In this document: in pieces, positions 1 through 64,000 of the stretch
How the letters are laid out: every line of letters begins with the position of its first letter
Numbering within the stretch: position 1 is the first letter of the stretch
Source: Planctomycetota bacterium
GTDB lineage: Bacteria > Planctomycetota > PLA2 > JAEUHO01
NCBI GenBank assembly: GCA_965222115.1
Contig: CBDCTJ010000007.1
Span: forward strand, 192,001 to 256,000
DNA: 64,000 nucleotides
Direction of reading: 5' to 3'
The notes under the pieces: generated by a model
Told to the model about the DNA's origin: nothing
Database searches by the model: none
What the model saw: only the letters and a program-made list of their open reading frames with translations
Translations under genes and position numbers: made by a program

Positions 1-646
1 GATCACTGCCAAGCCGTTTGGCGGAGACGTTTGGTGCCCTGGACCCTACGGAAGGCGCACCATCACGGACGGCCTTGCCCGACACGGCCGATAACCACTC
101 CTCGCGATCCAATACGCCGTCACCATTCTTGTCGGACCGCTCGTGAAACGCCTTCCACTCGTCAGCCGAGATCTTCTTGTCGCGGTTGGTGTCTAGTCGC
201 TGAGCCGAGAGGGTGTTATTCGCACGCCGCGTCGCGCCGCGTTGCCCTTGGCGAGGTGAATTGCCGGCCCGCGACCTCACCGCATCCAAATCCTGCTTGG
301 AGATGGCACCATCGCCGTCGACGTCGATACGATCAAAGTTGCGCTGCATGCGCCCCTCAACTTCGTCGCGCGTGATCTTTCCATCGCCATTCTTGTCGAA
401 TCGTTCGGCGAAGCGCTCCCAATTGGGCACGCGGCCACGCATGCGCGCGTCACGGTCACGTCCACGGTTCTTGCGCGGCGGCTGACTCTCGGGCGTGGGT
501 TCTGACTCAGGAGAATCGGACTGCGGCGACCCAGTTCCCGGCAACTCGCTGCCAGGCGACGGCTCGCCGCCAGGCGGCACGCCATCTTCGGCAAACGCCA
601 TGCATGAGAATGAGAATGCCAAAATCAGAATCGTGAAGATACGCAT
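1..646 (-). CDS. Secreted EF-hand protein, probably fused to a downstream thioredoxin/deiodinase-like domain (3' part outside window; absent from the ORF track)
   Basis: Manual translation from ATG at 646: signal peptide MRIFTILILAFSFSCMAFA, four EF-hand loops (DKNGDGKITRDE, DVDGDGAISKQD, DTNRDKKISADE, DKNGDGVLDREE), then APSVGSRAPNVSAKRL. Frame is open to the window edge. Confidence 0.85.
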   Translation of the reverse strand, partial: MRIFTILILAFSFSCMAFAEDGVPPGGEPSPGSELPGTGSPQSDSPESEPTPESQPPRKNRGRDRDARMRGRVPNWERFAERFDKNGDGKITRDEVEGRMQRNFDRIDVDGDGAISKQDLDAVRSRAGNSPRQGQRGATRRANNTLSAQRLDTNRDKKISADEWKAFHERSDKNGDGVLDREEWLSAVSGKAVRDGAPSVGSRAPNVSAKRLGSD

Positions 647-688
647 ATCGCTTGAACCCCAAGGCGCCCCATGAGTTCCGGGGACATA

Positions 689-1312
689 CTACCGGCGACG
701 TTTGAGACTTCCTCGCAGCAGCGTATCGAGAACCTGCTTCGAGTAGACGTCGTGTTCGGTTTCCTCCAAGTCGAGCGGGCGCAGGACCGCCGCCCCCAAT
801 CCAAGCTGGAGCATCAAAAACCCCGCCGTGGTAGGCGAGAGGCCGCGCCGAAGCGGTGCAGTCGTAAACACTTCGGCCAACCGCTCTCCGAGTGCACGCA
901 CAACGGCTGCGGCTTCTGCTTGCAGATTTTCGTTGCCATCGGTGGCACGCGAGGCGGCGAGCACGATCCCCAGTTCCGCGCGACGACGATCCAAAAGCGC
1001 GGGTAGCGCATTGGCGAGCGCCCGCATGCGGGTGTGGGAGGTGCGTTTGCCCTCAAGCGCGGCGTCTAACTCCCGAAGTACGCGTGTGCCGGCTTCTTGG
1101 AGCGCGGCAACGAACAGCGCCTCTTTGTCATCGAAATGGCGATAGAGGATGGGTTCGGACACGCCACAGGCCGCAGCAATCTCGCGTGTGCCGGTGGCGG
1201 TAAGTCCCCCGGCAGCAAAGAGTGGTAGCGCGGCGTCAAGGATCTGTTTGCTTCGCTCAGCGGCAGGCAGGCGGCGGGGTGTCGATGACGGGTTGATTTT
1301 TCGGCTGGACAT
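689..1312 (-). CDS. TetR/AcrR family transcriptional regulator
   Basis: N-terminal HTH: ILDAALPLFAAGGLTATGTREIAAACGVSEPILYRHFDDKEALF. Confidence 0.95.
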   Translation of the reverse strand: MSSRKINPSSTPRRLPAAERSKQILDAALPLFAAGGLTATGTREIAAACGVSEPILYRHFDDKEALFVAALQEAGTRVLRELDAALEGKRTSHTRMRALANALPALLDRRRAELGIVLAASRATDGNENLQAEAAAVVRALGERLAEVFTTAPLRRGLSPTTAGFLMLQLGLGAAVLRPLDLEETEHDVYSKQVLDTLLRGSLKRRR

Positions 1313-1315
1313 TTG

Positions 1316-1354
1316 GTTAGCATACGCTAACTTATGTTGTTAGCAAATGCTAAC
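1316..1354. promoter_or_regulatory. Two tandem palindromic operators GTTAGC-N4-GCTAAC (probable TetR sites)
   Basis: GTTAGCATACGCTAAC at 1316-1331 and GTTAGCAAATGCTAAC at 1339-1354, in the 65-bp gap between the divergent tetR and DUF2339 genes. Confidence 0.8.
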
Positions 1355-1377
1355 CACATCAGGAACGGGAGTCAACG

Positions 1378-3978
1378 ATGGACCCCTCCACCGAAAAGAC
1401 GATTCGCCAACTCACTCAGCGCATCGAAGTGCTGGAGCGTGCCGTGGGGATTCAACAGGCTTTTCCGGCGCGCCCCGCGCCAGCTCCTACGGAATCCAAG
1501 AAGTACGTGGCCCCCACCATCAAGCGCGCGCGCCTGGCGATATCGCCTGAGCCGAAGAGGGCTTCTGCGCCCACGCGAAGCAAGCCACTCGCGCTCACAC
1601 CACCCGCTCCCCAAGCCGAGTCTCCCACGAAGGCGCCCGCCCGTCGCGATCTCGAGAATCTCTTGGGTGCCGCCGTGCTCGGTCGCTTGGGTATCGCGGC
1701 AGTCGTCCTCGCCGCAGGCTACTTCGCGCAACTGGCCTATCGACACATGAACGACGTGTCCAAAGTGTTTGCGCTCTACGGGTTGTCTGCACTCTTCTGT
1801 GGGCTTGGCGTCTGGCTCAAGAAGCGCGCGCCGCGTTCTTACGTCGCCTTGATGTGGGGTGGCGCACTCGCGATTGCCTACATTGCGGGCGTAGCGGCGC
1901 GCTTGCGGTATGACCTCGTTTCCATGCCCGTGGGCTTACTGCTCTTGGTGGCAGCATCGTTCTACGGATTGCTACTCGCCTACAAGCTCAAACACAAAAC
2001 GCTCGCTACCGTCGCACTGGCAGGCGCCTTTGCCGCGCCGTTACTCGTGGGCTCAACCTTAAACAAACCGTGGTTCCTCTGTGCCTACCTACTGTTGTTG
2101 CACACCGGCTCGGCGTGGTTCGAACGCAAATGGAAATGGGAAAGCGCACGCATTGTCGGTGTCGTCGGCACGATCCTCGTTGCCCTCGTTTGGCTCAACA
2201 GCCACGGCCGTGTGGATGCGACGACGTATGTGTGTAGCTACCTGTACATCGCCGGGCTGATGGCCCCGGAATGGCTGCGCGCCATGAAGGGCGAGAAACC
2301 AACCGAATCACAATGGGGAGCCATCACGCTGCTGCTCTTGATTGCGTGTGGCGCCTTGTGGATCTACTCAGGGCTAGCAAACCGAATGATGGAATCCACG
2401 TCAATTGCAGGCGGTGTACTCGTGCTGAGCGCGCTCGCCATGCCCCGGCAACGATTTAGAGGCGTTGGCTTGCAGCAGGTCTTCGGCACCATCGGGTTGC
2501 TGCTTCTGGCCATTGGAACGCCGCTGCTACACAAGTCGTTCGGCGTCCAGGCGATATCGGGAAGCGTGTTTACAACCTACGTTGCGGCTACCATCGGCGT
2601 CCTGGCATGGTTGCTGCGCGGACGATTGCGGCTTTCGTACGCCGTGTGTGGTTTTGCAGTCACACTCGCTGTCGTTGCCATTCTCTGGAAGCGTCAAGCG
2701 ACGTTTCAACTTCTTCCGGGACTGGCCGCGGGTGTGCCGATTGCGCTTTTGGTGCTCGCGCGTTCCAGTACCGCCAGCGTGTATGGCATGCTGCTCGGAC
2801 TGTTGCTGCTCTTTGGGTATGGCACGCACTACCGTCAACCCGACTCGCTTTCACTCTTGCTCGCACTTGCCGCGGTATTCACCTCGGCGGTGATGATCGT
2901 TGGTCGAGCACGGCGGTATCGACTTGTCATGAACTACAGCGCGGGCGCGCTCGTCGCTGTATGTGGCGCCTGGATCGTCCTGTGGCTCAAAGGCATGTTT
3001 GGACCCACCACGACCAAGCTCGTTTCGCAACCAAGCCTTGCGGCTTGGACCATCGCAGCAATCACAATCTTCAATCTCACGGTATCCCGCGCATGGCTAC
3101 GCTTGCCACGACTACGACCCAACGCACGGGCTGCCTTGTGGCTGGCAGTCGTTGCGTTGCTCTATGCCGCTGTTCGTCGGGAAGTGGTGGATTGGCGAGT
3201 CTACGACGCAGCATCCAAGGGACTGGCCATCTCATGCACACTCGGCGTGGCCGCGATGGTGCTGGCAGTCTTTGCGCACTTACGCAACGCGCGTTTCGCG
3301 TCCGGACTTTCGCTCGTTTTCTTGGCGTGGGCCGCCGTGCGTGCCTGGCTCGACGTCTCCCTCGAACGATCGGAACTGACCAGCGCGCTGCAACTGGCTT
3401 GCATCGCGATTCCTGTTGTGGCTTCCACCATGCTTATGCCACGCATTGGTAGAGCGCTGTATTGGCTGCTGCCGAGTTCGCTCGTCCTCGCGGGCGTTAC
3501 ATGGTGCGCGGTCGCCATCACTCAAGACCCAACGGCACGTCCACTCAATCCCGTGTTCCTCTCAGGTATTGGTCTGGTCTCCGCATCGAGCGTTTCACTA
3601 CTACGCACGCGCTGGCGCTCCGCGCGCATCGACATCACGGTCGTCCTTATCTTCCTGTTCGCCTACATCGTGGGCGCAACCGAGCTCAAGCTACACACCC
3701 GCAACATCGGCGACTGGAGTCGCGTACTCATGAGCCTCTACACGGCCATATTCGCCGGCATAACGCTCGCCATTGGTTTCGCCAAGCGCATCCCAGCCGC
3801 GCGCTACCTCGCGCTTACGGGCTTCGGCCTTGTTGCACTCAAAGTTGGGCTCTACGACCTCGCCAACTCCCCTACGCCCTTACGCATTCTCGTGACGGGT
3901 GGCCTCGGCGCCGTCTTCTTGGTGGCGGCGTATGCGTATGCGCGCGTCGGAGACGCGTCGAGTAGACGGAGGTCCTGA
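1378..3978 (+). CDS. DUF2339 family polytopic membrane protein
   Basis: N-terminal coiled coil, Pro-rich linker, motif LENLLGAAVLGRLGIAAVVLAAGYF, >20 hydrophobic segments, C-terminal LKVGLYDLAN..RI. Confidence 0.85.
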   Translation: MDPSTEKTIRQLTQRIEVLERAVGIQQAFPARPAPAPTESKKYVAPTIKRARLAISPEPKRASAPTRSKPLALTPPAPQAESPTKAPARRDLENLLGAAVLGRLGIAAVVLAAGYFAQLAYRHMNDVSKVFALYGLSALFCGLGVWLKKRAPRSYVALMWGGALAIAYIAGVAARLRYDLVSMPVGLLLLVAASFYGLLLAYKLKHKTLATVALAGAFAAPLLVGSTLNKPWFLCAYLLLLHTGSAWFERKWKWESARIVGVVGTILVALVWLNSHGRVDATTYVCSYLYIAGLMAPEWLRAMKGEKPTESQWGAITLLLLIACGALWIYSGLANRMMESTSIAGGVLVLSALAMPRQRFRGVGLQQVFGTIGLLLLAIGTPLLHKSFGVQAISGSVFTTYVAATIGVLAWLLRGRLRLSYAVCGFAVTLAVVAILWKRQATFQLLPGLAAGVPIALLVLARSSTASVYGMLLGLLLLFGYGTHYRQPDSLSLLLALAAVFTSAVMIVGRARRYRLVMNYSAGALVAVCGAWIVLWLKGMFGPTTTKLVSQPSLAAWTIAAITIFNLTVSRAWLRLPRLRPNARAALWLAVVALLYAAVRREVVDWRVYDAASKGLAISCTLGVAAMVLAVFAHLRNARFASGLSLVFLAWAAVRAWLDVSLERSELTSALQLACIAIPVVASTMLMPRIGRALYWLLPSSLVLAGVTWCAVAITQDPTARPLNPVFLSGIGLVSASSVSLLRTRWRSARIDITVVLIFLFAYIVGATELKLHTRNIGDWSRVLMSLYTAIFAGITLAIGFAKRIPAARYLALTGFGLVALKVGLYDLANSPTPLRILVTGGLGAVFLVAAYAYARVGDASSRRRS

Positions 3979-4125
3979 CAGAAGAAACCAAGAAAGTGCT
4001 CGCGCTGCGAACCCGCATTTCCTAGGGTTCGGTTCTACGTTGATCGCAATGAGGCACGCATACTCCGTGTTTTGGATGGTGAGAGTTCTACGTGCTGGGT
4101 TTGCGAGTATCGTCTAGGAGGCAAA

Positions 4126-4812
4126 ATGACTCATCAACCGCTCGACGTCAATACGATGGTTGAAATCCTGCAAAATGGCGCCGTCGTCGGCTGGGGATTT
4201 GCCACGTCGCTCCCACCGCACGACACTACGCAGTTGAGTCTCCATGAACAGCGATGGCTTCTCAAGTCGAGCTACCAGCACGTTCCCAATATGAGTACGG
4301 AGATGAACTGGCGTCTGGCATCCCATCAATCGGTCATTACGTCGGTAGCCGAGTTCTTGAGCTGGGCGATGTCGCAGTTCAGTGCGGGCGATCGCTATCT
4401 AAAGGCCCTGTCGGCCACCTATGCGGTGCCGTCCAATCCGGTATCGCCCACCGCGGCACCACTCATGGGTCCAGGCTTTCCACAACCACCGGTTCACGCG
4501 AAAAGGGAATTGGACACCGGAACCGTAATCGTGATTTACAACACCCTGCCGTGCGCCAACGTGTATACCGAGTCGTCGTCGAATCAGTCGTCGGAGTTCT
4601 GGGCGTATGGGTCTCAATTCAGTACGCCACAGCAAACGCCGCTTGTCTTCCAACGAAGCAGTGTGCCGTCCCAACCTTCCGCGCATGCATTCGTACAAGA
4701 CGCCGTAATCCATGGGCTGCTAAACGATCAAGGGCTTCGCTTTGCGATGCCAGACTCCTTTGGGTGCGTGATGAGTAACTGGTACGAGTCGGTCCAAGCC
4801 GGTGAATCATAG
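4126..4812 (+). CDS. Hypothetical protein with an internal two-fold duplication
   Basis: AGGAGG RBS before ATG 4126. The two halves align (LDVNTMVEIL/LDTGTVIVIY, EQRWLLKSSY/SEFWAYGSQF, SVAEFLSWA/SAHAFVQDA). Confidence 0.7.
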   Translation: MTHQPLDVNTMVEILQNGAVVGWGFATSLPPHDTTQLSLHEQRWLLKSSYQHVPNMSTEMNWRLASHQSVITSVAEFLSWAMSQFSAGDRYLKALSATYAVPSNPVSPTAAPLMGPGFPQPPVHAKRELDTGTVIVIYNTLPCANVYTESSSNQSSEFWAYGSQFSTPQQTPLVFQRSSVPSQPSAHAFVQDAVIHGLLNDQGLRFAMPDSFGCVMSNWYESVQAGES

Positions 4813-4869
4813 TTTTCACCTACCACTGGTGTTAGTTGCGCGGCTCGGTCTAGCGGCGCAACGCTTTCT

Positions 4870-7491
4870 GTGGGGAGCAGCAGGGAATTGAAGTCCGCTC
4901 TCATCTCGGGCCGCTACCGACTTGAGTCTCAATTGGGACGTGGAAGTTTCGGCGTGGTCTGGCGTGGGCACGACGAGTTGGTGGATGAGCCCGTTGCAGT
5001 CAAGCTCATGCCGCGCGTCACTGGGGAAGACGGTGTTCGGCTTAGGGCCGAGATCTCCGCACTTCGACTCTTACAACTTCCAGGCGCCGTACGACTCATT
5101 GATGAGGGGCAAGCTGAAGATCAGACGTTCATCGTGATGGAAATCGTACCGGGCGAACCCTTCCCAAAGCACGCCTCGGGTGGTTGGGCGGAGATTGGCG
5201 ACACCGTTCTTGCGCTCCTTGAAGCCTTAGCGCGAGTCCACGCCCAGGGCATCGTGCATCAAGATCTAAAACCCGATAACGTTCTGGTTGATGACCGGGG
5301 ACGACCGACCATCTTGGACTTCGGCTTTTCGGCAGGCCGGGCGTTTCGCGCGGGACGGCAGCAAACAGTCCTGGGGACGCCACGGTATGCATCGCCCGAA
5401 CAGATTCTGAACGAAGTCGTCACGGCACGTTCCGATTTGTACTCGGTGGCATTGATGGTCTATCACGCGCTAGCGGGCACATTCCCTCATCCAGCAAGCA
5501 CGTTGTCTGAAATTATTCAATCTCGAACGCGAGACACCTCGCGTCCGTTACGCGAGCGTGCGTCCAATGTGCCGGAACATGTGGCCACCGTCATCGACGC
5601 CATGTTGCAACGTGACCCAGAGAAACGACCGCAAAGCGCAGCTGTTTGTGCCAATCAACTGCGAGGCATGACGCCTTCGGGCCAAGCCAACCCGTTGCGT
5701 GCTCTATGCAAATCGTCGACGAGCACAGACCTCTCGGAGGCTGCACTTCGCGATCTGTTCTCCGGGCCCGATCGGCTCTTTCACTTGCGTGAAGACGGCG
5801 CTCGTGAGCTCTTTCGCCGGACATTGGGCGCGCCGCAACACACGAGCAATGAGGTCGGTGCGTGGGTGCGTGCCGGCCTAGCCGAATGGAACAATGACGT
5901 GCTGGACATCGACCGCCGAGCGCTGGACCGTCTACGAGGGGGACTCCAAGTACTTGTGCCCGGGCACGTGCCAACCACCGAAACTAGTTCGCTAAATGAA
6001 GACCAGGATCGACTGCTTGGTTGGGTGACGTTGGCATGGCCGCAAGCGCGGCTCGATGTGTTGGCCGCCGCAAGCGAGCGAGCAACCTCTGAGTTGAGCA
6101 ACGATTTGGAAGATCTCGTTTCGCGTGGCGCGATTCGTCGTTTCGAGCCGGAGGGGTATCTCGCTGTGGCCTCCTCGCGCTGCCTTGAACGGTCCGACGA
6201 GCGAAGCCGCATGCATCATGCATTGGCGCGTGTGTTGCCAGCGAACCTCCCGGAAAGACTGTTTCACGTGTTGCGGAGCGGCGAGGCGCACCACGTGGCG
6301 GAGCAAGCGTGCCATTCAGCCGATTCGCTAGAGCGCTCTGGGCACCCGAGCGCCGCAGAAGTGGCGCTGGATGCAGCATTCCTCAGGCTCCGCGACGAGC
6401 CGATCGATGATCGGGCGATGCTCGCGTTATGCCAACATCGAGTTCGCGTCGCGGTGGCACAAAACGCACCCGCGGCCCTCGACCGAGCGCTCTACGCAAT
6501 GAGTCGATTGACAGGTTCAGATCCTGAAATCGAACGCTTGACCGAACTTCTGCGTGCCGCAATCGCCGCCATGCAGACGGATAGTGCCCGCGCGCTTGCC
6601 GCGCTCGATGCCGTCGGCGAGTTTGAAGACATTCAAATCGAGCTCGTTCGCCTATCGCTGCGCATGCTCGCTGCACGGTATGGGACGCTTGAGCGCGAAG
6701 ATCGAGTCCTTTCAGATATATCTGCTTCGGCGAATTTGAGAGATCCCGCCACCCATCATGCGGTGCTTTCTTGGAAGGCCCATCTTGCGTATCGACAAGG
6801 GCGATTTGAAGAATCTGCCGCACTTCATCAGCGTGTAGCAGACGGGACCAAGGGAAACGTCCGGTTGGCCGCACTTACCGCTGCGGTGTCGGCGCTGCTT
6901 GAGACGTTCCGTTTCGACGAGGCCTTTGCCCTTGCCACGCGCGCCCGTGAGCAGGCCGCCGCGCGCCGACATCCTTTGCTAGAGGGTCGTGCCACATGGC
7001 TAAGTCGTGCTGCGCTGTACCGATCGGGACAATCGTTGCAGCCTGATGTCGCGCTCGTCGATGCGATGGCTCAAGCGGCCGACCGCAGTCAGGTCGCGTT
7101 GGTGGCATTGACCGAAGCGGCCATCGCGTGGCGCGAGAGTATTCATGATGTTGGGCGTACGTTGGCCATGCGCGCGGCAGGGTTGTGGGCCACGTGTGGC
7201 ATCGACCATGGGAGTGCCCTTGCTACCGCGCTGGCGCTAGTCTGTGGTGAGCCGCGAGACGAGGTCGATGTAGGACGAATTGAGAAAGTCGCACTGCAGT
7301 GCACGATGCCGCGCATTGCTGCTCAGATCGTGGGCCTCCTCGCCGCATCGGGTGAGACCGTGCGCGATGCATGGGCCACGTCCGTGAACGCCTTCACCGA
7401 TCAATGTGCTGAAAGCACCCGCCACCACCGTGCCGACGTGATCTCCGCAAACGAATCGCGTAGCTTTCTTGGCCTTGACGTCGCGCGCTAG
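4870..7491 (+). CDS. Hanks-type Ser/Thr protein kinase with a long helical/TPR-like C-terminal region
   Basis: LGRGSFGVVW, VAVK, HQDLKPDN, DFG, GTPRYASPE, SDLYS; C-terminus is Ala/Leu-rich helical repeats. Confidence 0.93.
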   Translation: MGSSRELKSALISGRYRLESQLGRGSFGVVWRGHDELVDEPVAVKLMPRVTGEDGVRLRAEISALRLLQLPGAVRLIDEGQAEDQTFIVMEIVPGEPFPKHASGGWAEIGDTVLALLEALARVHAQGIVHQDLKPDNVLVDDRGRPTILDFGFSAGRAFRAGRQQTVLGTPRYASPEQILNEVVTARSDLYSVALMVYHALAGTFPHPASTLSEIIQSRTRDTSRPLRERASNVPEHVATVIDAMLQRDPEKRPQSAAVCANQLRGMTPSGQANPLRALCKSSTSTDLSEAALRDLFSGPDRLFHLREDGARELFRRTLGAPQHTSNEVGAWVRAGLAEWNNDVLDIDRRALDRLRGGLQVLVPGHVPTTETSSLNEDQDRLLGWVTLAWPQARLDVLAAASERATSELSNDLEDLVSRGAIRRFEPEGYLAVASSRCLERSDERSRMHHALARVLPANLPERLFHVLRSGEAHHVAEQACHSADSLERSGHPSAAEVALDAAFLRLRDEPIDDRAMLALCQHRVRVAVAQNAPAALDRALYAMSRLTGSDPEIERLTELLRAAIAAMQTDSARALAALDAVGEFEDIQIELVRLSLRMLAARYGTLEREDRVLSDISASANLRDPATHHAVLSWKAHLAYRQGRFEESAALHQRVADGTKGNVRLAALTAAVSALLETFRFDEAFALATRAREQAAARRHPLLEGRATWLSRAALYRSGQSLQPDVALVDAMAQAADRSQVALVALTEAAIAWRESIHDVGRTLAMRAAGLWATCGIDHGSALATALALVCGEPRDEVDVGRIEKVALQCTMPRIAAQIVGLLAASGETVRDAWATSVNAFTDQCAESTRHHRADVISANESRSFLGLDVAR

Positions 7492-7657
7492 ACACCCAGC
7501 TCCGATTCCACGTGAGACGGCCTTACAGTCAATGTGCTAAGTGAGCCGCCAAGCGCGTCGTGACAGTGCGCCCCTTGACGATCGCTCCGCCGTGGGTGGC
7601 TGGGCACAGCGAGTTGCATAGCTGAATCGTGTGAATTGGGTCCCACTCCGTATGCCT

Positions 7658-8656
7658 CTATTCACGATCCAAATCAATAGTCACTTTCGTGTGGGTGTCT
7701 ATGTAGACCGCACGCTTTCCAAAATATTGCTGTCCCTGTTCGCCGTGGGCGCGCGCTGAGAACGTCCACTCGCCAGGCCAGACTCGAACGACAGAGGAGT
7801 CCGAAACGGAACCGAGCGAAATAGCGCCACTCTTCGCAAGTATGGAGACTGACCTTCGTTGCACGGGCTGTCTTGATAAGACTACGACTCGTACAAGTAT
7901 CGGTTCTACCAGTCGTATCTGAGCGCGACCGTTGCGGGGTTCTTCGCAAATTCCAACGAGGGCACTATCGATGTCGATCCGCCCAATGCCGGAAAAGACT
8001 TCGGCGTGCGCATAGAGCTCGACCGGTTCATCAGGTACCGCGATAGAAAAGTTTCCGCTTGTGTCAATTAGAGACGAGTTTACGAATCCGCCACCGAACG
8101 CGGCGACTCGGCCTCCCCAATGCTGCCACGTCTCTTCCGGCGGAAGCACGACGCGTCCGAAAATCATCCTGCCTGGTCGAAGGGTCACTACTTGTAGGCC
8201 ACGACTAGACCTGGCATCTTGTATCCAGCCGATCTTGGTCTTACCGATCGCTTGAACAAGGATTGTGGCCCGGTGATAGCCACTTGGGAAACGGCCGCTC
8301 CACGGCTCTGGGCCGATGAGATGCTTTCTAGGTGGTGCGATTGGCAATCCTGTGTCTTGTTCTAAGAGGACTATCTCCGCCCATAATCCGGCTTGTACTC
8401 CATCAACACGAATACGAAGTACGTTAGATGTCACGTCGGCTGAGGCAGGCATCTCCCCCGGAACAACTTGCTTGTGGTCGGAGGCCTGAAGCAACGGATG
8501 GGGAGTGTGACCCAGTAAGACGGGCCGCTCGTCGTCCTCATCAGAACTCGCCATCAGCCCTGAGGCGCTGTCATCTTCATCCGCCGGGGTCTCGATACGA
8601 TCCAAAGCAATGCACGCAAGGCAAATGGTCAGGACTATGGCGAGAATCTTGCGCAA
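7658..8656 (-). CDS. N-terminally anchored hypothetical protein with carboxypeptidase-regulatory-like beta-sandwich repeats
   Basis: Hydrophobic N-terminus ILAIVLTICLACIAL; motifs LRPGRMIFGRVV, DTSGNFSI, VWPGEWTFSA; TTG start uncertain. Confidence 0.6.
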   Translation of the reverse strand: MRKILAIVLTICLACIALDRIETPADEDDSASGLMASSDEDDERPVLLGHTPHPLLQASDHKQVVPGEMPASADVTSNVLRIRVDGVQAGLWAEIVLLEQDTGLPIAPPRKHLIGPEPWSGRFPSGYHRATILVQAIGKTKIGWIQDARSSRGLQVVTLRPGRMIFGRVVLPPEETWQHWGGRVAAFGGGFVNSSLIDTSGNFSIAVPDEPVELYAHAEVFSGIGRIDIDSALVGICEEPRNGRAQIRLVEPILVRVVVLSRQPVQRRSVSILAKSGAISLGSVSDSSVVRVWPGEWTFSARAHGEQGQQYFGKRAVYIDTHTKVTIDLDRE

Positions 8657-8721
8657 TAGCGGTCTCCATCACTCCGCCCTTACTAGAGTGATTTGGCAGC
8701 AAGTATAGGCTACATATCTCA

Positions 8722-10077
8722 CTAACCGTTCCGACTGCGCGGTCCATACGGTGCGCTGTCGCCAGAGTGTACATCGGGCTGACGCGCTTCTCCGTCACTT
8801 ACTCTTGTGCCAGTGCCAGAACCGAATCTCGCTGGTCGATTCTGTGAAGGATTAGGCTGCAATGGTGGTCCACCCTTCGGAAACGCAGGCTCGTTGCGTT
8901 GTGCACGATTTGGAGTCCCTCTGGATGGCTGGGGCCATGAATGGAGAAGTTTTACTCCACTTGAACTGACCTCTTGAGCCCATCGAAGTTCGGCCTTCTT
9001 TCCTCCCTTACAGCCACTATATAGTCGGATGACGCCGTACAACTTTCGAGATGCCTCCTTTCCTTCGGACTTCCAAAGACTCCAAAAATTTGGACCGCCG
9101 ATTAGTGCCGGAAAATCACTGTCTGTCGTCTTAGTCAACTTAAGATCCTCGCACCCAACTGAACCGTCCGCACCAGTTCCTCCACCTGCGTCCATAGCCT
9201 CAAGGAAATTCTTCATCTCCCCTTGGGATTGCGATTTTTTTCCACTCTTGACTGGCCAACCCCCCGAGGGCGGCCTCCGCCAAGCCTCGCCAGGCTTCGC
9301 CTTAGGATCAAGGGGATTGACACGCTTGCTCAACTCTGTCCAACTCTCTTTTGGCATATATGAAGGTGATATCAAGGTGCTATATTCCCACCACTGGAAT
9401 TTGCAGGGACAGTACTTCTTGCTAGGCTTCCATCCGAACGAGATTGTTATTCGAACTTCTGACATGTGAGTTCGGCGCGGATCGTCTGGCGGGGGATTGA
9501 ACGTCCCCTTTTTTCCGCTTTTCGTAGAAGGAATCGGCTGAGGCCCAAATTTTACGTGCTCGATCCTGGCATCTTTAATAAAACAACAACAACTCCTCGT
9601 TACACCCGAGCCTGACGACGGACTGCTCGGCATGCTGGGTGCGCTGGATCCAGGTATCGGCTGCTTAGGCTCTTCGGGCTCCTCTTCATCTGGAACCGAT
9701 GTTAGGGGCCCCTTAGGCTTGGGTGGTGGCTTGGGGCTCCCAGGCAGAGTGGTGGGCGCAGGGGGGCTTGAAGGTGGAGTATTTACGCTACCTTCTTCGC
9801 AGTCAGAAAGACCGCGCACAACTGCATACTCAAATCGAGAAGGGTTTATTGAGTCACCTAGCATGCTTCCAGCGTCGGCAGTAGCCCCAACTAGTGCGGA
9901 CAACACTTCGTCGTCTGGTTCGTGGCCAACTCCTCGCCTGAAGTTATCCGCGGTCCTCATCACTCTCCAAAACGGACTCATACCAGCATCGCACGACGCT
10001 TCGCGTATGCTCCAGTTTAAAGCACGGTGCGAGTGCGTATCTGAATCTAGCCCACAAGATTGACAGCCACAAGCCAT
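8722..10077 (-). CDS. Hypothetical Cys/Pro-rich protein
   Basis: 451-aa ORF with GGAG RBS; N-terminal MACGCQSCG, Pro/Ser linker, CCC motif, Lys/Trp-rich C-terminal domain. Confidence 0.7.
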   Translation of the reverse strand: MACGCQSCGLDSDTHSHRALNWSIREASCDAGMSPFWRVMRTADNFRRGVGHEPDDEVLSALVGATADAGSMLGDSINPSRFEYAVVRGLSDCEEGSVNTPPSSPPAPTTLPGSPKPPPKPKGPLTSVPDEEEPEEPKQPIPGSSAPSMPSSPSSGSGVTRSCCCFIKDARIEHVKFGPQPIPSTKSGKKGTFNPPPDDPRRTHMSEVRITISFGWKPSKKYCPCKFQWWEYSTLISPSYMPKESWTELSKRVNPLDPKAKPGEAWRRPPSGGWPVKSGKKSQSQGEMKNFLEAMDAGGGTGADGSVGCEDLKLTKTTDSDFPALIGGPNFWSLWKSEGKEASRKLYGVIRLYSGCKGGKKAELRWAQEVSSSGVKLLHSWPQPSRGTPNRAQRNEPAFPKGGPPLQPNPSQNRPARFGSGTGTRVSDGEARQPDVHSGDSAPYGPRSRNG

Positions 10078-10099
10078 TCGACCACTCCGTTATCATTCA

Positions 10100-10429
10100 C
10101 TAGTATGGCCGCCAGGACGGCGCCTGCATCAAGAAGTGAACGCCAGAAGACGATGAACCACCGCCAATAACATATTTGATGCGGACGATCTCCAAGAGAG
10201 CGGATAGGTCAAGTTGCTCGGTGCCCACCGCAGTAATAGATGAGAAACTCCCTAAGTCCGTCCAAGTTGTATCTTCAGAATTTCGGTGCTGTATGGTGAT
10301 ACTAAGGCTTGCACCGGTATCCACGTGGCTAACATCCGCGGAAAATGTTGCAGATAGTCCCGCTCTGGGAAACTGTGGACTATAATAGGGATTCCCGTCA
10401 AGTTTTAGCAATGTAGTTCCGACAACCAT
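10100..10429 (-). CDS. Small beta-rich hypothetical protein (jelly-roll / phage cement-like pattern)
   Basis: Strong AGGAGGA RBS; SLSITIQHRNSEDTTWTDLGSF...IVRIKYVIGG. Confidence 0.75.
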   Translation of the reverse strand: MVVGTTLLKLDGNPYYSPQFPRAGLSATFSADVSHVDTGASLSITIQHRNSEDTTWTDLGSFSSITAVGTEQLDLSALLEIVRIKYVIGGGSSSSGVHFLMQAPSWRPY

Positions 10430-10549
10430 CTTATCCTCCTGACTCTTGTCAACTTTATTACGGCGCGCGGAATTTGAACCGCGCCCAATTCTTTTTTCTG
10501 GCCGCGAGCGCAGGCAACAACCAGAGGAGCGAACTGTTCAAGTTACTCG

Positions 10550-11176
10550 CTACGATCGTGCTTGTTCATCAGCACTCAAGCCTTGCTCTTCTACATGTCC
10601 CAAAACCGGCAAAGGGGTCAGGGTCCAAGGGTTTTTCTTCGTATTTCGCTGACCAACAACGGTGTCTAGCGGCTCTCCGGCCGATATGCGCGTAAGCATG
10701 TGGCGTGCGTCTCGAAGTATGCGCTTTGCGCGACCCGGCTTGCCAGGACGAGCGTCGCAGAGGATGTGGTCCATCTGTGCGTACGTAAGACGCTGCGCCT
10801 TCCACAGGAGTACATGACGGTATGGCGGCGGGAGACTGTCGATGAGTGAAAGTTCTTCATTGATGATCAGTTGACGACTTGGAGAGTCGCGTTTGTCTTG
10901 GTAAAGGCGCATGTGGACATTGGACTTTGGACGCCTGGCGCGCTCTCTGTAATGCTCCTGCAAACGCCGCTTGGATACGCCCGTAGTCCATGCCCCAATG
11001 GAGCACGAAACCTCGGAAAGTCGCCTACGACCCCTCCGAATGCGCAAAACGACGTCTTCTGCGAGATCGCGTTGACCTTGCTGTAGTCGCGATGCCATGT
11101 ACGCGAGCGACGTGTCATATACAATTTTGTACGCTACACCGGGATCGCGTTGCTCCAACACAAGCCATTCGCGCAT
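10550..11176 (-). CDS. Divergent ECF sigma-70-like factor
   Basis: Region-2-like DLAEDVV...IGAWTTGVSKRRLQEHYR and region-4-like IDSLPPPYRHVLLWKAQRLTYAQM...AKRILRDARHML. Confidence 0.6.
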   Translation of the reverse strand: MREWLVLEQRDPGVAYKIVYDTSLAYMASRLQQGQRDLAEDVVLRIRRGRRRLSEVSCSIGAWTTGVSKRRLQEHYRERARRPKSNVHMRLYQDKRDSPSRQLIINEELSLIDSLPPPYRHVLLWKAQRLTYAQMDHILCDARPGKPGRAKRILRDARHMLTRISAGEPLDTVVGQRNTKKNPWTLTPLPVLGHVEEQGLSADEQARS

Positions 11177-11439
11177 GGCTAGACGATCATTCGGCCCTGA
11201 ATGTGCGGGGGGGGGGCTCTGCGACCATGGACGCTTCTTTCATTCCGAGAGGGTCATCCACCGTAGACGACAAAACGTTTCCGTCAACGGGTGCAACGAC
11301 TTGCGTTCGCAAGCGAGATATCGGAATGAGCGATTTGCATGGTGACACAGTGGTGAGTGTTTCGTGACGAGAGACGCGCACAGCGATTCGGACGTAGACT
11401 GTCGTTCAAGAGGGTCAGGAAAAGTCTTCAGATTAAGAT

Positions 11440-12414
11440 TCAGTGTTGAGGATAGAGGATCTTACACACCACACTCGCCCCATCGGCGTCGTAGCCAAGC
11501 AATACGTGCATGCCATCCAGTGACCAATCGAGCGCTTCCCAGTTGCGACCGGCGCGATACTTTTGCCAGGCTTGTTTGTAGCGCGGCATGGCTTCGAGTT
11601 TGAGCGGAGTGCCCGCCCTTTTGCCGGAGAGGTCGAAGCGTTGAATCCAGGTGTGGCTGTAGGGTGCTTTGCCGTGTTTGGAGGTTGCGCCCAAGAGAAC
11701 CGAAACGCCATCGCCGTGCCAAATGATGTCGGTGGCGCGGAAGCGTTGACCCTTGCTGGGAACGGGAATGTCGAGTTCGATCACTTTGGTGGGCTTGTTA
11801 GCTTTGCTGCCGCGAGTCCAAGGCAAGAAAAGTGCGACGCGAGCGTTGCTCCAGCCGTCTTTGCTCTGGTTGAAACCGCCTTCCCACACCACGGCCACAT
11901 CCCACATGTCGGGCCTACTTGCGGGGCGCGCCGCGACGCCTTCGATGCCGCGGTTGTGACGCTCTTTGAAGTTTTTCTTGTCGAGTACACAAACGCCACC
12001 GTCACTGTCGCGCACGGTGTGTAAGTCTTCGCTGATGGCGAATACGAGGGGCATCTTGCCGGCAGCCATGCCGATGTCGATCGATTCGCAATCAGGCATG
12101 TAGTGGGGCAGTTGCCAGATCCCGCCACTCGGCCACTGAAAGCCGTAGTCGGGTTGCTCGTCTCCTACAACAATCACGCCGGAAGGATGCGCGGCCAGAC
12201 CGCTGACTTCCTTGGGTCGATCAATGCGAATCTCGGTCACGCCGGGCGGCGGTGCGGGAAACGAAGACGTTGTTTTGGCTGGTACAGGCGCGCGTCCGCA
12301 GCCAGCGAACAGAAGCGCAGCGAGCATGAGCGCACAAAACGAATCGCGCGCGCCCGTCCAGGGAAAGACGAGCGCGCGTGAGGGCCAAGCGTGTTGTCGA
12401 TTCACCATGGGCAC
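11440..12414 (-). CDS. Hypothetical lipoprotein, beta-propeller (SdiA-regulated/phytase-like)
   Basis: Lipobox LFAGC; repeated E-x-S-G-L / IEGVA / WEALD blade motifs. Confidence 0.6.
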   Translation of the reverse strand: MPMVNRQHAWPSRALVFPWTGARDSFCALMLAALLFAGCGRAPVPAKTTSSFPAPPPGVTEIRIDRPKEVSGLAAHPSGVIVVGDEQPDYGFQWPSGGIWQLPHYMPDCESIDIGMAAGKMPLVFAISEDLHTVRDSDGGVCVLDKKNFKERHNRGIEGVAARPASRPDMWDVAVVWEGGFNQSKDGWSNARVALFLPWTRGSKANKPTKVIELDIPVPSKGQRFRATDIIWHGDGVSVLLGATSKHGKAPYSHTWIQRFDLSGKRAGTPLKLEAMPRYKQAWQKYRAGRNWEALDWSLDGMHVLLGYDADGASVVCKILYPQH

Positions 12415-12440
12415 AGTGAATCGGACATGCTCGTTGGGTG

Positions 12441-14501
12441 CTATGGAATCCCGAGGGCCGTCTTAATGTCGGCGGTGCGGAAAACCTGAATGCGGTAGTT
12501 GCCTTGGTCGGCAATCGCTACCAGCGTGCCATCGGCATTGACGGCAACACCGTCGGCCGAGAGGAACTCGCCGGGCGCATTGCCCTGCACGCCGAACGCG
12601 CCAAGGAACGCGTAATCCTCGCCGTCATCGAAAAGGTCTTCGCTATCTGCGGCACTCAAGTCGTGAACCATGTAACGACCGTTGCGCTCGTCCGACATGT
12701 AGAGCAACTGATTCACCTTGTCGGCGGTGATGCCTTCGATGTCGTCATTGAAACGACCTGGTTGCGGAATCACGCCCACTTGCGGCTCGCCCACTTGCTC
12801 ACCCAAGTAGTCACCGGTTGAGAGTTGGAACACCTCGGCCAACGACTCGTCTTCGCTCGACGCGTAGAGCAGGTCGCGCGCCTCATCGATGGCAAGCGTC
12901 TCGGTCTTAACAAGAATCGACTCGCCGTCATCCGTGGCCTGGCACGTAAACACGTGATTGAGCTGCGACCCGTCAAACGTGAACTTGTGAATCAAGTCGG
13001 TTCCTTGGTCTGCGATGAAGATTGCGTCGTTGGAGTCAATCACCATGCCCGTGGGATCGTCGAACGTGATAGTGGGCGAGGTAAACGAACCGATGGTGGC
13101 GCGCGTGGTGGCGTTGTAGACATTGACGCGATCACCGCCGCGGTCAATTACCCACATGCGCCCCTGGCTGTCGATCTTGATGGCTTCAGGGCCTCCCTTG
13201 CCGGTCGCAGGATCAACAAATTGGCCCGCACCACTGCCGGAACCACCGACCACTCCGATGAAGGCGCCCGTCGAATCGTAGATTTGCACCCGCAAGTTAA
13301 AGACGTCGCCCGCCCAGAGATTGCCGTTTTGATCGAAGCCAAGCTCATTGGGCTCGTCAAACTCGGTGCCCGGCGCAGAACCCTGCACTCCGCCTGCGAT
13401 CCACGTAGGCGTAACAATGGGGAATACGGGAAAGTCGTACTCAGTGAATATTGACGGATCCGTGCACTTCTTCTTCAAACTGTGAACGGAGGCGCGGTAA
13501 TTGCCGTTGTCGGCAATCACGAACGTGTTGCGGCGCTTGTCGATGAAGAACTCGTCCGCGTTTTCTTGTTGGTCGGGATCAAATCCGCGCGCACCGAAGG
13601 CAGCAGCGAAGGTGCCGTCTTCTGAGAAAGCTAGGAAGCGATCACCGGATTCATCACGACCATAGACAAGCCCTTTCTTGTCTACGCCAACGCCCTCGAC
13701 CTGCTCCAAGAACTGATCGGGCCCACTCCCCTGACTACCGAAGGTGCGAATTACATCACCATCGGGACTCACCTTGATAATGCGCCCCACGTCTTTGTCG
13801 GCTACATAGATGTTGCCATCCTTGTCTGTGTCTACGGCCTTCATGCGGTCGGCTTCGATGCCCTCGACGACGCCCAACGTCGCGGTTCCATTGTCGCCAA
13901 AGGTGGTGTCAAGCGCGGTCCCAGACGGGTTGAGTACCTGAATCACTCCCTCTCGCTCGGAAACCACAATGCGACCCCACCGGTCAAGAACCAGATCTTC
14001 GGCACGCTCTGCGAAGTCTGTGAACGCAAGTTGTTCCCACGTCTGATCGCTCAATGACTCTCGGTAGAGAATGCGAACTTGGGGATCCCGGCTGCTGTCG
14101 CGATCCAAGATGTAGAGCTCGGTGTTGTCCTTCTTGTCTTTGAACGACCCCGTCGCAATCGCTTCAATATCCCCAAGCGGCCCAAGTCCGCTGGCTTCGA
14201 TATCTGCGCTTGAGATGATGTCGATCACATCGCCCGTCGTCGTGTCTGACGGATATACCTTAATGAGCCCCTGCACATCATCCACAACATAGATGTTCCC
14301 GGCGTTGTCGCCCTCAATGGTGTCTGCACCAGCGAGCTGATTATCGCCCTGGCCAAAGCCACCGACTTGAAGGAGGGGTGCAGTGTGAAAGTACTGTCCC
14401 TCGTCGAGGTAGATGAGTTCATCGTCACACTGGGATCCCAGCGCTGGGGATCCGAGCATGGCCACGGTCACAATGACAGCCGACCGAAAGAGCATTCGCA
14501 T
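12441..14501 (-). CDS. Secreted NHL-repeat (tandem 6-bladed beta-propeller) protein
   Basis: GGAGG before ATG 14501, signal peptide, many NHL motifs (GNIYVAD, FGSQGSGPDQF, IADQGNYRIQVF). Confidence 0.88.
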   Translation of the reverse strand: MRMLFRSAVIVTVAMLGSPALGSQCDDELIYLDEGQYFHTAPLLQVGGFGQGDNQLAGADTIEGDNAGNIYVVDDVQGLIKVYPSDTTTGDVIDIISSADIEASGLGPLGDIEAIATGSFKDKKDNTELYILDRDSSRDPQVRILYRESLSDQTWEQLAFTDFAERAEDLVLDRWGRIVVSEREGVIQVLNPSGTALDTTFGDNGTATLGVVEGIEADRMKAVDTDKDGNIYVADKDVGRIIKVSPDGDVIRTFGSQGSGPDQFLEQVEGVGVDKKGLVYGRDESGDRFLAFSEDGTFAAAFGARGFDPDQQENADEFFIDKRRNTFVIADNGNYRASVHSLKKKCTDPSIFTEYDFPVFPIVTPTWIAGGVQGSAPGTEFDEPNELGFDQNGNLWAGDVFNLRVQIYDSTGAFIGVVGGSGSGAGQFVDPATGKGGPEAIKIDSQGRMWVIDRGGDRVNVYNATTRATIGSFTSPTITFDDPTGMVIDSNDAIFIADQGTDLIHKFTFDGSQLNHVFTCQATDDGESILVKTETLAIDEARDLLYASSEDESLAEVFQLSTGDYLGEQVGEPQVGVIPQPGRFNDDIEGITADKVNQLLYMSDERNGRYMVHDLSAADSEDLFDDGEDYAFLGAFGVQGNAPGEFLSADGVAVNADGTLVAIADQGNYRIQVFRTADIKTALGIP

Positions 14502-14698
14502 GGCACGCCTCCGTAAGTGTGGGCCGAACTCCCAGCCCCGAACGGGGGGAACGGGCCCTAGCCGCGAGTATGTCCGCGCGACGATTCGCAGTGCAAGCTC
14601 AGTCCGAGATCGAATGCAAAGTCGGGCGAATCTGATGTCCATTATTCTAAACACAGCGCCGCTTCACGTCAGACGCAGTCCAACACTGGGTGTGCGGG

Positions 14699-16468
14699 CT
14701 ACTCGAATTCCACGTCGTCGATGTCTTCTCCGCGGCGGAAGACGCGACGATCGCGAAGTTGGAGCCGTACGTTGCAGTCGGCGAGCGTTGTGAGGCGGTG
14801 CGCAATCATGAACGTCGTACGTCCCTTCATGAGGCGCTCCAGAGCTTCCATGACTTGCTCTTCGGTGCCCGTATCGAGTGCGCTCGTGGGTTCATCCAGT
14901 ATCAGAATCGGGGAATCGCGTAAGAACGCACGGGCCAAGGATACGCGTTGACGCTCGCCGCCAGAAAGTCGAGCGCCACGCTCCCCCACCTCGGTGTTGT
15001 AGCCGTCGGGCAACGCCGAAATGAACTCGTGGGCCGCGGCGTTCTTGGCGGCCTGTTCAATCTCGGCCTGCGTTGCACCGGGGCGGCCGTATGCAATGTT
15101 CTCGCCGATGGTGGTTGAGAACAGCACCGCCTCTTGCAGCACAATGCCAAACTGATCCCGCAAGTCCTTGATGGCGTACTGCCGTATGTCGACGCCGTCG
15201 AGCAGAATCGTGCCCTGTTGTGGATCGTAGAAACGCGGCAGCAAACTCAAGATGGTGCTCTTGCCCGATCCCGTTTTGCCGGCAATGCCTACGCGCGAGC
15301 CCGCCGGAATGTCCTCGTTGACATCAATCAGGATCGGTTCGTCCTCTACGTAGGCAAAATGAACGCCGCGATACTCCACATGACCCTTGGCGCGTGTCAG
15401 GGGAACTGGATGTTCAGGATCTTGCGCATCGGGTCGTTCATCGAGGATGGCAAAGACGCGTTCCGCGCTCGCAAGGGACGACTGCATGCTTGCCAAGCGC
15501 GTTCCGACTTCGCGCAGCGGCTGGAAGAGTTGCGAAAGATAAGCCATGATCAACAGTAGATTGCCGAGCGTGAGCTTGTCTTGCATCACGTGCTGCGCGC
15601 CGACATAGAGAATGGCCGCGCCGCAGCCGCCCACCACAACACCAACAATCAAATCGAACGATCCATGCACCGTGGCCGCGCGAATGCTGGCGTTCATGGT
15701 GCGGGTGGCATGATCGCGAAACCGAGCCGTCTCCCGTGCTTCTTGGCCAAAGGCCTTGACGACACGAACGGCTGAAAGCGATTCGTGAACAACACCCATG
15801 GCGGTGCTCTCGTACTCACGCACCGCCGACCATCGACGACGGAGTTTCTTCCGATAGAGCTCCGTGATGCCAAAGAGGAGCGGACCGCCCAAGAGCGCAA
15901 TGAGCGCCAGCTGCCAATCGATAATCAATGTGACAATGACAAGCACGATCACCTTGACCAGCGCCGTAGCGAACGGAATCACGCCGTCGATGGCAACGGA
16001 CTGAATCGAAGGGGCATCGAACTGGAGTCGATAAATCGAATCGGCGGTGCCTTTGACGTAGTGAAATCCCAATGACAGGCGCTGCATGTGATCGAAGAGC
16101 CGCGCGCGAAAGCCAAGCTTGAGTCGCTCACCGATCCACGTCTTGTAGACCCAGGCCGCAAGATCTTGCACTTGGATCAAGAACGCCGCAAGCATGACCA
16201 GCGCACACGCAAACCACAACATGGACGTGGGTGAACCCTGCACGCCATCGGGGACGAACGTGGCAAGCATCGGATGGAGCGCCTTGCCCCCCAACACATG
16301 ATCCACGACGATTTTGACAGGCAGGGGCATCAACAACGAAATGGGCGCGGCAAGCAAACTCAAGAAGAAGAGGCCCACCAAGTGACCATGCACGTGCTTG
16401 GACTCTCGATAGAGTCGGCGATAGAGCGTGGCATCGCCGTAGCGCGGCTTGGGCTTGGAGGAAGTCAT
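14699..16468 (-). CDS. ABC exporter, fused permease/ATPase (MsbA-like)
   Basis: Transmembrane domain plus Walker A GKTGSGKST, signature LSGGERQR, Walker B ILILDEPTSALD, H-loop IAHRL. Confidence 0.95.
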   Translation of the reverse strand: MTSSKPKPRYGDATLYRRLYRESKHVHGHLVGLFFLSLLAAPISLLMPLPVKIVVDHVLGGKALHPMLATFVPDGVQGSPTSMLWFACALVMLAAFLIQVQDLAAWVYKTWIGERLKLGFRARLFDHMQRLSLGFHYVKGTADSIYRLQFDAPSIQSVAIDGVIPFATALVKVIVLVIVTLIIDWQLALIALLGGPLLFGITELYRKKLRRRWSAVREYESTAMGVVHESLSAVRVVKAFGQEARETARFRDHATRTMNASIRAATVHGSFDLIVGVVVGGCGAAILYVGAQHVMQDKLTLGNLLLIMAYLSQLFQPLREVGTRLASMQSSLASAERVFAILDERPDAQDPEHPVPLTRAKGHVEYRGVHFAYVEDEPILIDVNEDIPAGSRVGIAGKTGSGKSTILSLLPRFYDPQQGTILLDGVDIRQYAIKDLRDQFGIVLQEAVLFSTTIGENIAYGRPGATQAEIEQAAKNAAAHEFISALPDGYNTEVGERGARLSGGERQRVSLARAFLRDSPILILDEPTSALDTGTEEQVMEALERLMKGRTTFMIAHRLTTLADCNVRLQLRDRRVFRRGEDIDDVEFE

Positions 16469-16539
16469 GGCGCGCGAGACTACTCTGCCCGCGCAATCGG
16501 CGAGTACACTTTCACTTTCCACCTGCCTGGAGATTCGTC

Positions 16540-17694
16540 ATGACTCGTTTCAAGCTGCACTACGCGGGAATCGTCTTGGCATTGGGTCTCGCAACCCTGC
16601 CCGTCGATACGGCGCGTGCAAAGGGCAAGGAGAAAACGCCCAAGGTGGACACCAAGGAAGTCCACGAAACGATCAAGAAGGGGCGCGAGTTTCTGCTGAA
16701 TCAGTTCGCGGACGGCATTCACGTCGAAAAATGGCACGACACCGGTGAGTTGGTGATGCTCACACTGGCCCACGCCAAGGTCGATCGCACGCACAAGGTG
16801 TTTAAGGATGGGATTACGGCACTCAAGAAGAGTGAGCTTCGAACAACCTATCGAGTGGCGTGCATGGCGATGGCGCTGAGTGAAATCAACCCCTTTGCGC
16901 ATCGGGAAAAACTGGCCCACTGCGCGCAGTGGCTGGTGGACATGCAGCAAGCCGACGGCTCGTGGGGCTATCCCGGGCATATCAAAGGACCGAAGGATCG
17001 ACCGCTTGCCGAAACCGTGAAGCCGCCCGAGATGCCTGAGTCTCATAAGCAACCTGTCATCATTCTGAGGCGACGTTCTTCATCTGAGGCGTTGCCGACA
17101 CCGCGCGGCGATTTTAGTAATACGCAGTTTGCGATCCTTGGCTTGCGTGCGTGTCTTGCTGCCCGCATTCAGATTCCCAAAGAAACGTGGCAGGACGCAT
17201 TGAAGTACACGTTGGCGAGCCAACGCAAAGACGGCGGGTGGGGCTACATCATTGGCAAAGAACAAGACATGGCGAGCTACGCGAGTTTGACGTGTGCCGG
17301 TGCGTGCGGTGCGGCCATTTGTCTTTACCAGCTCGGGAAGAAGTCGCCCAAGAGCAACGGCAATGTGAAGAAGGCCCTCAAGTGGCTGAACGAACATTGG
17401 GACGAGAGCAACAACGTGGGCATGAACGAGAGTTCGATCATTGGACCCAGTTCGTGGCAGTACTACCACCTCTATTCACTCGAACGCGTGGGCCGCGTCT
17501 TGGGTCTCAAGAAAGTCGGCAAGCGCCCGTGGTTTGACGTGGGTGCGCGATGGATCATGGACCAACAGCGTGGTGACGGCAGTTGGCGCGACCCCGGTGC
17601 CGATAGCCGCACACCGAAGTACATGCGCATCGCCGATACGTGCTTCGCGATTCTGTTTCTGACGCTGTCTACGCCCCCGCTTACGGGTGGTTAG
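16540..17694 (+). CDS. Secreted prenyltransferase/squalene-cyclase-like (alpha/alpha toroid) repeat protein
   Basis: Signal peptide; QW-like repeats WLVDMQQADGSWGY, QRKDGGWGY, QQRGDGSW; GDFSNTQFAILGL; YYHLYSLERVG; TCFAILFL. Confidence 0.85.
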   Translation: MTRFKLHYAGIVLALGLATLPVDTARAKGKEKTPKVDTKEVHETIKKGREFLLNQFADGIHVEKWHDTGELVMLTLAHAKVDRTHKVFKDGITALKKSELRTTYRVACMAMALSEINPFAHREKLAHCAQWLVDMQQADGSWGYPGHIKGPKDRPLAETVKPPEMPESHKQPVIILRRRSSSEALPTPRGDFSNTQFAILGLRACLAARIQIPKETWQDALKYTLASQRKDGGWGYIIGKEQDMASYASLTCAGACGAAICLYQLGKKSPKSNGNVKKALKWLNEHWDESNNVGMNESSIIGPSSWQYYHLYSLERVGRVLGLKKVGKRPWFDVGARWIMDQQRGDGSWRDPGADSRTPKYMRIADTCFAILFLTLSTPPLTGG

Positions 17695-17732
17695 CAGCCG
17701 AAGATAACGAATCGCGCTTACGAGTTGGCGGG

Positions 17733-18089
17733 CTACTTGCCGCCACCGCAGGAGCCGCCGCCACACGAGTCGTCGGGGGCAAAGTCTTCGAACCCACCAT
17801 CGGGACTACCTGACCCCGAATCGAGGGAGCCGCCGCCGTCGCCATCCGGGCTACCGGAACCGGAGTCCCTTGGTTCTTCGCGACGTTCCTCACGGCGCTC
17901 TTCGCGCTTCTTTCGCCGGCGGGGCGCGGGCTCGAAATCGGAATCGTCGCGACGCGAGGTCGAGTCGTCGTCGGAGGCGCATCCCGTGGAGACGGCCGCC
18001 ATACCCACAAGGCCGGTGGCGAGGACCACGGCTGAGAACGCTGGGGCTCCGAGCATCGCAACGATGACGGCATAGGCTGCAGTACGCAT
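17733..18089 (-). CDS. Small low-complexity lipoprotein ending CGGGSCGGGK
   Basis: GGAG RBS; hydrophobic leader with STGC lipobox; charged tract; DSGSGSPDG twice. Confidence 0.65.
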   Translation of the reverse strand: MRTAAYAVIVAMLGAPAFSAVVLATGLVGMAAVSTGCASDDDSTSRRDDSDFEPAPRRRKKREERREERREEPRDSGSGSPDGDGGGSLDSGSGSPDGGFEDFAPDDSCGGGSCGGGK

Positions 18090-18318
18090 TGGCGTGACTC
18101 CCGATCGAACAAAGGGCACCCTACAACTGCCCCGCCCCCAGAGCAAGAGTCGATAGCAAGCATCCCGATAACTGTCATGAACCTGTAAGCTGGGTCGCAC
18201 CCATCGCCTGGTCTACGCGCGGAACGCGTTCCCCGGAACCGCGCGTTGATCTCGGAGGATCCGTCGAGGACCCACTGCTTGGCGGTAACAATGGCATATC
18301 CCTGGCAAGGAGGCCCCG

Positions 18319-20523
18319 ATGACCGCGTTCGCCCGCTCCCGTCACCCCCTGACTGGCATCCTCCTTATTGCGCTCTGTGCGCTGCCTGCTGAGGCACGTC
18401 CCGATGACCGCGACCGCGGTTTGCCGTTTCCGCCCGGCGGGGCGCCCCTCGCCACCAAAGCTTCCGCCTTGCTGGGTACATGGTCGGGCGACATGAAAGA
18501 AGCCGTGGGCGCGGGTGAGGTGGTTTCCTATCCACTCAGCATCACCATCACCCAGACCACGCCCGGCGCGTTTCATGTCGACATTCGGGTAGATGCCAAT
18601 GTGAAGATGCGCGCGGGAACGACGTCGCTCATGGTGCACCATCGCATGCGAGGCACAATGCGCGGCAACACGCTGGTCGCGCAAGGATATGAAAAGCGCG
18701 TACGCGTGAATGGTAGTGAGCGCGCCGAAGCGCCAGACCAAGGCGAGTTCACTGTCGTTGGGGGTCGCTTGCGAGGCAAGTTTGGAAAGCCTGCATCGCA
18801 AAACAGTCCCGCCCGTTGGAGCACGGTCGATTTTCGGAAAGCAGCGGGAACGCAGCCCGTGGTTGTTTCGCCGCCCTTTAAGCGCATCGATGTTGTGGGT
18901 CGTTGGGCGGGGAAGTTGAGTGAGCAGTTGGAAGACGGTACCAAACTCACCTATCCCGCACGCATTCACGTGGGTCCCAACAAGGACGGAAGCGGTCACC
19001 CGGTGCGCATCACCATGAAAATGAAGTACCCCGTCAAAGGAGTAGAGACTACCGTTGCGATCGAACACGAAATGATAGGGACCTACAACGAAGACCGACT
19101 CACATGCAAAGGACTGTCAAAGGTCGTGCGCGTCAACGGCAAGGCATCGCAAGAAGCGCCGGAAGAAGCGCTCATGCGCGTCGTGGACGGACGGCTCGTG
19201 GGCCGTTTCGGTTATGGACATCTGGGATGGAGCTCGTTTCGCTTCCAACGGGAGACCGGTGCTTTGGACGCGCCCACGATCGAACGGGGTACCGGATTGC
19301 CATCCACAGGTCCCGGCACAACGGACGCGCCGTCCTCGCGCGAAACAGACCTTCATGGCACCTGGGCAGGAACCATGCAAGAGACCTTGCCCAGTGGCGA
19401 GCGCGTCTCCTACCCCGTGCACATCACGGTGGATCGACCCAACGCGTTGGGCATCTACACCATTAAGTTGGTGATTGAAGCCAACATTCGCGACGCACAA
19501 GGCGCGTCCCAAAACGTCGTGATCGAACAAGTCATGCGCGGCCCGCGCGCACGCAACACAATTAACGCTAAGGGCATGTCCAAGTTCATCGTTGAAGGCG
19601 GCGTTCGACGCGAAGATACGCCCGACAATGGCGAGTTCGAGCGACTGGACGACGGCTCCCTGCGCGGGAGATTTGGCACCGATGCCGAGGGGTGGAGCGC
19701 CTTTCACTACGAACCCGGTACGACAAACGGCAGTACATCGTCTCTGCCCGCAAGCATGTACGTCGGAGCGTGGCAAGGGATGCTCACGGAAGTTGGAGAG
19801 GATGGTTCAAAGCGCACCGTACCCGTAACGCTATCCATTGTCCGGTCGCAAGAAGGAAACGGTTTATCTATCACCATGCGCGTCCAGTCCTCGGTCAAGG
19901 GCGCGAACGGTCCCCTACCGCAAACCGTGATCGAGTCGTTTGAGGGCCAGGAGATTGACGGCGGCATCCAGGCGCGCGGTGTTAAGAAGTCGGTGACGAT
20001 TGACGGAAAACCAGAAAACGCGACCCTCGACACGTTGACACTCGCGTATCAAAATGACCGCCTTGCGGGCCGTGTTGGCAATGACATAGAAGGCTACAAC
20101 ACGCTGTCGATGCGCAACGTGGGTGGCGGTGCCATTGACGGGGCGCAGGCAGCGACGGAAAACTTCGCCGGCACGTGGCGCGGCGAGGTTCGCGAGACGA
20201 TCGACGGGCGACCGGTCACTTACCCCATTGCGCTCATTGTGACCAAGACCAGCACCGGGTACTCGGTGCAAATGGGAGCGGAAGCGCAAGTTCCAAACAG
20301 GCAGGGCAAAACGCAAGTCATTGAGATTCGCGAGACGTTCACCGGGAGCGCCTCACTAGGCGTACTACGGCTGCAGGGCACACGCAAAGACATGCATGTG
20401 GATGGCGTACGCCAAGACGTTCAAGTGGATCGCGCCGAACTTCGGTTCCAACAGGGAGCGCTAGTGGGTGAACTTGGCAATGACTTGGAAGGTATGGTTC
20501 CCGTGCGGCTTGTGAAGCAGTAG
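18319..20523 (+). CDS. Secreted protein of five tandem ~125-aa beta-barrel-like repeats
   Basis: AGGAGG RBS, signal peptide, five repeats starting GTWSG/GRWAG/GTWAG/GAWQG/GTWRG...YP and ending L.G(R/K)FG-like. Confidence 0.85.
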   Translation: MTAFARSRHPLTGILLIALCALPAEARPDDRDRGLPFPPGGAPLATKASALLGTWSGDMKEAVGAGEVVSYPLSITITQTTPGAFHVDIRVDANVKMRAGTTSLMVHHRMRGTMRGNTLVAQGYEKRVRVNGSERAEAPDQGEFTVVGGRLRGKFGKPASQNSPARWSTVDFRKAAGTQPVVVSPPFKRIDVVGRWAGKLSEQLEDGTKLTYPARIHVGPNKDGSGHPVRITMKMKYPVKGVETTVAIEHEMIGTYNEDRLTCKGLSKVVRVNGKASQEAPEEALMRVVDGRLVGRFGYGHLGWSSFRFQRETGALDAPTIERGTGLPSTGPGTTDAPSSRETDLHGTWAGTMQETLPSGERVSYPVHITVDRPNALGIYTIKLVIEANIRDAQGASQNVVIEQVMRGPRARNTINAKGMSKFIVEGGVRREDTPDNGEFERLDDGSLRGRFGTDAEGWSAFHYEPGTTNGSTSSLPASMYVGAWQGMLTEVGEDGSKRTVPVTLSIVRSQEGNGLSITMRVQSSVKGANGPLPQTVIESFEGQEIDGGIQARGVKKSVTIDGKPENATLDTLTLAYQNDRLAGRVGNDIEGYNTLSMRNVGGGAIDGAQAATENFAGTWRGEVRETIDGRPVTYPIALIVTKTSTGYSVQMGAEAQVPNRQGKTQVIEIRETFTGSASLGVLRLQGTRKDMHVDGVRQDVQVDRAELRFQQGALVGELGNDLEGMVPVRLVKQ

Positions 20524-20553
20524 CGTGGACACACCCCGGCAAGAAGGGAACCC

Positions 20554-21306
20554 GTGTCAATGATTCGTTTGCAAACGATCGTGCCGATATTGATCGGCGT
20601 ACCTCTCCTGCTGAGCATGGCACCCAACGCCCATGCCGACGGCTATGCCGTGGATGGTTCGGCCGTGCTGTATGAGGTCTCGACCAAGAAAAAGAAGACG
20701 CGCCGCATCGGCAAGGTGCAAGTACCTCGTCGCGAAGGCAAGCCCGAGAAACCCATCTTGACCGACTTGGCGCTCTCGCCGGAAAAGGGGATGTACGGCA
20801 TCTCCTACAGCACGCTCTACAAGATCGACGTGACGGCGCCGGAGCGCTCCAAGCGCGTCGGTGCACTGCGCGTACCCACCGTGAACGCACTCTGTTTCGA
20901 CGGTGAGGACCGCCTGTGGGCCGCAGGCGGAAACACACTGTACCGGGTAGATTTGACGACCGGTCGCGCGACGAGCGTGGGGCGCTTTGGTGTAAGCGGT
21001 ACGAGCGATGGCGATCTCGTCATGCTTGACGGCGCGCTCTACTTAACGCTCTCTACGCGCACGGGAAGTACGCTGGTGCGTATCGACCCCAAGACGGCAC
21101 GCGCCAAAGTCGTGGGCGTGATTCGCAGCGGCGCGCGCGGCGCGCTTCCCAACGTGTGGGGGCTTATCCTCGATGGAAGCACGCTCTACGCGCTAACGCC
21201 CATGGGCGAAGTGTATGTCTTGGACCCAAAAACGGCGGTCGCTACAGCGCACTTCAAAACGACGGGACGCAACTATTACGGTGCATGTCCGAGGTTGCGG
21301 TTGTAG
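20554..21306 (+). CDS. Secreted beta-propeller protein (DUF4394-like)
   Basis: Signal peptide; repeats LYKIDVT, LYRVDLTTGRAT, LVRIDPKTARA, VYVLDPKTAVA. Confidence 0.7.
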   Translation: MSMIRLQTIVPILIGVPLLLSMAPNAHADGYAVDGSAVLYEVSTKKKKTRRIGKVQVPRREGKPEKPILTDLALSPEKGMYGISYSTLYKIDVTAPERSKRVGALRVPTVNALCFDGEDRLWAAGGNTLYRVDLTTGRATSVGRFGVSGTSDGDLVMLDGALYLTLSTRTGSTLVRIDPKTARAKVVGVIRSGARGALPNVWGLILDGSTLYALTPMGEVYVLDPKTAVATAHFKTTGRNYYGACPRLRL

Positions 21307-21312
21307 ACGACT

Positions 21313-22362
21313 TTACCCACCGGGCGCGGCCGCGGGCGTCTTTGCCATGGCGTCGAGTTCAGCCTTGAGCTTTGTGATGGCGGTCTGCATGGCCTTGTTG
21401 GACCGCACGCGTGGCTTGGCTTGCAAGCGCTGAATCCACTGGCGACTTGTGGCGATTTGCCCCATGCACTTGTACTGCACGGCAAGACGGAACGCGCCGC
21501 CAAAGAACGTCTCGTCGCTCATATGCTTGCCCCGCGTTAACACACGCTCCACACCCACCCAGTTCTTAGCATCCAGGAAGTCGAAAAGCTGGTTGGCCTC
21601 CTCAAAGGCCAAGACGTGGGTCAAGAGGCCATTTTGATTCTTTGGATCAAGGCGTCGAATCGCTTTGTGCACCCATGCATACGGCGGGTATTCAAAGAAC
21701 TGACTGTTGCGCAGCGCCACAACCGATGACTTCAATATCGGCAAGGTGACCTTCTTTTCGCCCGCAAGCAACAAGGGCTTGATGCGACGGCCATTGGCAT
21801 GGTGCGCGCCCAACGTCTTTAGGAACGCCGACACCGCTCCGCCTTGATAGTTGCCAATCGAGTACGGCGATCCATCGGCACTCGTCATTACGAACGTGGG
21901 AAATCCCTCGACCAAGAACTCCTGGCGCAGCTGCTCATTCACTCTCGGATCCACGACGCGCTCCTTGGCGGCCTTGTCGCTATCGGGGAAATCGAGATAG
22001 AGAAACACAAAGTGTTTGGTGGCTTCCTTTTGGAACGTGGCATCGGAAAACACCTTCTCGTCCATGACCTTGCAGTAGTGACACCAATCACTTCCCGTAA
22101 AGTGAATAAAGATGTCTTTTCCACTTGCGCTCGCCTTCTTTTTGGCGACGTCGTAGTTGGTTTCCCAAGGAAATGTAGATGCCTTGGCGTCCCCGGCGCC
22201 GCCTTCTGCAAAGGCGGGTACGCCCATCACAACTAGCAACACAAGCGTCGACAACACGCCGGAGGCCCAGCGACAAAGGCTCGACGTACGTGGAAGCGCG
22301 ACGATTGAGGAGGGCAACGTTGTCGTCATGGCACAAAACTCCTTGGTCGGACGTGGGGTCAT
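21313..22362 (-). CDS. Exported thioredoxin-family protein (DsbH/Thioredoxin_7-like)
   Basis: Signal segment; FTGSDWCHYC; cis-Pro VEGFPT. Confidence 0.9.
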   Translation of the reverse strand: MTPRPTKEFCAMTTTLPSSIVALPRTSSLCRWASGVLSTLVLLVVMGVPAFAEGGAGDAKASTFPWETNYDVAKKKASASGKDIFIHFTGSDWCHYCKVMDEKVFSDATFQKEATKHFVFLYLDFPDSDKAAKERVVDPRVNEQLRQEFLVEGFPTFVMTSADGSPYSIGNYQGGAVSAFLKTLGAHHANGRRIKPLLLAGEKKVTLPILKSSVVALRNSQFFEYPPYAWVHKAIRRLDPKNQNGLLTHVLAFEEANQLFDFLDAKNWVGVERVLTRGKHMSDETFFGGAFRLAVQYKCMGQIATSRQWIQRLQAKPRVRSNKAMQTAITKLKAELDAMAKTPAAAPGG

Positions 22363-22530
22363 GAGGTCACGCCCAATCGGATCTTCTCACTGGATAGGCG
22401 CACGCCGCGAGAAATGTCTACGCAAGTGACAGAGCCGAGACGCGCGGTCACGCGCCCAACCCCACGGGATCCACAAAAGGCAACGAGCCCCCAGCGATAC
22501 CGCCGGAGGCTCGAGCCGTTTCCGTACAAC

Positions 22531-22549
22531 CCCCGGCGAACCGCCGGGG
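22531..22549 (-). terminator. GC hairpin downstream of the Ser/Tyr-rich gene (possible intrinsic terminator)
   Basis: CCCCGGCG-AAC-CGCCGGGG, 13 nt past the stop; U-tail weak. Confidence 0.5.
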
Positions 22550-22562
22550 AAAGTGATTACTG

Positions 22563-23528
22563 TCAGGTGAAGCAGACGCCACCGTAGAGATCGTTGTAGC
22601 TGGGCGCTCCGGCCGGATACGTCGAGTAACACGACGAACTACTGCTCGAATACGTGCTTGGGCCGGTTGAGTAGGAATACCCACTGGAGGAGCCGCTGTA
22701 GACGATAGGAGCAACAGGCTTGGCGGCTGAGGGGCTCGATGAAAGGCCGTCGCTCTTAGAAGCCATCACACCATCGCGAGCGGTCGGGGTTGCTGTAGCA
22801 CCCGACTTGGATGAGCGCGTGGCCGAAACACTACTGCTGCTAGACGCCCGGTACGGCGAACTGGCCATGGCCCGCGGATAGTAGGTCGATGACCCCGAGC
22901 TCACGTAACGCGGCGCGGGGCGCGTGGTGTAGGTGTAGCTACTGCTGGGGTAGTACGAACTCCCACTTGAGTAGTACCTCGAAGCGCTCGAAGAATACGT
23001 AGTGCTTGGCGCATACGCGTAGCTTGAGCTTGGATACGTCGATGCATACGTGGTGCTGCTCGAATAGGGCGTGCTTGAATAAGGTGTCGTATAGGACGAA
23101 CTCGAACGACTCGCGTAGCTGTAGCTGGGCGTGGTGTAGGAATAGCTAGGCGTCGTATAGGAGTAGCTCGGCGTGCTGTATGCGTAACTCGGTGTGGAGT
23201 ACGCGTAGTTTGTGGATGACGAGTACCTGGGATACGAATACGACGTGCTCGTTGATGGGTACGAATAACTTGACGTCGTGTAGCTTGATATCGGGGATGC
23301 GTAGCTCGAAGGATACGAGTACGAATAACTAGGCGTCGAGTAGCTTGTCGTTGGGGTGTAGGCATACGACGGCGTGGACCGGTAGTAGGTATAGGCCCGT
23401 TGCGCGCACTGCGGTGAGCAGGAGCGACGGCAGCGGTAGCGAGCAGCGTTCGCGTCCAGCGTATCGGCCGTGACCCAGGTAGTTAAGGTGAGGCCCAAAA
23501 GTGCCAGACCGATCGTAAGCTTCCTCAT
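22563..23528 (-). CDS. Secreted Ser/Tyr/Thr-rich low-complexity protein
   Basis: GGGAGG RBS, signal peptide MRKLTIGLALLGLTLTTWVTA, heptad-like YSTPSYA/YTTPSYS repeats. Confidence 0.8.
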   Translation of the reverse strand: MRKLTIGLALLGLTLTTWVTADTLDANAARYRCRRSCSPQCAQRAYTYYRSTPSYAYTPTTSYSTPSYSYSYPSSYASPISSYTTSSYSYPSTSTSYSYPRYSSSTNYAYSTPSYAYSTPSYSYTTPSYSYTTPSYSYASRSSSSYTTPYSSTPYSSSTTYASTYPSSSYAYAPSTTYSSSASRYYSSGSSYYPSSSYTYTTRPAPRYVSSGSSTYYPRAMASSPYRASSSSSVSATRSSKSGATATPTARDGVMASKSDGLSSSPSAAKPVAPIVYSGSSSGYSYSTGPSTYSSSSSSCYSTYPAGAPSYNDLYGGVCFT

Positions 23529-23765
23529 AACGCCCTCCCATGGGCCTCGTCACCGATTCGATGCACGATCGAAGATTCACGATCGAACAGGTGTCCAAGG
23601 AAGTCAGGTCGAGCACGCGCGCATGTGCCTTTAGAAGCTGTTGCCACGAACTGTGCGCGTTGGTGTTTTGCTCGTACAGACGAAGTACTGAGGACGGACG
23701 ATTCCCTGCTACTTGAGTCTAAGGGACCCTATCGAGCACCTTACGGGGTGTTCGCTGAAGGTGCG

Positions 23766-24656
23766 CTAACCACCGCAAGCAACTGCATTTCCGTGGTTCT
23801 TCTTGAAGATGGCCGTGACGTGCTCGCGCTCGCCTTCACTCAAACCGGAACTCGCCAAGTCGTGTTTGAGCTGGGTCAGCGAACCGTAGCCACTGAGGTA
23901 CCCATTGAGTTTGGCCGCGAGGGTGGAATCGCGAAGCGCTGCTTCATTTCCAACCTTCTTCAGCAATGCACTCGTCAAACGCTTCACCTGACGCAGGCGG
24001 TACTTTTGGTGATAGTCCTCGGCGACATAGAACTTCGTAAACGGGGCAATCTCCGTCTTGACCTCTGCGCCCAAGGTCTTGGCCAACGCGTCGCGGGAAG
24101 CCAACGCGGCTTTCTTTTGCTCGTCACCGTGCGTCCACAGAATCGCCTTGTATTGAACGTAACTCCCTGGGTGCAGCGGATTGTGGGCGCGCCAGAAATA
24201 CTTGAGCAGTGCGTCAAAGGAGAGGACGCTAGGATCGAAGTCGACTTGAATGGCTTCGGTGTGATCGCCCATCTTGCGATAGGTGGGCGCCTTGCTTGTG
24301 CCGCCGCAATAGCCGACGCGCGTACGAATTACGCCAGGAACACTGCCCAACTGGGCGTCCGGTGTCCAAAATCAGCCAACGGCAAAGGTAGCCGTTTGCA
24401 CGCGCGTCTTTGACGCCACCGCTGAATCGGACGACGCGTCTTCGTTTGAAGCGGTCGACTTCGCTGGGGAGGGATGCTCAGAATCTTTGTTCACGGCAGT
24501 TGCTCCTTGGGGCGTATTCGATGACGGCTTAACCTTCGCATCGCCGTCGGCTGCTTGCTCCGCGATTGCAAACGTAGCGCACGCAAGAACAATACAAACG
24601 CCAGTAGCTATCCATGACAGTCGATGGGAAGGGCCGGAATCACTAACTCGAGGCAT
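23766..24656 (-). CDS. msrA: Exported peptide-methionine (S)-S-oxide reductase, probable selenoprotein (UGA at 24372-24374)
   Basis: ORF-track pieces 24372..24704 and 23766..24350 are in frame across one TGA: [29 protein letters not shown]. Also has [13 protein letters not shown] and [11 protein letters not shown]. Confidence 0.92.
24338..24367 (-). promoter_or_regulatory. Putative bacterial SECIS hairpin of msrA
   Basis: After UGA: GGACAC-CGGAC-GCCC-AGUU-GGGC-A-GUGUUC; G in the apical loop about 20 nt downstream. Confidence 0.6.
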
Positions 24657-25731
24657 CAGAGTCGTTTCCAGACGCCTTGGGCGTCGCCTCGTCCGCTGCG
24701 GCACGAAGGAGGCGCGTTAGGGGTCTTATCAATGGCGGCAAGCGCTGCAACGCAGCCACTTGACGCATAGTGTCGCGAAGGGGAAAGGCCGGTGTGCCCC
24801 CCACGGTATCACCAGATGGAACGTCTCGCATGAGCCCCGAACTCGCGGCCACGTGACAGCCCTTGCCAATCCGAATGTGATCGGCAACGCCGACTTGCGC
24901 ACCGAGCGCACTCCCAGCGCCCACACGAGAGGAACCCGCCAGGCCCGTTTGGGCCGCGATGACGCAGTGTTCGCCCATATGTACGTTGTGCGCAACCTGA
25001 ACGAGGTTGTCAATTTTGCACCCCGTACCAATGACGGTGCTGCCGAACTTGGCTCGGTCCACGCATGTATGTGCACCGACTTCTACGTCGCTCGCAATCC
25101 GCACGTCACCGATGTGGGGCACGCGTTCAAGGCCACCGTGCTCTGAATGGGGCAGGAACCCAAAGCCCTCGCCACCAATGACGGCACCGGCATGCAAAAC
25201 AACGCGATCACCCAAGGTACACCGTTCCCGAATGACGGCACCGGCATGAATACGCCCATCCGCGCCCACCGTCACGTGGGGATAGATCGAAGCACCGGCA
25301 TAGATCCACGTTCCATCGCCAACAACCGCATGGGCACCGATCCACACGCGCGGGCCCAATCGAACGCCCACGCCAATGACGGCGGTCGGATCCACCACGG
25401 CCGTGTCGTGAATCGCTTCATCCGGCGGTAACTCATCGGGAGCATAGGCACATAACACCGTAGTCATCGCGTGTTCGGGACGATCAACAACGATGCGCGC
25501 CGAGGGAGAGAGGTCGTCCCAGGATTCGGCTCCTTTGGGCACAAGCAAGGTTCCGGCAGAAGAAGCGGCCGCCTGTGAGCGCATGCGTTCATCACGAACA
25601 AAAGCAACTTCGTCGGGTGATGCATCGTTCAGTGCGCTGGGGGCGCGAACCGGTTGACTCGCGTTACCAATCAAACGTCCATGTACGAGCGCGGCTATGT
25701 CGCCTGCGGTCTTGGGCTGTCTTTGTGTCAT
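24643..25731 (-). CDS. lpxD: UDP-3-O-acylglucosamine N-acyltransferase
   Basis: Hexapeptide repeats; [38 protein letters not shown]. Confidence 0.95.
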
Positions 25732-25793
25732 GGGTCGCCTCCGAGCGGATGGAGGCGTACGTTACGCGAGACGAATCCTTGGAACGGCGCGAT

Positions 25794-26630
25794 TTACCGA
25801 AGTCGGAACCGAACGGGCAAGTTCGCAGTGCCGCTGATGCCCGATCCAAAGCGATACATATAGGCCACGCGCAAGGCCGCCTCATCCAATATGCGATAGC
25901 CGCTGCTGGTTGCCACAATGGCATCAGAAACAACGCCGGTCGGCTCGACCGTGATGCGAATAATGGTGGTGCCCTCAATGCCGTTTGCGCGCGCATCCCA
26001 TGGGTAGTACTTCTCAACGTTGGGACGATTGGCGACGCGAAGTTTGGAACGCGCCGCGCGCTTCTGTATGGGCCGCCTTGCTTTCCGAGGATTCACACGA
26101 ATCGGCGGGCTGATGATCTCCTGCACAGGCTCCACGGGATCGATGTGCATGGGGACATCGGGAAGCGTTTCAATCACAAGGGGCTCTTCCGGAATCGCTT
26201 CGGCTACCACGTCATTGACCGGCAGGTATTCCATGGGCTGAAGTTCTTCCGGCACGATCTGTTCGGGGGGCGCCACCTGCCGATCCACGAAATGAATGCG
26301 GGACTCGGACACCTGCTTCACGTCCACCGAAGGCACCACAGGTTCTGTGACGAAGTAATAGAGCATCGCCCCGACGGCGACGTGCAACACGATCGCCACA
26401 ACGAACGAAACGGGCATAGTCGATCGCGGACGACGGGGCGCGACGCGCACAGCAGGCAGGGAGGTGGCAGTTGTTGGCGTCACGGACGACACGGCAGGCA
26501 AGTCCTCAGTCCGGCCGGACGCCGGGCGCTTCAGTCTATTCGACGTTGAACCCGTGTGGCGGTTCGGTTTCACCCTTGGCGAGCGCGTCGTACGCATTCT
26601 TTTGGGCTTCGGGACCACTTGAATCCCCAT
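25794..26630 (-). CDS. tonB: TonB family energy transducer
   Basis: TM segment with SFVVAIVLH, Pro/Glu-rich linker, C-terminal YPWDARANGIEG...SSGYRILDEAA; ATG overlaps the receptor stop (TAATG). Confidence 0.85.
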   Translation of the reverse strand: MGIQVVPKPKRMRTTRSPRVKPNRHTGSTSNRLKRPASGRTEDLPAVSSVTPTTATSLPAVRVAPRRPRSTMPVSFVVAIVLHVAVGAMLYYFVTEPVVPSVDVKQVSESRIHFVDRQVAPPEQIVPEELQPMEYLPVNDVVAEAIPEEPLVIETLPDVPMHIDPVEPVQEIISPPIRVNPRKARRPIQKRAARSKLRVANRPNVEKYYPWDARANGIEGTTIIRITVEPTGVVSDAIVATSSGYRILDEAALRVAYMYRFGSGISGTANLPVRFRLR

Positions 26631-29047
26631 TACAGGTCCATTTCCATGCCTATGACCACGTGTCGGCGCGCACCGGCAAAGATGCCACGCGGCGCGCGAC
26701 TCGTGATGTAGTCCTCGTCGAGCAGATTCCCCACGTTGGCAAACAGTGATGTGCGCGTGCGAGGTACACGCCACCGAATGGTTGCATCCAATACCCAATG
26801 CTCGGGGATTTCGCCCACGGTGCCGTCATTGCTGGCTGCGACAGTGTTGGCTTGATCCGAAAACTGCTCGCCCACATACGACGCCCACAGCGACGCCGTC
26901 AATCCATAGCGTGGAAGCTCTGCGCGCAGGCCCACGTGCCCAACCAGATTGGGTGCATACGGAAGTTCGTTTCCTTCAAAGATCCCACCCGACGTGACGT
27001 TCTCCGTCTCCACCCACGTCCACGCCGTATCGAGCCAAAGCTTGGGCGCGCACTCATGCGTGGCGCCACAACCCCCACGGGTACGAAGCGCGGCCAGCAC
27101 GTCCACCGCCGCCGAAAACTCCACGCCATAGTTGCGCGTTTCACCGGCGTTGGTGTTGGTTGTGCTCGCGCCACCCGACTCGTTCGCCGGCACGACCTGG
27201 TTATCAAAGTCAATCAAGAAGCCGGTTACGCCGTAGCGCAACCAGTCACGGGGCTCTCCACGAATGCCGACCTCATAGTTCCAACTGCGCTCAGCCTCCA
27301 AATCCAAATCGGTACCCGTACTGTCAATTGCCTGGGATGTGCGCGGTGGTGCAAACCCTCGGTGAACGCCAGCATGAACGGTGTGTGCCTTGTCAAGATC
27401 AACTTCCACACCCGCAGCAGGTAGCACTTCGGTGTTCTCGGTGTCACCGGAGACATCAACCGGCGCTGCGCCTTGAACGGAGAATCGTCGCTCGGACACA
27501 TAGTGCTCCACGCGAACACCGGCCTGCACGCGAAGACGCTTGGACACGTGCATGGTGTCATGTACATAACCCGACAACGCCCAGAGATCGGTGGTGTCGC
27601 GATCGCGCGTAAACGGAGCGGCATTGGGGTTCACGCGGTTGTGTCGCGTGTTGATAAACAGCTCTTCGTGGTAGCGGGCACCCATTTGAAACTCGTGCTT
27701 GAACCCACTCAACCACCACGTGCCGCGCAAGCGCTCTTCGATGCCGTAACGACGAAACGTACGATCACGCGACCCGTAGCTCTCGCGTAGATAAATCGCT
27801 CCGCCATCCACAGTGGGATCCCCCACGGTGGCGACGGTGTTGGCTGGTGGTGCCGCGAACCCGTTGTTGCGAGCAAAGTCCTGCCGGTTCCAGTTACGAA
27901 AGCCACTACCGTAGTAAAGGCTTGTCTCGGACGTCAAACACGTCGAGAACTCGTGACGCAACCGAAACAGACCGGAGAGCCACTCCACATCAAACTCATC
28001 GTGGCGCGCTGGATTCTGGTGCGGATCGTCGCGGAACATGCCCTCGGTCAAGCCGAGGTACGTTGAATCGGATCGTTGGCGATAGTAGCCAAACTTTCCA
28101 AGCACGGTCGTGCGTGGTCCGAGATCGTGACTCACCTTTGCCATGATGTCGGACACCTCAAATCCGGTGTGATCGCGATAGCCATCGCCACGTTTGTAGA
28201 GCGCGGAAATAAGCGCACCGGTTGCGCCGCGACGTCCGCCGTAGTGAATCGAACTCGTCGCGTAGCCGTCGGTGCCGCCCGCCACACGAAACAGGCCGCC
28301 CTGTGTGTCCGGAATGCGATGCGTACGCAAGTTGAGTACACCGCCCACGGTATGCGGCCCGTGGATGATTTGTCCCGGTCCCTGAATCACATCAATGGTC
28401 TGCAAGCGTTCGAGCGGGGGCATGAAGTAGGACGCGTTGACGGCGTAAGGCGCCAAACTTGCCGGAACGCCATCTTCTAAGATCAACACGCTTTCTGAAC
28501 GATCGGGATTCAATCCACGAAAGCCAATGTTGGGAATCAATCCACCGGTCGCCTCGCCACGAACATGCACGCCCGGTTGTCCACGCAGCGCTTCCTGCAC
28601 GCTCTTTGGCGTTCGCACCAACACAACGTCACGGGCATCCAATTCATAAGACGAGGCTTGAATCGGCACGTTGGCGGTACTGGGCGGCGTAGTGGCATTG
28701 GAAGACGGCGTTGCGGGTGGTGTCGGAGGTGACGGCGGCGTCGGAGTAGGTTGCGGCGGTGTGGGCTGCGGCGTAGGCATCGACGGCGGAGGCAGTTGAT
28801 AGGGCGTCTGCGGGTAGGGATCCACTGGCGCCTGGGGTATGGGTTGAGGAATTGGTATCCGCGGGGCCTCGACTTCGGCAGAAAGGGGTTTACCTGTGTC
28901 GTCCTCGAGCTCGAGCGTGGGTTCTTCCGGCGCCGCCACGTCATCACCTTCTTCGGCTTGAACGTGGGATCCCCAAGCAATCAACAAGACCACGGCCATG
29001 GGGACCGCCCACTGAAACAGCCACCGTACGCCCGTTGTAATTCGCAT
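26630..29047 (-). CDS. TonB-dependent receptor (FecA-like)
   Basis: Plug motifs NIGFRGLNPDRS..VLILEDGVP, GGVLNL; barrel LEAERSWNYEVG, NLLDEDYITSR. Confidence 0.93.
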   Translation of the reverse strand: MRITTGVRWLFQWAVPMAVVLLIAWGSHVQAEEGDDVAAPEEPTLELEDDTGKPLSAEVEAPRIPIPQPIPQAPVDPYPQTPYQLPPPSMPTPQPTPPQPTPTPPSPPTPPATPSSNATTPPSTANVPIQASSYELDARDVVLVRTPKSVQEALRGQPGVHVRGEATGGLIPNIGFRGLNPDRSESVLILEDGVPASLAPYAVNASYFMPPLERLQTIDVIQGPGQIIHGPHTVGGVLNLRTHRIPDTQGGLFRVAGGTDGYATSSIHYGGRRGATGALISALYKRGDGYRDHTGFEVSDIMAKVSHDLGPRTTVLGKFGYYRQRSDSTYLGLTEGMFRDDPHQNPARHDEFDVEWLSGLFRLRHEFSTCLTSETSLYYGSGFRNWNRQDFARNNGFAAPPANTVATVGDPTVDGGAIYLRESYGSRDRTFRRYGIEERLRGTWWLSGFKHEFQMGARYHEELFINTRHNRVNPNAAPFTRDRDTTDLWALSGYVHDTMHVSKRLRVQAGVRVEHYVSERRFSVQGAAPVDVSGDTENTEVLPAAGVEVDLDKAHTVHAGVHRGFAPPRTSQAIDSTGTDLDLEAERSWNYEVGIRGEPRDWLRYGVTGFLIDFDNQVVPANESGGASTTNTNAGETRNYGVEFSAAVDVLAALRTRGGCGATHECAPKLWLDTAWTWVETENVTSGGIFEGNELPYAPNLVGHVGLRAELPRYGLTASLWASYVGEQFSDQANTVAASNDGTVGEIPEHWVLDATIRWRVPRTRTSLFANVGNLLDEDYITSRAPRGIFAGARRHVVIGMEMDL

Positions 29048-29102
29048 CGCTGATCCCTCCGCCCCAGCGAGTTCTTGCCGGTGGCGTGGGAATCCTATCT
29101 AT

Positions 29103-29117
29103 TGAGAATGATTATCA
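29103..29117. promoter_or_regulatory. Fur-box-like operator upstream of the TonB-dependent receptor
   Basis: TGAGAATGATTATCA, one mismatch from the 7-1-7 Fur consensus TGATAATnATTATCA, in an AT-rich patch. Confidence 0.8.
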
Positions 29118-29124
29118 GAACGAT

Positions 29125-29718
29125 TTACATAGCGTAGCCCATGTCGCCTGACTGCCTCAATCGATCTTCATAAAATCCTTCAGGCACTTCACTTACGCCG
29201 GAACCATCGATCCATCGGTTGAAAAAATTGAAGATGGCGCACACCGTCAATGCGTCAAAAATCGCGCTTTCCGACCAACCCGCCGCCTTCGCGCGGTCCA
29301 CGTCGGCCTGCTCGACCGATGCCGGAGCGTCATTCACTTTGGCGAGGTAGCGAAAGAGCGCCTTTTCGTTCTCCGGCAAGGCGGAGGCTTCAAAGTCGTA
29401 GCAGACCGAACGGACGAACGGATCGTCGTCAAGAAGGTGCGCCGCGACCGCGGCGTGCGCTGACGTTCAGAATCGACAGTCGTTGCGCGCAGAAATAAAC
29501 GATGCAATAAGCTCTCGGAAACCGGGCGATAGGTCGCTAGGACCACGCATGACGTCTTCCATGAAATTACTCAAGTGTTTGGCGGCAAGGGGGCGCTGCG
29601 CAAAGAGATAATAGATACCCGGCGGTTCCGTGCCCTGCTCGCGGCAGTGCGCAATCACACGCCCATAGCGACCCGATGCTTCGGGCGGCTCACGTTGCTC
29701 GATCTCTTGGAGATACAT
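29125..29718 (-). CDS. AhpD/carboxymuconolactone-decarboxylase-family peroxidase, probable selenoprotein (UGA at 29467-29469)
   Basis: Pieces 29467..29718 and 29125..29379 join in frame: RELIASFISARNDCRF-U-TSAHAAVA...LPENEKALFRY...CAIFNFFNRW (family motif NxCxxCxxxH). Confidence 0.92.
29440..29455 (-). promoter_or_regulatory. Putative bacterial SECIS hairpin of the AhpD-like gene
   Basis: Perfect 6-bp stem CGCCGC-GGUC-GCGGCG beginning after an 11-nt spacer from the UGA. Confidence 0.7.
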
Positions 29719-29745
29719 GGCTCGCCTTTCGTTGTTGAGGAGTCA

Positions 29746-30747
29746 TTACCCACCCGCGTTGTACGGCCATCCGGGCATCTCCGTCAACCGCCACATGGCC
29801 CATGCGCCCAAACTTCGAACGGGTCGAAACCGGTCGCCCATCGACTCTGCCTCTGACGCAGATGGTGTCTCGATACCGTGAAGACGACCGAGGCCATTGC
29901 GGACACCGAGGTCCAGCACGGGCCACACATCCAGGCGTCCCAGCGCGAACATCAACTGCATCTGGGCGCTCCACGGCCCAATGCCCCGCACTTCCGTCAG
30001 TGCAGCAATGACCTCGTCGTTGCCCTTGTGACGCAGTGCACCGAGCTTTAGCCGTCGCGAGGCAACGTGATCGGCAAGATCGAGCAGTGCCAAGGTCTTG
30101 GCGCGCGATAGCCCTGCAGAACGCAGACGCGCCTTAGAGGTTGCAAGTACTGCTTTTGGATTCATGCGCTCGCCGGGCATCAGTGCACGGGTGCGCGCCC
30201 AAATGGTCCCTGCTGCGCGCCCACTGAGTTGCTGAAACACGATGGAGCGTGCGATCGATGCGAAACCAAATGGCGATACGCCCAGTTGTGGAGGTCCAGA
30301 AAGCGTAATGACCTTGCGGAACGCGGCATCGCGCCTCATCAACGCCATGGTCGCGTCCCAAACCGGCCCGCTGCCCTTCATGTTCGACATACGCCACACG
30401 AGATAGCGCTTTACTTCTTTCGCGTACGCACCAATGGAAATGTCAAGGCGGCCTGATGTTGACGTGAGCGCCACACGCAGGGCTTCCATAGCACTAGGAA
30501 ACACGCGCATCGAGAGTGAACGCTGGCGAGCTAGCGTCATGAGGTGTCGGCCCACGCTTGGCGTAGCAATCAGGACGTGTGCACTCTGTTGCCATGCACG
30601 CACATCGCCATGAGAGGCGTCCATCGTCTTCCAGCGATCCGACGTTGCGATCACGGTACGCGGACGGGCGCGGACGGGCCACGCGGACGTGCTCTCACGC
30701 TGCGTTAGAAGCGCGATGGACCTGCGACCGACGGAAAACGCCTGCAT
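29746..30747 (-). CDS. alkA: DNA-3-methyladenine glycosylase II (AlkA/HhH-GPD), with a possible ~120-aa N-terminal extension (core start near 30390)
   Basis: SIVFQQLSGRAA, GLSRAK, HhH LTEVRGIGPWSA, LGRLDVWPVLDLGVR, RPVRS. Confidence 0.88.
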   Translation of the reverse strand: MQAFSVGRRSIALLTQRESTSAWPVRARPRTVIATSDRWKTMDASHGDVRAWQQSAHVLIATPSVGRHLMTLARQRSLSMRVFPSAMEALRVALTSTSGRLDISIGAYAKEVKRYLVWRMSNMKGSGPVWDATMALMRRDAAFRKVITLSGPPQLGVSPFGFASIARSIVFQQLSGRAAGTIWARTRALMPGERMNPKAVLATSKARLRSAGLSRAKTLALLDLADHVASRRLKLGALRHKGNDEVIAALTEVRGIGPWSAQMQLMFALGRLDVWPVLDLGVRNGLGRLHGIETPSASEAESMGDRFRPVRSLGAWAMWRLTEMPGWPYNAGG

Positions 30748-30849
30748 GCTTCCTCGCGTTGCTCCCTCATGAATAGTCCGGGATAGACGTCGTACACCGC
30801 CTACGTCAGACTACCCGCAACGCGGCCACGTCGTTACGCTGGAGGACCC

Positions 30850-31728
30850 ATGAGCAACACATTCTCGGCAGAGATCGGCCTCATTGGGGGCAGCGGCCTC
30901 TACACGCTGGACGGTGTTGATCGCGTTGAATCGGTGTCGCTGGACACGCCCTTCGGCACACCATCCGGCGATCTCCATGTGGGCACGCTGCACGGTCGTC
31001 GCGTTGCGTTTCTTGCCCGTCACGGCACAGGCCACCGACTCTCGCCCAGTGAAATTCCGTATCGCGCCAACGTCTACGCGCTCAAGTTGCTCGGCGTTTC
31101 GAAAGTCTTGGCCACCGGCGCCGTCGGCAGCCTACGGGAGGAACTCGCTCCACGGTCGTTGGTCATTCCCGATCAGTTCTTTGATCGCACCCGCGGTCGA
31201 CGCAATACGTTTTATGGCGATGGCATTGTCGTACACGTGGCGTTTGGAGATCCGGTATCGCCCGCGCTATGTACTGCACTTGAAACCGCGGCAAACACGG
31301 AAGGCGCCATGGTTCATCGGGGCGGAACCTACGTGTGCATGGAAGGGCCGCAGTTTTCGACGCGTGCGGAAAGCATGCACTACAAGAAACTCGGCGGTGA
31401 CGTTATTGGCATGACCAACGTCACCGAGGCGCGCCTCTGCCGCGAAGCCGAAATCGCGTATGCCACGCTGAATCTTGTCACCGACTACGACGCGTGGCGC
31501 CCCCACGCCCACGCCACGGGTCCCGAAGAAATCTTGGCGGTCCTGCGCGAAAACGCGTCGATGGCCAATCGCGTCCTGGGCGAGGCGGTGCGCCATGTAC
31601 CGACGGACCCGCTCCCCGCCGAATACGCCCTGAAATACGCGATACTCACGCCACTCGACAAGGTCCCGCCCCAAACGCTCACCCGCCTGGAGGCGCTGCT
31701 AAGGCCCTACCGATCGAGTTCCGCGTAG
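30850..31728 (+). CDS. mtnP: S-methyl-5'-thioadenosine phosphorylase
   Basis: IGLIGGSGLY, TPFGTPS, FLARHG, YRANVYAL, EGPQFSTRAES, IGMT, VTDYD. Confidence 0.95.
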   Translation: MSNTFSAEIGLIGGSGLYTLDGVDRVESVSLDTPFGTPSGDLHVGTLHGRRVAFLARHGTGHRLSPSEIPYRANVYALKLLGVSKVLATGAVGSLREELAPRSLVIPDQFFDRTRGRRNTFYGDGIVVHVAFGDPVSPALCTALETAANTEGAMVHRGGTYVCMEGPQFSTRAESMHYKKLGGDVIGMTNVTEARLCREAEIAYATLNLVTDYDAWRPHAHATGPEEILAVLRENASMANRVLGEAVRHVPTDPLPAEYALKYAILTPLDKVPPQTLTRLEALLRPYRSSSA

Positions 31729-31818
31729 CCGGCGTGCGGCGAACCCCACCGCAACTTTGCCGCGACGGCGCGGTTTACCATAGTTGACCGGTCGGCGATC
31801 CCACCGCACGACCGCCAC

Positions 31819-33897
31819 GTGCCGATCGAACATCAGCCAATCGAACATCATTCGAGCGGCGCCATGAAGGAAGAGATTCGTATGCGCAACGCGAAACCCT
31901 CGTCGGTATCTGAATCAACGGGATTCACCCGCTGGTTGCCCGGTGTCTTTGGTGCCCTCGTACTCACGCTTGGTCTTACATCACTCGCGCCACAGATTGA
32001 GGCGGGCGATGACGTACCTGCCAGCGATGCGCATCCATCAACGAAGGCCGCGGACTCTCGTACGCCATCAATTTCTGTCCACGGCCTGGCAGCCAAAATC
32101 GATACCGTCATCACCAACAAGCTCGACGGGTTCGACATGAAGCCCGCACCCCGCTGCGACGACGCCACCTTTTTGCGTCGCGTGTATCTCGACGTGCTCG
32201 GCACGGTCCCTACGCCCCGCGCCGTAGAAGAGTTTCAAGCCTCCAAGGATCCGAACAAGCGTCGCATCATCATTGATCATCTCGTGGATCACGACTCGGC
32301 GGCGGACTACTGGGGCATGTGGTGGTACCGCACGCTTACCGGCATGAGCGTCCATGCACGTCCCAGTCGCGACGGCGGTGGCGGACGTGCACTTGCGGGT
32401 ATCGGCGGCAAGAAATTCTATGCGTGGCTGAGCCAGCAGATGAGGGACAACCGTCCCTACAACGAGATGGTGCACGATCTTCTTACTGCCACGGGGCGCA
32501 CGGATGAGAACGGAGCCGCCGCCTATTTTGCGCGCTGGGACGGCAATGCCAACAATGCCATCGGCGCCGCGTCGAAACACTTCTTGGGTATGCAGATTCA
32601 ATGCGCCCAGTGCCACGATCACATGTACGAAGAAACGTGGAAGCAGTCCGACTTCCGTGGCATGGCAGCCTTCTTTGCCACCACCACGCAACGTCGCGCT
32701 GCGGAGTATCGCGAACTCCGAGAGCTGCGCCGAAAAATGAACACGCAGCGCCTCGCCAAGAAAGGCGGCGACAACGAAATCGCCCGCCCCGGTAAGTCTT
32801 CGCCCAATATGGAAGGCGAGGGCATGGAGGGCGACGAGATGGACGGCGAGGGTATGGATGGCCCAAGCTCGAACCGCCCACGTGAGATGGACGGACCGCG
32901 CGGGAGCAACAACGCCCGATTCACAGCGGAAGACCGCAAGCGCATGATGGAACTGCGCAAGTTCGGTAATGTGTATGAAGTTGTCGATACACCGGTGCGC
33001 AATTCGCAACTTGCCAAGCGTCTTGCCCGTCGTCTGAAGAACCGAAAGCTCAGTGAAGAACAACGGCAGCGCATCGAACTGCGATTCGCTACGCCCAAAC
33101 TTTGGCACGGCGCAGAGGTGCCCGACATGCCCGGCATTAGCCGGCGGCTGGTGCTGGCGCGTTGGATCACATCCGATGACAACCCCTACTTTGGCAAGGC
33201 ATTGGTCAATCGCCTGTGGGGCGCGTTCTTGGGTACCGGCATTGTGAATCCGGTCGATGACTTCAACAGTTTCAATCCCCCGTCGCATCCTGAGATTCTC
33301 GACATGCTGTCGAGGGATTTCTTGGCCCACGGCTACGACTTGAAGCGCGTGATGCGTGTCATCCTCAACACCGAGGCCTACCAACGCACGTCTACATGGT
33401 CGGGCGAGGAGGCACCGGAGCCGTCGCTATTCGCCGTGGCCAAAGTTCGCCCGCTTACAACCGATCAGCTTTCGTTCGCACTCATTCGCGCTATGGGGCT
33501 GGAGCAGCGCTTCAACCGTCAAACGCGAAACGCCGGAAACCGGCTACGTGCGACGTTTTCGAAGCTCTTCTCCTTCGTCTTTGATGACGACGAAGCCAAG
33601 GAGAGCGAAGACTTTGAAGGCAGCATTGCACAAGGGCTCTTCATGATGAACAGCCCCATTCTTGAACGGACCATTTCCGGCAGACGCGGCATGCCGCTGC
33701 AGCGACTTATGACAGCGCACAAGACCGATGCCGCGCGCGTGAAGCAACTCTACCTTGGCGCCTTTGGACGGCACCCGACGGCAAAGGAATCGCGTCGTGC
33801 GGTGAAGTTTGTCAAGTCCGCCGATGCGCCTGAAGAAGGCTACGAAGACCTGCTCTGGGCCCTTGTGAACGCCGCAGAGTTTATGACCAATCACTAA
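31819..33897 (+). CDS. DUF1549/DUF1553 domain protein (Planctomycete-type)
   Basis: DATFLRRVYLDVLGTVP, FLGMQIQCAQCHDH, VNRLW, PSHPEILD, EDLLWALVNAAEF. Confidence 0.92.
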   Translation: MPIEHQPIEHHSSGAMKEEIRMRNAKPSSVSESTGFTRWLPGVFGALVLTLGLTSLAPQIEAGDDVPASDAHPSTKAADSRTPSISVHGLAAKIDTVITNKLDGFDMKPAPRCDDATFLRRVYLDVLGTVPTPRAVEEFQASKDPNKRRIIIDHLVDHDSAADYWGMWWYRTLTGMSVHARPSRDGGGGRALAGIGGKKFYAWLSQQMRDNRPYNEMVHDLLTATGRTDENGAAAYFARWDGNANNAIGAASKHFLGMQIQCAQCHDHMYEETWKQSDFRGMAAFFATTTQRRAAEYRELRELRRKMNTQRLAKKGGDNEIARPGKSSPNMEGEGMEGDEMDGEGMDGPSSNRPREMDGPRGSNNARFTAEDRKRMMELRKFGNVYEVVDTPVRNSQLAKRLARRLKNRKLSEEQRQRIELRFATPKLWHGAEVPDMPGISRRLVLARWITSDDNPYFGKALVNRLWGAFLGTGIVNPVDDFNSFNPPSHPEILDMLSRDFLAHGYDLKRVMRVILNTEAYQRTSTWSGEEAPEPSLFAVAKVRPLTTDQLSFALIRAMGLEQRFNRQTRNAGNRLRATFSKLFSFVFDDDEAKESEDFEGSIAQGLFMMNSPILERTISGRRGMPLQRLMTAHKTDAARVKQLYLGAFGRHPTAKESRRAVKFVKSADAPEEGYEDLLWALVNAAEFMTNH

Positions 33898-33948
33898 CGC
33901 AACCCCAAGAACGAACCCACTCACTTAGTCGCTACTACGAGGCCCGCT

Positions 33949-35307
33949 ATGTCTACAAACAACCGTTCATCAAGAAGCAACTCGTCGCGCCGCGACCTCA
34001 TTCGCGCTGGCTTGGGACTGGCCGCGGTTTCTGCCGTCAACCTTCAGTGGCCGGGCGCACTGCCCCGAACATTGGCTGAAGAGGACGCGGCGCTTCCTGG
34101 CTTCGGTCAAGCGAAACAGATTGTATTCCTCTACATGAATGGCGGCGCCAGTCACCTTGAGACGTTTGATCCCAAGCCGGGCACAAGCACGGGCGGCCCC
34201 ACGCGCACGATTCCTACCGCTGTAACAGGCGTTCACATTGCCGACAGCCTGCCGCTCCTTGCCAAACGCATGAACGATGTGTGCGTCATTCGCGGCATGA
34301 GCAGCAAAGAGGGCAATCACGAGCGCGCACGCTACCTCATGCACACGGCCTATCCCCCTACGCCCACCATTAAGCACGCAGCATTTGGTTCGTTGCTCGC
34401 GCACGAAGTGGGCAATCCCGATGCCGAGCTACCCGAGTACATCGCCATCAATGGCCCCGGCGCGCGTCCTGGCTACCTGGGTGCCGGATACGCACCGTTT
34501 CTCGTGCGTGTACGCGGCGAAGATCCAAACGTGCGCGGAGGCGGCGCCAACAACCGCCGTCGTAAGGGCGGCGACAAGAGCATCGTTTCCAACTTGAAGC
34601 AGCCGGGCGGCATGAGCAAGGAGCGCCGTGATCGTCGACTGGCGATGCTGTCTTCGCTCAACGAAGACTTTGCGCGGCCGCGCCATGAGGGCGTGAGTGC
34701 GGCGCAAGCCGCCATGTTCGAACGCGCTCGTCGCTTAATGGATTCACCCAAGAATACCGCCTTTGACATGGAATCCGAATCGGCTGAAACCCGGGCGCGC
34801 TACGGCAAGAGCAGTTTCGGGCAAGGCTGTATGCTCGCCCGTCGCCTGATCGACCAAGGTGTCAAGTGCGTCGAAGTCATGTCCAACGGTTGGGACACGC
34901 ACGACGACAACTTCAATCGCGTCAAGGCACTCAACGCGGGCGTCGATCAAGGTGCCTCCGCGCTGATTGATGACCTGAAGAAGAGCGGTCGCTTAGACCA
35001 AACGTTGATCGTGTGGCTCGGCGACTTTGGTCGCACGCCGCGCATTACCGCAAGCCAGGGTCGCGGCCACTACCCACGCGCTTGGTCCACCTTTATGACA
35101 GGCGGCGGTGTTCAGGGCGGTCGTGTGATTGGTGCCACGGACGCTAAGGGAGAGACAGTGGTCAATGGTAAAGTAAGTGTCCCCGACTTCTTTGCTTCCA
35201 TTGCCCACGCCACGGGCATGGATGTGGACAAGACGTTCCATTCCAACGGTCGGCCCATAACGATTGTGAAGGATGGCGCGCCGCTACCAGACTTGTTCAA
35301 GGCATAG
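33949..35307 (+). CDS. DUF1501 domain protein (Tat signal)
   Basis: SRRDLI Tat motif, MNGGASHLETFDPKP, FGQGCMLARRL, WDTH, GDFGRTP. Confidence 0.93.
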   Translation: MSTNNRSSRSNSSRRDLIRAGLGLAAVSAVNLQWPGALPRTLAEEDAALPGFGQAKQIVFLYMNGGASHLETFDPKPGTSTGGPTRTIPTAVTGVHIADSLPLLAKRMNDVCVIRGMSSKEGNHERARYLMHTAYPPTPTIKHAAFGSLLAHEVGNPDAELPEYIAINGPGARPGYLGAGYAPFLVRVRGEDPNVRGGGANNRRRKGGDKSIVSNLKQPGGMSKERRDRRLAMLSSLNEDFARPRHEGVSAAQAAMFERARRLMDSPKNTAFDMESESAETRARYGKSSFGQGCMLARRLIDQGVKCVEVMSNGWDTHDDNFNRVKALNAGVDQGASALIDDLKKSGRLDQTLIVWLGDFGRTPRITASQGRGHYPRAWSTFMTGGGVQGGRVIGATDAKGETVVNGKVSVPDFFASIAHATGMDVDKTFHSNGRPITIVKDGAPLPDLFKA

Positions 35308-35348
35308 ATCCTCTTCCCGTTCCTGAAGCTGAATCTTTCGCCTTACCC

Positions 35349-35789
35349 CTATCCATCCCTCGACGGCGGCTTTCGCATTCGCTTGGTTTCGCCGCGCCGC
35401 CGTTTCTCGTCAAGCCGCCTGCGCTTCGAAGCACGAGTTGGCTTCGTAGCTTTCCGAGGGCGCTCGCGCTTTAGCGCCTCTTGAATCATCTCGACCAAGC
35501 GCTTGATGGCCTCATCGACATTGCGACGTTGGTCGCGGTAGCGATCCGAGGCCACCACGATCTCGCCGCGTGTCGTGATGCGTCGCTCCAGTTTCTCTTG
35601 CAACCGCTTGCGCGTTTCGTCATCCAGTACGGCGGAGGTTGCGAGATTCCAACGTAGGTGCGCCTTGGTTTCGGTCTTGTTGACGTGCTGCCCGCCGGGG
35701 CCACCCGAACGCGCAAACGTAATCTCCACCTCGCTGGCAGGAATCGTCAGTGCAGGATGAATCACTAGGTCGTGGTCAGGCCGAGCCAT
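35349..35789 (-). CDS. arfB: Alternative ribosome rescue peptidyl-tRNA hydrolase ArfB
   Basis: RSGGPGGQHVNK (GGQ), RDQRRN, basic tail RKATKPTRASKRRRL. Confidence 0.95.
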   Translation of the reverse strand: MARPDHDLVIHPALTIPASEVEITFARSGGPGGQHVNKTETKAHLRWNLATSAVLDDETRKRLQEKLERRITTRGEIVVASDRYRDQRRNVDEAIKRLVEMIQEALKRERPRKATKPTRASKRRRLDEKRRRGETKRMRKPPSRDG

Positions 35790-35837
35790 GGGTCGATTGT
35801 GCATGACGATCGGCGGCGTCGGTACTCTACGGCGCTG

Positions 35838-36581
35838 ATGATCTCCGAATCGCACCCCGCCCGGCGTCAAGCGCGACGCAAACTCATGCGTGCCGGCGTG
35901 TGGGTGCTCTATGAGGACAACCATCTCCTCGGTATCGCCAAGCAGGCCGGCGTGTTGTCGCAAGGCGGGCCACGCGGGGTGCGCGCATTGCCCGACCTCT
36001 TGGATGCCTACCGGCGCGAAGCCGAATCCAAGGAAGGACGCGCCTACATCGGCCTCGTTCACCGCCTGGATCGAAACGTATCGGGTGCCATGGTCGTGGC
36101 AAAGACGTCGAAAGCGGCATCACGTTTGTCGGCCTTGTTTCGGGATCGGAGCAACGACCTCAAGAAGGAGTACGTGGCGTGGGTCAGCCGCATACCCGAG
36201 GAAGACCACGGTGAACTCAAGCACCGACTTCGTCGCCACAAACACATCACGCGCATTGCCCACGGCGGCGACACCGACGGCAAGGACGCGCACCTCTCCT
36301 ATGTCGTAGAAGGCAAGTCGATCCACGCCGCGAGGTTACGCATCACACTGCACTCCGGTATCACGCATCAGATTCGGGCACAATTCTCAATCGTCGGCCA
36401 CCCACTGATCGGCGACGAAAAGTACGGAGGCCCCTCCGCCAAGCGTCCCGCCCTCCACGCCGTTGCGTTGTCATTCCCGCATCCGGTTGGCGGTAGTCCG
36501 ATGGTGATTGGCGCTCCCATCCCCGACGACCTCAAGATCATCGACGCCCGATACCACATCCGCCCGGCAGTAATGGGGTAG
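35838..36581 (+). CDS. RluA family pseudouridine synthase
   Basis: LYEDNHLL..KQAG, VHRLDRNVSG, GITHQIRAQ, GHPLIGDEKYG, LHA. Confidence 0.93.
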   Translation: MISESHPARRQARRKLMRAGVWVLYEDNHLLGIAKQAGVLSQGGPRGVRALPDLLDAYRREAESKEGRAYIGLVHRLDRNVSGAMVVAKTSKAASRLSALFRDRSNDLKKEYVAWVSRIPEEDHGELKHRLRRHKHITRIAHGGDTDGKDAHLSYVVEGKSIHAARLRITLHSGITHQIRAQFSIVGHPLIGDEKYGGPSAKRPALHAVALSFPHPVGGSPMVIGAPIPDDLKIIDARYHIRPAVMG

Positions 36582-36634
36582 CAGCAACACCGGAACTCGT
36601 GACTTTGAGTCACATCGCGTTCATAATAGATCGT

Positions 36635-38389
36635 TCACTTCAATCGAATTGTAAGACGCTGCAACTCTCGTGAATCCGTAACCTTAAGATCAGAGATACC
36701 GGCTCCCACGCCGGGAAGACTTGCACTCAGGCGGTAGGTGCCCGGTGCGAGCCAAAGCAATGGGCCCTTCGTCGACTCTTCTGCGTCGCGTTCCGTGAGA
36801 TTGAACACGTCCCACATCGAGCCAGATTCACGCGTTGACCCATTTTTCAGTAGTTTCAGATCGAAACCCCGGACTGGCTGTGCATGCTGATCGACTACGG
36901 TGAGTGACACGGGAGCACCCGCTAGTTCCAAGGGTACCTCTACGGTGCCGTGCATCGCTCCGATTCTCACATAAGCTGCGCTACCCGCAGGGTTCCACCA
37001 CGTCCGATACCCAGATATGTCGTGTCGATACCCGCGCGGCACGATTCTGTAAGTGCCAGGAGGCAATTTGACGGCTTCCCTTGCCTTGCCGCCGCGAAAT
37101 GAAATCACGATGCGCGCACCTAGCCTTGGCAAAGATCCGGAAGCATCCCGGCTCCAAATCTCCAATTCAAGTTGCCCGTCGAATCCGGACTTGTCACGGA
37201 AGTGAGCTAGAAATTGGACCGGTATCCAAGCGTCGGCAGATCGCTCTAGCGAAATCGTCTCTCTTGCCACGCCGCCCGGCTTGAGTTGAATGGTACGCGT
37301 CACATCCTTGAAGCCAATGCAGCGGACAAAGATTTTGCTCGTCATTTGCTCGGCGGAGGGCATGTCTCCCTGGTAATCGGGAAACATGTAGAATCGACGC
37401 CAACTTACCGAATCTTCATGCAGCGCCTCTGCGGCCGGGGGGAATGGCCAGGAGCGAGGGCATGCCGCACCACCGAAGCAGTTTGGCGGAAAGTCAAATG
37501 CGACCACCGGACGTAGGCCGCGGAGTGGCAAGCCCGTGCGATCATCCAATATTTGCACCCTAAACTCGAACGTAGGTAGCATCTCGACTCGTATCTCAGA
37601 TTGTGCGGGATCAACTCTCTGCTGAGCAGAAAGCCTGGGAATCCACCCTCGCATGGATACCCATGCGACCAGCTCCTCGTCAAATGGCAATCCGCTGAGA
37701 CGAAACCGTCCATGCGCGTCCGTCGTTGCTTCAGCGATGGCGCCACGCTTTCCGGCGAACAGCACACGCTGGCGGTCTTCCGCGACGCTCCCAATACGAT
37801 TTGCTGGCACGTGTACTTTGACTCGAGCACCAGCCATGGGTTCACCACCGAGCTTTACGACTTCTCCAGTCAGGACGCGACCAATATCCAAATTCACCGA
37901 GATAACGGATGTGGCGTCCAGATCCGCAATTGGCATTTGCCATGGCAAATAGCTCCCGCAATGAACGTTGAGGAACGCCACATCGTCGCGAGCTTTGAGT
38001 TCACATCTGCCCGAGGCGTCGCTCACCGAAGTTTCGCCAACTGATATGAGCCCATTTGTCTTCTTCGTAAGTGAAACGCGCGCGCCCTCAACCATCGAAC
38101 CGTCGCGCCCATCCGAGACTTGCACGGTCCACTTCGTGTTGCTTGAGCGACTCACGGCGTCCGCTTCGATTTCACTAGGCGACTTAGATTTGGGCTTGTC
38201 CGGTCCCGCGCCGCCTCGAAGGACGGGAGTCGCAATCATTTGCACCGTTCCCCTCTCTTCGGCGTTGTCTGGAGTTGCTATATGGTCCTTGCCTCCAAAA
38301 TCTTCGCCGAATAGGAGCAGCCACATGGCAAGTAAGAGCGCGCATGCGGCCATCAACCAAACGAATCGCTCCCTATTTGGCCTAGTCAT
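36635..38389 (-). CDS. Membrane-anchored carboxypeptidase-regulatory-like domain protein
   Basis: N-terminal TM; repeats GRVLTGEVV..GEPMAGARV, TTDAHGRFRLSGLP, LPPGTYRI, LAPGTYRL. Confidence 0.8.
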   Translation of the reverse strand: MTRPNRERFVWLMAACALLLAMWLLLFGEDFGGKDHIATPDNAEERGTVQMIATPVLRGGAGPDKPKSKSPSEIEADAVSRSSNTKWTVQVSDGRDGSMVEGARVSLTKKTNGLISVGETSVSDASGRCELKARDDVAFLNVHCGSYLPWQMPIADLDATSVISVNLDIGRVLTGEVVKLGGEPMAGARVKVHVPANRIGSVAEDRQRVLFAGKRGAIAEATTDAHGRFRLSGLPFDEELVAWVSMRGWIPRLSAQQRVDPAQSEIRVEMLPTFEFRVQILDDRTGLPLRGLRPVVAFDFPPNCFGGAACPRSWPFPPAAEALHEDSVSWRRFYMFPDYQGDMPSAEQMTSKIFVRCIGFKDVTRTIQLKPGGVARETISLERSADAWIPVQFLAHFRDKSGFDGQLELEIWSRDASGSLPRLGARIVISFRGGKAREAVKLPPGTYRIVPRGYRHDISGYRTWWNPAGSAAYVRIGAMHGTVEVPLELAGAPVSLTVVDQHAQPVRGFDLKLLKNGSTRESGSMWDVFNLTERDAEESTKGPLLWLAPGTYRLSASLPGVGAGISDLKVTDSRELQRLTIRLK

Positions 38390-38891
38390 CGGACCAACCC
38401 CCTTCTCCAGAACCTCGGCCCGCATCGATGATCAAAGTCGCGCTTACAAACATAATTGCGGATGCAATCACCAAGCGCGAATGGTATGTCGCTTCGATAG
38501 CAGAGCCAAAGCACCCACAGGGACGCTCTGGTGGGCCTACAGCAATCAGCTCGAGCACGATTGCGAGCGTCACAATCATTGATGTATAGAGAGCAGCGAG
38601 AGACAAGTACAATGCCCTTCGCACCAAAGAGTACAAGAGAAGCGCGCCAAGGAGAATCTCGCTAGCGATTAGAGTCCAACCCGTCGCACGCGCGACATGA
38701 GTGCTTAGTGAGAATCTATCCTCTAGATAGGACAAGAACACCCTCGACTCAGTCAGCTTTGCGATCCCCAGGAACATCCAAATCAGAGCCAACCCAAGGG
38801 CTAAGAACTGGTAGGGCGCAGGCCTCAGACGCAAGACCGCGCCCTCCATGTTCTCGCGCGTACCAGACTCTATGCGCTCGAAAAGTTTCAT
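38382..38891 (-). CDS. MauE/DoxX family redox-associated membrane protein
   Basis: Four TM segments, FLGIAKL, EILLGALL, CGCFG motif. Confidence 0.88.
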   Translation of the reverse strand: MKLFERIESGTRENMEGAVLRLRPAPYQFLALGLALIWMFLGIAKLTESRVFLSYLEDRFSLSTHVARATGWTLIASEILLGALLLYSLVRRALYLSLAALYTSMIVTLAIVLELIAVGPPERPCGCFGSAIEATYHSRLVIASAIMFVSATLIIDAGRGSGEGGWSDD

Positions 38892-38955
38892 GCTCTTGTG
38901 ATCAAACGACGCTCTTGAAGTACTTGGTCACGAGAACAAGCCAAATCCCAGCGGA

Positions 38956-39408
38956 TTACGGAGGACAGACGCAGCGGAGCGACTTTTGTGCGGTGGGTGT
39001 ACCGGACACGTCGTCCCATTCCTTATCGCAGGGAATGGTACACGTCCACTGGACGCAGGCTTCTGTACCCTTGACCTTTGGAACTCCATCCACGTTGACG
39101 TTCGCCGGAGGGTCATCAGCCTTGAAACCCTTTTGACACTTCGAACTATTCACCGTCCCGTAAGTGCCGCAAGTACAGATACTGTATCCGCCCCCTGGGT
39201 CATGCGCCTTACACTGGTCTCCACTTCCGCAAGGTGTTCCCACATTGCAGCCCGTGTGTAACCATACGTCAGTAGCCGATTGTGCGGCCCACCGGTGGAT
39301 AGACTGCGAGCAGCCGTCACCATCGGCATTGGCGAGCTGCATAGAGCCAATAATGACAACCGCACCGGCAAATAGCTGAATCGTCTGAATGCTCTTCTTA
39401 CAAAACAT
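38956..39408 (-). CDS. Secreted cysteine-rich protein (12 Cys in the mature part)
   Basis: GGGAGG RBS, signal peptide ending ANA, two C..C..C....CxC modules. Confidence 0.8.
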   Translation of the reverse strand: MFCKKSIQTIQLFAGAVVIIGSMQLANADGDGCSQSIHRWAAQSATDVWLHTGCNVGTPCGSGDQCKAHDPGGGYSICTCGTYGTVNSSKCQKGFKADDPPANVNVDGVPKVKGTEACVQWTCTIPCDKEWDDVSGTPTAQKSLRCVCPP

Positions 39409-39502
39409 TGCGAGTACACCTCCCTATTTATTCCACCGTTACACGCGGGCATCATCCCCCGAGATCCGGTGGCACTTCACGTAGCTATGTCCCACAGGGA
39501 TC

Positions 39503-39550
39503 GTCCCCGGGGTATGTCCCCGGGGTATGTCCCCGGGGTATGTCCCCGGG
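39503..39550. repeat. 13-bp tandem repeat GTCCCCGGGGTAT (3 full copies + 1 partial), each holding the palindrome CCCCGGGG
   Basis: Read directly; a degenerate copy (ATGTCCCACAGGGA) precedes it. Confidence 0.95.
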
Positions 39551-39825
39551 ATCTAACTCCGTACATTAGCAGAGAGTTCCGTAATTGCAAGTCGTAGCAA
39601 GGTGCTCTTGGCAATGGACGTGTGCCTACGCCCAATAATGCCAATTAGCGATGTAGCAACTTAAGTCTCAGACCGCAACCAATTCGCCTGAAATGAAGGC
39701 CGCACAGCACAAAACAGAGATCCGGCTGTTTCGCGAAGAGAGGAGAGTGGAAGTCATGGTCGCCGGAAACATCACGAGAGTTATGGGACGTCTTACCGAG
39801 TAGCCAGCTCGTTGAATGATCTCGT

Positions 39826-41022
39826 TCAGCGTATCGCCTCGGCAACACACGATTCGCAGATGCTATGAGACACGCGAATGGATCCATCGCGTGGCACAAA
39901 CTCGCCGACGGGTATCCATGTGCCGTTCGAACTACTGCGGAGGCGTTCGCACCACCCACAAATGTTCGCGACGCCTTCTTCATTACCAAGTACGACTCGC
40001 TTCGCATCGACATTGTCGGGAAACCACTTGGCAATGGTTCGAAGCACGTCGCGCTGTCCCTCGATAAACTCCGTTCGCGATTGAATTACGCCCTTTGATT
40101 GAGCCAGACCGTCGATGTCGAAGTCCTTAAACTCCTCCGCCCACGCGTCGACTTGGCAGATGCGCTGAAACACGCCGCTCGCCATCATGTTTCGCGTGGC
40201 GCGCGCTTCAGAAACGGCATTCACGCGGTCCCAAAGGGGTGCGATCTGACGCCCAATCTCGATTCGCAAGTGTGCGTATTCGTCGCGTTCTCCGGTTGCC
40301 TGAAGGCGTGATAGTGCATGGTGAGCATGTTCCTGCGCACGATCCCACGCTTCGGTGGCGGACAACGCGGCCACCCAGGCTGCATCCAACGCGCAGCATT
40401 GCGCAATGTCATCTTCGGGAAGCGAAGGTGCTGCCTCCAACGCCGCCTGTGCATCGTCCGGCCGGCCTTCGAGCAGATACACCTGAGAGCGAAGGCCGCA
40501 AAGTGACGTTGTATCAAGCGCCTCGGCGTCGAGACGCTTAGCAAGTTCGGCTTCCATCCCCTGCAAGTGCTCTCGCGCGCGCTGAGCATCGCCTGCGAAT
40601 ATCGCGCTTTTGGTAGATGACTCATGAAAATCTTGCCGCGTCCATGGATGCGCCTGATCCCCCTCGCGCTCCAGCAAACTTTCAAGTTCTCGCAGCGTCT
40701 GCGAAAGCCCTCCCGTATCCCTCAAAACGGCTGCGCACGCCGCAGTGGCGCCGAGACTCAAGAACAGCGCGGGAACATCACCATGGACGCGCGCCCACGC
40801 CGCCGCAGCGTTGCCGCAAACCCATGCCTCAAAGGCGCGGCCGCAACGGCCGTACGTGACGGCCAAATAGTGCGCAGCGACAAACCCGCCATACGTGTTT
40901 CGAGTATCGGCATCAAATAGAACGCCTTTGAGTAAGCGCTCGGCTTCCATCGAGTCACCGGCCTCGGCACGTTGACGTCCCGCCTTCAGTGTGGCGGCGG
41001 TCTGATCATCGATTCTTGACAC
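39826..41022 (-). CDS. TPR-like helical protein with a C-terminal CxxC...HxxCxxC metal-binding module
   Basis: Ala-rich helical repeats; ICGWCERLR...W...VSHSICESC. Confidence 0.75.
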   Translation of the reverse strand: MSRIDDQTAATLKAGRQRAEAGDSMEAERLLKGVLFDADTRNTYGGFVAAHYLAVTYGRCGRAFEAWVCGNAAAAWARVHGDVPALFLSLGATAACAAVLRDTGGLSQTLRELESLLEREGDQAHPWTRQDFHESSTKSAIFAGDAQRAREHLQGMEAELAKRLDAEALDTTSLCGLRSQVYLLEGRPDDAQAALEAAPSLPEDDIAQCCALDAAWVAALSATEAWDRAQEHAHHALSRLQATGERDEYAHLRIEIGRQIAPLWDRVNAVSEARATRNMMASGVFQRICQVDAWAEEFKDFDIDGLAQSKGVIQSRTEFIEGQRDVLRTIAKWFPDNVDAKRVVLGNEEGVANICGWCERLRSSSNGTWIPVGEFVPRDGSIRVSHSICESCVAEAIR

Positions 41023-41222
41023 GATTCACCTGCCTATGAGAAGGACCTGAGAGAATCTACGCGCGTTCATGACCGAACCGACGTCAACGCGAGCACTTCG
41101 TCCAATTGGATCTTAACCCGCAACGCAAACCGCGTTCTAGATTCTGAACGATCTATCAAGACAGTCACGTGACGAAGTTTATTCATACGATGCTCTTGTT
41201 GGTGCCCGACTCGCCGCCAAGT

Positions 41223-42059
41223 CTAGACTCGATGAAACTCGCCTTCGTTACACACAGCAAATCCTTGTGGCAACAAGGGACGTGCGCAATCGTCCGCATG
41301 CAACAAGCCATTGGAATGGTTGAGGTGAATGAATCGCACGTCGGTGTCGCAGCCTGCCAACATGGTAACCGTGTCGGCGACGCGGGGATGCGGAATCGTT
41401 GACACGTCGCGTCCCGGGAGTTCCGTGTCGTCGTAAAACGTGCCATCGATGAGGGCGATGTCAACCCGTCGAATGATGGACAGCCACTCGTCGTTCCAAG
41501 CATCGATGTCGGGCACATACGCCAGCGACTTTGTGGGCCCGCGAACAACGAATCCAAGCGTATCGGTATCTTCACCGCGGTGAGGCGAATCAACCGCGTC
41601 GATCCTCACATCGTCCATCGCGAATGACTGACCGGCATCCAATTCATGAAACACGATTTGGTTGCGCTCGATCAAGTGTGACCACGGGCGATTCTCGCGC
41701 AAGAACCGATGCATCCGTTTCGTTCCATGAACCGACAACGACGACACATTGAGCCCTTCCGTGCCCAAGTGTGCCAAGCCAATGTAGTGACCCATATGAG
41801 CGTGTGTCAGCAAGAGTGCATCGGGGCGAAGCGTACCGAAGCACCGAAGAAGTTCGGCAAGCTGCAACTCGATGGCTGGCGTCGCATCAACGAGCAACAC
41901 ACGGCCCATTGACGAACGAATGGCAATGGACGCAGGACGACGAACGAGCGCCGGGTCACGGCGCGCGGCCTCACAGTTCTTGCAGGCGCAGCCTACGTGG
42001 GGCACACCGGCGTCTTGTGCGGTGCCCAAGACCAGCACACCGGCACCGGGTGGCATCAC
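41223..42059 (-). CDS. Metallo-beta-lactamase fold hydrolase, PqqB-like
   Basis: LGTAQDAGVPHVGCACKNC, LTHAHMGHYIGL, YVPDID, DGTFY, FIHLNHSN. Confidence 0.88.
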   Translation of the reverse strand: MMPPGAGVLVLGTAQDAGVPHVGCACKNCEAARRDPALVRRPASIAIRSSMGRVLLVDATPAIELQLAELLRCFGTLRPDALLLTHAHMGHYIGLAHLGTEGLNVSSLSVHGTKRMHRFLRENRPWSHLIERNQIVFHELDAGQSFAMDDVRIDAVDSPHRGEDTDTLGFVVRGPTKSLAYVPDIDAWNDEWLSIIRRVDIALIDGTFYDDTELPGRDVSTIPHPRVADTVTMLAGCDTDVRFIHLNHSNGLLHADDCARPLLPQGFAVCNEGEFHRV

Positions 42060-44650
42060 GACGTCGCAGGCTCCTCGCTTGCCAACTCAAGCCGTTGGAG
42101 ACGACGCTCGAGGTCGGCGTTGCGCTCTCGCATGGCGGCCAGCTCCTTGTTGAGTTCCTTGAGTTCGCCGGACGCACCCTTGGCTTTCTTCAGACGTCCA
42201 ATCGCGGCGCGTGCGGCGCGTGGGACGCGACCGTCCGGATGGTGCATGGGCGCACCAGCGAGAATGGCAATCGCGCGCGGATCCCCGATGCCACGCAGCG
42301 CCGCAATCGCAGCCGCCACAATGCGGAAGTCGCTCTCGCTCGCAAGATCGGAGAGCACATCAAAGACCCCGTCGCGACGTTCCATGCGACGTGCAATTTG
42401 AGGCAGCGCACGTATCGCCGCCGAACGTAGGCGCGGCGGTTTGCCGTAAGCCGTGGCCCCTATCACGATGGGCAACACGGATTCATCTGCAAGTGCTGCC
42501 AATCCATCCACGCAGCCCATACGAATCGTCTCGGCCCAACTGTCGCGCTCCGCGAGCGCCTTCTCCAAGACGGCCTTGGCGCGCGGACTGCGTGTCTTGC
42601 CCAGCGATCGCGCTGCGGATGCCTCAACAAAGATTGACGGATCGCCCGTCGCAAGGAGATCGATCAACGCGGTTGCCGCAACCTCGTCGCCACGGTAGCG
42701 CCCAAGGGCTGTTGCCGCGGCGCGGCGAACCTTGGGATGTTCATGACCAAGCGCACCGATCAAGATGTCGCGCGCATCGTGATGACGCATACGACCCAAG
42801 GCCACGGCACATTGACCCGCAAGCCCCCAGAAGGTGTCACGCATCGCAGCCTGAAGCGCGTCCATGCTCTCGCGCGTAACGTCCTTTGCCAAAGCGCGCC
42901 CAGCACGAATGCGACTTCGAATGCCTTCGTCGCTCGCCAGCAGCGCGCGTTGGGCCGCGGGAGACTGATCCACCGTTACGGTGCCAAGGATGTCACCGTT
43001 TGGATCGAATGAGATCCAAATAGGCGCCTTCTCGACGCGAAACACAAACGACTGATCTCGATCGGCGATGCGAATGTCGCGCGACTCCACAGTGCCGTCG
43101 GCATGCCCCACACGAAGCGTGGTGCTCAAGCGGAATGCATCCATGGTGCCTTCCACCGCACGATGCGTCTGTTTCACACGCACATGCAATACGTTCTCGT
43201 CGTCGTGGTGTGTCCACGACACCTTGAGCTCGGGATGGCCCGCATGAAAGACCCACTGGTCGAAGAACCAATCCACATCGCGGCCCGTTGCGAGTTCGAT
43301 GGAACGACGCAAGTCCTCGGTGACCACCGAGCGTCCGCGATTCTCGGTCGCATACGTTTGGATCGCACGGAAGAAGGAGTCATCGCCAAGTTCCCGGCGC
43401 AGCATATGGAGCACAAGCCCGCCCTTCTCGTACAAGTGGCGATCAAAGAGATCAATCGGCTCGTCGTAACGGCGATCCACAATGGCGCGGCGGTATTCAC
43501 CGCCATCTTCGCGCTTGTAGGACTCAAGCTTTGTCAAACGTTCGTATGCCGCCTCGTCGTCGCCAAGGGCGTGCTCTTTCCACAACACTTCTGACCACGT
43601 TGCGAACCCCTCGTTGAGCCACGCATGGCTCCATTCCCGGCACGTGAGCAGGTCCCCCCACCACTGATGGGCAAGCTCGTGGGCAATCAAGGCATCCATA
43701 TTGTAGTCGAGTTCGGTACGCTCATCGAAGAGCACAATGTCGATCAACGTGGTGGCCGTCGTATTTTCCATGCCACCGAAGATGAAGTCTTCCACAACCA
43801 CTTGTGCGTACTTTTCGTACGGATAGCGAACACCGAACTTCTCTTCGAATACATCCATCATGGCGGCGGTGCGCTCAAAACATCGCTTGGCGTCGTCCGC
43901 TCGACCTTGGGGCACATACACCGTGAGGGGTGCATCGCCCGCGCGCAGCATCACTTCATCAAACTCGCCGACGGCCACCATCACGAGGTAGGCGCTGTGC
44001 GCGATCCGCTGTTTCCAGTGCCACGTCACCGATTCGTCGTCGTGTGGCGTTTTAGAAAGCAACTGCCCATTGCTAATGGCGGTGAAGCCCTTTGGAACGC
44101 GAATCTTTGCTTGGGTTGATGCCTTCTCACACGGGTGGTCAAAACATGGAAACCAAAAGCGGCTGTCTTCGTCCTGTCCCTGTGTCCACGCTTGATACGG
44201 CTTCTGCGGATAGGCCTCGTCCGGCTGCACAAAGTACATTCCGCGCCGCGGCGTGCCGTGGTATGCAACGGTTACGTGAGTCTCGTCGCCAATGGACAGG
44301 GGCGTCGGCAACTGAATCGTGAGGTCCATGCCCTCGTGCTGAAACGAAAGCGCATTTCCATCGCTACCCGTCACACCGTCGATCACAAGCTCGCCCGCGT
44401 GCAACTTGACCTTGCTCACCCCTTTGGTGAGCGCCGCCACGGTATGCGTGACCGATCCCGAAATGTGTACTTCACGTGGATCAATTGTAATGTCCAGCGC
44501 ACTGTGACGAATGTCCACTTGCCGATCGGGTGCATAGCGGCGCTTCGTACCGGGAAACGCAAACGGTTCGCGTGCTCCCATGCCCAATCCGTGGGAGCGG
44601 CGTCCGCATCCCAAGCCATGGTGGCTGCCCGATGTGCCCAGATACGACAT
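42056..44650 (-). CDS. pepN: M1 family aminopeptidase with C-terminal HEAT repeats
   Basis: GGMEN, HELAHQWWG, WLNEGFA, YEKG; HEAT repeats and a coiled-coil tail. Confidence 0.93.
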   Translation of the reverse strand: MSYLGTSGSHHGLGCGRRSHGLGMGAREPFAFPGTKRRYAPDRQVDIRHSALDITIDPREVHISGSVTHTVAALTKGVSKVKLHAGELVIDGVTGSDGNALSFQHEGMDLTIQLPTPLSIGDETHVTVAYHGTPRRGMYFVQPDEAYPQKPYQAWTQGQDEDSRFWFPCFDHPCEKASTQAKIRVPKGFTAISNGQLLSKTPHDDESVTWHWKQRIAHSAYLVMVAVGEFDEVMLRAGDAPLTVYVPQGRADDAKRCFERTAAMMDVFEEKFGVRYPYEKYAQVVVEDFIFGGMENTTATTLIDIVLFDERTELDYNMDALIAHELAHQWWGDLLTCREWSHAWLNEGFATWSEVLWKEHALGDDEAAYERLTKLESYKREDGGEYRRAIVDRRYDEPIDLFDRHLYEKGGLVLHMLRRELGDDSFFRAIQTYATENRGRSVVTEDLRRSIELATGRDVDWFFDQWVFHAGHPELKVSWTHHDDENVLHVRVKQTHRAVEGTMDAFRLSTTLRVGHADGTVESRDIRIADRDQSFVFRVEKAPIWISFDPNGDILGTVTVDQSPAAQRALLASDEGIRSRIRAGRALAKDVTRESMDALQAAMRDTFWGLAGQCAVALGRMRHHDARDILIGALGHEHPKVRRAAATALGRYRGDEVAATALIDLLATGDPSIFVEASAARSLGKTRSPRAKAVLEKALAERDSWAETIRMGCVDGLAALADESVLPIVIGATAYGKPPRLRSAAIRALPQIARRMERRDGVFDVLSDLASESDFRIVAAAIAALRGIGDPRAIAILAGAPMHHPDGRVPRAARAAIGRLKKAKGASGELKELNKELAAMRERNADLERRLQRLELASEEPATS

Positions 44651-44711
44651 CGTGTTTCTCCAAGCTACTGTTCCGAGTTAGGACGCGAACCGAAGCCGTG
44701 CCGATTCTGTA

Positions 44712-45593
44712 TTAGTCGCCGTGATCGTGTCCTTTGTGGTCGTGGCCCTTGTGGTCGTGTCCGTGACCGTGCCCGCCATGACCATGACCATGACCACCGT
44801 GACTATGCCCGTGCCCATGACTATGCCCGTGCGCATGCTCCTCGTAGAGGCTCACGCCCGCCATCAAGGCAATGCCCAATGCCAGGGCAATGACCGTTCC
44901 TACCATCCGCTTGCCGCGTGCGTGCTTGCGCATCTCGGGAACCAAGTCGGCGCAGGCAATGTAGAGAAAGCCGCCCGCGGCCACTGGCACAAGTATGTGC
45001 TGCAAGCCGAAGTCGTTATGCGTGATCAGCACAAGTAAGGCACCTAGCACGGCCACCAATCCACACAGCAGATTGAAGAACAGCGCGCGTTTGGCAGAAA
45101 ACCCAGCGTGCATCAACACGCCGAGGTCACCAAACTCCTGCGGAATCTCGTGCAAGAGAACGGCCAACGTGGTGGCCATGCCCGCCTCTTCGCTAATGAG
45201 CCATGTACCAGCGATCAACATGCCGTCAATGAAGTTATGGAGCGCGTCGCCGATCAGATTCATCCAACCCACGCTATGAACGCCGCCGGGACCGTGATCG
45301 TGGAGGTCTTCGCCGTGGTGATGCCAATGCAGGACGCCTTCGATCAAGAAGAAGCCCACCAATCCGCCGAGCACACCCCACGCAATGGTGTTCGTAAACC
45401 CTCCTGCATCGGCAACCGAGTGCGGCAGGAGATGGAGGAAGGTGTCGCCGATGAGTGCCCCGGCTGCCAGTGCGACCAACAGGTGCAACTTGGTCTTGAT
45501 GGCATTGCCGCGCACAAGCAGCACGGCGCCGATGAGGCTGATGAGCGAAACCGCAATTACGGCGGCCAGAATGGGGAGTGATTCCTTAGGCAT
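44712..45593 (-). CDS. ZIP family metal transporter with His-rich loop and C-terminal tail
   Basis: GDTFLHLLP, DALHNFIDG, HEIPQEFGD, YIACADLVPE; (HG)n tail. Confidence 0.93.
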   Translation of the reverse strand: MPKESLPILAAVIAVSLISLIGAVLLVRGNAIKTKLHLLVALAAGALIGDTFLHLLPHSVADAGGFTNTIAWGVLGGLVGFFLIEGVLHWHHHGEDLHDHGPGGVHSVGWMNLIGDALHNFIDGMLIAGTWLISEEAGMATTLAVLLHEIPQEFGDLGVLMHAGFSAKRALFFNLLCGLVAVLGALLVLITHNDFGLQHILVPVAAGGFLYIACADLVPEMRKHARGKRMVGTVIALALGIALMAGVSLYEEHAHGHSHGHGHSHGGHGHGHGGHGHGHDHKGHDHKGHDHGD

Positions 45594-45652
45594 AAGCGCG
45601 AAACGGTACCTGCACGGCACGCGCGGGAAGCACGAAAGTCGCAGCGTGTTGG

Positions 45653-46159
45653 TTACTGCTTCGTATGGCTATCGTCCGATACAGGCCCGCGGCGTACAGC
45701 AATCAAGTGAGGCAACGCGGGCGCAATCCAGCCAAAACACTCAACCGCGCCGCTTGGACGTCCAGGCAGATTTACGACTATGGCTCGCCCGCATGCGCCT
45801 GCGAGTGCCCGGCTCCCCATGGCATGCACTGTTTTCGCAAGACTCTTGCGCCGCATCTCTTCCGCAAGACCGGGGATATCGAAGTCGATCACGTCGCGCG
45901 TGGCCTCGGGCGTTACGTCGCGTTCCGCGAGCCCCGTGCCACCGGTCGTCAACACCAAGGGCACCTCGGAAGCCCGCCGACGAATAGTCTCGGCAATCTG
46001 CGCACGATCATCGGCAACCACATCGACGTGTTTGAGGTCAAACGGCGTATCGACAAGTGAAGCGCGTAGCAACGCCTCGGTTTCATCGGCGCGCTCACCC
46101 CGCGCGGCGCGGTCACTTACGACGAGCAAGGCAACAGCTAGCGACGTTCGTTGCGTCAT
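45653..46159 (-). CDS. MogA/MoaB molybdenum cofactor biosynthesis protein
   Basis: VSDRAARGERAD, TTGGTGLAERDVTPEAT, NLPG. Confidence 0.93.
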   Translation of the reverse strand: MTQRTSLAVALLVVSDRAARGERADETEALLRASLVDTPFDLKHVDVVADDRAQIAETIRRRASEVPLVLTTGGTGLAERDVTPEATRDVIDFDIPGLAEEMRRKSLAKTVHAMGSRALAGACGRAIVVNLPGRPSGAVECFGWIAPALPHLIAVRRGPVSDDSHTKQ

Positions 46160-47355
46160 GGGGTCGTCCTCGTCGTGCCAAGTGCATCTTCAACGAACGA
46201 AAGCTCGCGCGCCAGGGCTTCTACGAGTGACGAATCGCTGCCAGCTTCATCGTCATCGGGTAGCACGTCCCAGGTGTAGGTCTCAACTTCGATGTGGGAC
46301 ACGCCTCCGTGTTCGCGCACCCAGGCCAGCGCGTCCAATAAGGGCTCGCGCGTCGTATGCAGTAGGCCGCTCATGCGCTCGCGATACACCGGTACGTGAA
46401 AATGCACGCGCCACAACGCAGGCAAGTCCTGTCGTGCGAGCGCAAGCGGCAAGTCCTCAATCACTTCAAGCAATCCTGAGTCATGCCGCACGCCAACCTG
46501 ATGCAGGTAGACGGGCTCGTCAAATAGCTCAAGCGCGTGACGAACATCGTTGTCATCCGAAGCGCGGACTTCAAGGGCCGACGACGCCTGCAACTTCACA
46601 ATGGCAATGTCCGCATCGACGAGGGCTGAAAGACTTGACGGAATGTCTTCATGCACCACGGCCTGATGGCACACGTCAAAGCACACGCCGAGGTAGGTGC
46701 GCAACGTGCTGGCATTCGATCCGGTAGCGTCGAGGGCCTGCGTGAGGGGACCCTGAAAGAACGCTATCAGCTCATCCGTGGTCTGAAGCGCGCATCCCGG
46801 CTCGGGTTCAATGCCCAAGCGCACGCGGATACCGGTTTCATCCTCAAGCAGAGCCAACGTGCGCGCCACATCCACGAGATGCCGCGCCCATGCGCGTTCT
46901 GAACGCTCCTCGGTGGGCCATGCGCGCCAATGCCCCGGCGACGTTGAGAGCGAGAGTTCATCGCCCGGCAATACGTTTAGACGCGTCATGGCACGGGCAA
47001 AGGCGTTGGTGTAGGCAACGCGTTCGGGTCGCGCCCAGCCGGGTCGATACACGGCGTCTTTTAGCGGTTGACCATGAAACGCGCCGTAGACGAACGCATT
47101 GCCCGTAAACACATGCAGCCGCGCGTCGCGAAGCAGCGCCTGAAGTTCCTCGTCGCCCGACTCGTCGTCAACGCCGGGCGCGCTCAAACGAATGGCAAGT
47201 CCAAAGGCGTCATCGCGACGCAGGCCAAGTCGCTCCTTCAGGGGTAACACCGCGTGCCCAATTGCGTGCGACGTCGCTACGCGTGTGCCGCCCGGATGAA
47301 CATTCATCCCGTACGAGAGCCACAAGGGCGAGCCGTGTGCATCCAACAAGCGCAT
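46156..47355 (-). CDS. eboE: EboE metabolite-traffic TIM-barrel protein
   Basis: SYGMNVH, FHGQPLKDAVYRP, EPEPGC, GVCFDVCH, EPVYLHQV, WRVHFHVP, EVETYTW. Confidence 0.9.
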   Translation of the reverse strand: MRLLDAHGSPLWLSYGMNVHPGGTRVATSHAIGHAVLPLKERLGLRRDDAFGLAIRLSAPGVDDESGDEELQALLRDARLHVFTGNAFVYGAFHGQPLKDAVYRPGWARPERVAYTNAFARAMTRLNVLPGDELSLSTSPGHWRAWPTEERSERAWARHLVDVARTLALLEDETGIRVRLGIEPEPGCALQTTDELIAFFQGPLTQALDATGSNASTLRTYLGVCFDVCHQAVVHEDIPSSLSALVDADIAIVKLQASSALEVRASDDNDVRHALELFDEPVYLHQVGVRHDSGLLEVIEDLPLALARQDLPALWRVHFHVPVYRERMSGLLHTTREPLLDALAWVREHGGVSHIEVETYTWDVLPDDDEAGSDSSLVEALARELSFVEDALGTTRTTP

Positions 47356-47415
47356 GCGCGCACCCTACCAAGACCCCTGCGTGAGTATCGGGCGGGGCAT
47401 TGTGTTGTGCGGACG

Positions 47416-50226
47416 TTATCCGGCGCGAACCGTCTCGGGGCGGGGATCGCTTTGCCACTGGGCGCGCATCATGCGAAAGCGTTCGCTCGCGCCTGTCGTG
47501 GCAGCTGCCATGGCCGCCATGCGTCGCTTGGCCTTGGAACGGTGCCCCACACTTCGACCAAGCTCCCCCACGTGGGCAAAGACAACAGAAAGCATGCGAT
47601 GAATGCGCGAATCGTCGGCGCGACTTCGATGCGTCACTTCGAGCAACGCGCTACCGGCCTTGGCCGCATTGCGCGCCTCTTCGTCACGCCCACTTAAGCA
47701 GCACGCCTCCGCCAGGTAGGCATAGGCCCCCGCACGGACGTCGGCCGGAAGCGACATATCGCGCCCAATCTCGGCGAAGAGTTCGCGGGCACGTGATTCC
47801 AATCCACTTGCCAACGCCAACCGTGCCGCTGCAAGTCGTGAGAGCGGTGCGTGGACGTCACTACGAAGTACGGCCTCGGCACGCCGACGATCGCCAGCGC
47901 GTAAGAAGGAGTCAAAGAGCGCGAGTTGTGCCGCATTGGCTTCCCGCAACAAGCCCGCTGCGCGCAAGTCACGTTCACTGCGTTCCAGAAGAGGTTCCGC
48001 ACCGGGGCTGCCCGCACGCAAGTCGGCCTCCGCGAGAATCGCTGCCGCGCGAACGCGAGCCATCGCTCCGTTGGCGCCCTCGGCCGCCAAGGCAGCAAAG
48101 TGCCGTTCTTGCCCTAAATCACCGCGACCGCGATGCGCCAAGGCCAACGCCAATTGAATCTCAACCAACAAATCACGAAGATCGGCCTGCACGGCAACAT
48201 CGGCCGCGCGCTCCAAGTGCTCGACGGCGCTGTCATACGACGCACAACGTGCGTGGGTCTGGCCCATGATGTAACGCGAGCCCGCTTCGCCGCGCGAGTC
48301 TTGGAGCAGACGATAGAGTTGTGCCGCTCGCGCAAGTGCGTCAAGACCCCCGTGGAGCTTTCCACGACGAACTTCTTGCACGCCCCAGCGCTCGTGAACA
48401 TCAGCGGCGGCGGCAAGATCGCCTTGCGTAAGCAACAACGAGCTGGCACGACGAAGGTGTGCCACGGAACATCCGGTACGGGCATCGGAAGTGGCACAGG
48501 CGGCGAGCGACGTATGCCAACGCGCAAGTGCGTAAAGATCGTCGTCAGCAATCACGCGCCGCGCCACACGCCATGCTTCCCGCGCACCCTCCACGTCATT
48601 GACATCGAACCGCAAGTCGGCGAGCAGCGCGAGCGCTTCAAACGCATGTGCGTCGGGGCCTTCAACGTGATATTCGGAGAGACGCTGCTGCAACATGGCG
48701 CGCGCGTGCCCCTGCTTGGACTGCTCACAGAGCAGGAGCCCTTTGAGGTACCAGAGCCCGGCGCCAATATTTTGTGCGCGCACGGCAGTCAGCGTAGCTA
48801 CCTGAGACGCGTCTGCATGACGCTCGGCGCGTCGCAGGAATCGAACGATGTTGATCAGCAAGTGGGTCGGCTGCGGTGTGGACTGCGCAAGCGTGATACC
48901 CGCGGTCACAATCACATCGAGGCACCAAGCGGGATAATCCCAGGGATCGGAAAACGCGTCGAGGGCATGTTGCGTGGCCACATGGAGTAGTGTCTCGTCG
49001 TCTCCAAGTACGGCGGCGTGGACGCGTTCGACGTACGAGCGGATGCCCTGACTTGGCGTCGGGTCAATCTGTCGCCAGGCATTGCAGTAACGGGAAACCG
49101 CACGCCCCATCGCTTCGGACGTAAGACCCTGGCGGTACGACTCGCGCGAGGCGCGGCTCGCGAAGATGCGGTCAAGTACGCGACCGCCGCGCGCCGCGGT
49201 GGCCTCCTCGAGAAGCTGCGTCACAAAGGACTGTTTCACGCCCGCGGCCTCGGCCAATACGCGCACGTCATCCGGACCGGCCATTAAGCAGGCCACGTTG
49301 AGCACCGCGGCAACCGGCCCACCACTGATGCGCGCCCACGTGGCGTAGTCGCCTTCGGACGTCGTGGGCACATGTAGATCGGAAGGCATGGTGTGCAGCG
49401 TTACGTGATGCCCGTCGCGCACAAGGTGACCGCTGCGGCCAAGTGCTCGCACGCTTTCAACAATGGCACCGGCGCGTCCCCCACAACCATGCGTCAGGGG
49501 ACGGGCAAGCCGCTTGGCCGTGTCGGCGTCGCGTAGCCAACGCTTCAACATGAGTTCGACTTGCGCGACCGAAAGCGCATCGATGTGAATCACTTCACCA
49601 TCGAGCGGCTCCGCCATGCTGTTTACACTGATCAATATTCGAATGGCGTCACTGGGTTCGCTCGGTTCACTAAGGAAGAACGCACGCGACGCCGGAGGAA
49701 GAAGGTCAAAGTCATCGATGATGATGGGATTCCCACCTGCCACGCGTGCGAGCAAACGTCGGAGTCGCGGAATCGACGGCCGCATATAGTGGCACTCCGA
49801 TTCGCTGCCCATCAGCCAGAGCGACATGGCCGTCACTTCCAAATCGGATTTGGAGATGGATGTGCGTAGGGCCCGTTCAATCTCTGAACGTGTACACTGA
49901 TCAAACACCCGTCGAAGCGCTCGACGAATGGGTTCGTATTCATCTTCACTGGGATCGCTACACGGCACAACCCACATAGGCTGCGGGGCGGGCTGCGCCT
50001 GAATGGCGAGCGCCACTTCGTGAAGCAGGCGCGTGCGTCCCGATATGCTGGCCCCACGCACCACGATTCGCCGTGGGCCACTACGACCCATTTGCAGGAG
50101 CGCGCGTATGGCATGCAGCGCGGGCTCACGTCCCGTTAACGGAACGTTCTTGCGATACGGTAGCCAAATGGGGTCAGCGGGACCTTTCACCGGGCTTCTA
50201 TCGACCGCGTGTGCCCCTCGACCCAA
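47416..50226 (-). CDS. Degenerate STAND/AAA ATPase-like protein with TPR-like repeats
   Basis: LTGREPAL, altered Walker A GASISGRTRLL, Walker B IIIDDFD, CGGRAG, helical C-terminus. Confidence 0.7.
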   Translation of the reverse strand: MGRGAHAVDRSPVKGPADPIWLPYRKNVPLTGREPALHAIRALLQMGRSGPRRIVVRGASISGRTRLLHEVALAIQAQPAPQPMWVVPCSDPSEDEYEPIRRALRRVFDQCTRSEIERALRTSISKSDLEVTAMSLWLMGSESECHYMRPSIPRLRRLLARVAGGNPIIIDDFDLLPPASRAFFLSEPSEPSDAIRILISVNSMAEPLDGEVIHIDALSVAQVELMLKRWLRDADTAKRLARPLTHGCGGRAGAIVESVRALGRSGHLVRDGHHVTLHTMPSDLHVPTTSEGDYATWARISGGPVAAVLNVACLMAGPDDVRVLAEAAGVKQSFVTQLLEEATAARGGRVLDRIFASRASRESYRQGLTSEAMGRAVSRYCNAWRQIDPTPSQGIRSYVERVHAAVLGDDETLLHVATQHALDAFSDPWDYPAWCLDVIVTAGITLAQSTPQPTHLLINIVRFLRRAERHADASQVATLTAVRAQNIGAGLWYLKGLLLCEQSKQGHARAMLQQRLSEYHVEGPDAHAFEALALLADLRFDVNDVEGAREAWRVARRVIADDDLYALARWHTSLAACATSDARTGCSVAHLRRASSLLLTQGDLAAAADVHERWGVQEVRRGKLHGGLDALARAAQLYRLLQDSRGEAGSRYIMGQTHARCASYDSAVEHLERAADVAVQADLRDLLVEIQLALALAHRGRGDLGQERHFAALAAEGANGAMARVRAAAILAEADLRAGSPGAEPLLERSERDLRAAGLLREANAAQLALFDSFLRAGDRRRAEAVLRSDVHAPLSRLAAARLALASGLESRARELFAEIGRDMSLPADVRAGAYAYLAEACCLSGRDEEARNAAKAGSALLEVTHRSRADDSRIHRMLSVVFAHVGELGRSVGHRSKAKRRMAAMAAATTGASERFRMMRAQWQSDPRPETVRAG

Positions 50227-50350
50227 CCCTCGAGGTAGAAATCAAATTCGTCGTTGTGGCTGGTTCGACGTGCTTCGCGGCGACTCGGCCGGATTGCCAC
50301 GCGCCCGGCTTCTATTTGTTCACTTTCTTAGACACACTCACGCATTTGAC

Positions 50351-51613
50351 TTACGCCGTTGGCACGCGGGGACCTGCTCCATGCCCTGCTCCATGAAAGT
50401 GAGGCCCGCGAACAACTACGTGTGGCGATACGCGTGTCATGACGCGCGCAGCGATGGCGTCGGCCGCGCCGGGTCGCCCGAACGCTTTGGCCGCATGCGC
50501 AGCACGCGCAAGACGCGCGGGTTCGCCGAGCAACGCACTTACGCGTAGCCGCACGTCTTCGGCAGTCAGTGCGCGAAATCCAGCGCCCGCTTCAACGACG
50601 GCATCTGCGTTGCGTTCTTCCTGTCCGGGTATGGAACCCGATATGAGAAGCGGTTTCCCCATGGCCATGCACTCGGAAACCGTCACACCGCCACTCTTGC
50701 CGATGACGAGATCTGCCGTCGCCATCCACGATGCGACGTCGTCAACAAACCCCAGCACACGCAATGTGGCGCCGCTGGGACGCGCCAAACGAGCTACGCG
50801 CCGCCGCATTCGCTCGTTGCGCCCACAGATGGCCACCACTTGGATGTCACGGCGGTCCAGCCACATCCCATGAATGGCGCGCTCCGTATCGCCGGCGGCA
50901 AACCCGGCCGATAGAAATAACACGACCGGCGAATCGGGACGCAAGCCGTGCATCGCGCGCGCATCGTGCATCGACGGCGCCTCTACGAACTGACGACGAA
51001 CGGGTATGCCGGTTGCTTCTATGTGGGCGGGGGGCACGGCGAAGCGCAGCGTGAGGCGCGACCCAATGATTGGAGTAGGTACGAAGTAGCGAGAGACGGA
51101 CGGCCAGTACCAGATGCGATGTGAGTCGTGATCGGTGACGACCACCTCCAGTTGGGTTTGCAGACGACCACGCGCAATCGCGGGCGAGAGAATCTCGGGG
51201 CCCAAAAAATGCGTACACACGACGGCATCGGGACTCGCCTCCTGACAGGCGCGCAAAAACGTCGCGCCGCAGAGTCGCGTCAACCCGTGGGTCAACGCGG
51301 AGCCGCGCTTGTCGCTGGCTTCATAGAGCGCGCGCCACACCGCCGGCATTCGATCCACAAGTTTGAGGTAGCCACTTCGATAGATGCGACCGTAGCCCGC
51401 ACGCATCATTCGAACCGCATCGATGTGCTCGACGTGGGGACGCAAGGGGTGACGCTGAAAGGCATCCGTCAATGCGACGCCGGCCATGGTGTGTCCATTG
51501 CCCGCCGACCCGCTTACCACCCAAATGCGTTTGCGGTCGGGGACCGTGACGTTAGAGGCAGCAACTCGGGGGGCACTGGCATTGGAGGCGTCGCGGGCGT
51601 TGGCGTCGGTCAC
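50351..51613 (-). CDS. MGDG synthase/UgtP-like glycosyltransferase (GT28)
   Basis: SAGNGH, VCTHF, VVTD, TGIPVR, ICGRN, KSGGVTVSEC, PGQEERNA. Confidence 0.92.
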   Translation of the reverse strand: MTDANARDASNASAPRVAASNVTVPDRKRIWVVSGSAGNGHTMAGVALTDAFQRHPLRPHVEHIDAVRMMRAGYGRIYRSGYLKLVDRMPAVWRALYEASDKRGSALTHGLTRLCGATFLRACQEASPDAVVCTHFLGPEILSPAIARGRLQTQLEVVVTDHDSHRIWYWPSVSRYFVPTPIIGSRLTLRFAVPPAHIEATGIPVRRQFVEAPSMHDARAMHGLRPDSPVVLFLSAGFAAGDTERAIHGMWLDRRDIQVVAICGRNERMRRRVARLARPSGATLRVLGFVDDVASWMATADLVIGKSGGVTVSECMAMGKPLLISGSIPGQEERNADAVVEAGAGFRALTAEDVRLRVSALLGEPARLARAAHAAKAFGRPGAADAIAARVMTRVSPHVVVRGPHFHGAGHGAGPRVPTA

Positions 51614-51764
51614 AGACTAGATTCCCAAATCACAGGCGGGCGGGGCTATCGTACCGTGCACACGCGGCTTCGCGCCGGTGCGGTCGTGTACATTCGCAAG
51701 ACCACGAGTGAACTATTCAAGCCATTGGCGGCGTTGTTTCCAACGCCCACCACGAAAAGGTCGT

Positions 51765-52844
51765 ATGAGTCGAGCGTATCGAGATCCGGGGCAACCACCG
51801 GCATGGATGAATGCGCTGCGTTGGCTCAATGCCTCGTTTCGCTTGGGTCGGTTCTTTTCGGTCGAGGTGCTCATCTACTGGGTGGCGGCACTGCTGTTGC
51901 CGCTCATCTTCTGGCTTGAGTATGGTCGCGTAGGCTTCGAAGGCAGCGAGCTTGCGTATGTAACGCTCTCAAGCACGCTTTGGCTGCTGTTTGTCGTATG
52001 GGTGCATGAAATGGGACACATTCTGGCGGCGCGCCGGTTTGGCGTGCATACGTCCCATATTTCACTGAGCCCTCTTGGTGGTTTGGCGCACCTCAATACA
52101 CCGGCACCCAACGCACGCGCGGACATCAAGATTTCGCTCGCCGGGCCCTTGGTCCATGTGCCTTGGATGCTCATTGCGTGGGCGGGTCGCGAGTGGATCC
52201 CCCACGACGTTCTGCGACCCGATGGCTGGGCGTTCGGACCGCTTCAATTCAGCGCACACTATTTGTTTTCACTCAATCTCGCCCTGTTCCTCTTCAATCT
52301 GCTCCCGTTCTTTCCCCTGGATGGCGGGCGCGTGTTTCGCGCGTGGCTCTCCCTGCGCACCCATCCCAATCGCGCCACATTGATTGCGTGCCGCGTCGGT
52401 AAGGTCGGTGCACTCCTGATTGGCCTTGTTGGCTTGCTCAGCATGTTTGGACTGTTTGGCGACTCATGGTGGGGCGTCATTCTGGTGATCCTCGGTATCA
52501 GCGGATATCTCACGTGTCGCCGCGAGATGATTGCGGCACGTTATGGCCACGGTCCCTTCGGTGCCGAGAGGCGTGAGGCGTGGCAGCGTGATCCCGATGC
52601 GTGGAAGGGGAGCGGCGCATCCGCAACTAGCTCCCTTGACACCAAGCCCCGTGTCACCAAATCCCGTGTCACCAGGCGCAAGGCGCGCGAGGTGGAACGG
52701 AAGGCGGAACAACGTGAGGCATTGCGCGCAGAAGTTGACGCCCTGCTTGACAAGGTGAGCCGCGTCGGCATGTCGGGACTCACCCCCCGCGAACGAAAAC
52801 AACTCAAGCACGCGTCGAAGAAACTTGCGAGCGACGAGACGTAG
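51765..52844 (+). CDS. Site-2 protease (M50) with a C-terminal helical domain
   Basis: HEMGH, PLGGLA, SLAGP, FNLLPFFPLDGG; EVDALLDKVSRVGMSGLT..ER. Confidence 0.92.
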   Translation: MSRAYRDPGQPPAWMNALRWLNASFRLGRFFSVEVLIYWVAALLLPLIFWLEYGRVGFEGSELAYVTLSSTLWLLFVVWVHEMGHILAARRFGVHTSHISLSPLGGLAHLNTPAPNARADIKISLAGPLVHVPWMLIAWAGREWIPHDVLRPDGWAFGPLQFSAHYLFSLNLALFLFNLLPFFPLDGGRVFRAWLSLRTHPNRATLIACRVGKVGALLIGLVGLLSMFGLFGDSWWGVILVILGISGYLTCRREMIAARYGHGPFGAERREAWQRDPDAWKGSGASATSSLDTKPRVTKSRVTRRKAREVERKAEQREALRAEVDALLDKVSRVGMSGLTPRERKQLKHASKKLASDET

Positions 52845-52948
52845 GCACCGACACGTGATTGGGTGGCGCGGGGGTTCGGCCGCGAATCGAGGCGACCCAC
52901 CCGATGATGCTTCGCTCCCCTCGCTGCTGGCAGTACCCTTCTTCGCTC

Positions 52949-53025
52949 GGGCGAATAGCTCAGTTGGCTAGAGCACCTCGTTTACACCGAGGGGGTCGGG
53001 GGTTCGAGTCCCTCTTCGCCCACCA
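52949..53025 (+). tRNA. tRNA-Val (anticodon TAC)
   Basis: GGGCGAA/TTCGCCC acceptor stem, D-arm TAGCTCAGTTGGCTAGAGC, anticodon arm CCTCG-TTTACAC-CGAGG, GGTTCGAGTCC, encoded CCA. Confidence 0.97.
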
Positions 53026-53055
53026 TGTTTCCATCCGCAAGCCCTCACCTTTCTC

Positions 53056-53116
53056 TCTTCCACCGGCACCTGTCTTCCTCCGACACCCTCTTCCTCCGAC
53101 ACCCTCTTCCTCCGAC
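53056..53116. repeat. 16-bp pyrimidine-rich tandem repeat TCTTCCTCCGACACCC (2 full, 1 partial, 1 degenerate)
   Basis: Read directly just downstream of the tRNA. Confidence 0.9.
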
Positions 53117-53193
53117 CTACGCGCGCCGTCCTTGATTCCTTCGTTTCTCATTCATTCGTCGCTGAGCGCGACACGCATCGTCCGAGTTTCGCC

Positions 53194-54285
53194 ATGAACG
53201 ACTCATCCCCCAAGGGCGATCACGAATCCCGCCGCGTCGCACACGTGCCGGCGCACTGTGACGGTCAGCGCCTCGATCGTTTTCTGGTCGAACACTTTCC
53301 GCGCTATTCGCGCAAGACGTTGCAGCGCGTAATTCGCGCCGGCTTGATACGGGTCAACGCGCAGCGAGGGAAGCCGGGAACCGTTCTCAGGGGCGGCGAC
53401 TACTTGGAACTTCCTGTTCTTAGCGAAGCCGTCGAACAACTGAAAGCGCAGCGAGAGCAATCACGCACCAAGGGTCATGTCGCCGACGACATCGTGGAAC
53501 TCTATCGCGATGACGATCTCATCGTAATCAACAAGCCGGCCGGTGTGGCGGTGCATGGCGGTGCCAGTCACACGCCGCAGGCAACCATCATCGACCGCAT
53601 GCGTACCGACATTCTTGCGGGCTTTGGCCTTGTGCATCGCTTGGATCGCGACACGACCGGTGCCCTGGCCTTGGTGCGCGGAAAAGACGCACGAAACAAC
53701 ATGATGGCGCTGTTTGCGTCGGACAGGCTCGAAGGGGATTCATCGCCTTTGGACGGTGCGGGACGCGCCGTGACGAAGCAGTACACCGCCATTGTGAGTG
53801 GACAGTTGGATCCGCGTGACGGCGTCATTGATCTTCCGCTATCCCCACCGGTGGGTCGGCGGCGACGCACGCATGTAGACCATGAGCAGGGCAAGGCCGC
53901 GTTGACCGAGTACCAAACCGAAGAGGTCTTCACGCGTGCATCGCGGCTCACGCTGTCCCTCCGAACCGGTCGAACGCATCAATTGCGTGCCCACCTACAA
54001 GCACGGGGCGCGCCGTTGTTGGTGGATCCGCTGTATGGCGGTCGGCGCAGCTTGCATATTCGTGATCCGCGGCGCCAGCGTGACCTCTATCTCAAACGCA
54101 CGCCTCTACACGCTTCACGGCTTGTCTTCCCACACCCCACGTGCGATGAACTCGTAGACGTGGCGGCACCCATTCCCGAAGATATGCGCTACGCACTGGA
54201 ATTGCTGCGCGTCATTACGGGACGTGGTCTCAAGCGTGGCGGCCTACCGCCCGATGCGAGGCCGCCGACCGCGATGGGAACGTAA
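53194..54285 (+). CDS. RluD/RluC-like pseudouridine synthase with S4 domain
   Basis: GQRLDRFL (S4), NKPAGVAVH, VHRLDRDTTG, TGRTHQLRAH, D.LYG, LHA. Confidence 0.93.
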   Translation: MNDSSPKGDHESRRVAHVPAHCDGQRLDRFLVEHFPRYSRKTLQRVIRAGLIRVNAQRGKPGTVLRGGDYLELPVLSEAVEQLKAQREQSRTKGHVADDIVELYRDDDLIVINKPAGVAVHGGASHTPQATIIDRMRTDILAGFGLVHRLDRDTTGALALVRGKDARNNMMALFASDRLEGDSSPLDGAGRAVTKQYTAIVSGQLDPRDGVIDLPLSPPVGRRRRTHVDHEQGKAALTEYQTEEVFTRASRLTLSLRTGRTHQLRAHLQARGAPLLVDPLYGGRRSLHIRDPRRQRDLYLKRTPLHASRLVFPHPTCDELVDVAAPIPEDMRYALELLRVITGRGLKRGGLPPDARPPTAMGT

Positions 54286-54562
54286 CAACGGCCAGCACGC
54301 CGAATTTCTAAACACAACGAGATGATGATTATCGCGTGCTATCGACGTGTCTTGATACGGCGGCGCTTTTGACGCTTGGGGCTACAGGGACGCTTGCCAT
54401 GATTGGCCTTCTTGACGAGGCGGCGATTGACGGCCATGGCGAAACTCCAATGAAACGACCCAAGGGTGGGCGACAAGCGGCGCAGAGGGTACCAGCAAAT
54501 GCAGGGCAACCCACTTTCGCCCCCACGCCGGAGCAACACGGGCGGCGCTGCGTGTTGTTTGG

Positions 54563-55375
54563 CTAGCCCTCGGAAGCCGTGGGCGCCACGAGCCGGCCAC
54601 TTTGCGCGTAGAAGTCGCGGGGGTTGTTCCACACCAGTTCCTGGATGTCGGCTTCCGCCCACGCCCGGCGACGCAGCTCCAAAATCGTGCGCGGCACCAT
54701 CATTGGATCGCTCGGACCCCAATCCGCACTGCTGTTGATCATGCAGCGCTCGTGTCCGTACTGGTCCAGCAGATTGGCGGCACGCGCGGGCGAAAGTTTG
54801 GTGTGGGGATACACCGTCATGCCAGCCCAGCAGCCAAAGTCACGCACCAGATCCATCGTCTCCTCGGTGTTGTGGTCATAGAGCACGACATCAGGATCCA
54901 CCTTCATCTCGCGAAGGATGGCCAGATTGCGCTCCGTGCCGCGACGTTTCTCGCGATGGCACGAGTGAATCAACATGGGCATCTTACGCTTGAGCGCCAT
55001 TTCAATTTGCGCGACCATCATCCGTTCTTCGGCGTCGGTGATGTCGTCGAACCCGATTTCGCCCACCGCCACACATCGCGGGTGATCCAAGAAGGGTTCC
55101 ATGGCCGCCAGCGCATCCAACGCCAACCCCTCATCGTTGGCCTCTCGCGGATTTACGGAAATGGTGTGGTACTGATCGATGAGATACATCGCCGCTCGCT
55201 GATGTTCATAGCCCGCAATGCTGTGCCAGTAGTCCACAAAGGTCCCAACCGACGTCCGTGGCTGCCCCAGCCAAAACGAGGGTTCCACAACAGCTTGCAC
55301 GCCAGCAAGCGCAAGGCTCTCGTAGTCGTCGGTCGTGCGCGCATACAGATGGATATGCGGTTCGAAGATCTTCAT
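54563..55375 (-). CDS. eboB: TatD-family hydrolase of EboB type
   Basis: PHIH..RTTDDY, EPSFWLGQPRT, NPREAN, GEIGFD, DHNTEET, YPHTK, SSADWG.SDP. Confidence 0.85.
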   Translation of the reverse strand: MKIFEPHIHLYARTTDDYESLALAGVQAVVEPSFWLGQPRTSVGTFVDYWHSIAGYEHQRAAMYLIDQYHTISVNPREANDEGLALDALAAMEPFLDHPRCVAVGEIGFDDITDAEERMMVAQIEMALKRKMPMLIHSCHREKRRGTERNLAILREMKVDPDVVLYDHNTEETMDLVRDFGCWAGMTVYPHTKLSPARAANLLDQYGHERCMINSSADWGPSDPMMVPRTILELRRRAWAEADIQELVWNNPRDFYAQSGRLVAPTASEG

Positions 55376-55609
55376 GCGCGTGTTCTAACGCCGGGCGCCA
55401 CCGGAACCGCCAATCGATTCCGAGCTGGGCCGCGTCTCGCCTTCACAAAGTGAGACGACACCTACAACTAGCTGACAAGTGTCAGGCGAACGGAATCCAA
55501 GGGACCCGCAGTGCCGATTCGGGGTCGAAGCGGTCGATAGGAGAACACGTATATCCAGGCCGCTCGCGCCGCGAGGTGGTCAACGTGAACAATTGCTGGA
55601 GCCGCCACG

Positions 55610-58600
55610 GTGAGCCTCAAAGGCACGCTAGACACATTCAGCCTGCAGGAATTGCTGCAGATGCTGGCCTTCAATCAGAAGGTAGGCACGCTGGTCCTTG
55701 AGACCGCGTCCGGGACGGCTGCGTTGTATCTGAGCCGCGGCCGCGTGAGCTTCTTTGCGTCGGACCCGGTCGTGTCCGAATGGATGGGCCGCCTGGCCAA
55801 GCGCACGTGCCGCCAACCCCGTCGTCTCGATCAGGCCATTCGCGATCAGAAAGAATCGCGGCGCTACATGGGCAATATCCTGCTGCAAATGAGGCTTTTT
55901 ACGGAGCAGGAGGTCCGCGACCTCTACACCGACGTTGCCGCCGACCGCATTTTTCATATTCAGTCCCAAGAAATCCACAGCTTCGAATTTCGCGAGGGCA
56001 TTTCGGTTGGCCCGGACGGAAGTGCAAGTACGCCGCTTGATCCACTCATGCAAGTGGACGCGCTGTTGCTCGATCTCACGCGAAAGATGGACCACTGGGC
56101 AAGTTATCGCGAACAGATCACCAGCCTTGATGAGGTATACGAGCAGTCGGGTGAAGCATGGGAGCCGACGTCACTCGGAGACGTAGATCCCGGTCGCGCA
56201 CATGCTGTTGCCCACGCCGTAGACGGCGTGCGAACCGTTCGCCAAATCGCCGAAGCCAGCGGCGTGGATCTCTTCACGACGGTACAAGCGCTGATCGCGC
56301 TCCTGGATCAGGGCGCCATCCGTGTCGCGAGTACCGCCGGTTTGTATGACCGTGCGCAACGTGTCATGGAAGAGGGAGACGCGCGCACCGGCGCGTCACT
56401 GCTCGGTGCGCTCGCGGGACGGCAAGACGCCCCAATGGATGCCGCGCTCTTGGAGGCGGAAGCCTACGAGTCGCTGGGCGAAGACCGCCTTGCCGCGACG
56501 GCCATGGAGCGCTACGCAAACGCTGAACATCAAGACCCCGAACATCGATATCGCGCGCTGTACAAAGCGGCATCCCTGCGGGAAAACGACTTGGCATCGT
56601 GGCTTACCGTGTGCGATGCATACCTCCAGCGCCGCGATGTGCTCTACGCCGTTCGGGAGTCCGCGGCGGAAGCCGTACACATTGCTGCACGCCTTTCGCT
56701 AGAAGAGTCGCGGCCCCACGACGCCGCGACGCGCTTGCAGGCATTCGTCGATCTGGGCGACGTTCGTTCCGAAGATCGCGTACTCCTGGCCGACCTGTAT
56801 GCCGCCAGTGACGACATCTCGGCAGCGGCCAAGACGCTCTGCGCGCATGGAGACGACATCCTCGCGGCGGGACGCCCGGGAGCGGCGTTGGCGGTGTACC
56901 GCCGTGCGCTACGGCTCGACCCGCAATGCAAGTACGCAAGGAAGCGGGTGGGCACGCTCGAACCGAGCATGACCGTTCCGCGTCGTTCCACCCTCCGACG
57001 CACACTTCCCACCCTCCTTATTCCGGTGCTGCTTGCCGCAGCGGGCATTGCCGGATGGAACGCCATGAAGCAAACCGACGAGACGGTCGATCTCGTCGCC
57101 GATCGATCCAAAACGCTCGTTGCGCGAGCCGATGATCGTGGCGCTGCCTTAATTACGTCGTTTCAGAAGCACGTAGACGCGGCTGCGGTGAAAGAGGATG
57201 GCTACGACGCGTTAGTCAAAGAGGCGACCCATCTTCGTGAGCGCGTCGCAGAAGCCATGGCCACGGACGACGGCGAAATCGAGGCCATGGCCAAGTCGCT
57301 AGACAACGCGCGGCGGGGCGGAACAAGCGTTGCGGAGCAAATCCGAGAAGCGCTTCGTGAGTGCCAAGCGAGAGCCGATGCGCGCGTGACTAAGGTTCTT
57401 GGCGCGCTAAAGATCCGTTGTGAACACGCGTTGCACAAAGGAAAGAAGGCCCACGCAGAAGGCAACTTCACGGATGCGCATGGCCTGCTCCTCGAGGCTC
57501 AAAGTCTATCCGTGCACAATGAAGATGTTCATTTGCAGGCGGAGGCGCAATTTGCTGCTGTGTCGCGCTACCTCAAGAAGTTTGAGGACGTGCGCAACGC
57601 CATGGAGCATGCTGAAGTTGCTGGCGACTTGCAACAAGCGTACGCCACAGGCATCGAAGGCATCCGTGAACTCTTGGACTCCGACGTCACGCGTTCTCTT
57701 CGTTTCCCGGTTCAAGTCACCAGCACCCCACCGGACGCTGAGATTTACGTGGGCGGCGTCGATACCGGTCTGCGCACGCCCACGGTGATTCACTACAGTC
57801 CCATGAGCGAAGACACGTTCCTCAAGGTTCGCCTCCCAGGTTACACAACATTTGAAGTTGAATTGCCCACGCTGTCCCATGCAACGCGTCCAGAATCCAC
57901 CGCGCACGAATGGAAGAACGTCGTGGATTGCACGCTTGCCCCAGGACCCAGCGCTGTGGTTCATTCCCGCGTCTCCCCCACGTTGACACACGTGTGGAGC
58001 TCGGGCGAGCAGTCCTTTGTACTTGGCAGCGAAGGGCATGTGATCTTCGCCGTGGACACACAACGCAGTCGACTGGTCCAGCACACCAGCACGCCTGCCC
58101 ATGCAAGCGCCTTCGTAAACGCTGGAGCCATGAGCGACGGGTACCAATGGACGTTCTCCGATGACGAAACACTGGAAGTTCATCGCGGCGACGGCTTGAC
58201 ATGGCGCAGGCGACTCTCCACACCCATGGTGGGCGCCCCGGTGCTTCGACGTGAAATCGTCTTGGTGCTCACAGCTTCCGGCGCCGTGTTGGGCCTTGAT
58301 GCAAAGACCGGTGGGCTGGCATGGCAACACGCGCTGCCGTCGCGTCCGCGCCATGGTCTTCGTCGTACGACGGCAGGCGCCACCGTGACCACGGTGCGAG
58401 GTGAAGTTTTTCAGTTTCATGCCGGGACCGGCGTGTGTGACTCCATCGCTCCTGCACGCGATGAGCGCGCCGGCTCTGTCCGACTCGGTCGCGGCGTTTT
58501 GGTTGTGGGATCGGGGAAGGGCGGTTTGCAGTTCTTTCGCTCCGCCGGTCGGCCTACCGTACTGAAACACACGCGCCGCGTAACAGGCCACCAACTCGTG

Positions 58601-58900
58601 TCGTCAGGCAAGGTGGCGGTTTGGAAGAGCGACGCGGGGGTCGTCGCCCTTTACAAAGACACGAACGTGCCCAAAGTGGTTTCTGGACTCCCCACGCATG
58701 TCGCCGAGCTCTTGCTGGTCGATGACACGCTCTATGCCGTTGAGGAAGGCGGGCAAGCCGTCATGGCCGTCTCACTCAAGGCCCCCAATGCGCCGCTCTG
58801 GCGTTGTCCGCTTCCGCACGTGGCTACCGGGACCCTAACGGCGTCGGGCCCCCATCTCTTGGTGGTCACCGAGTCGGGTTTGGCCGTCATCGAACGCTAG
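55610..58900 (+). CDS. DUF4388 + TPR + TM + PEGA + PQQ-like beta-propeller protein
   Basis: LKGTLDTFSLQELLQML....KVGTL (DUF4388), VDGVRTVRQI, YRRALRLDP, TM LLIPVLLAAAGIAGW, VTSTPPDAEIYV.G...GLRTP (PEGA), GLDAKTGGLAW. Confidence 0.85.
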   Translation: MSLKGTLDTFSLQELLQMLAFNQKVGTLVLETASGTAALYLSRGRVSFFASDPVVSEWMGRLAKRTCRQPRRLDQAIRDQKESRRYMGNILLQMRLFTEQEVRDLYTDVAADRIFHIQSQEIHSFEFREGISVGPDGSASTPLDPLMQVDALLLDLTRKMDHWASYREQITSLDEVYEQSGEAWEPTSLGDVDPGRAHAVAHAVDGVRTVRQIAEASGVDLFTTVQALIALLDQGAIRVASTAGLYDRAQRVMEEGDARTGASLLGALAGRQDAPMDAALLEAEAYESLGEDRLAATAMERYANAEHQDPEHRYRALYKAASLRENDLASWLTVCDAYLQRRDVLYAVRESAAEAVHIAARLSLEESRPHDAATRLQAFVDLGDVRSEDRVLLADLYAASDDISAAAKTLCAHGDDILAAGRPGAALAVYRRALRLDPQCKYARKRVGTLEPSMTVPRRSTLRRTLPTLLIPVLLAAAGIAGWNAMKQTDETVDLVADRSKTLVARADDRGAALITSFQKHVDAAAVKEDGYDALVKEATHLRERVAEAMATDDGEIEAMAKSLDNARRGGTSVAEQIREALRECQARADARVTKVLGALKIRCEHALHKGKKAHAEGNFTDAHGLLLEAQSLSVHNEDVHLQAEAQFAAVSRYLKKFEDVRNAMEHAEVAGDLQQAYATGIEGIRELLDSDVTRSLRFPVQVTSTPPDAEIYVGGVDTGLRTPTVIHYSPMSEDTFLKVRLPGYTTFEVELPTLSHATRPESTAHEWKNVVDCTLAPGPSAVVHSRVSPTLTHVWSSGEQSFVLGSEGHVIFAVDTQRSRLVQHTSTPAHASAFVNAGAMSDGYQWTFSDDETLEVHRGDGLTWRRRLSTPMVGAPVLRREIVLVLTASGAVLGLDAKTGGLAWQHALPSRPRHGLRRTTAGATVTTVRGEVFQFHAGTGVCDSIAPARDERAGSVRLGRGVLVVGSGKGGLQFFRSAGRPTVLKHTRRVTGHQLVSSGKVAVWKSDAGVVALYKDTNVPKVVSGLPTHVAELLLVDDTLYAVEEGGQAVMAVSLKAPNAPLWRCPLPHVATGTLTASGPHLLVVTESGLAVIER

Positions 58901-59012
58901 TCCGGGCTAGTCAGCCCAAAAGCTCACGGTTTGCGACGAAACGGCCGATAGGGCACTGGCCGCGTGGGCAGCGGGCACGGATCTGCTGCCTGGAGCGGCC
59001 AGGAGATTCCCG

Positions 59013-60107
59013 GTGGGACTACTTAGCACCCTATTTGGCGGCCGCAAGGTCGAGCACTATCTGAGGCGCAGCCGCGAGCGACTTGCCATGGGTCGCCTGG
59101 AAGATGCAACCCGCGTCATTGAGGCGGGTCTGGAGCGCTTTCCGGGCGCACACTCGCTACGTGAAGTGCAGTTGGCCATTCGCCGCACGCAGGCGCGCGA
59201 TGCTATGCGTGATCTCAAGAGCCGCATTGAAGCCGATGCGGATCCGATCGCGTTCGAGCAACTCATTAAGCTGTACCGCGAAACGGAAATGCCGGCGGAG
59301 GCGCTCCGCGCGGCGTCGCAATACACAGCGGCCCACCCCGACAGCGATACACCCCATCTCTTGTTGGGCGAAATGTACCTCGGTCGATTCTTTGAAGACG
59401 TGGACGCGCGTTCGGGACTCCATGCCCATCAACACTTGCGTCGCGCACGTCAAATCAACGCCGATGCGCTAAAGCCTTTGTTGCTGTTGGCGGAGTTGTA
59501 CTACTGCGTGGACGCACCGCGCCGCCTGGCCATGGTGGCGCGCGACTTGCGGGCCATCGGAACGGGCGATGAACACGTATCGTCGGTACTGGAGACCATT
59601 GAGCCTCACAGTGACTTGGATCAGGAGCTTCGCGCCGACAGCCATTTCGAACGCATTGAAGTGGACGGTGTATTTCCTCGCGACCCCTCGACATGGCCCC
59701 TGCGTACGCATCGCAACCGCGGCGCCATCATGCAAGAAGAGCGCGCCAACCGCGCGGTACGTTCCCTGGTGTCAAAGAACGCCGTGGAAGAGGTCGCCAT
59801 TCTTCGAACCAACGGCGCCGTCATCGCCTACCGCAGCAAGCACGAGGCGGATCCCGACGACGAACAAGACCCCGCCTTGGTTGCGATTGCCCGCCATGTC
59901 AACAAAACGGTATCGCGCTATGCGCGGGAGTTTGACCTCGGCGCCTTCAAGCGTTGCACCGTATTGGGGCCGGAAGGGCATCTCATCGTGGGCCGCGTCG
60001 GCAACGTGGTGGCAGGCGCGCGCGCACGCACGTCGGTCGAAGCCGGACGCGTATGGGACCGCGTACGCATTCGACTCGAAGGCGCACTCAAGGGAGCGGA
60101 CGCATGA
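59013..60107 (+). CDS. TPR protein with a C-terminal roadblock/LC7-like domain
   Basis: TPR-like N-terminus; C-terminal VEEVAILRTNGAVI...AREFDLGAFKRCTVLGPEGHLIV. Confidence 0.72.
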   Translation: MGLLSTLFGGRKVEHYLRRSRERLAMGRLEDATRVIEAGLERFPGAHSLREVQLAIRRTQARDAMRDLKSRIEADADPIAFEQLIKLYRETEMPAEALRAASQYTAAHPDSDTPHLLLGEMYLGRFFEDVDARSGLHAHQHLRRARQINADALKPLLLLAELYYCVDAPRRLAMVARDLRAIGTGDEHVSSVLETIEPHSDLDQELRADSHFERIEVDGVFPRDPSTWPLRTHRNRGAIMQEERANRAVRSLVSKNAVEEVAILRTNGAVIAYRSKHEADPDDEQDPALVAIARHVNKTVSRYAREFDLGAFKRCTVLGPEGHLIVGRVGNVVAGARARTSVEAGRVWDRVRIRLEGALKGADA

Positions 60108-60460
60108 AGACCATCCTCAATGAGCTGACGGAGTCGATTTCTTCGCGCGGCGCCATCGTCATGCTGGAAGACGGCATGGTGGTCTGTGCGGACATTCGCG
60201 ACGGGCCCGCCGAAGATCGCTTGGCCGCCTTGGGTGCCGCGATCTTGCGAGAGCTCGGTACGAGCCTGCGAAGCGCAGGCGTCAAGGAGTTCCGCCAAAT
60301 CGAAATTGCGGCGGAACACGGCAAAGTGATTCTTGCCGAAGCAGGCGCGACGTTCTTGTTGGTGCTGTTGGGACCACAAATCGAAATTGGGCCCGCCAGC
60401 ATCGAGATTCAGAGTGCAGCCGCGAAGTTGGCCAAGCTGGCCGAGTTCGCCACCGCGTAG
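60104..60460 (+). CDS. Roadblock/LC7 protein (MglC-like)
   Basis: ATGA overlap with the upstream gene; GAIVMLEDGMVV, DRLAALGA, QIEIAAEHGKVIL. Confidence 0.88.
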   Translation: MKTILNELTESISSRGAIVMLEDGMVVCADIRDGPAEDRLAALGAAILRELGTSLRSAGVKEFRQIEIAAEHGKVILAEAGATFLLVLLGPQIEIGPASIEIQSAAAKLAKLAEFATA

Positions 60461-60583
60461 GGACTGATCGCCGAGTCCAAAATACAACAAGACATTCAGT
60501 GAACAGAGAAGCCCGGTCGAAAAGAGTAGTGACCTCGCGCACGGACAGCCGGCGCGAACTCAAACTGTTGGAGTTGCGATACG

Positions 60584-61618
60584 ATGGTTCAAATCAACTT
60601 CGCACAAAAAGAGATTCAGTGCAAAATCGTGTACTACGGCCCGGGCATGTCGGGCAAGACCACGAACCTCGAACTTGTACACGGCAAGGTGCCCGATGAT
60701 CACCGTGGCGAGTTGACGTCCATCGCAACGACGGGGGAGCGTACGCTCTACTTTGACTACATGCCATTGGATCTGGGACAGATCGCGGGTATCCGTACAA
60801 AGTTCCAGCTCTATACGGTTCCCGGTCAAATCTATTACAAGTCCACACGTCGCTTGGTGTTGCAAGGCGTGGACGGCATTGTGTTCGTCGCCGACTCAAG
60901 CGAAGCCAAGTTGCGCGAGAATTTGGAGTCGCTGCAAGACCTCGAAGAGAACTTGCGCGAGATGGGCAAGTCGATTCACGACGTGCCGATTGTGATTCAA
61001 TACAACAAGCGTGACTTGCCGGACGCCATGTCGGTGGAAGATCTACAGCGGGAAGTCAATCCGCACGGTTTCCCTCATACCGAGGCGATCGCAACGAGTG
61101 GTGAGGGCATTTTCCCAACACTCAAGACGCTTGCTGGCATGGTGCTGGAGTCGGTCAACGCGGGCGGCCTGACGCCGCCACGCCCCAAGGTCAAGGCCAA
61201 GCCCAAGGAAGAGAGTCCGGAACCGGTCGCGGTCGCAAGTGGAGCGCCTGGTACCACTGCCGCCGCAGCGACGCAATCGTCCAGTGCGGGTGGACTCAAA
61301 ATTCAACGACCCACGGGGGGAGCACCCGCCGCAACCACGACTGCGTCGGCCAACACCAAGGCGGTCGCAAAGGGCTCGCGAGCAAGCCACGCCCCGCGTG
61401 GTGTCGGCAGGCCCATGCCGTCGTCAAGCAACAACGGGAGTTCGGTGGTGCCCCAACCACCGTCGCCCGCTCAATCCACTCCGCGTCAATTGGAAGACCG
61501 CGTCATCCGTGTGGATGGCCTGCGGCGAGCACGTGGAGGCAACAACAAAGTGGCATTGATTGCGGGGCTGGCGCTACTGATCGCCGGTGTTGCCTACTTC
61601 ATTGCGACGCAGCTTTAG
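60584..61618 (+). CDS. mglA: MglA-family small GTPase with a disordered extension and C-terminal TM anchor
   Basis: KIVYYGPGMSGKTTNL, ERTLYFD, LYTVPGQ, GVDGIVFVADS, QYNKRDL; tail VALIAGLALLIAGVAYFIATQL. Confidence 0.93.
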   Translation: MVQINFAQKEIQCKIVYYGPGMSGKTTNLELVHGKVPDDHRGELTSIATTGERTLYFDYMPLDLGQIAGIRTKFQLYTVPGQIYYKSTRRLVLQGVDGIVFVADSSEAKLRENLESLQDLEENLREMGKSIHDVPIVIQYNKRDLPDAMSVEDLQREVNPHGFPHTEAIATSGEGIFPTLKTLAGMVLESVNAGGLTPPRPKVKAKPKEESPEPVAVASGAPGTTAAAATQSSSAGGLKIQRPTGGAPAATTTASANTKAVAKGSRASHAPRGVGRPMPSSSNNGSSVVPQPPSPAQSTPRQLEDRVIRVDGLRRARGGNNKVALIAGLALLIAGVAYFIATQL

Positions 61619-61644
61619 ACGAAGAGACTCGTAGAGGACTCATC

Positions 61645-62172
61645 ATGACCAGCCGAACCGACAAGAGCATTCGCGACGATGCGTTGATCTTCTATCAAGA
61701 AGACATTGACGCACTGAACGCCATTCTCGATGCATTCCTCAAGAAGAGCGCAGCCAAGTCTGCGTTGCTCGTTGACAAGGACGGGCACATGATCACGTCA
61801 CGCGGCGACACCGAGAACACGGATCTCGACACGATCTCGGCACTGGTCGCAGGATCCTTTGCCGCCACACGCGCGCTCGCTCACCAGTTTGGCGAAAAGG
61901 ACTTCACCGCGCTCTTCCATCAGGGCCGCAGCGAAAGCATGCAGCTCGCCCTGGTTGGGGATCGCGCACTCTTGACCGCGCTGTTTGACGACAACACGAC
62001 CATCGGCATGGTGCGCCTTTACGCCACGGAAGCCGCACGTCGCTTGACGCAACTCTTTGAACAGAAGCGCGAACGCGAGCGCGCAGCGGTCCCCGCAGGC
62101 GGCGATCGCGACAACGGCGCCTTCAAGGAGGGTGCAAGCGGCGCGCTCGACGAGGTGTTTGGCGACGCCTAG
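61645..62172 (+). CDS. mglB: MglB (GTPase-activating roadblock protein)
   Basis: LVDKDGHMI, LDTISALVAGSFAAT, EKDFTALFHQG, FDDNTTIGMVRL, C-terminal ALDEVFG. Confidence 0.92.
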   Translation: MTSRTDKSIRDDALIFYQEDIDALNAILDAFLKKSAAKSALLVDKDGHMITSRGDTENTDLDTISALVAGSFAATRALAHQFGEKDFTALFHQGRSESMQLALVGDRALLTALFDDNTTIGMVRLYATEAARRLTQLFEQKRERERAAVPAGGDRDNGAFKEGASGALDEVFGDA

Positions 62173-62195
62173 TCGAGACGGCACAAGACCCACCG

Positions 62196-62235
62196 GAGCC
62201 GCGCGCGATTCTCGTGCGCGGCTCTTCGCGTTTTT
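62196..62235 (+). terminator. Intrinsic terminator after mglB
   Basis: 13-bp stem GAGCCGCGCGCGA-TTC-TCGTGCGCGGCTC followed by TTCGCGTTTTT. Confidence 0.7.
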
Positions 62236-62301
62236 GGCCTCGAATGGCCAACCCTCTGAAAGGGGTTGCCGTCTGTCGGGGCTTGCCGGTTGAATCCCGG
62301 C

Positions 62302-63540
62302 ATGAATGCACCCTCCAAGATTCCGGTTCAAGGCGCCGTGGTGGAACTCGACGGCGATGAAATGACGCGCATTGTCTGGCAGTTCATTCGCGAGAAGCTG
62401 ATCCTGCCCTACCTCGACATCAAGTTGATCTACTTTGACTTGGGCATGGAACATCGCGACGCCACCGACGACAAGGTCACGTTGGACGCCGCGAACGCCA
62501 TTTTGGAACACAACGTGGGCGTGAAGTGCGCCACGATCACACCCGATGAAGCGCGCGTGGAAGAGTTTGGCCTCAAGAAGATGTGGAAGAGTCCCAACGG
62601 AACCATTCGCAATCACTTGGGCGGTACCGTGTTTCGGGAACCGATTCTCTGCGGCAACGTGCCGCGACTGGTGCCGGGCTGGACCAAGCCCATCGTCATT
62701 GGTCGCCACGCCCACGCGGATCAGTACAAGGCAACCGACTTTGTGGTTCCCGGGCCCGGTACGCTGCGCGTTTCCTTTGAGCCCAGCGATGGCGGCCAAC
62801 CCATCAACGAAGAAGTCTATACGTTCGACGCCGGCGGTTGCGCCATGGCGATGTACAACACCGACGCGTCCATTCGCGACTTCGCCCGTTCGTGCATGAC
62901 CGTGGCACTGCGCAAAGGATGGCCGCTGTACCTATCCACCAAGAACACCATTCTCAAAGCCTACGACGGACGCTTCAAAGACCTCTTCCAGGAAGTCTTC
63001 GACGCCGAGTATGCCAAGTCCTTCAAAGACGCGGGACTCACGTACGAACACCGGCTGATCGATGACATGGTGGCGCAAGCACTGAAGTGGAACGGCGGCT
63101 TCGTGTGGGCCTGCAAGAACTACGACGGCGATGTGCAGTCCGACACCCTGGCGCAAGGTTTCGGTTCGCTGGGACTCATGACGTCGGTCTTGGTGTGCCC
63201 CGACGGCAAGACGATTGAAGCAGAGGCAGCACACGGCACCGTCACGCGTCACTACCGCCTGCATCAACAGGGGAAGAAGACGAGCACGAATCCTATTGCA
63301 TCCATCTTTGCGTGGACGCGCGGCCTCGCCCATCGCGGCAAACTCGACGGCAACGACGCCTTAGTCAAATTTGCCGAGTCCCTCGAAGCCGTGTGCGTCG
63401 AATCAGTCGAAGCCGGCAAGATGACCAAGGACTTGGCGCTGTTGATTCATGGTGAGAGCATGAACGACAGCCATTGGCTCACCACTGAGGAATACCTTGC
63501 CGTGGTGGACGAGGGCTTGCGCGCGAAGATGTCTGCCTAG
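62302..63540 (+). CDS. icd: NADP-dependent isocitrate dehydrogenase (eukaryote-like type)
   Basis: [64 protein letters not shown]. Confidence 0.97.
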
Positions 63541-63661
63541 GAGCGTGTCCCCAAATCAGCCAAAGGCGGCTTCGCGTACACCCTCCTAGATGGTGAAGAA
63601 GAGTCTTCATGGATGAGGGAGCCAATTGGTACGTTGCGGCATGAGCCTGTTCGAACGAGGG

Positions 63662-64000
63662 CTAATGCCCGCCGGCGCTGGGTCCCGTGCTGTAGACAAA
63701 ATCGTAGAGATAGACCTCGCCGCCGTGAGTCACGTATTGCATAACGAGTTCACGGTTCATGGTCATGGCGCCGGCCACGTAACTTGAAATGGACAGCCCT
63801 CCGGTAATATCGATCGCAACGCGTCGCTGCACGCCGACGCGAGCCCGCATGAACTTTGCCCAGTGACCTGCTGTGCTCTCCACGGCATGCCCGTCCTGAA
63901 AGTCAATCGCGTTGGGATCGGCTTCCACCGTGACGTCTGGTCGATAGAGCTTGATCATGGCTTGGCACGCGGGGAGATCCTTGTGCGACCCGCGAGGCCC
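63662..64000 (-). CDS. Hypothetical protein, probably 5'-truncated by the window edge
   Basis: Frame of ORF 63662..63958 stays open to position 64000. Confidence 0.5.
   Translation of the reverse strand, partial: GPRGSHKDLPACQAMIKLYRPDVTVEADPNAIDFQDGHAVESTAGHWAKFMRARVGVQRRVAIDITGGLSISSYVAGAMTMNRELVMQYVTHGGEVYLYDFVYSTGPSAGGH

Follow-up and report, generated by a model that had tools for sequence, protein, structure and literature searches.

MglA is the model for the bacterial Ras-like polarity switch, and current models of this switch need a soluble protein that swaps poles. Does the gene at positions 60584..61618 (+ strand) of the window, the whole stretch of 64,000 nucleotides of planctomycete DNA analysed here, code for an MglA that is instead held permanently in the membrane, and how might such a protein work? 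An earlier note, made from the sequence alone, had proposed a tail-anchored GTPase and set it against characterised MglA proteins, which it described as soluble; the latter statement agrees with the structures and papers (3t12, 5ymx, 6h17, 6hjh).

The gene, which we call mglA-TM, starts with ATG, has a GGAG 11-14 nt 5' of this codon, and codes for 344 residues plus a stop codon. Its product consists of a complete MglA core, a disordered cationic linker and a C-terminal helix. The G domain covers residues 1-194 (60584..61165, + strand), as delimited by phmmer matches to MglA chains of the PDB and by its fold in the AF2 model. T. thermophilus MglA (3t12) aligns with residues 2-194 at E 1.1e-71, and the M. 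xanthus MglA chains 5ymx, 6h17 and 6hjh align with residues 3-195 at E about 1e-65. The P-loop GPGMSGKTT fits GxxxxGK[ST], as in Group 1 MglA, and the M. xanthus numbering is kept for R53 and T54 in ERTL and for Q82 in PGQ. The arginine finger R53 and the catalytic Q82 are invariant in an alignment of 112 relatives, as is the G4 motif NKxD (N141, K142, R143, D144); the listing for this alignment has 90 invariant columns within the G domain. The intact core that the earlier note had read from the Arg in ERTL, the Gln in PGQ and NKRD is thus borne out, with all motifs in place. Of 115 relatives, 112 have a G domain with a negative net charge. A genome-wide search found mglA-TM as the only MglA match and no separate short mglA. 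With its 344 residues, the protein exceeds the 150-240 aa window given in the accessible text of PMC4316618, which is the size rule of one study and not a biochemical criterion.

The linker (residues 195-322; 61166..61549, + strand) is rich in Ala, Pro, Ser and Gly, and was recognised from pLDDT, composition and charge. In the AF2 model, 10-residue blocks across 201-320 average pLDDT 39-58, and the composition of residues 196-322 (127 aa) is led by A20, P17, S15, G13, R11, T10, V9 and K8. The linker, of about 128 aa, has a net charge of +13; linkers are net positive in all 115 relatives (median +10), and their length among long relatives ranges from 88 to 203 aa. That every relative examined has a cationic linker is new here. 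The juxtamembrane motif DRVIRVDGL (residues 305-313; 61496..61522, + strand) lies about 10 residues N-terminal of the helix and corresponds to a clade consensus DRVVxVxGL, whose D and R are invariant and whose two V occur at 90% or more in an alignment of 14 tails. Of 189 sequences, 97 have the strict motif; a loose version was found in 111 of the 189 juxtamembrane windows and in 4 of 516 windows taken elsewhere in the linkers. It is newly noted here and, judging from its distribution, is clade-specific, whereas the helix spans the phylum. In the AF2 monomer the motif (pLDDT about 50) is not packed against the G domain, with no sign of an intramolecular contact. The basic patch LRRARGGNNK (residues 313-322; 61520..61549, + strand) ends in an invariant Lys just before the helix. 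The succession described by the earlier note, a linker of about 130 aa, this patch and a terminal helix, is what we read at 61166-61609.

The helix itself, VALIAGLALLIAGVAYFIAT, spans residues 323-342 (61550..61609, + strand) and is followed by QL and the stop codon. In line with the earlier note it is predicted to be transmembrane (TM), a call based on hydropathy, flanking charge and the AF2 helix. Its 20 residues are uncharged and reach a Kyte-Doolittle (KD) 19-mer maximum of 2.56 at residue 323, while the rest of the protein has no 19-mer above 0.90, no N-terminal signal and no second TM. AF2 places a helix at 320-343, with pLDDT averages of 91, 98 and 89 over the final three 10-residue blocks. 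A single hydrophobic segment, located at the C-terminus, is rare among the crude ORFs of this genome: of 3065 with 150 aa or more, 8 have one. Among 115 relatives, the uninterrupted stretch without D, E, K, R, H, Q, N or P measures 19-28 residues (median 20), with no polar face, and is followed by 0-7 residues (median 2, and 2 in mglA-TM). Some of the relatives' helices are rich in Ala and Gly and of lower hydropathy, one of them at KD 1.61. An invariant L and F and a near-invariant I-A inside the helix (14 tails aligned) outline a conserved face, which is new here.

The 15-aa flank N-terminal of the helix has a net charge of +4 in mglA-TM and a mean of +2.6 over the 115 relatives, against +0.6 after the helix; it is the more positive side in 103 relatives, with a tie in 11 and the reverse in one. 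One or two Lys or Arg follow the helix in many relatives, and the positive-inside signal is good, not absolute. The flanking charge favours a predicted N-in topology with a cytoplasmic G domain, an orientation that would also follow from the need of a GTPase for cytoplasmic GTP.

How widespread is this architecture? Counting MglA homologues with a C-terminal TM, as the earlier note had proposed, gave a C-terminal hydrophobic segment (KD at least 1.9) in 115 of the best 120, and the five without it are 192-265 aa long. When distinct sequences of 280 aa or more are considered, 189 of 191 keep the segment; one of the two exceptions lacks any hydrophobic segment and the other has it farther from the end. 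A chance origin of the tail is excluded by this conservation. The best 78 loci of a contig search all come from Planctomycetota MAGs, except two labelled 'bacterium', and the cultured planctomycete Engelhardtia mirabilis has the same MglA-TM architecture. MglA matches were present in 228 of 401 sampled Planctomycetota genomes. By manual count, 129 of 150 listed MglA places are open frames of at least 290 aa; nine of the 21 shorter ones begin at most 70 nt from a contig start, and among 11 other short frames that we fetched, 10 run off the contig end with the break inside the linker and one holds a run of N. Assemblies often break in this repetitive linker, so truncated gene calls resemble ordinary short MglA. 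The putatively anchored form appears to be the usual one in the Planctomycetota sampled. From the listing alone, the Atlas also has extended MglA clusters in Myxococcota and Krumholzibacteriota. A profile of the tail (motif and helix, 52 positions) matched 24 proteins at E <= 0.001 among 1.84 billion representatives. Twelve of these were read: ten are C-terminal fragments of MglA-TM proteins or linkers, one has a broken tail, and one of 145 aa (P0131), in which an unrelated N-terminal part precedes the tail, is a possible chimera; the remaining 12 matches measure 35-69 aa. Among the 12 of 24 read, none indicated that the tail is a module common to other protein families. In the literature we found no paper describing the anchored form, and an MglA with a C-terminal membrane anchor is apparently undescribed.

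mglA-TM belongs to a cassette of five closely spaced genes. The first (55610..58900, + strand) encodes a bitopic protein of 1096 aa with Pfam matches to DUF4388 (E 8.7e-17), PEGA (5.5e-5) and PQQ_2 (8.7e-8), arranged as an N-terminal PATAN/DUF4388 domain with helical repeats, a TM at about 465-486, PEGA, and a PQQ-like beta-propeller. Its single hydrophobic segment is preceded by PRRSTLRR, and the TM with its basic stretch is present in 18/18 aligned orthologues; the N-terminal part is predicted to be cytoplasmic and the PEGA and propeller part periplasmic. An orthologue lies upstream of mglA in 17/20 long loci. The second gene (59013..60107, + strand) encodes a 364-aa TPR-Roadblock protein, with a Pfam match to TPR_14 and a weak one to Robl_LC7 (E 0.0047). 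In its AF2 model (pLDDT 86), a helical solenoid (4-218) is followed by alpha-beta-beta-alpha-beta-beta-beta-alpha at 236-359, and Foldseek matched it to 9jue_F (TMt 0.77), M. xanthus MglB (6hjm_B, 0.74) and p14/MP1 (0.73-0.76), as well as to TPR superhelices; the gene occurs in 25/29 loci and 14/20 long loci. Its stop is overlapped by 4 nt by the start of a small Roadblock/LC7 protein of 118 aa (60104..60460, + strand; Robl_LC7 E 2.6e-8), found in 29/29 loci and 17/20 long loci. Finally, 26 nt 3' of mglA-TM lies a gene (61645..62172, + strand) for an MglB-like Roadblock protein of 175 aa (Robl_LC7 E 2.6e-13), whose best NCBIfam family is MglB at E 3.4e-26, although its 92 bits stay below the 200-bit equivalog cut-off. 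This gene is present in 26/29 loci, the three others being cut at contig ends, and in 20/20 long loci; such coupling of mglA to an mglB-like Roadblock gene is a mark of Group 1. All three Roadblock matches of this genome sit in the cassette. The TM alignment of the 18 PATAN-protein orthologues contained no conserved residues that would point to a pairing between this TM and the conserved helix face of MglA, and a complex prediction of residues 285-322 (14-row alignment) with PATAN residues 1-462 and the TPR-Roadblock protein gave a score of 0.00, which bears neither way.

We consider it probable that mglA-TM is an MglA switch permanently anchored in the inner membrane, regulated by MglB and working in the membrane plane. 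The G domain would lie in the cytoplasm, tied at the inner membrane by the C-terminal TM helix, with about 128 flexible, polycationic residues between the two as a leash; two residues would lie beyond the membrane, and the helix would insert after translation. Because the arginine finger and the catalytic glutamine are kept, GTP/GDP cycling should persist, and the adjacent MglB-like protein would presumably act as the GAP of mglA-TM. Since neither nucleotide state could leave the membrane, the cytosolic route by which Myxococcus MglA changes place would be closed to this protein, and its control and readout would consequently have to take place within the membrane plane. The earlier note's argument that a tether would alter the working of the MglA switch is a reasonable inference. 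In the most likely arrangement, mglA-TM would be the output of its conserved cassette, with the PATAN-TM-beta-propeller protein as membrane receptor or scaffold and the TPR-Roadblock and small Roadblock proteins as further regulators, and MglA-GTP would bring effectors from the cytoplasm to sites on the membrane, the type IV pilus machinery being the leading candidate.

For the PATAN and Roadblock proteins, these roles are suggested by gene neighbourhood and by analogy, as is an output through pili. A link of PATAN to MglA/MglB by gene neighbourhood is already in print (accessible text of PMC4316618), and the portion available of bioRxiv 10.1101/2021.06.11.447907 describes PATAN regulators binding to the motor of type IV pili. 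The genome has eight T2SSE-family ATPase matches. PilM_2 (PF11104) matches occur in 392/401 genomes; since these include MglA-less families (f5, 20/20; f3, 5/5), their presence does not discriminate. As a hint by eye, the PilM_2 E-values are weaker in the MglA-less families. More tentatively, and with clearly less confidence than in the anchored switch itself, the cassette may be a transmembrane device leading from receptor to Ras-like GTPase. Its periplasmic PEGA/propeller sensor would set the nucleotide state of membrane MglA through the Roadblock regulators, the leashed GTPase would capture machines such as pilus motors at membrane sites, and the juxtamembrane motifs would act like the targeting signals of Rab hypervariable regions; the combination of variable linker, basic patch and membrane anchor would then be an independent bacterial invention. 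Planctomycetota are known for elaborate internal membranes.

An anchored switch presupposes that the tail is real, spans the bilayer and stays attached. A lost stop codon, frameshift or assembly join might have fused a normal mglA to a small membrane ORF, and the linker is low-complexity, high-GC DNA of a kind prone to poor assembly: the fetched short relatives nearly all end inside it at a contig end, and within it the reading frames cannot be told apart by codon-position GC, which is uninformative where Ala, Pro and Gly codons dominate. We nonetheless regard such an artefact as extremely improbable. The same architecture recurs with linkers of varying length in the 189 long relatives, close and distant orthologues from many assemblies, and in the genome of the cultured strain, which answers the earlier note's concern about a lost stop codon; this genome, moreover, lacks a separate short mglA. 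In each of two samples, a per-run contig covers 60492-61639, and with it the whole gene, unbroken and with zero differences, though both samples come from one study, possibly the source, and so are not independent. None of the sequencing runs listed as carrying this DNA is an RNA run. It is also unlikely that the hydrophobic C-terminus is a peripheral helix of the MinD kind or a buried partner contact, either of which could make the attachment reversible. The conserved helix face would suit a protein contact as well, but no charged or strongly polar residue of the MinD amphipathic type is found in the 20-residue segment, the long apolar stretch has no polar face in any of the 115 relatives, hydropathy is high both here and in the best homologues, and an invariant Lys before the helix with so few residues after it is the pattern of a membrane-spanning anchor. 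Slightly less probable again is a temporary anchor, in which the protein is a pro-form whose G domain is freed by proteolysis in the linker or the membrane, or the tail is a C-terminal sorting signal. C-terminal sorting signals likewise pair a motif with a hydrophobic helix, and the short motif before the helix, the conserved residues inside it and a long linker that the model suggests to be accessible to proteases would all fit. However, sortase- and exosortase-type signals have their basic residues after the helix, whereas those of mglA-TM precede it. There is no N-terminal signal peptide, the G domain beginning at residue 2; the motif is limited to one clade while the helix is phylum-wide; and among the neighbourhoods of the 20 long loci, the cassette has no recurring gene for a dedicated protease.

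A further alternative concerns function rather than the tail, and we give it a share of probability that is small but larger than that of any alternative on the tail: the protein may serve a Myxococcus-type front-rear polarity oscillator, with an anchor that merely raises local concentration and a PATAN protein that is no receptor. In its favour, the G domain closely resembles that of Group 1 MglA, arginine finger included, an mglB adjoins the gene, and a Roadblock paralogue, MglC, accompanies the M. xanthus module too (accessible text of PMC4719450). Against this, a cytosolic pole-to-pole switch would be closed to an integral membrane protein, and the anchored form is accompanied by a conserved cassette of five genes, one of them for a bitopic PATAN-propeller protein. 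The membrane-anchored, MglB-regulated switch remains our preferred reading.

If so, Planctomycetota with a predicted integral-membrane MglA offer a natural test of which parts of the polarity models are essential, since the pattern of an anchored MglA would have to arise by sorting within the membrane or by local activation. Bench tests are possible, Engelhardtia mirabilis being cultured and having the same architecture. The finding also fills a gap in the family census: according to its accessible text, the prokaryotic small-GTPase survey of Wuichet and Sogaard-Andersen (PMC4316618) excluded sequences above 240 aa, and 39 long MglA-clade sequences were set aside there.

Compared with the Group 1 MglA/MglB systems of M. 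xanthus and T. thermophilus, mglA-TM shares the G domain, the P-loop, the positions of Arg53, Gln82 and NKRD, and an mglB-like gene downstream. It differs in about 150 extra residues (cationic disordered linker, motif and TM helix) and in its setting, a fixed set of five genes that also encodes a PATAN membrane protein and two more Roadblock proteins. The actinobacterial conservon (CvnA-D), with a Group 2 MglA, likewise combines a GTPase, a Roadblock partner and a membrane protein (PMC4316618), and a paper cited there terms it a membrane-associated heterocomplex in its title. As far as the accessible text goes, however, its membrane link is the histidine kinase CvnA and not the GTPase, its partners differ from those of mglA-TM, and Group 2 MglA is without the conserved arginine finger. 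The bacterial tail-anchored proteins TssL/SciP, DjlC and Flk, among which the accessible texts describe no GTPase (PMC6794478, PMC3087755, PMC3426401), resemble mglA-TM in having just one TM, placed at the very C-terminus, and in lacking a signal peptide; most of their chain lies in the cytoplasm, as is also predicted for mglA-TM.

Ragulator-Rag also brings several Roadblock-fold proteins together with a membrane-held small GTPase (accessible text of PMC10933270), and its p14/MP1 match the structure of the TPR-Roadblock protein. The resemblance is structural only. Its anchor at the lysosome is the extended LAMTOR1 (same text), whereas in mglA-TM the GTPase itself would be anchored. LAMTOR1 is lipidated. 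Among the membrane-attached small GTPases of eukaryotes, K-Ras4B and Rab proteins carry a hypervariable region and a lipid, Miro/Gem1 are tail-anchored, and SR-beta has an N-terminal TM; what this group has in common with mglA-TM is a folded G domain, succeeded in turn by a flexible variable linker, a basic stretch and a C-terminal membrane anchor. Clade-specific short motifs near the anchor occur in Rab hypervariable regions as well. The parallel that the earlier note drew with the polybasic, anchored tails of Ras and Rab is apt as an analogy. Rab geranylgeranylation is described in the accessible text of PMC10933270. The anchor of mglA-TM is a protein helix and not a lipid, so no GDI-type extraction cycle would be possible; its linker is three to four times longer, and it arose independently within the MglA family. 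Such convergence with the Ras and Rab tails bears on the evolution of membrane attachment in small GTPases.

The gene at 60584-61618 of the window (+ strand, ATG start) encodes a protein of 344 aa, which we call mglA-TM. In a search of PDB chains, its residues 2-194 match Thermus thermophilus MglA (3t12; E 1.1e-71, 245 bits) and residues 3-195 match Myxococcus xanthus MglA (5ymx, 6h17, 6hjh; E about 1e-65). Beyond the MglA structures no match is better than E 1e-7, where eukaryotic Arf proteins follow, and Pfam assigns generic Arf/Ras models only. The catalytic set is complete at M. xanthus numbering (P-loop GPGMSGKTT, R53/T54 in ERTL, Q82 in PGQ, and N141-K-R-D144), with no variation in an alignment of 112 relatives. 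Judged by catalytic residues, similarity and coupling to mglB, mglA-TM is a Group 1-type MglA; it departs from the group only in length, lying outside the operational size window of 150-240 aa used in PMC4316618. Beyond about residue 194 the protein takes on a different character. In an AlphaFold2 (AF2) model built from the 112-sequence alignment, the G domain is folded, blocks across residues 201-320 have a mean pLDDT of 39-58, and residues 320-343 form a helix (block means 91, 98 and 89). An earlier note, made from the sequence alone, had described an MglA core, an Ala/Pro/Ser-rich linker, a basic patch and a terminal hydrophobic helix; sequence, hydropathy and model place each of them where it was proposed.

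We searched 5.8 billion proteins and analysed the best 120 homologues, taking as criterion a terminal hydrophobic 19-mer with a Kyte-Doolittle (KD) value >=1.9. Such a segment is present in 115, and the five homologues lacking it are 192-265 aa long. Pooling the 120 with the complete MglA frames of further fetched loci gave 196 distinct sequences, 191 of them >=280 aa. Counting homologues with a C-terminal hydrophobic segment, which the earlier note had put forward as a check together with their taxonomy, bore out its proposal: 189 of these 191 long relatives carry it at the terminus; of the other two, one has it at a greater distance from the C-terminus and one lacks it. This recurrence rules out a lost stop codon as the origin of the tail. 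The architecture of mglA-TM is real and conserved.

Within the phylum, at least 228 of 401 sampled genomes have an MglA match (E <= 1e-20), a lower bound because a stricter first look preceded this match. By manual count, 129 of the 150 listed MglA places in this sample are open frames >=290 aa. Nine of the 21 shorter frames start less than 70 nt from the contig start; 11 were fetched, of which ten leave the contig end inside the linker and one has a run of N. With 20 of the 21 accounted for, the best matches in the phylum sample include no MglA that can be shown to be short. The low-complexity linker is a frequent assembly breakpoint (fetched loci L133 and L135-L143; retrieved proteins P0086, P0087, P0096, P0098 and P0100), and broken gene calls of 190-265 aa pass for ordinary soluble MglA, an annotation trap. 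The genome from which the window comes (4.55 Mb, 90% complete) has mglA-TM as its single MglA match. A lone hydrophobic segment at the C-terminus is found in 8 of the 3065 crude ORFs >=150 aa of this genome; the seven other tail-anchor-like ORFs include C1:552309-553355, C3:512994-513629 and C7:2604251-2605123 (contig and coordinates; segment within the last 30 residues). The stretch 60492-61639 occurs in one piece, with zero differences, in per-run contigs of two samples from one study, possibly the window's source. A contig from a different organism in the same samples has a divergent GTPase gene, which matches just two short pieces of the mglA-TM G domain (within 60650-60895).

The linker (residues 196-322, 127 residues) consists mostly of Ala, Pro, Ser, Gly, Arg and Thr and has a net charge of +13. 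Among relatives its length ranges from 88 to 203 residues (median 125) and its sequence is poorly conserved, yet the reading frame is open through it to the helix wherever it was measured. Its net charge is positive in 115/115 relatives (median +10), and that of the G domain is negative in 112/115; charge and disorder are thus conserved rather than sequence. We infer that this cationic leash lies along the anionic membrane surface. An extended polypeptide spans about 0.36-0.38 nm per residue, and by this arithmetic a fully stretched linker could give the G domain a reach of some tens of nanometres. The linker ends in a juxtamembrane motif, DRVIRVDGL (residues 305-313), and a basic patch, LRRARGGNNK (313-322). 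The motif has the consensus DRVVxVxGL, about ten residues upstream of the helix, its D and R being invariant in 14 tails of the query's family and near relatives. The strict pattern is found in 97/189 sequences, and the loose pattern R.[VI].[VIML] in 111/189 juxtamembrane windows versus 4/516 other linker windows. Other clades have different recurrent strings at this position, such as FRREVKVIGG or R[ILF][KQR]PR.

Residues 323-342 form the uncharged stretch VALIAGLALLIAGVAYFIAT, followed by QL and the stop codon. The KD maximum over 19 residues is 2.56, at residue 323, the rest of the protein staying at <=0.90. In 115 relatives the uncharged stretch has 19-28 residues (median 20) with 0-7 trailing residues (median 2). 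Mean net charge is +2.6 over the 15 residues on the N-side of the helix versus +0.6 on the C-side, the N-side being more positive in 103 relatives, equal in 11 and less positive in one. These flanks, the lack of a signal peptide in mglA-TM and the requirement of a GTPase for cytoplasmic GTP together indicate a classical tail anchor, predicted to hold the G domain inside the cell. The 14 tails also share an invariant Lys before the helix and, within it, an invariant Leu, a near-invariant Ile-Ala pair and an invariant Phe, a pattern which suggests packing against another helix. We consider a helix lying peripherally on the membrane very unlikely for so long and uncharged a segment. A cleavable pro-form anchor or sorting signal is slightly less probable again, as mglA-TM has no signal peptide and the basic residues lie before the helix. 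That the tail is an artefact, as broken frames in this gene might invite one to think, has next to no probability given its recurrence in long relatives.

With a profile of motif plus helix, a search of 1.84 billion representative proteins gave 24 matches; of the 12 read, ten are MglA-TM fragments, one has a broken tail and one is apparently chimeric. On this evidence, with half of the matches read, the tail does not appear to be a module common to other protein families. The chimera-like match, P0131 (145 aa), carries an MglA-type tail (NERLVSVSGL plus helix) behind an unrelated N-terminal part, which we take to resemble the C-terminus of an electron-transfer flavoprotein beta subunit; the protein could reflect either a chimeric assembly or a genuine but rare fusion. 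The best 78 loci from species-representative genomes bear Planctomycetota-type MAG titles, save two labelled 'bacterium', and the closest Atlas clusters are mostly Planctomycetota, with representatives of 365-395 aa. An exact-sequence look-up of eight orthologous ORFs found one recorded from a cultured strain, Engelhardtia mirabilis (360 aa, annotated MglA or GTP-binding protein). Many homologues carry the JGI automatic name 'signal recognition particle receptor subunit beta', probably because SR-beta is a membrane-anchored GTPase of the Arf-like type; others are called MglA or hypothetical. Elsewhere in the window (31819-35307), a DUF1501 gene lies behind a PSCyt2/PSD1 (DUF1549/DUF1553) gene, a pair typical of Planctomycetota and in keeping with the taxonomy drawn from the relatives.

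mglA-TM is the fourth of five genes on a single strand (+), with gaps of 112, -4, 123 and 26 nt. The first (55610-58900) codes for a protein of 1096 aa whose N-terminal PATAN/DUF4388 domain is followed by a helical region, a hydrophobic segment, PEGA and a PQQ-like beta-propeller; since its one hydrophobic segment (about 465-486) is preceded by PRRSTLRR, it is predicted to be bitopic, with PATAN cytoplasmic and the propeller outside. The second (59013-60107) combines TPR with a C-terminal Roadblock fold of 120 residues in an AF2 model of pLDDT 86; Foldseek matches it to M. xanthus MglB, p14/MP1 and a Roadblock protein from Asgard at TM-scores of 0.73-0.77. A small Roadblock protein (60104-60460, 118 aa) precedes mglA-TM, and an MglB-like Roadblock protein (61645-62172, 175 aa) follows it, with MglB as best NCBIfam family (E 3.4e-26, under the equivalog cut-off). 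These three are the genome's only Roadblock matches. Gene order is conserved across relatives' loci: in 29 short loci we found the small Roadblock in 29, MglB in 26 (the other three end at a contig edge) and TPR-Roadblock in 25. A set of 20 longer loci all have MglB, 17 have the small Roadblock, 17 the PATAN protein and 14 TPR-Roadblock. A conserved acidic motif, about ALDD[VL]FG[DE] (window 62140-62169), closes the MglB orthologues in most of these 20 loci (L032-L051), and the TPR-Roadblock N-terminus in the query's clade reads G.[IL]..LF.G (59013-59060); the two are similar and might compete for the same site. MglB of M. xanthus reportedly engages MglA through a C-terminal helix. Two more DUF4388/PATAN proteins of the genome (C7:1579445-1579918 and C7:946757-947209; frames of 1223 and 253 aa) have no MglA or Roadblock gene nearby. 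PATAN genes are described as occasionally near Group 1 and Group 5 mglA by Wuichet and Sogaard-Andersen (PMC4316618), with Makarova et al. (2006) cited for MglB.

We propose that the C-terminal helix would insert mglA-TM post-translationally, leaving it resident in the inner membrane whether GTP- or GDP-bound. Because the arginine finger and glutamine are conserved, the G domain would cycle with MglB as GAP; lacking cytosolic diffusion, it would be regulated and read out at the membrane. The cassette suggests the PATAN-propeller protein as a possible receptor or scaffold, and the extra Roadblock pair may be regulators, by analogy with MglC, RomY and Ragulator. A conventional MglA oscillator simply bearing an anchor would have the same catalytic set and MglB partner; with a helix expected to hold both nucleotide states in the membrane, we think it unlikely. 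For the membrane-resident switch, a pilus-related output is plausible by analogy, since a cyanobacterium has PATAN regulators that bind its type IV pilus motor (bioRxiv 10.1101/2021.06.11.447907), pili are under MglA control in M. xanthus, and the window's genome has eight T2SSE-family ATPase matches.

Planctomycetes are absent from the main text of the MglA survey PMC4316618. In the portions searched of the full-text literature open without subscription we found no description of a membrane-anchored, tail-anchored or C-terminally transmembrane MglA, in Planctomycetota or elsewhere, nor anything relevant on small GTPase plus Roadblock in this phylum. This form is apparently an undescribed variant of a well-known switch. 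Its interest lies chiefly in two comparisons: current MglA models treat a cytosolic step as essential, whereas in mglA-TM that step would be lost, and eukaryotic GTPases use a design of linker, basic patch and anchor on which mglA-TM appears to converge.
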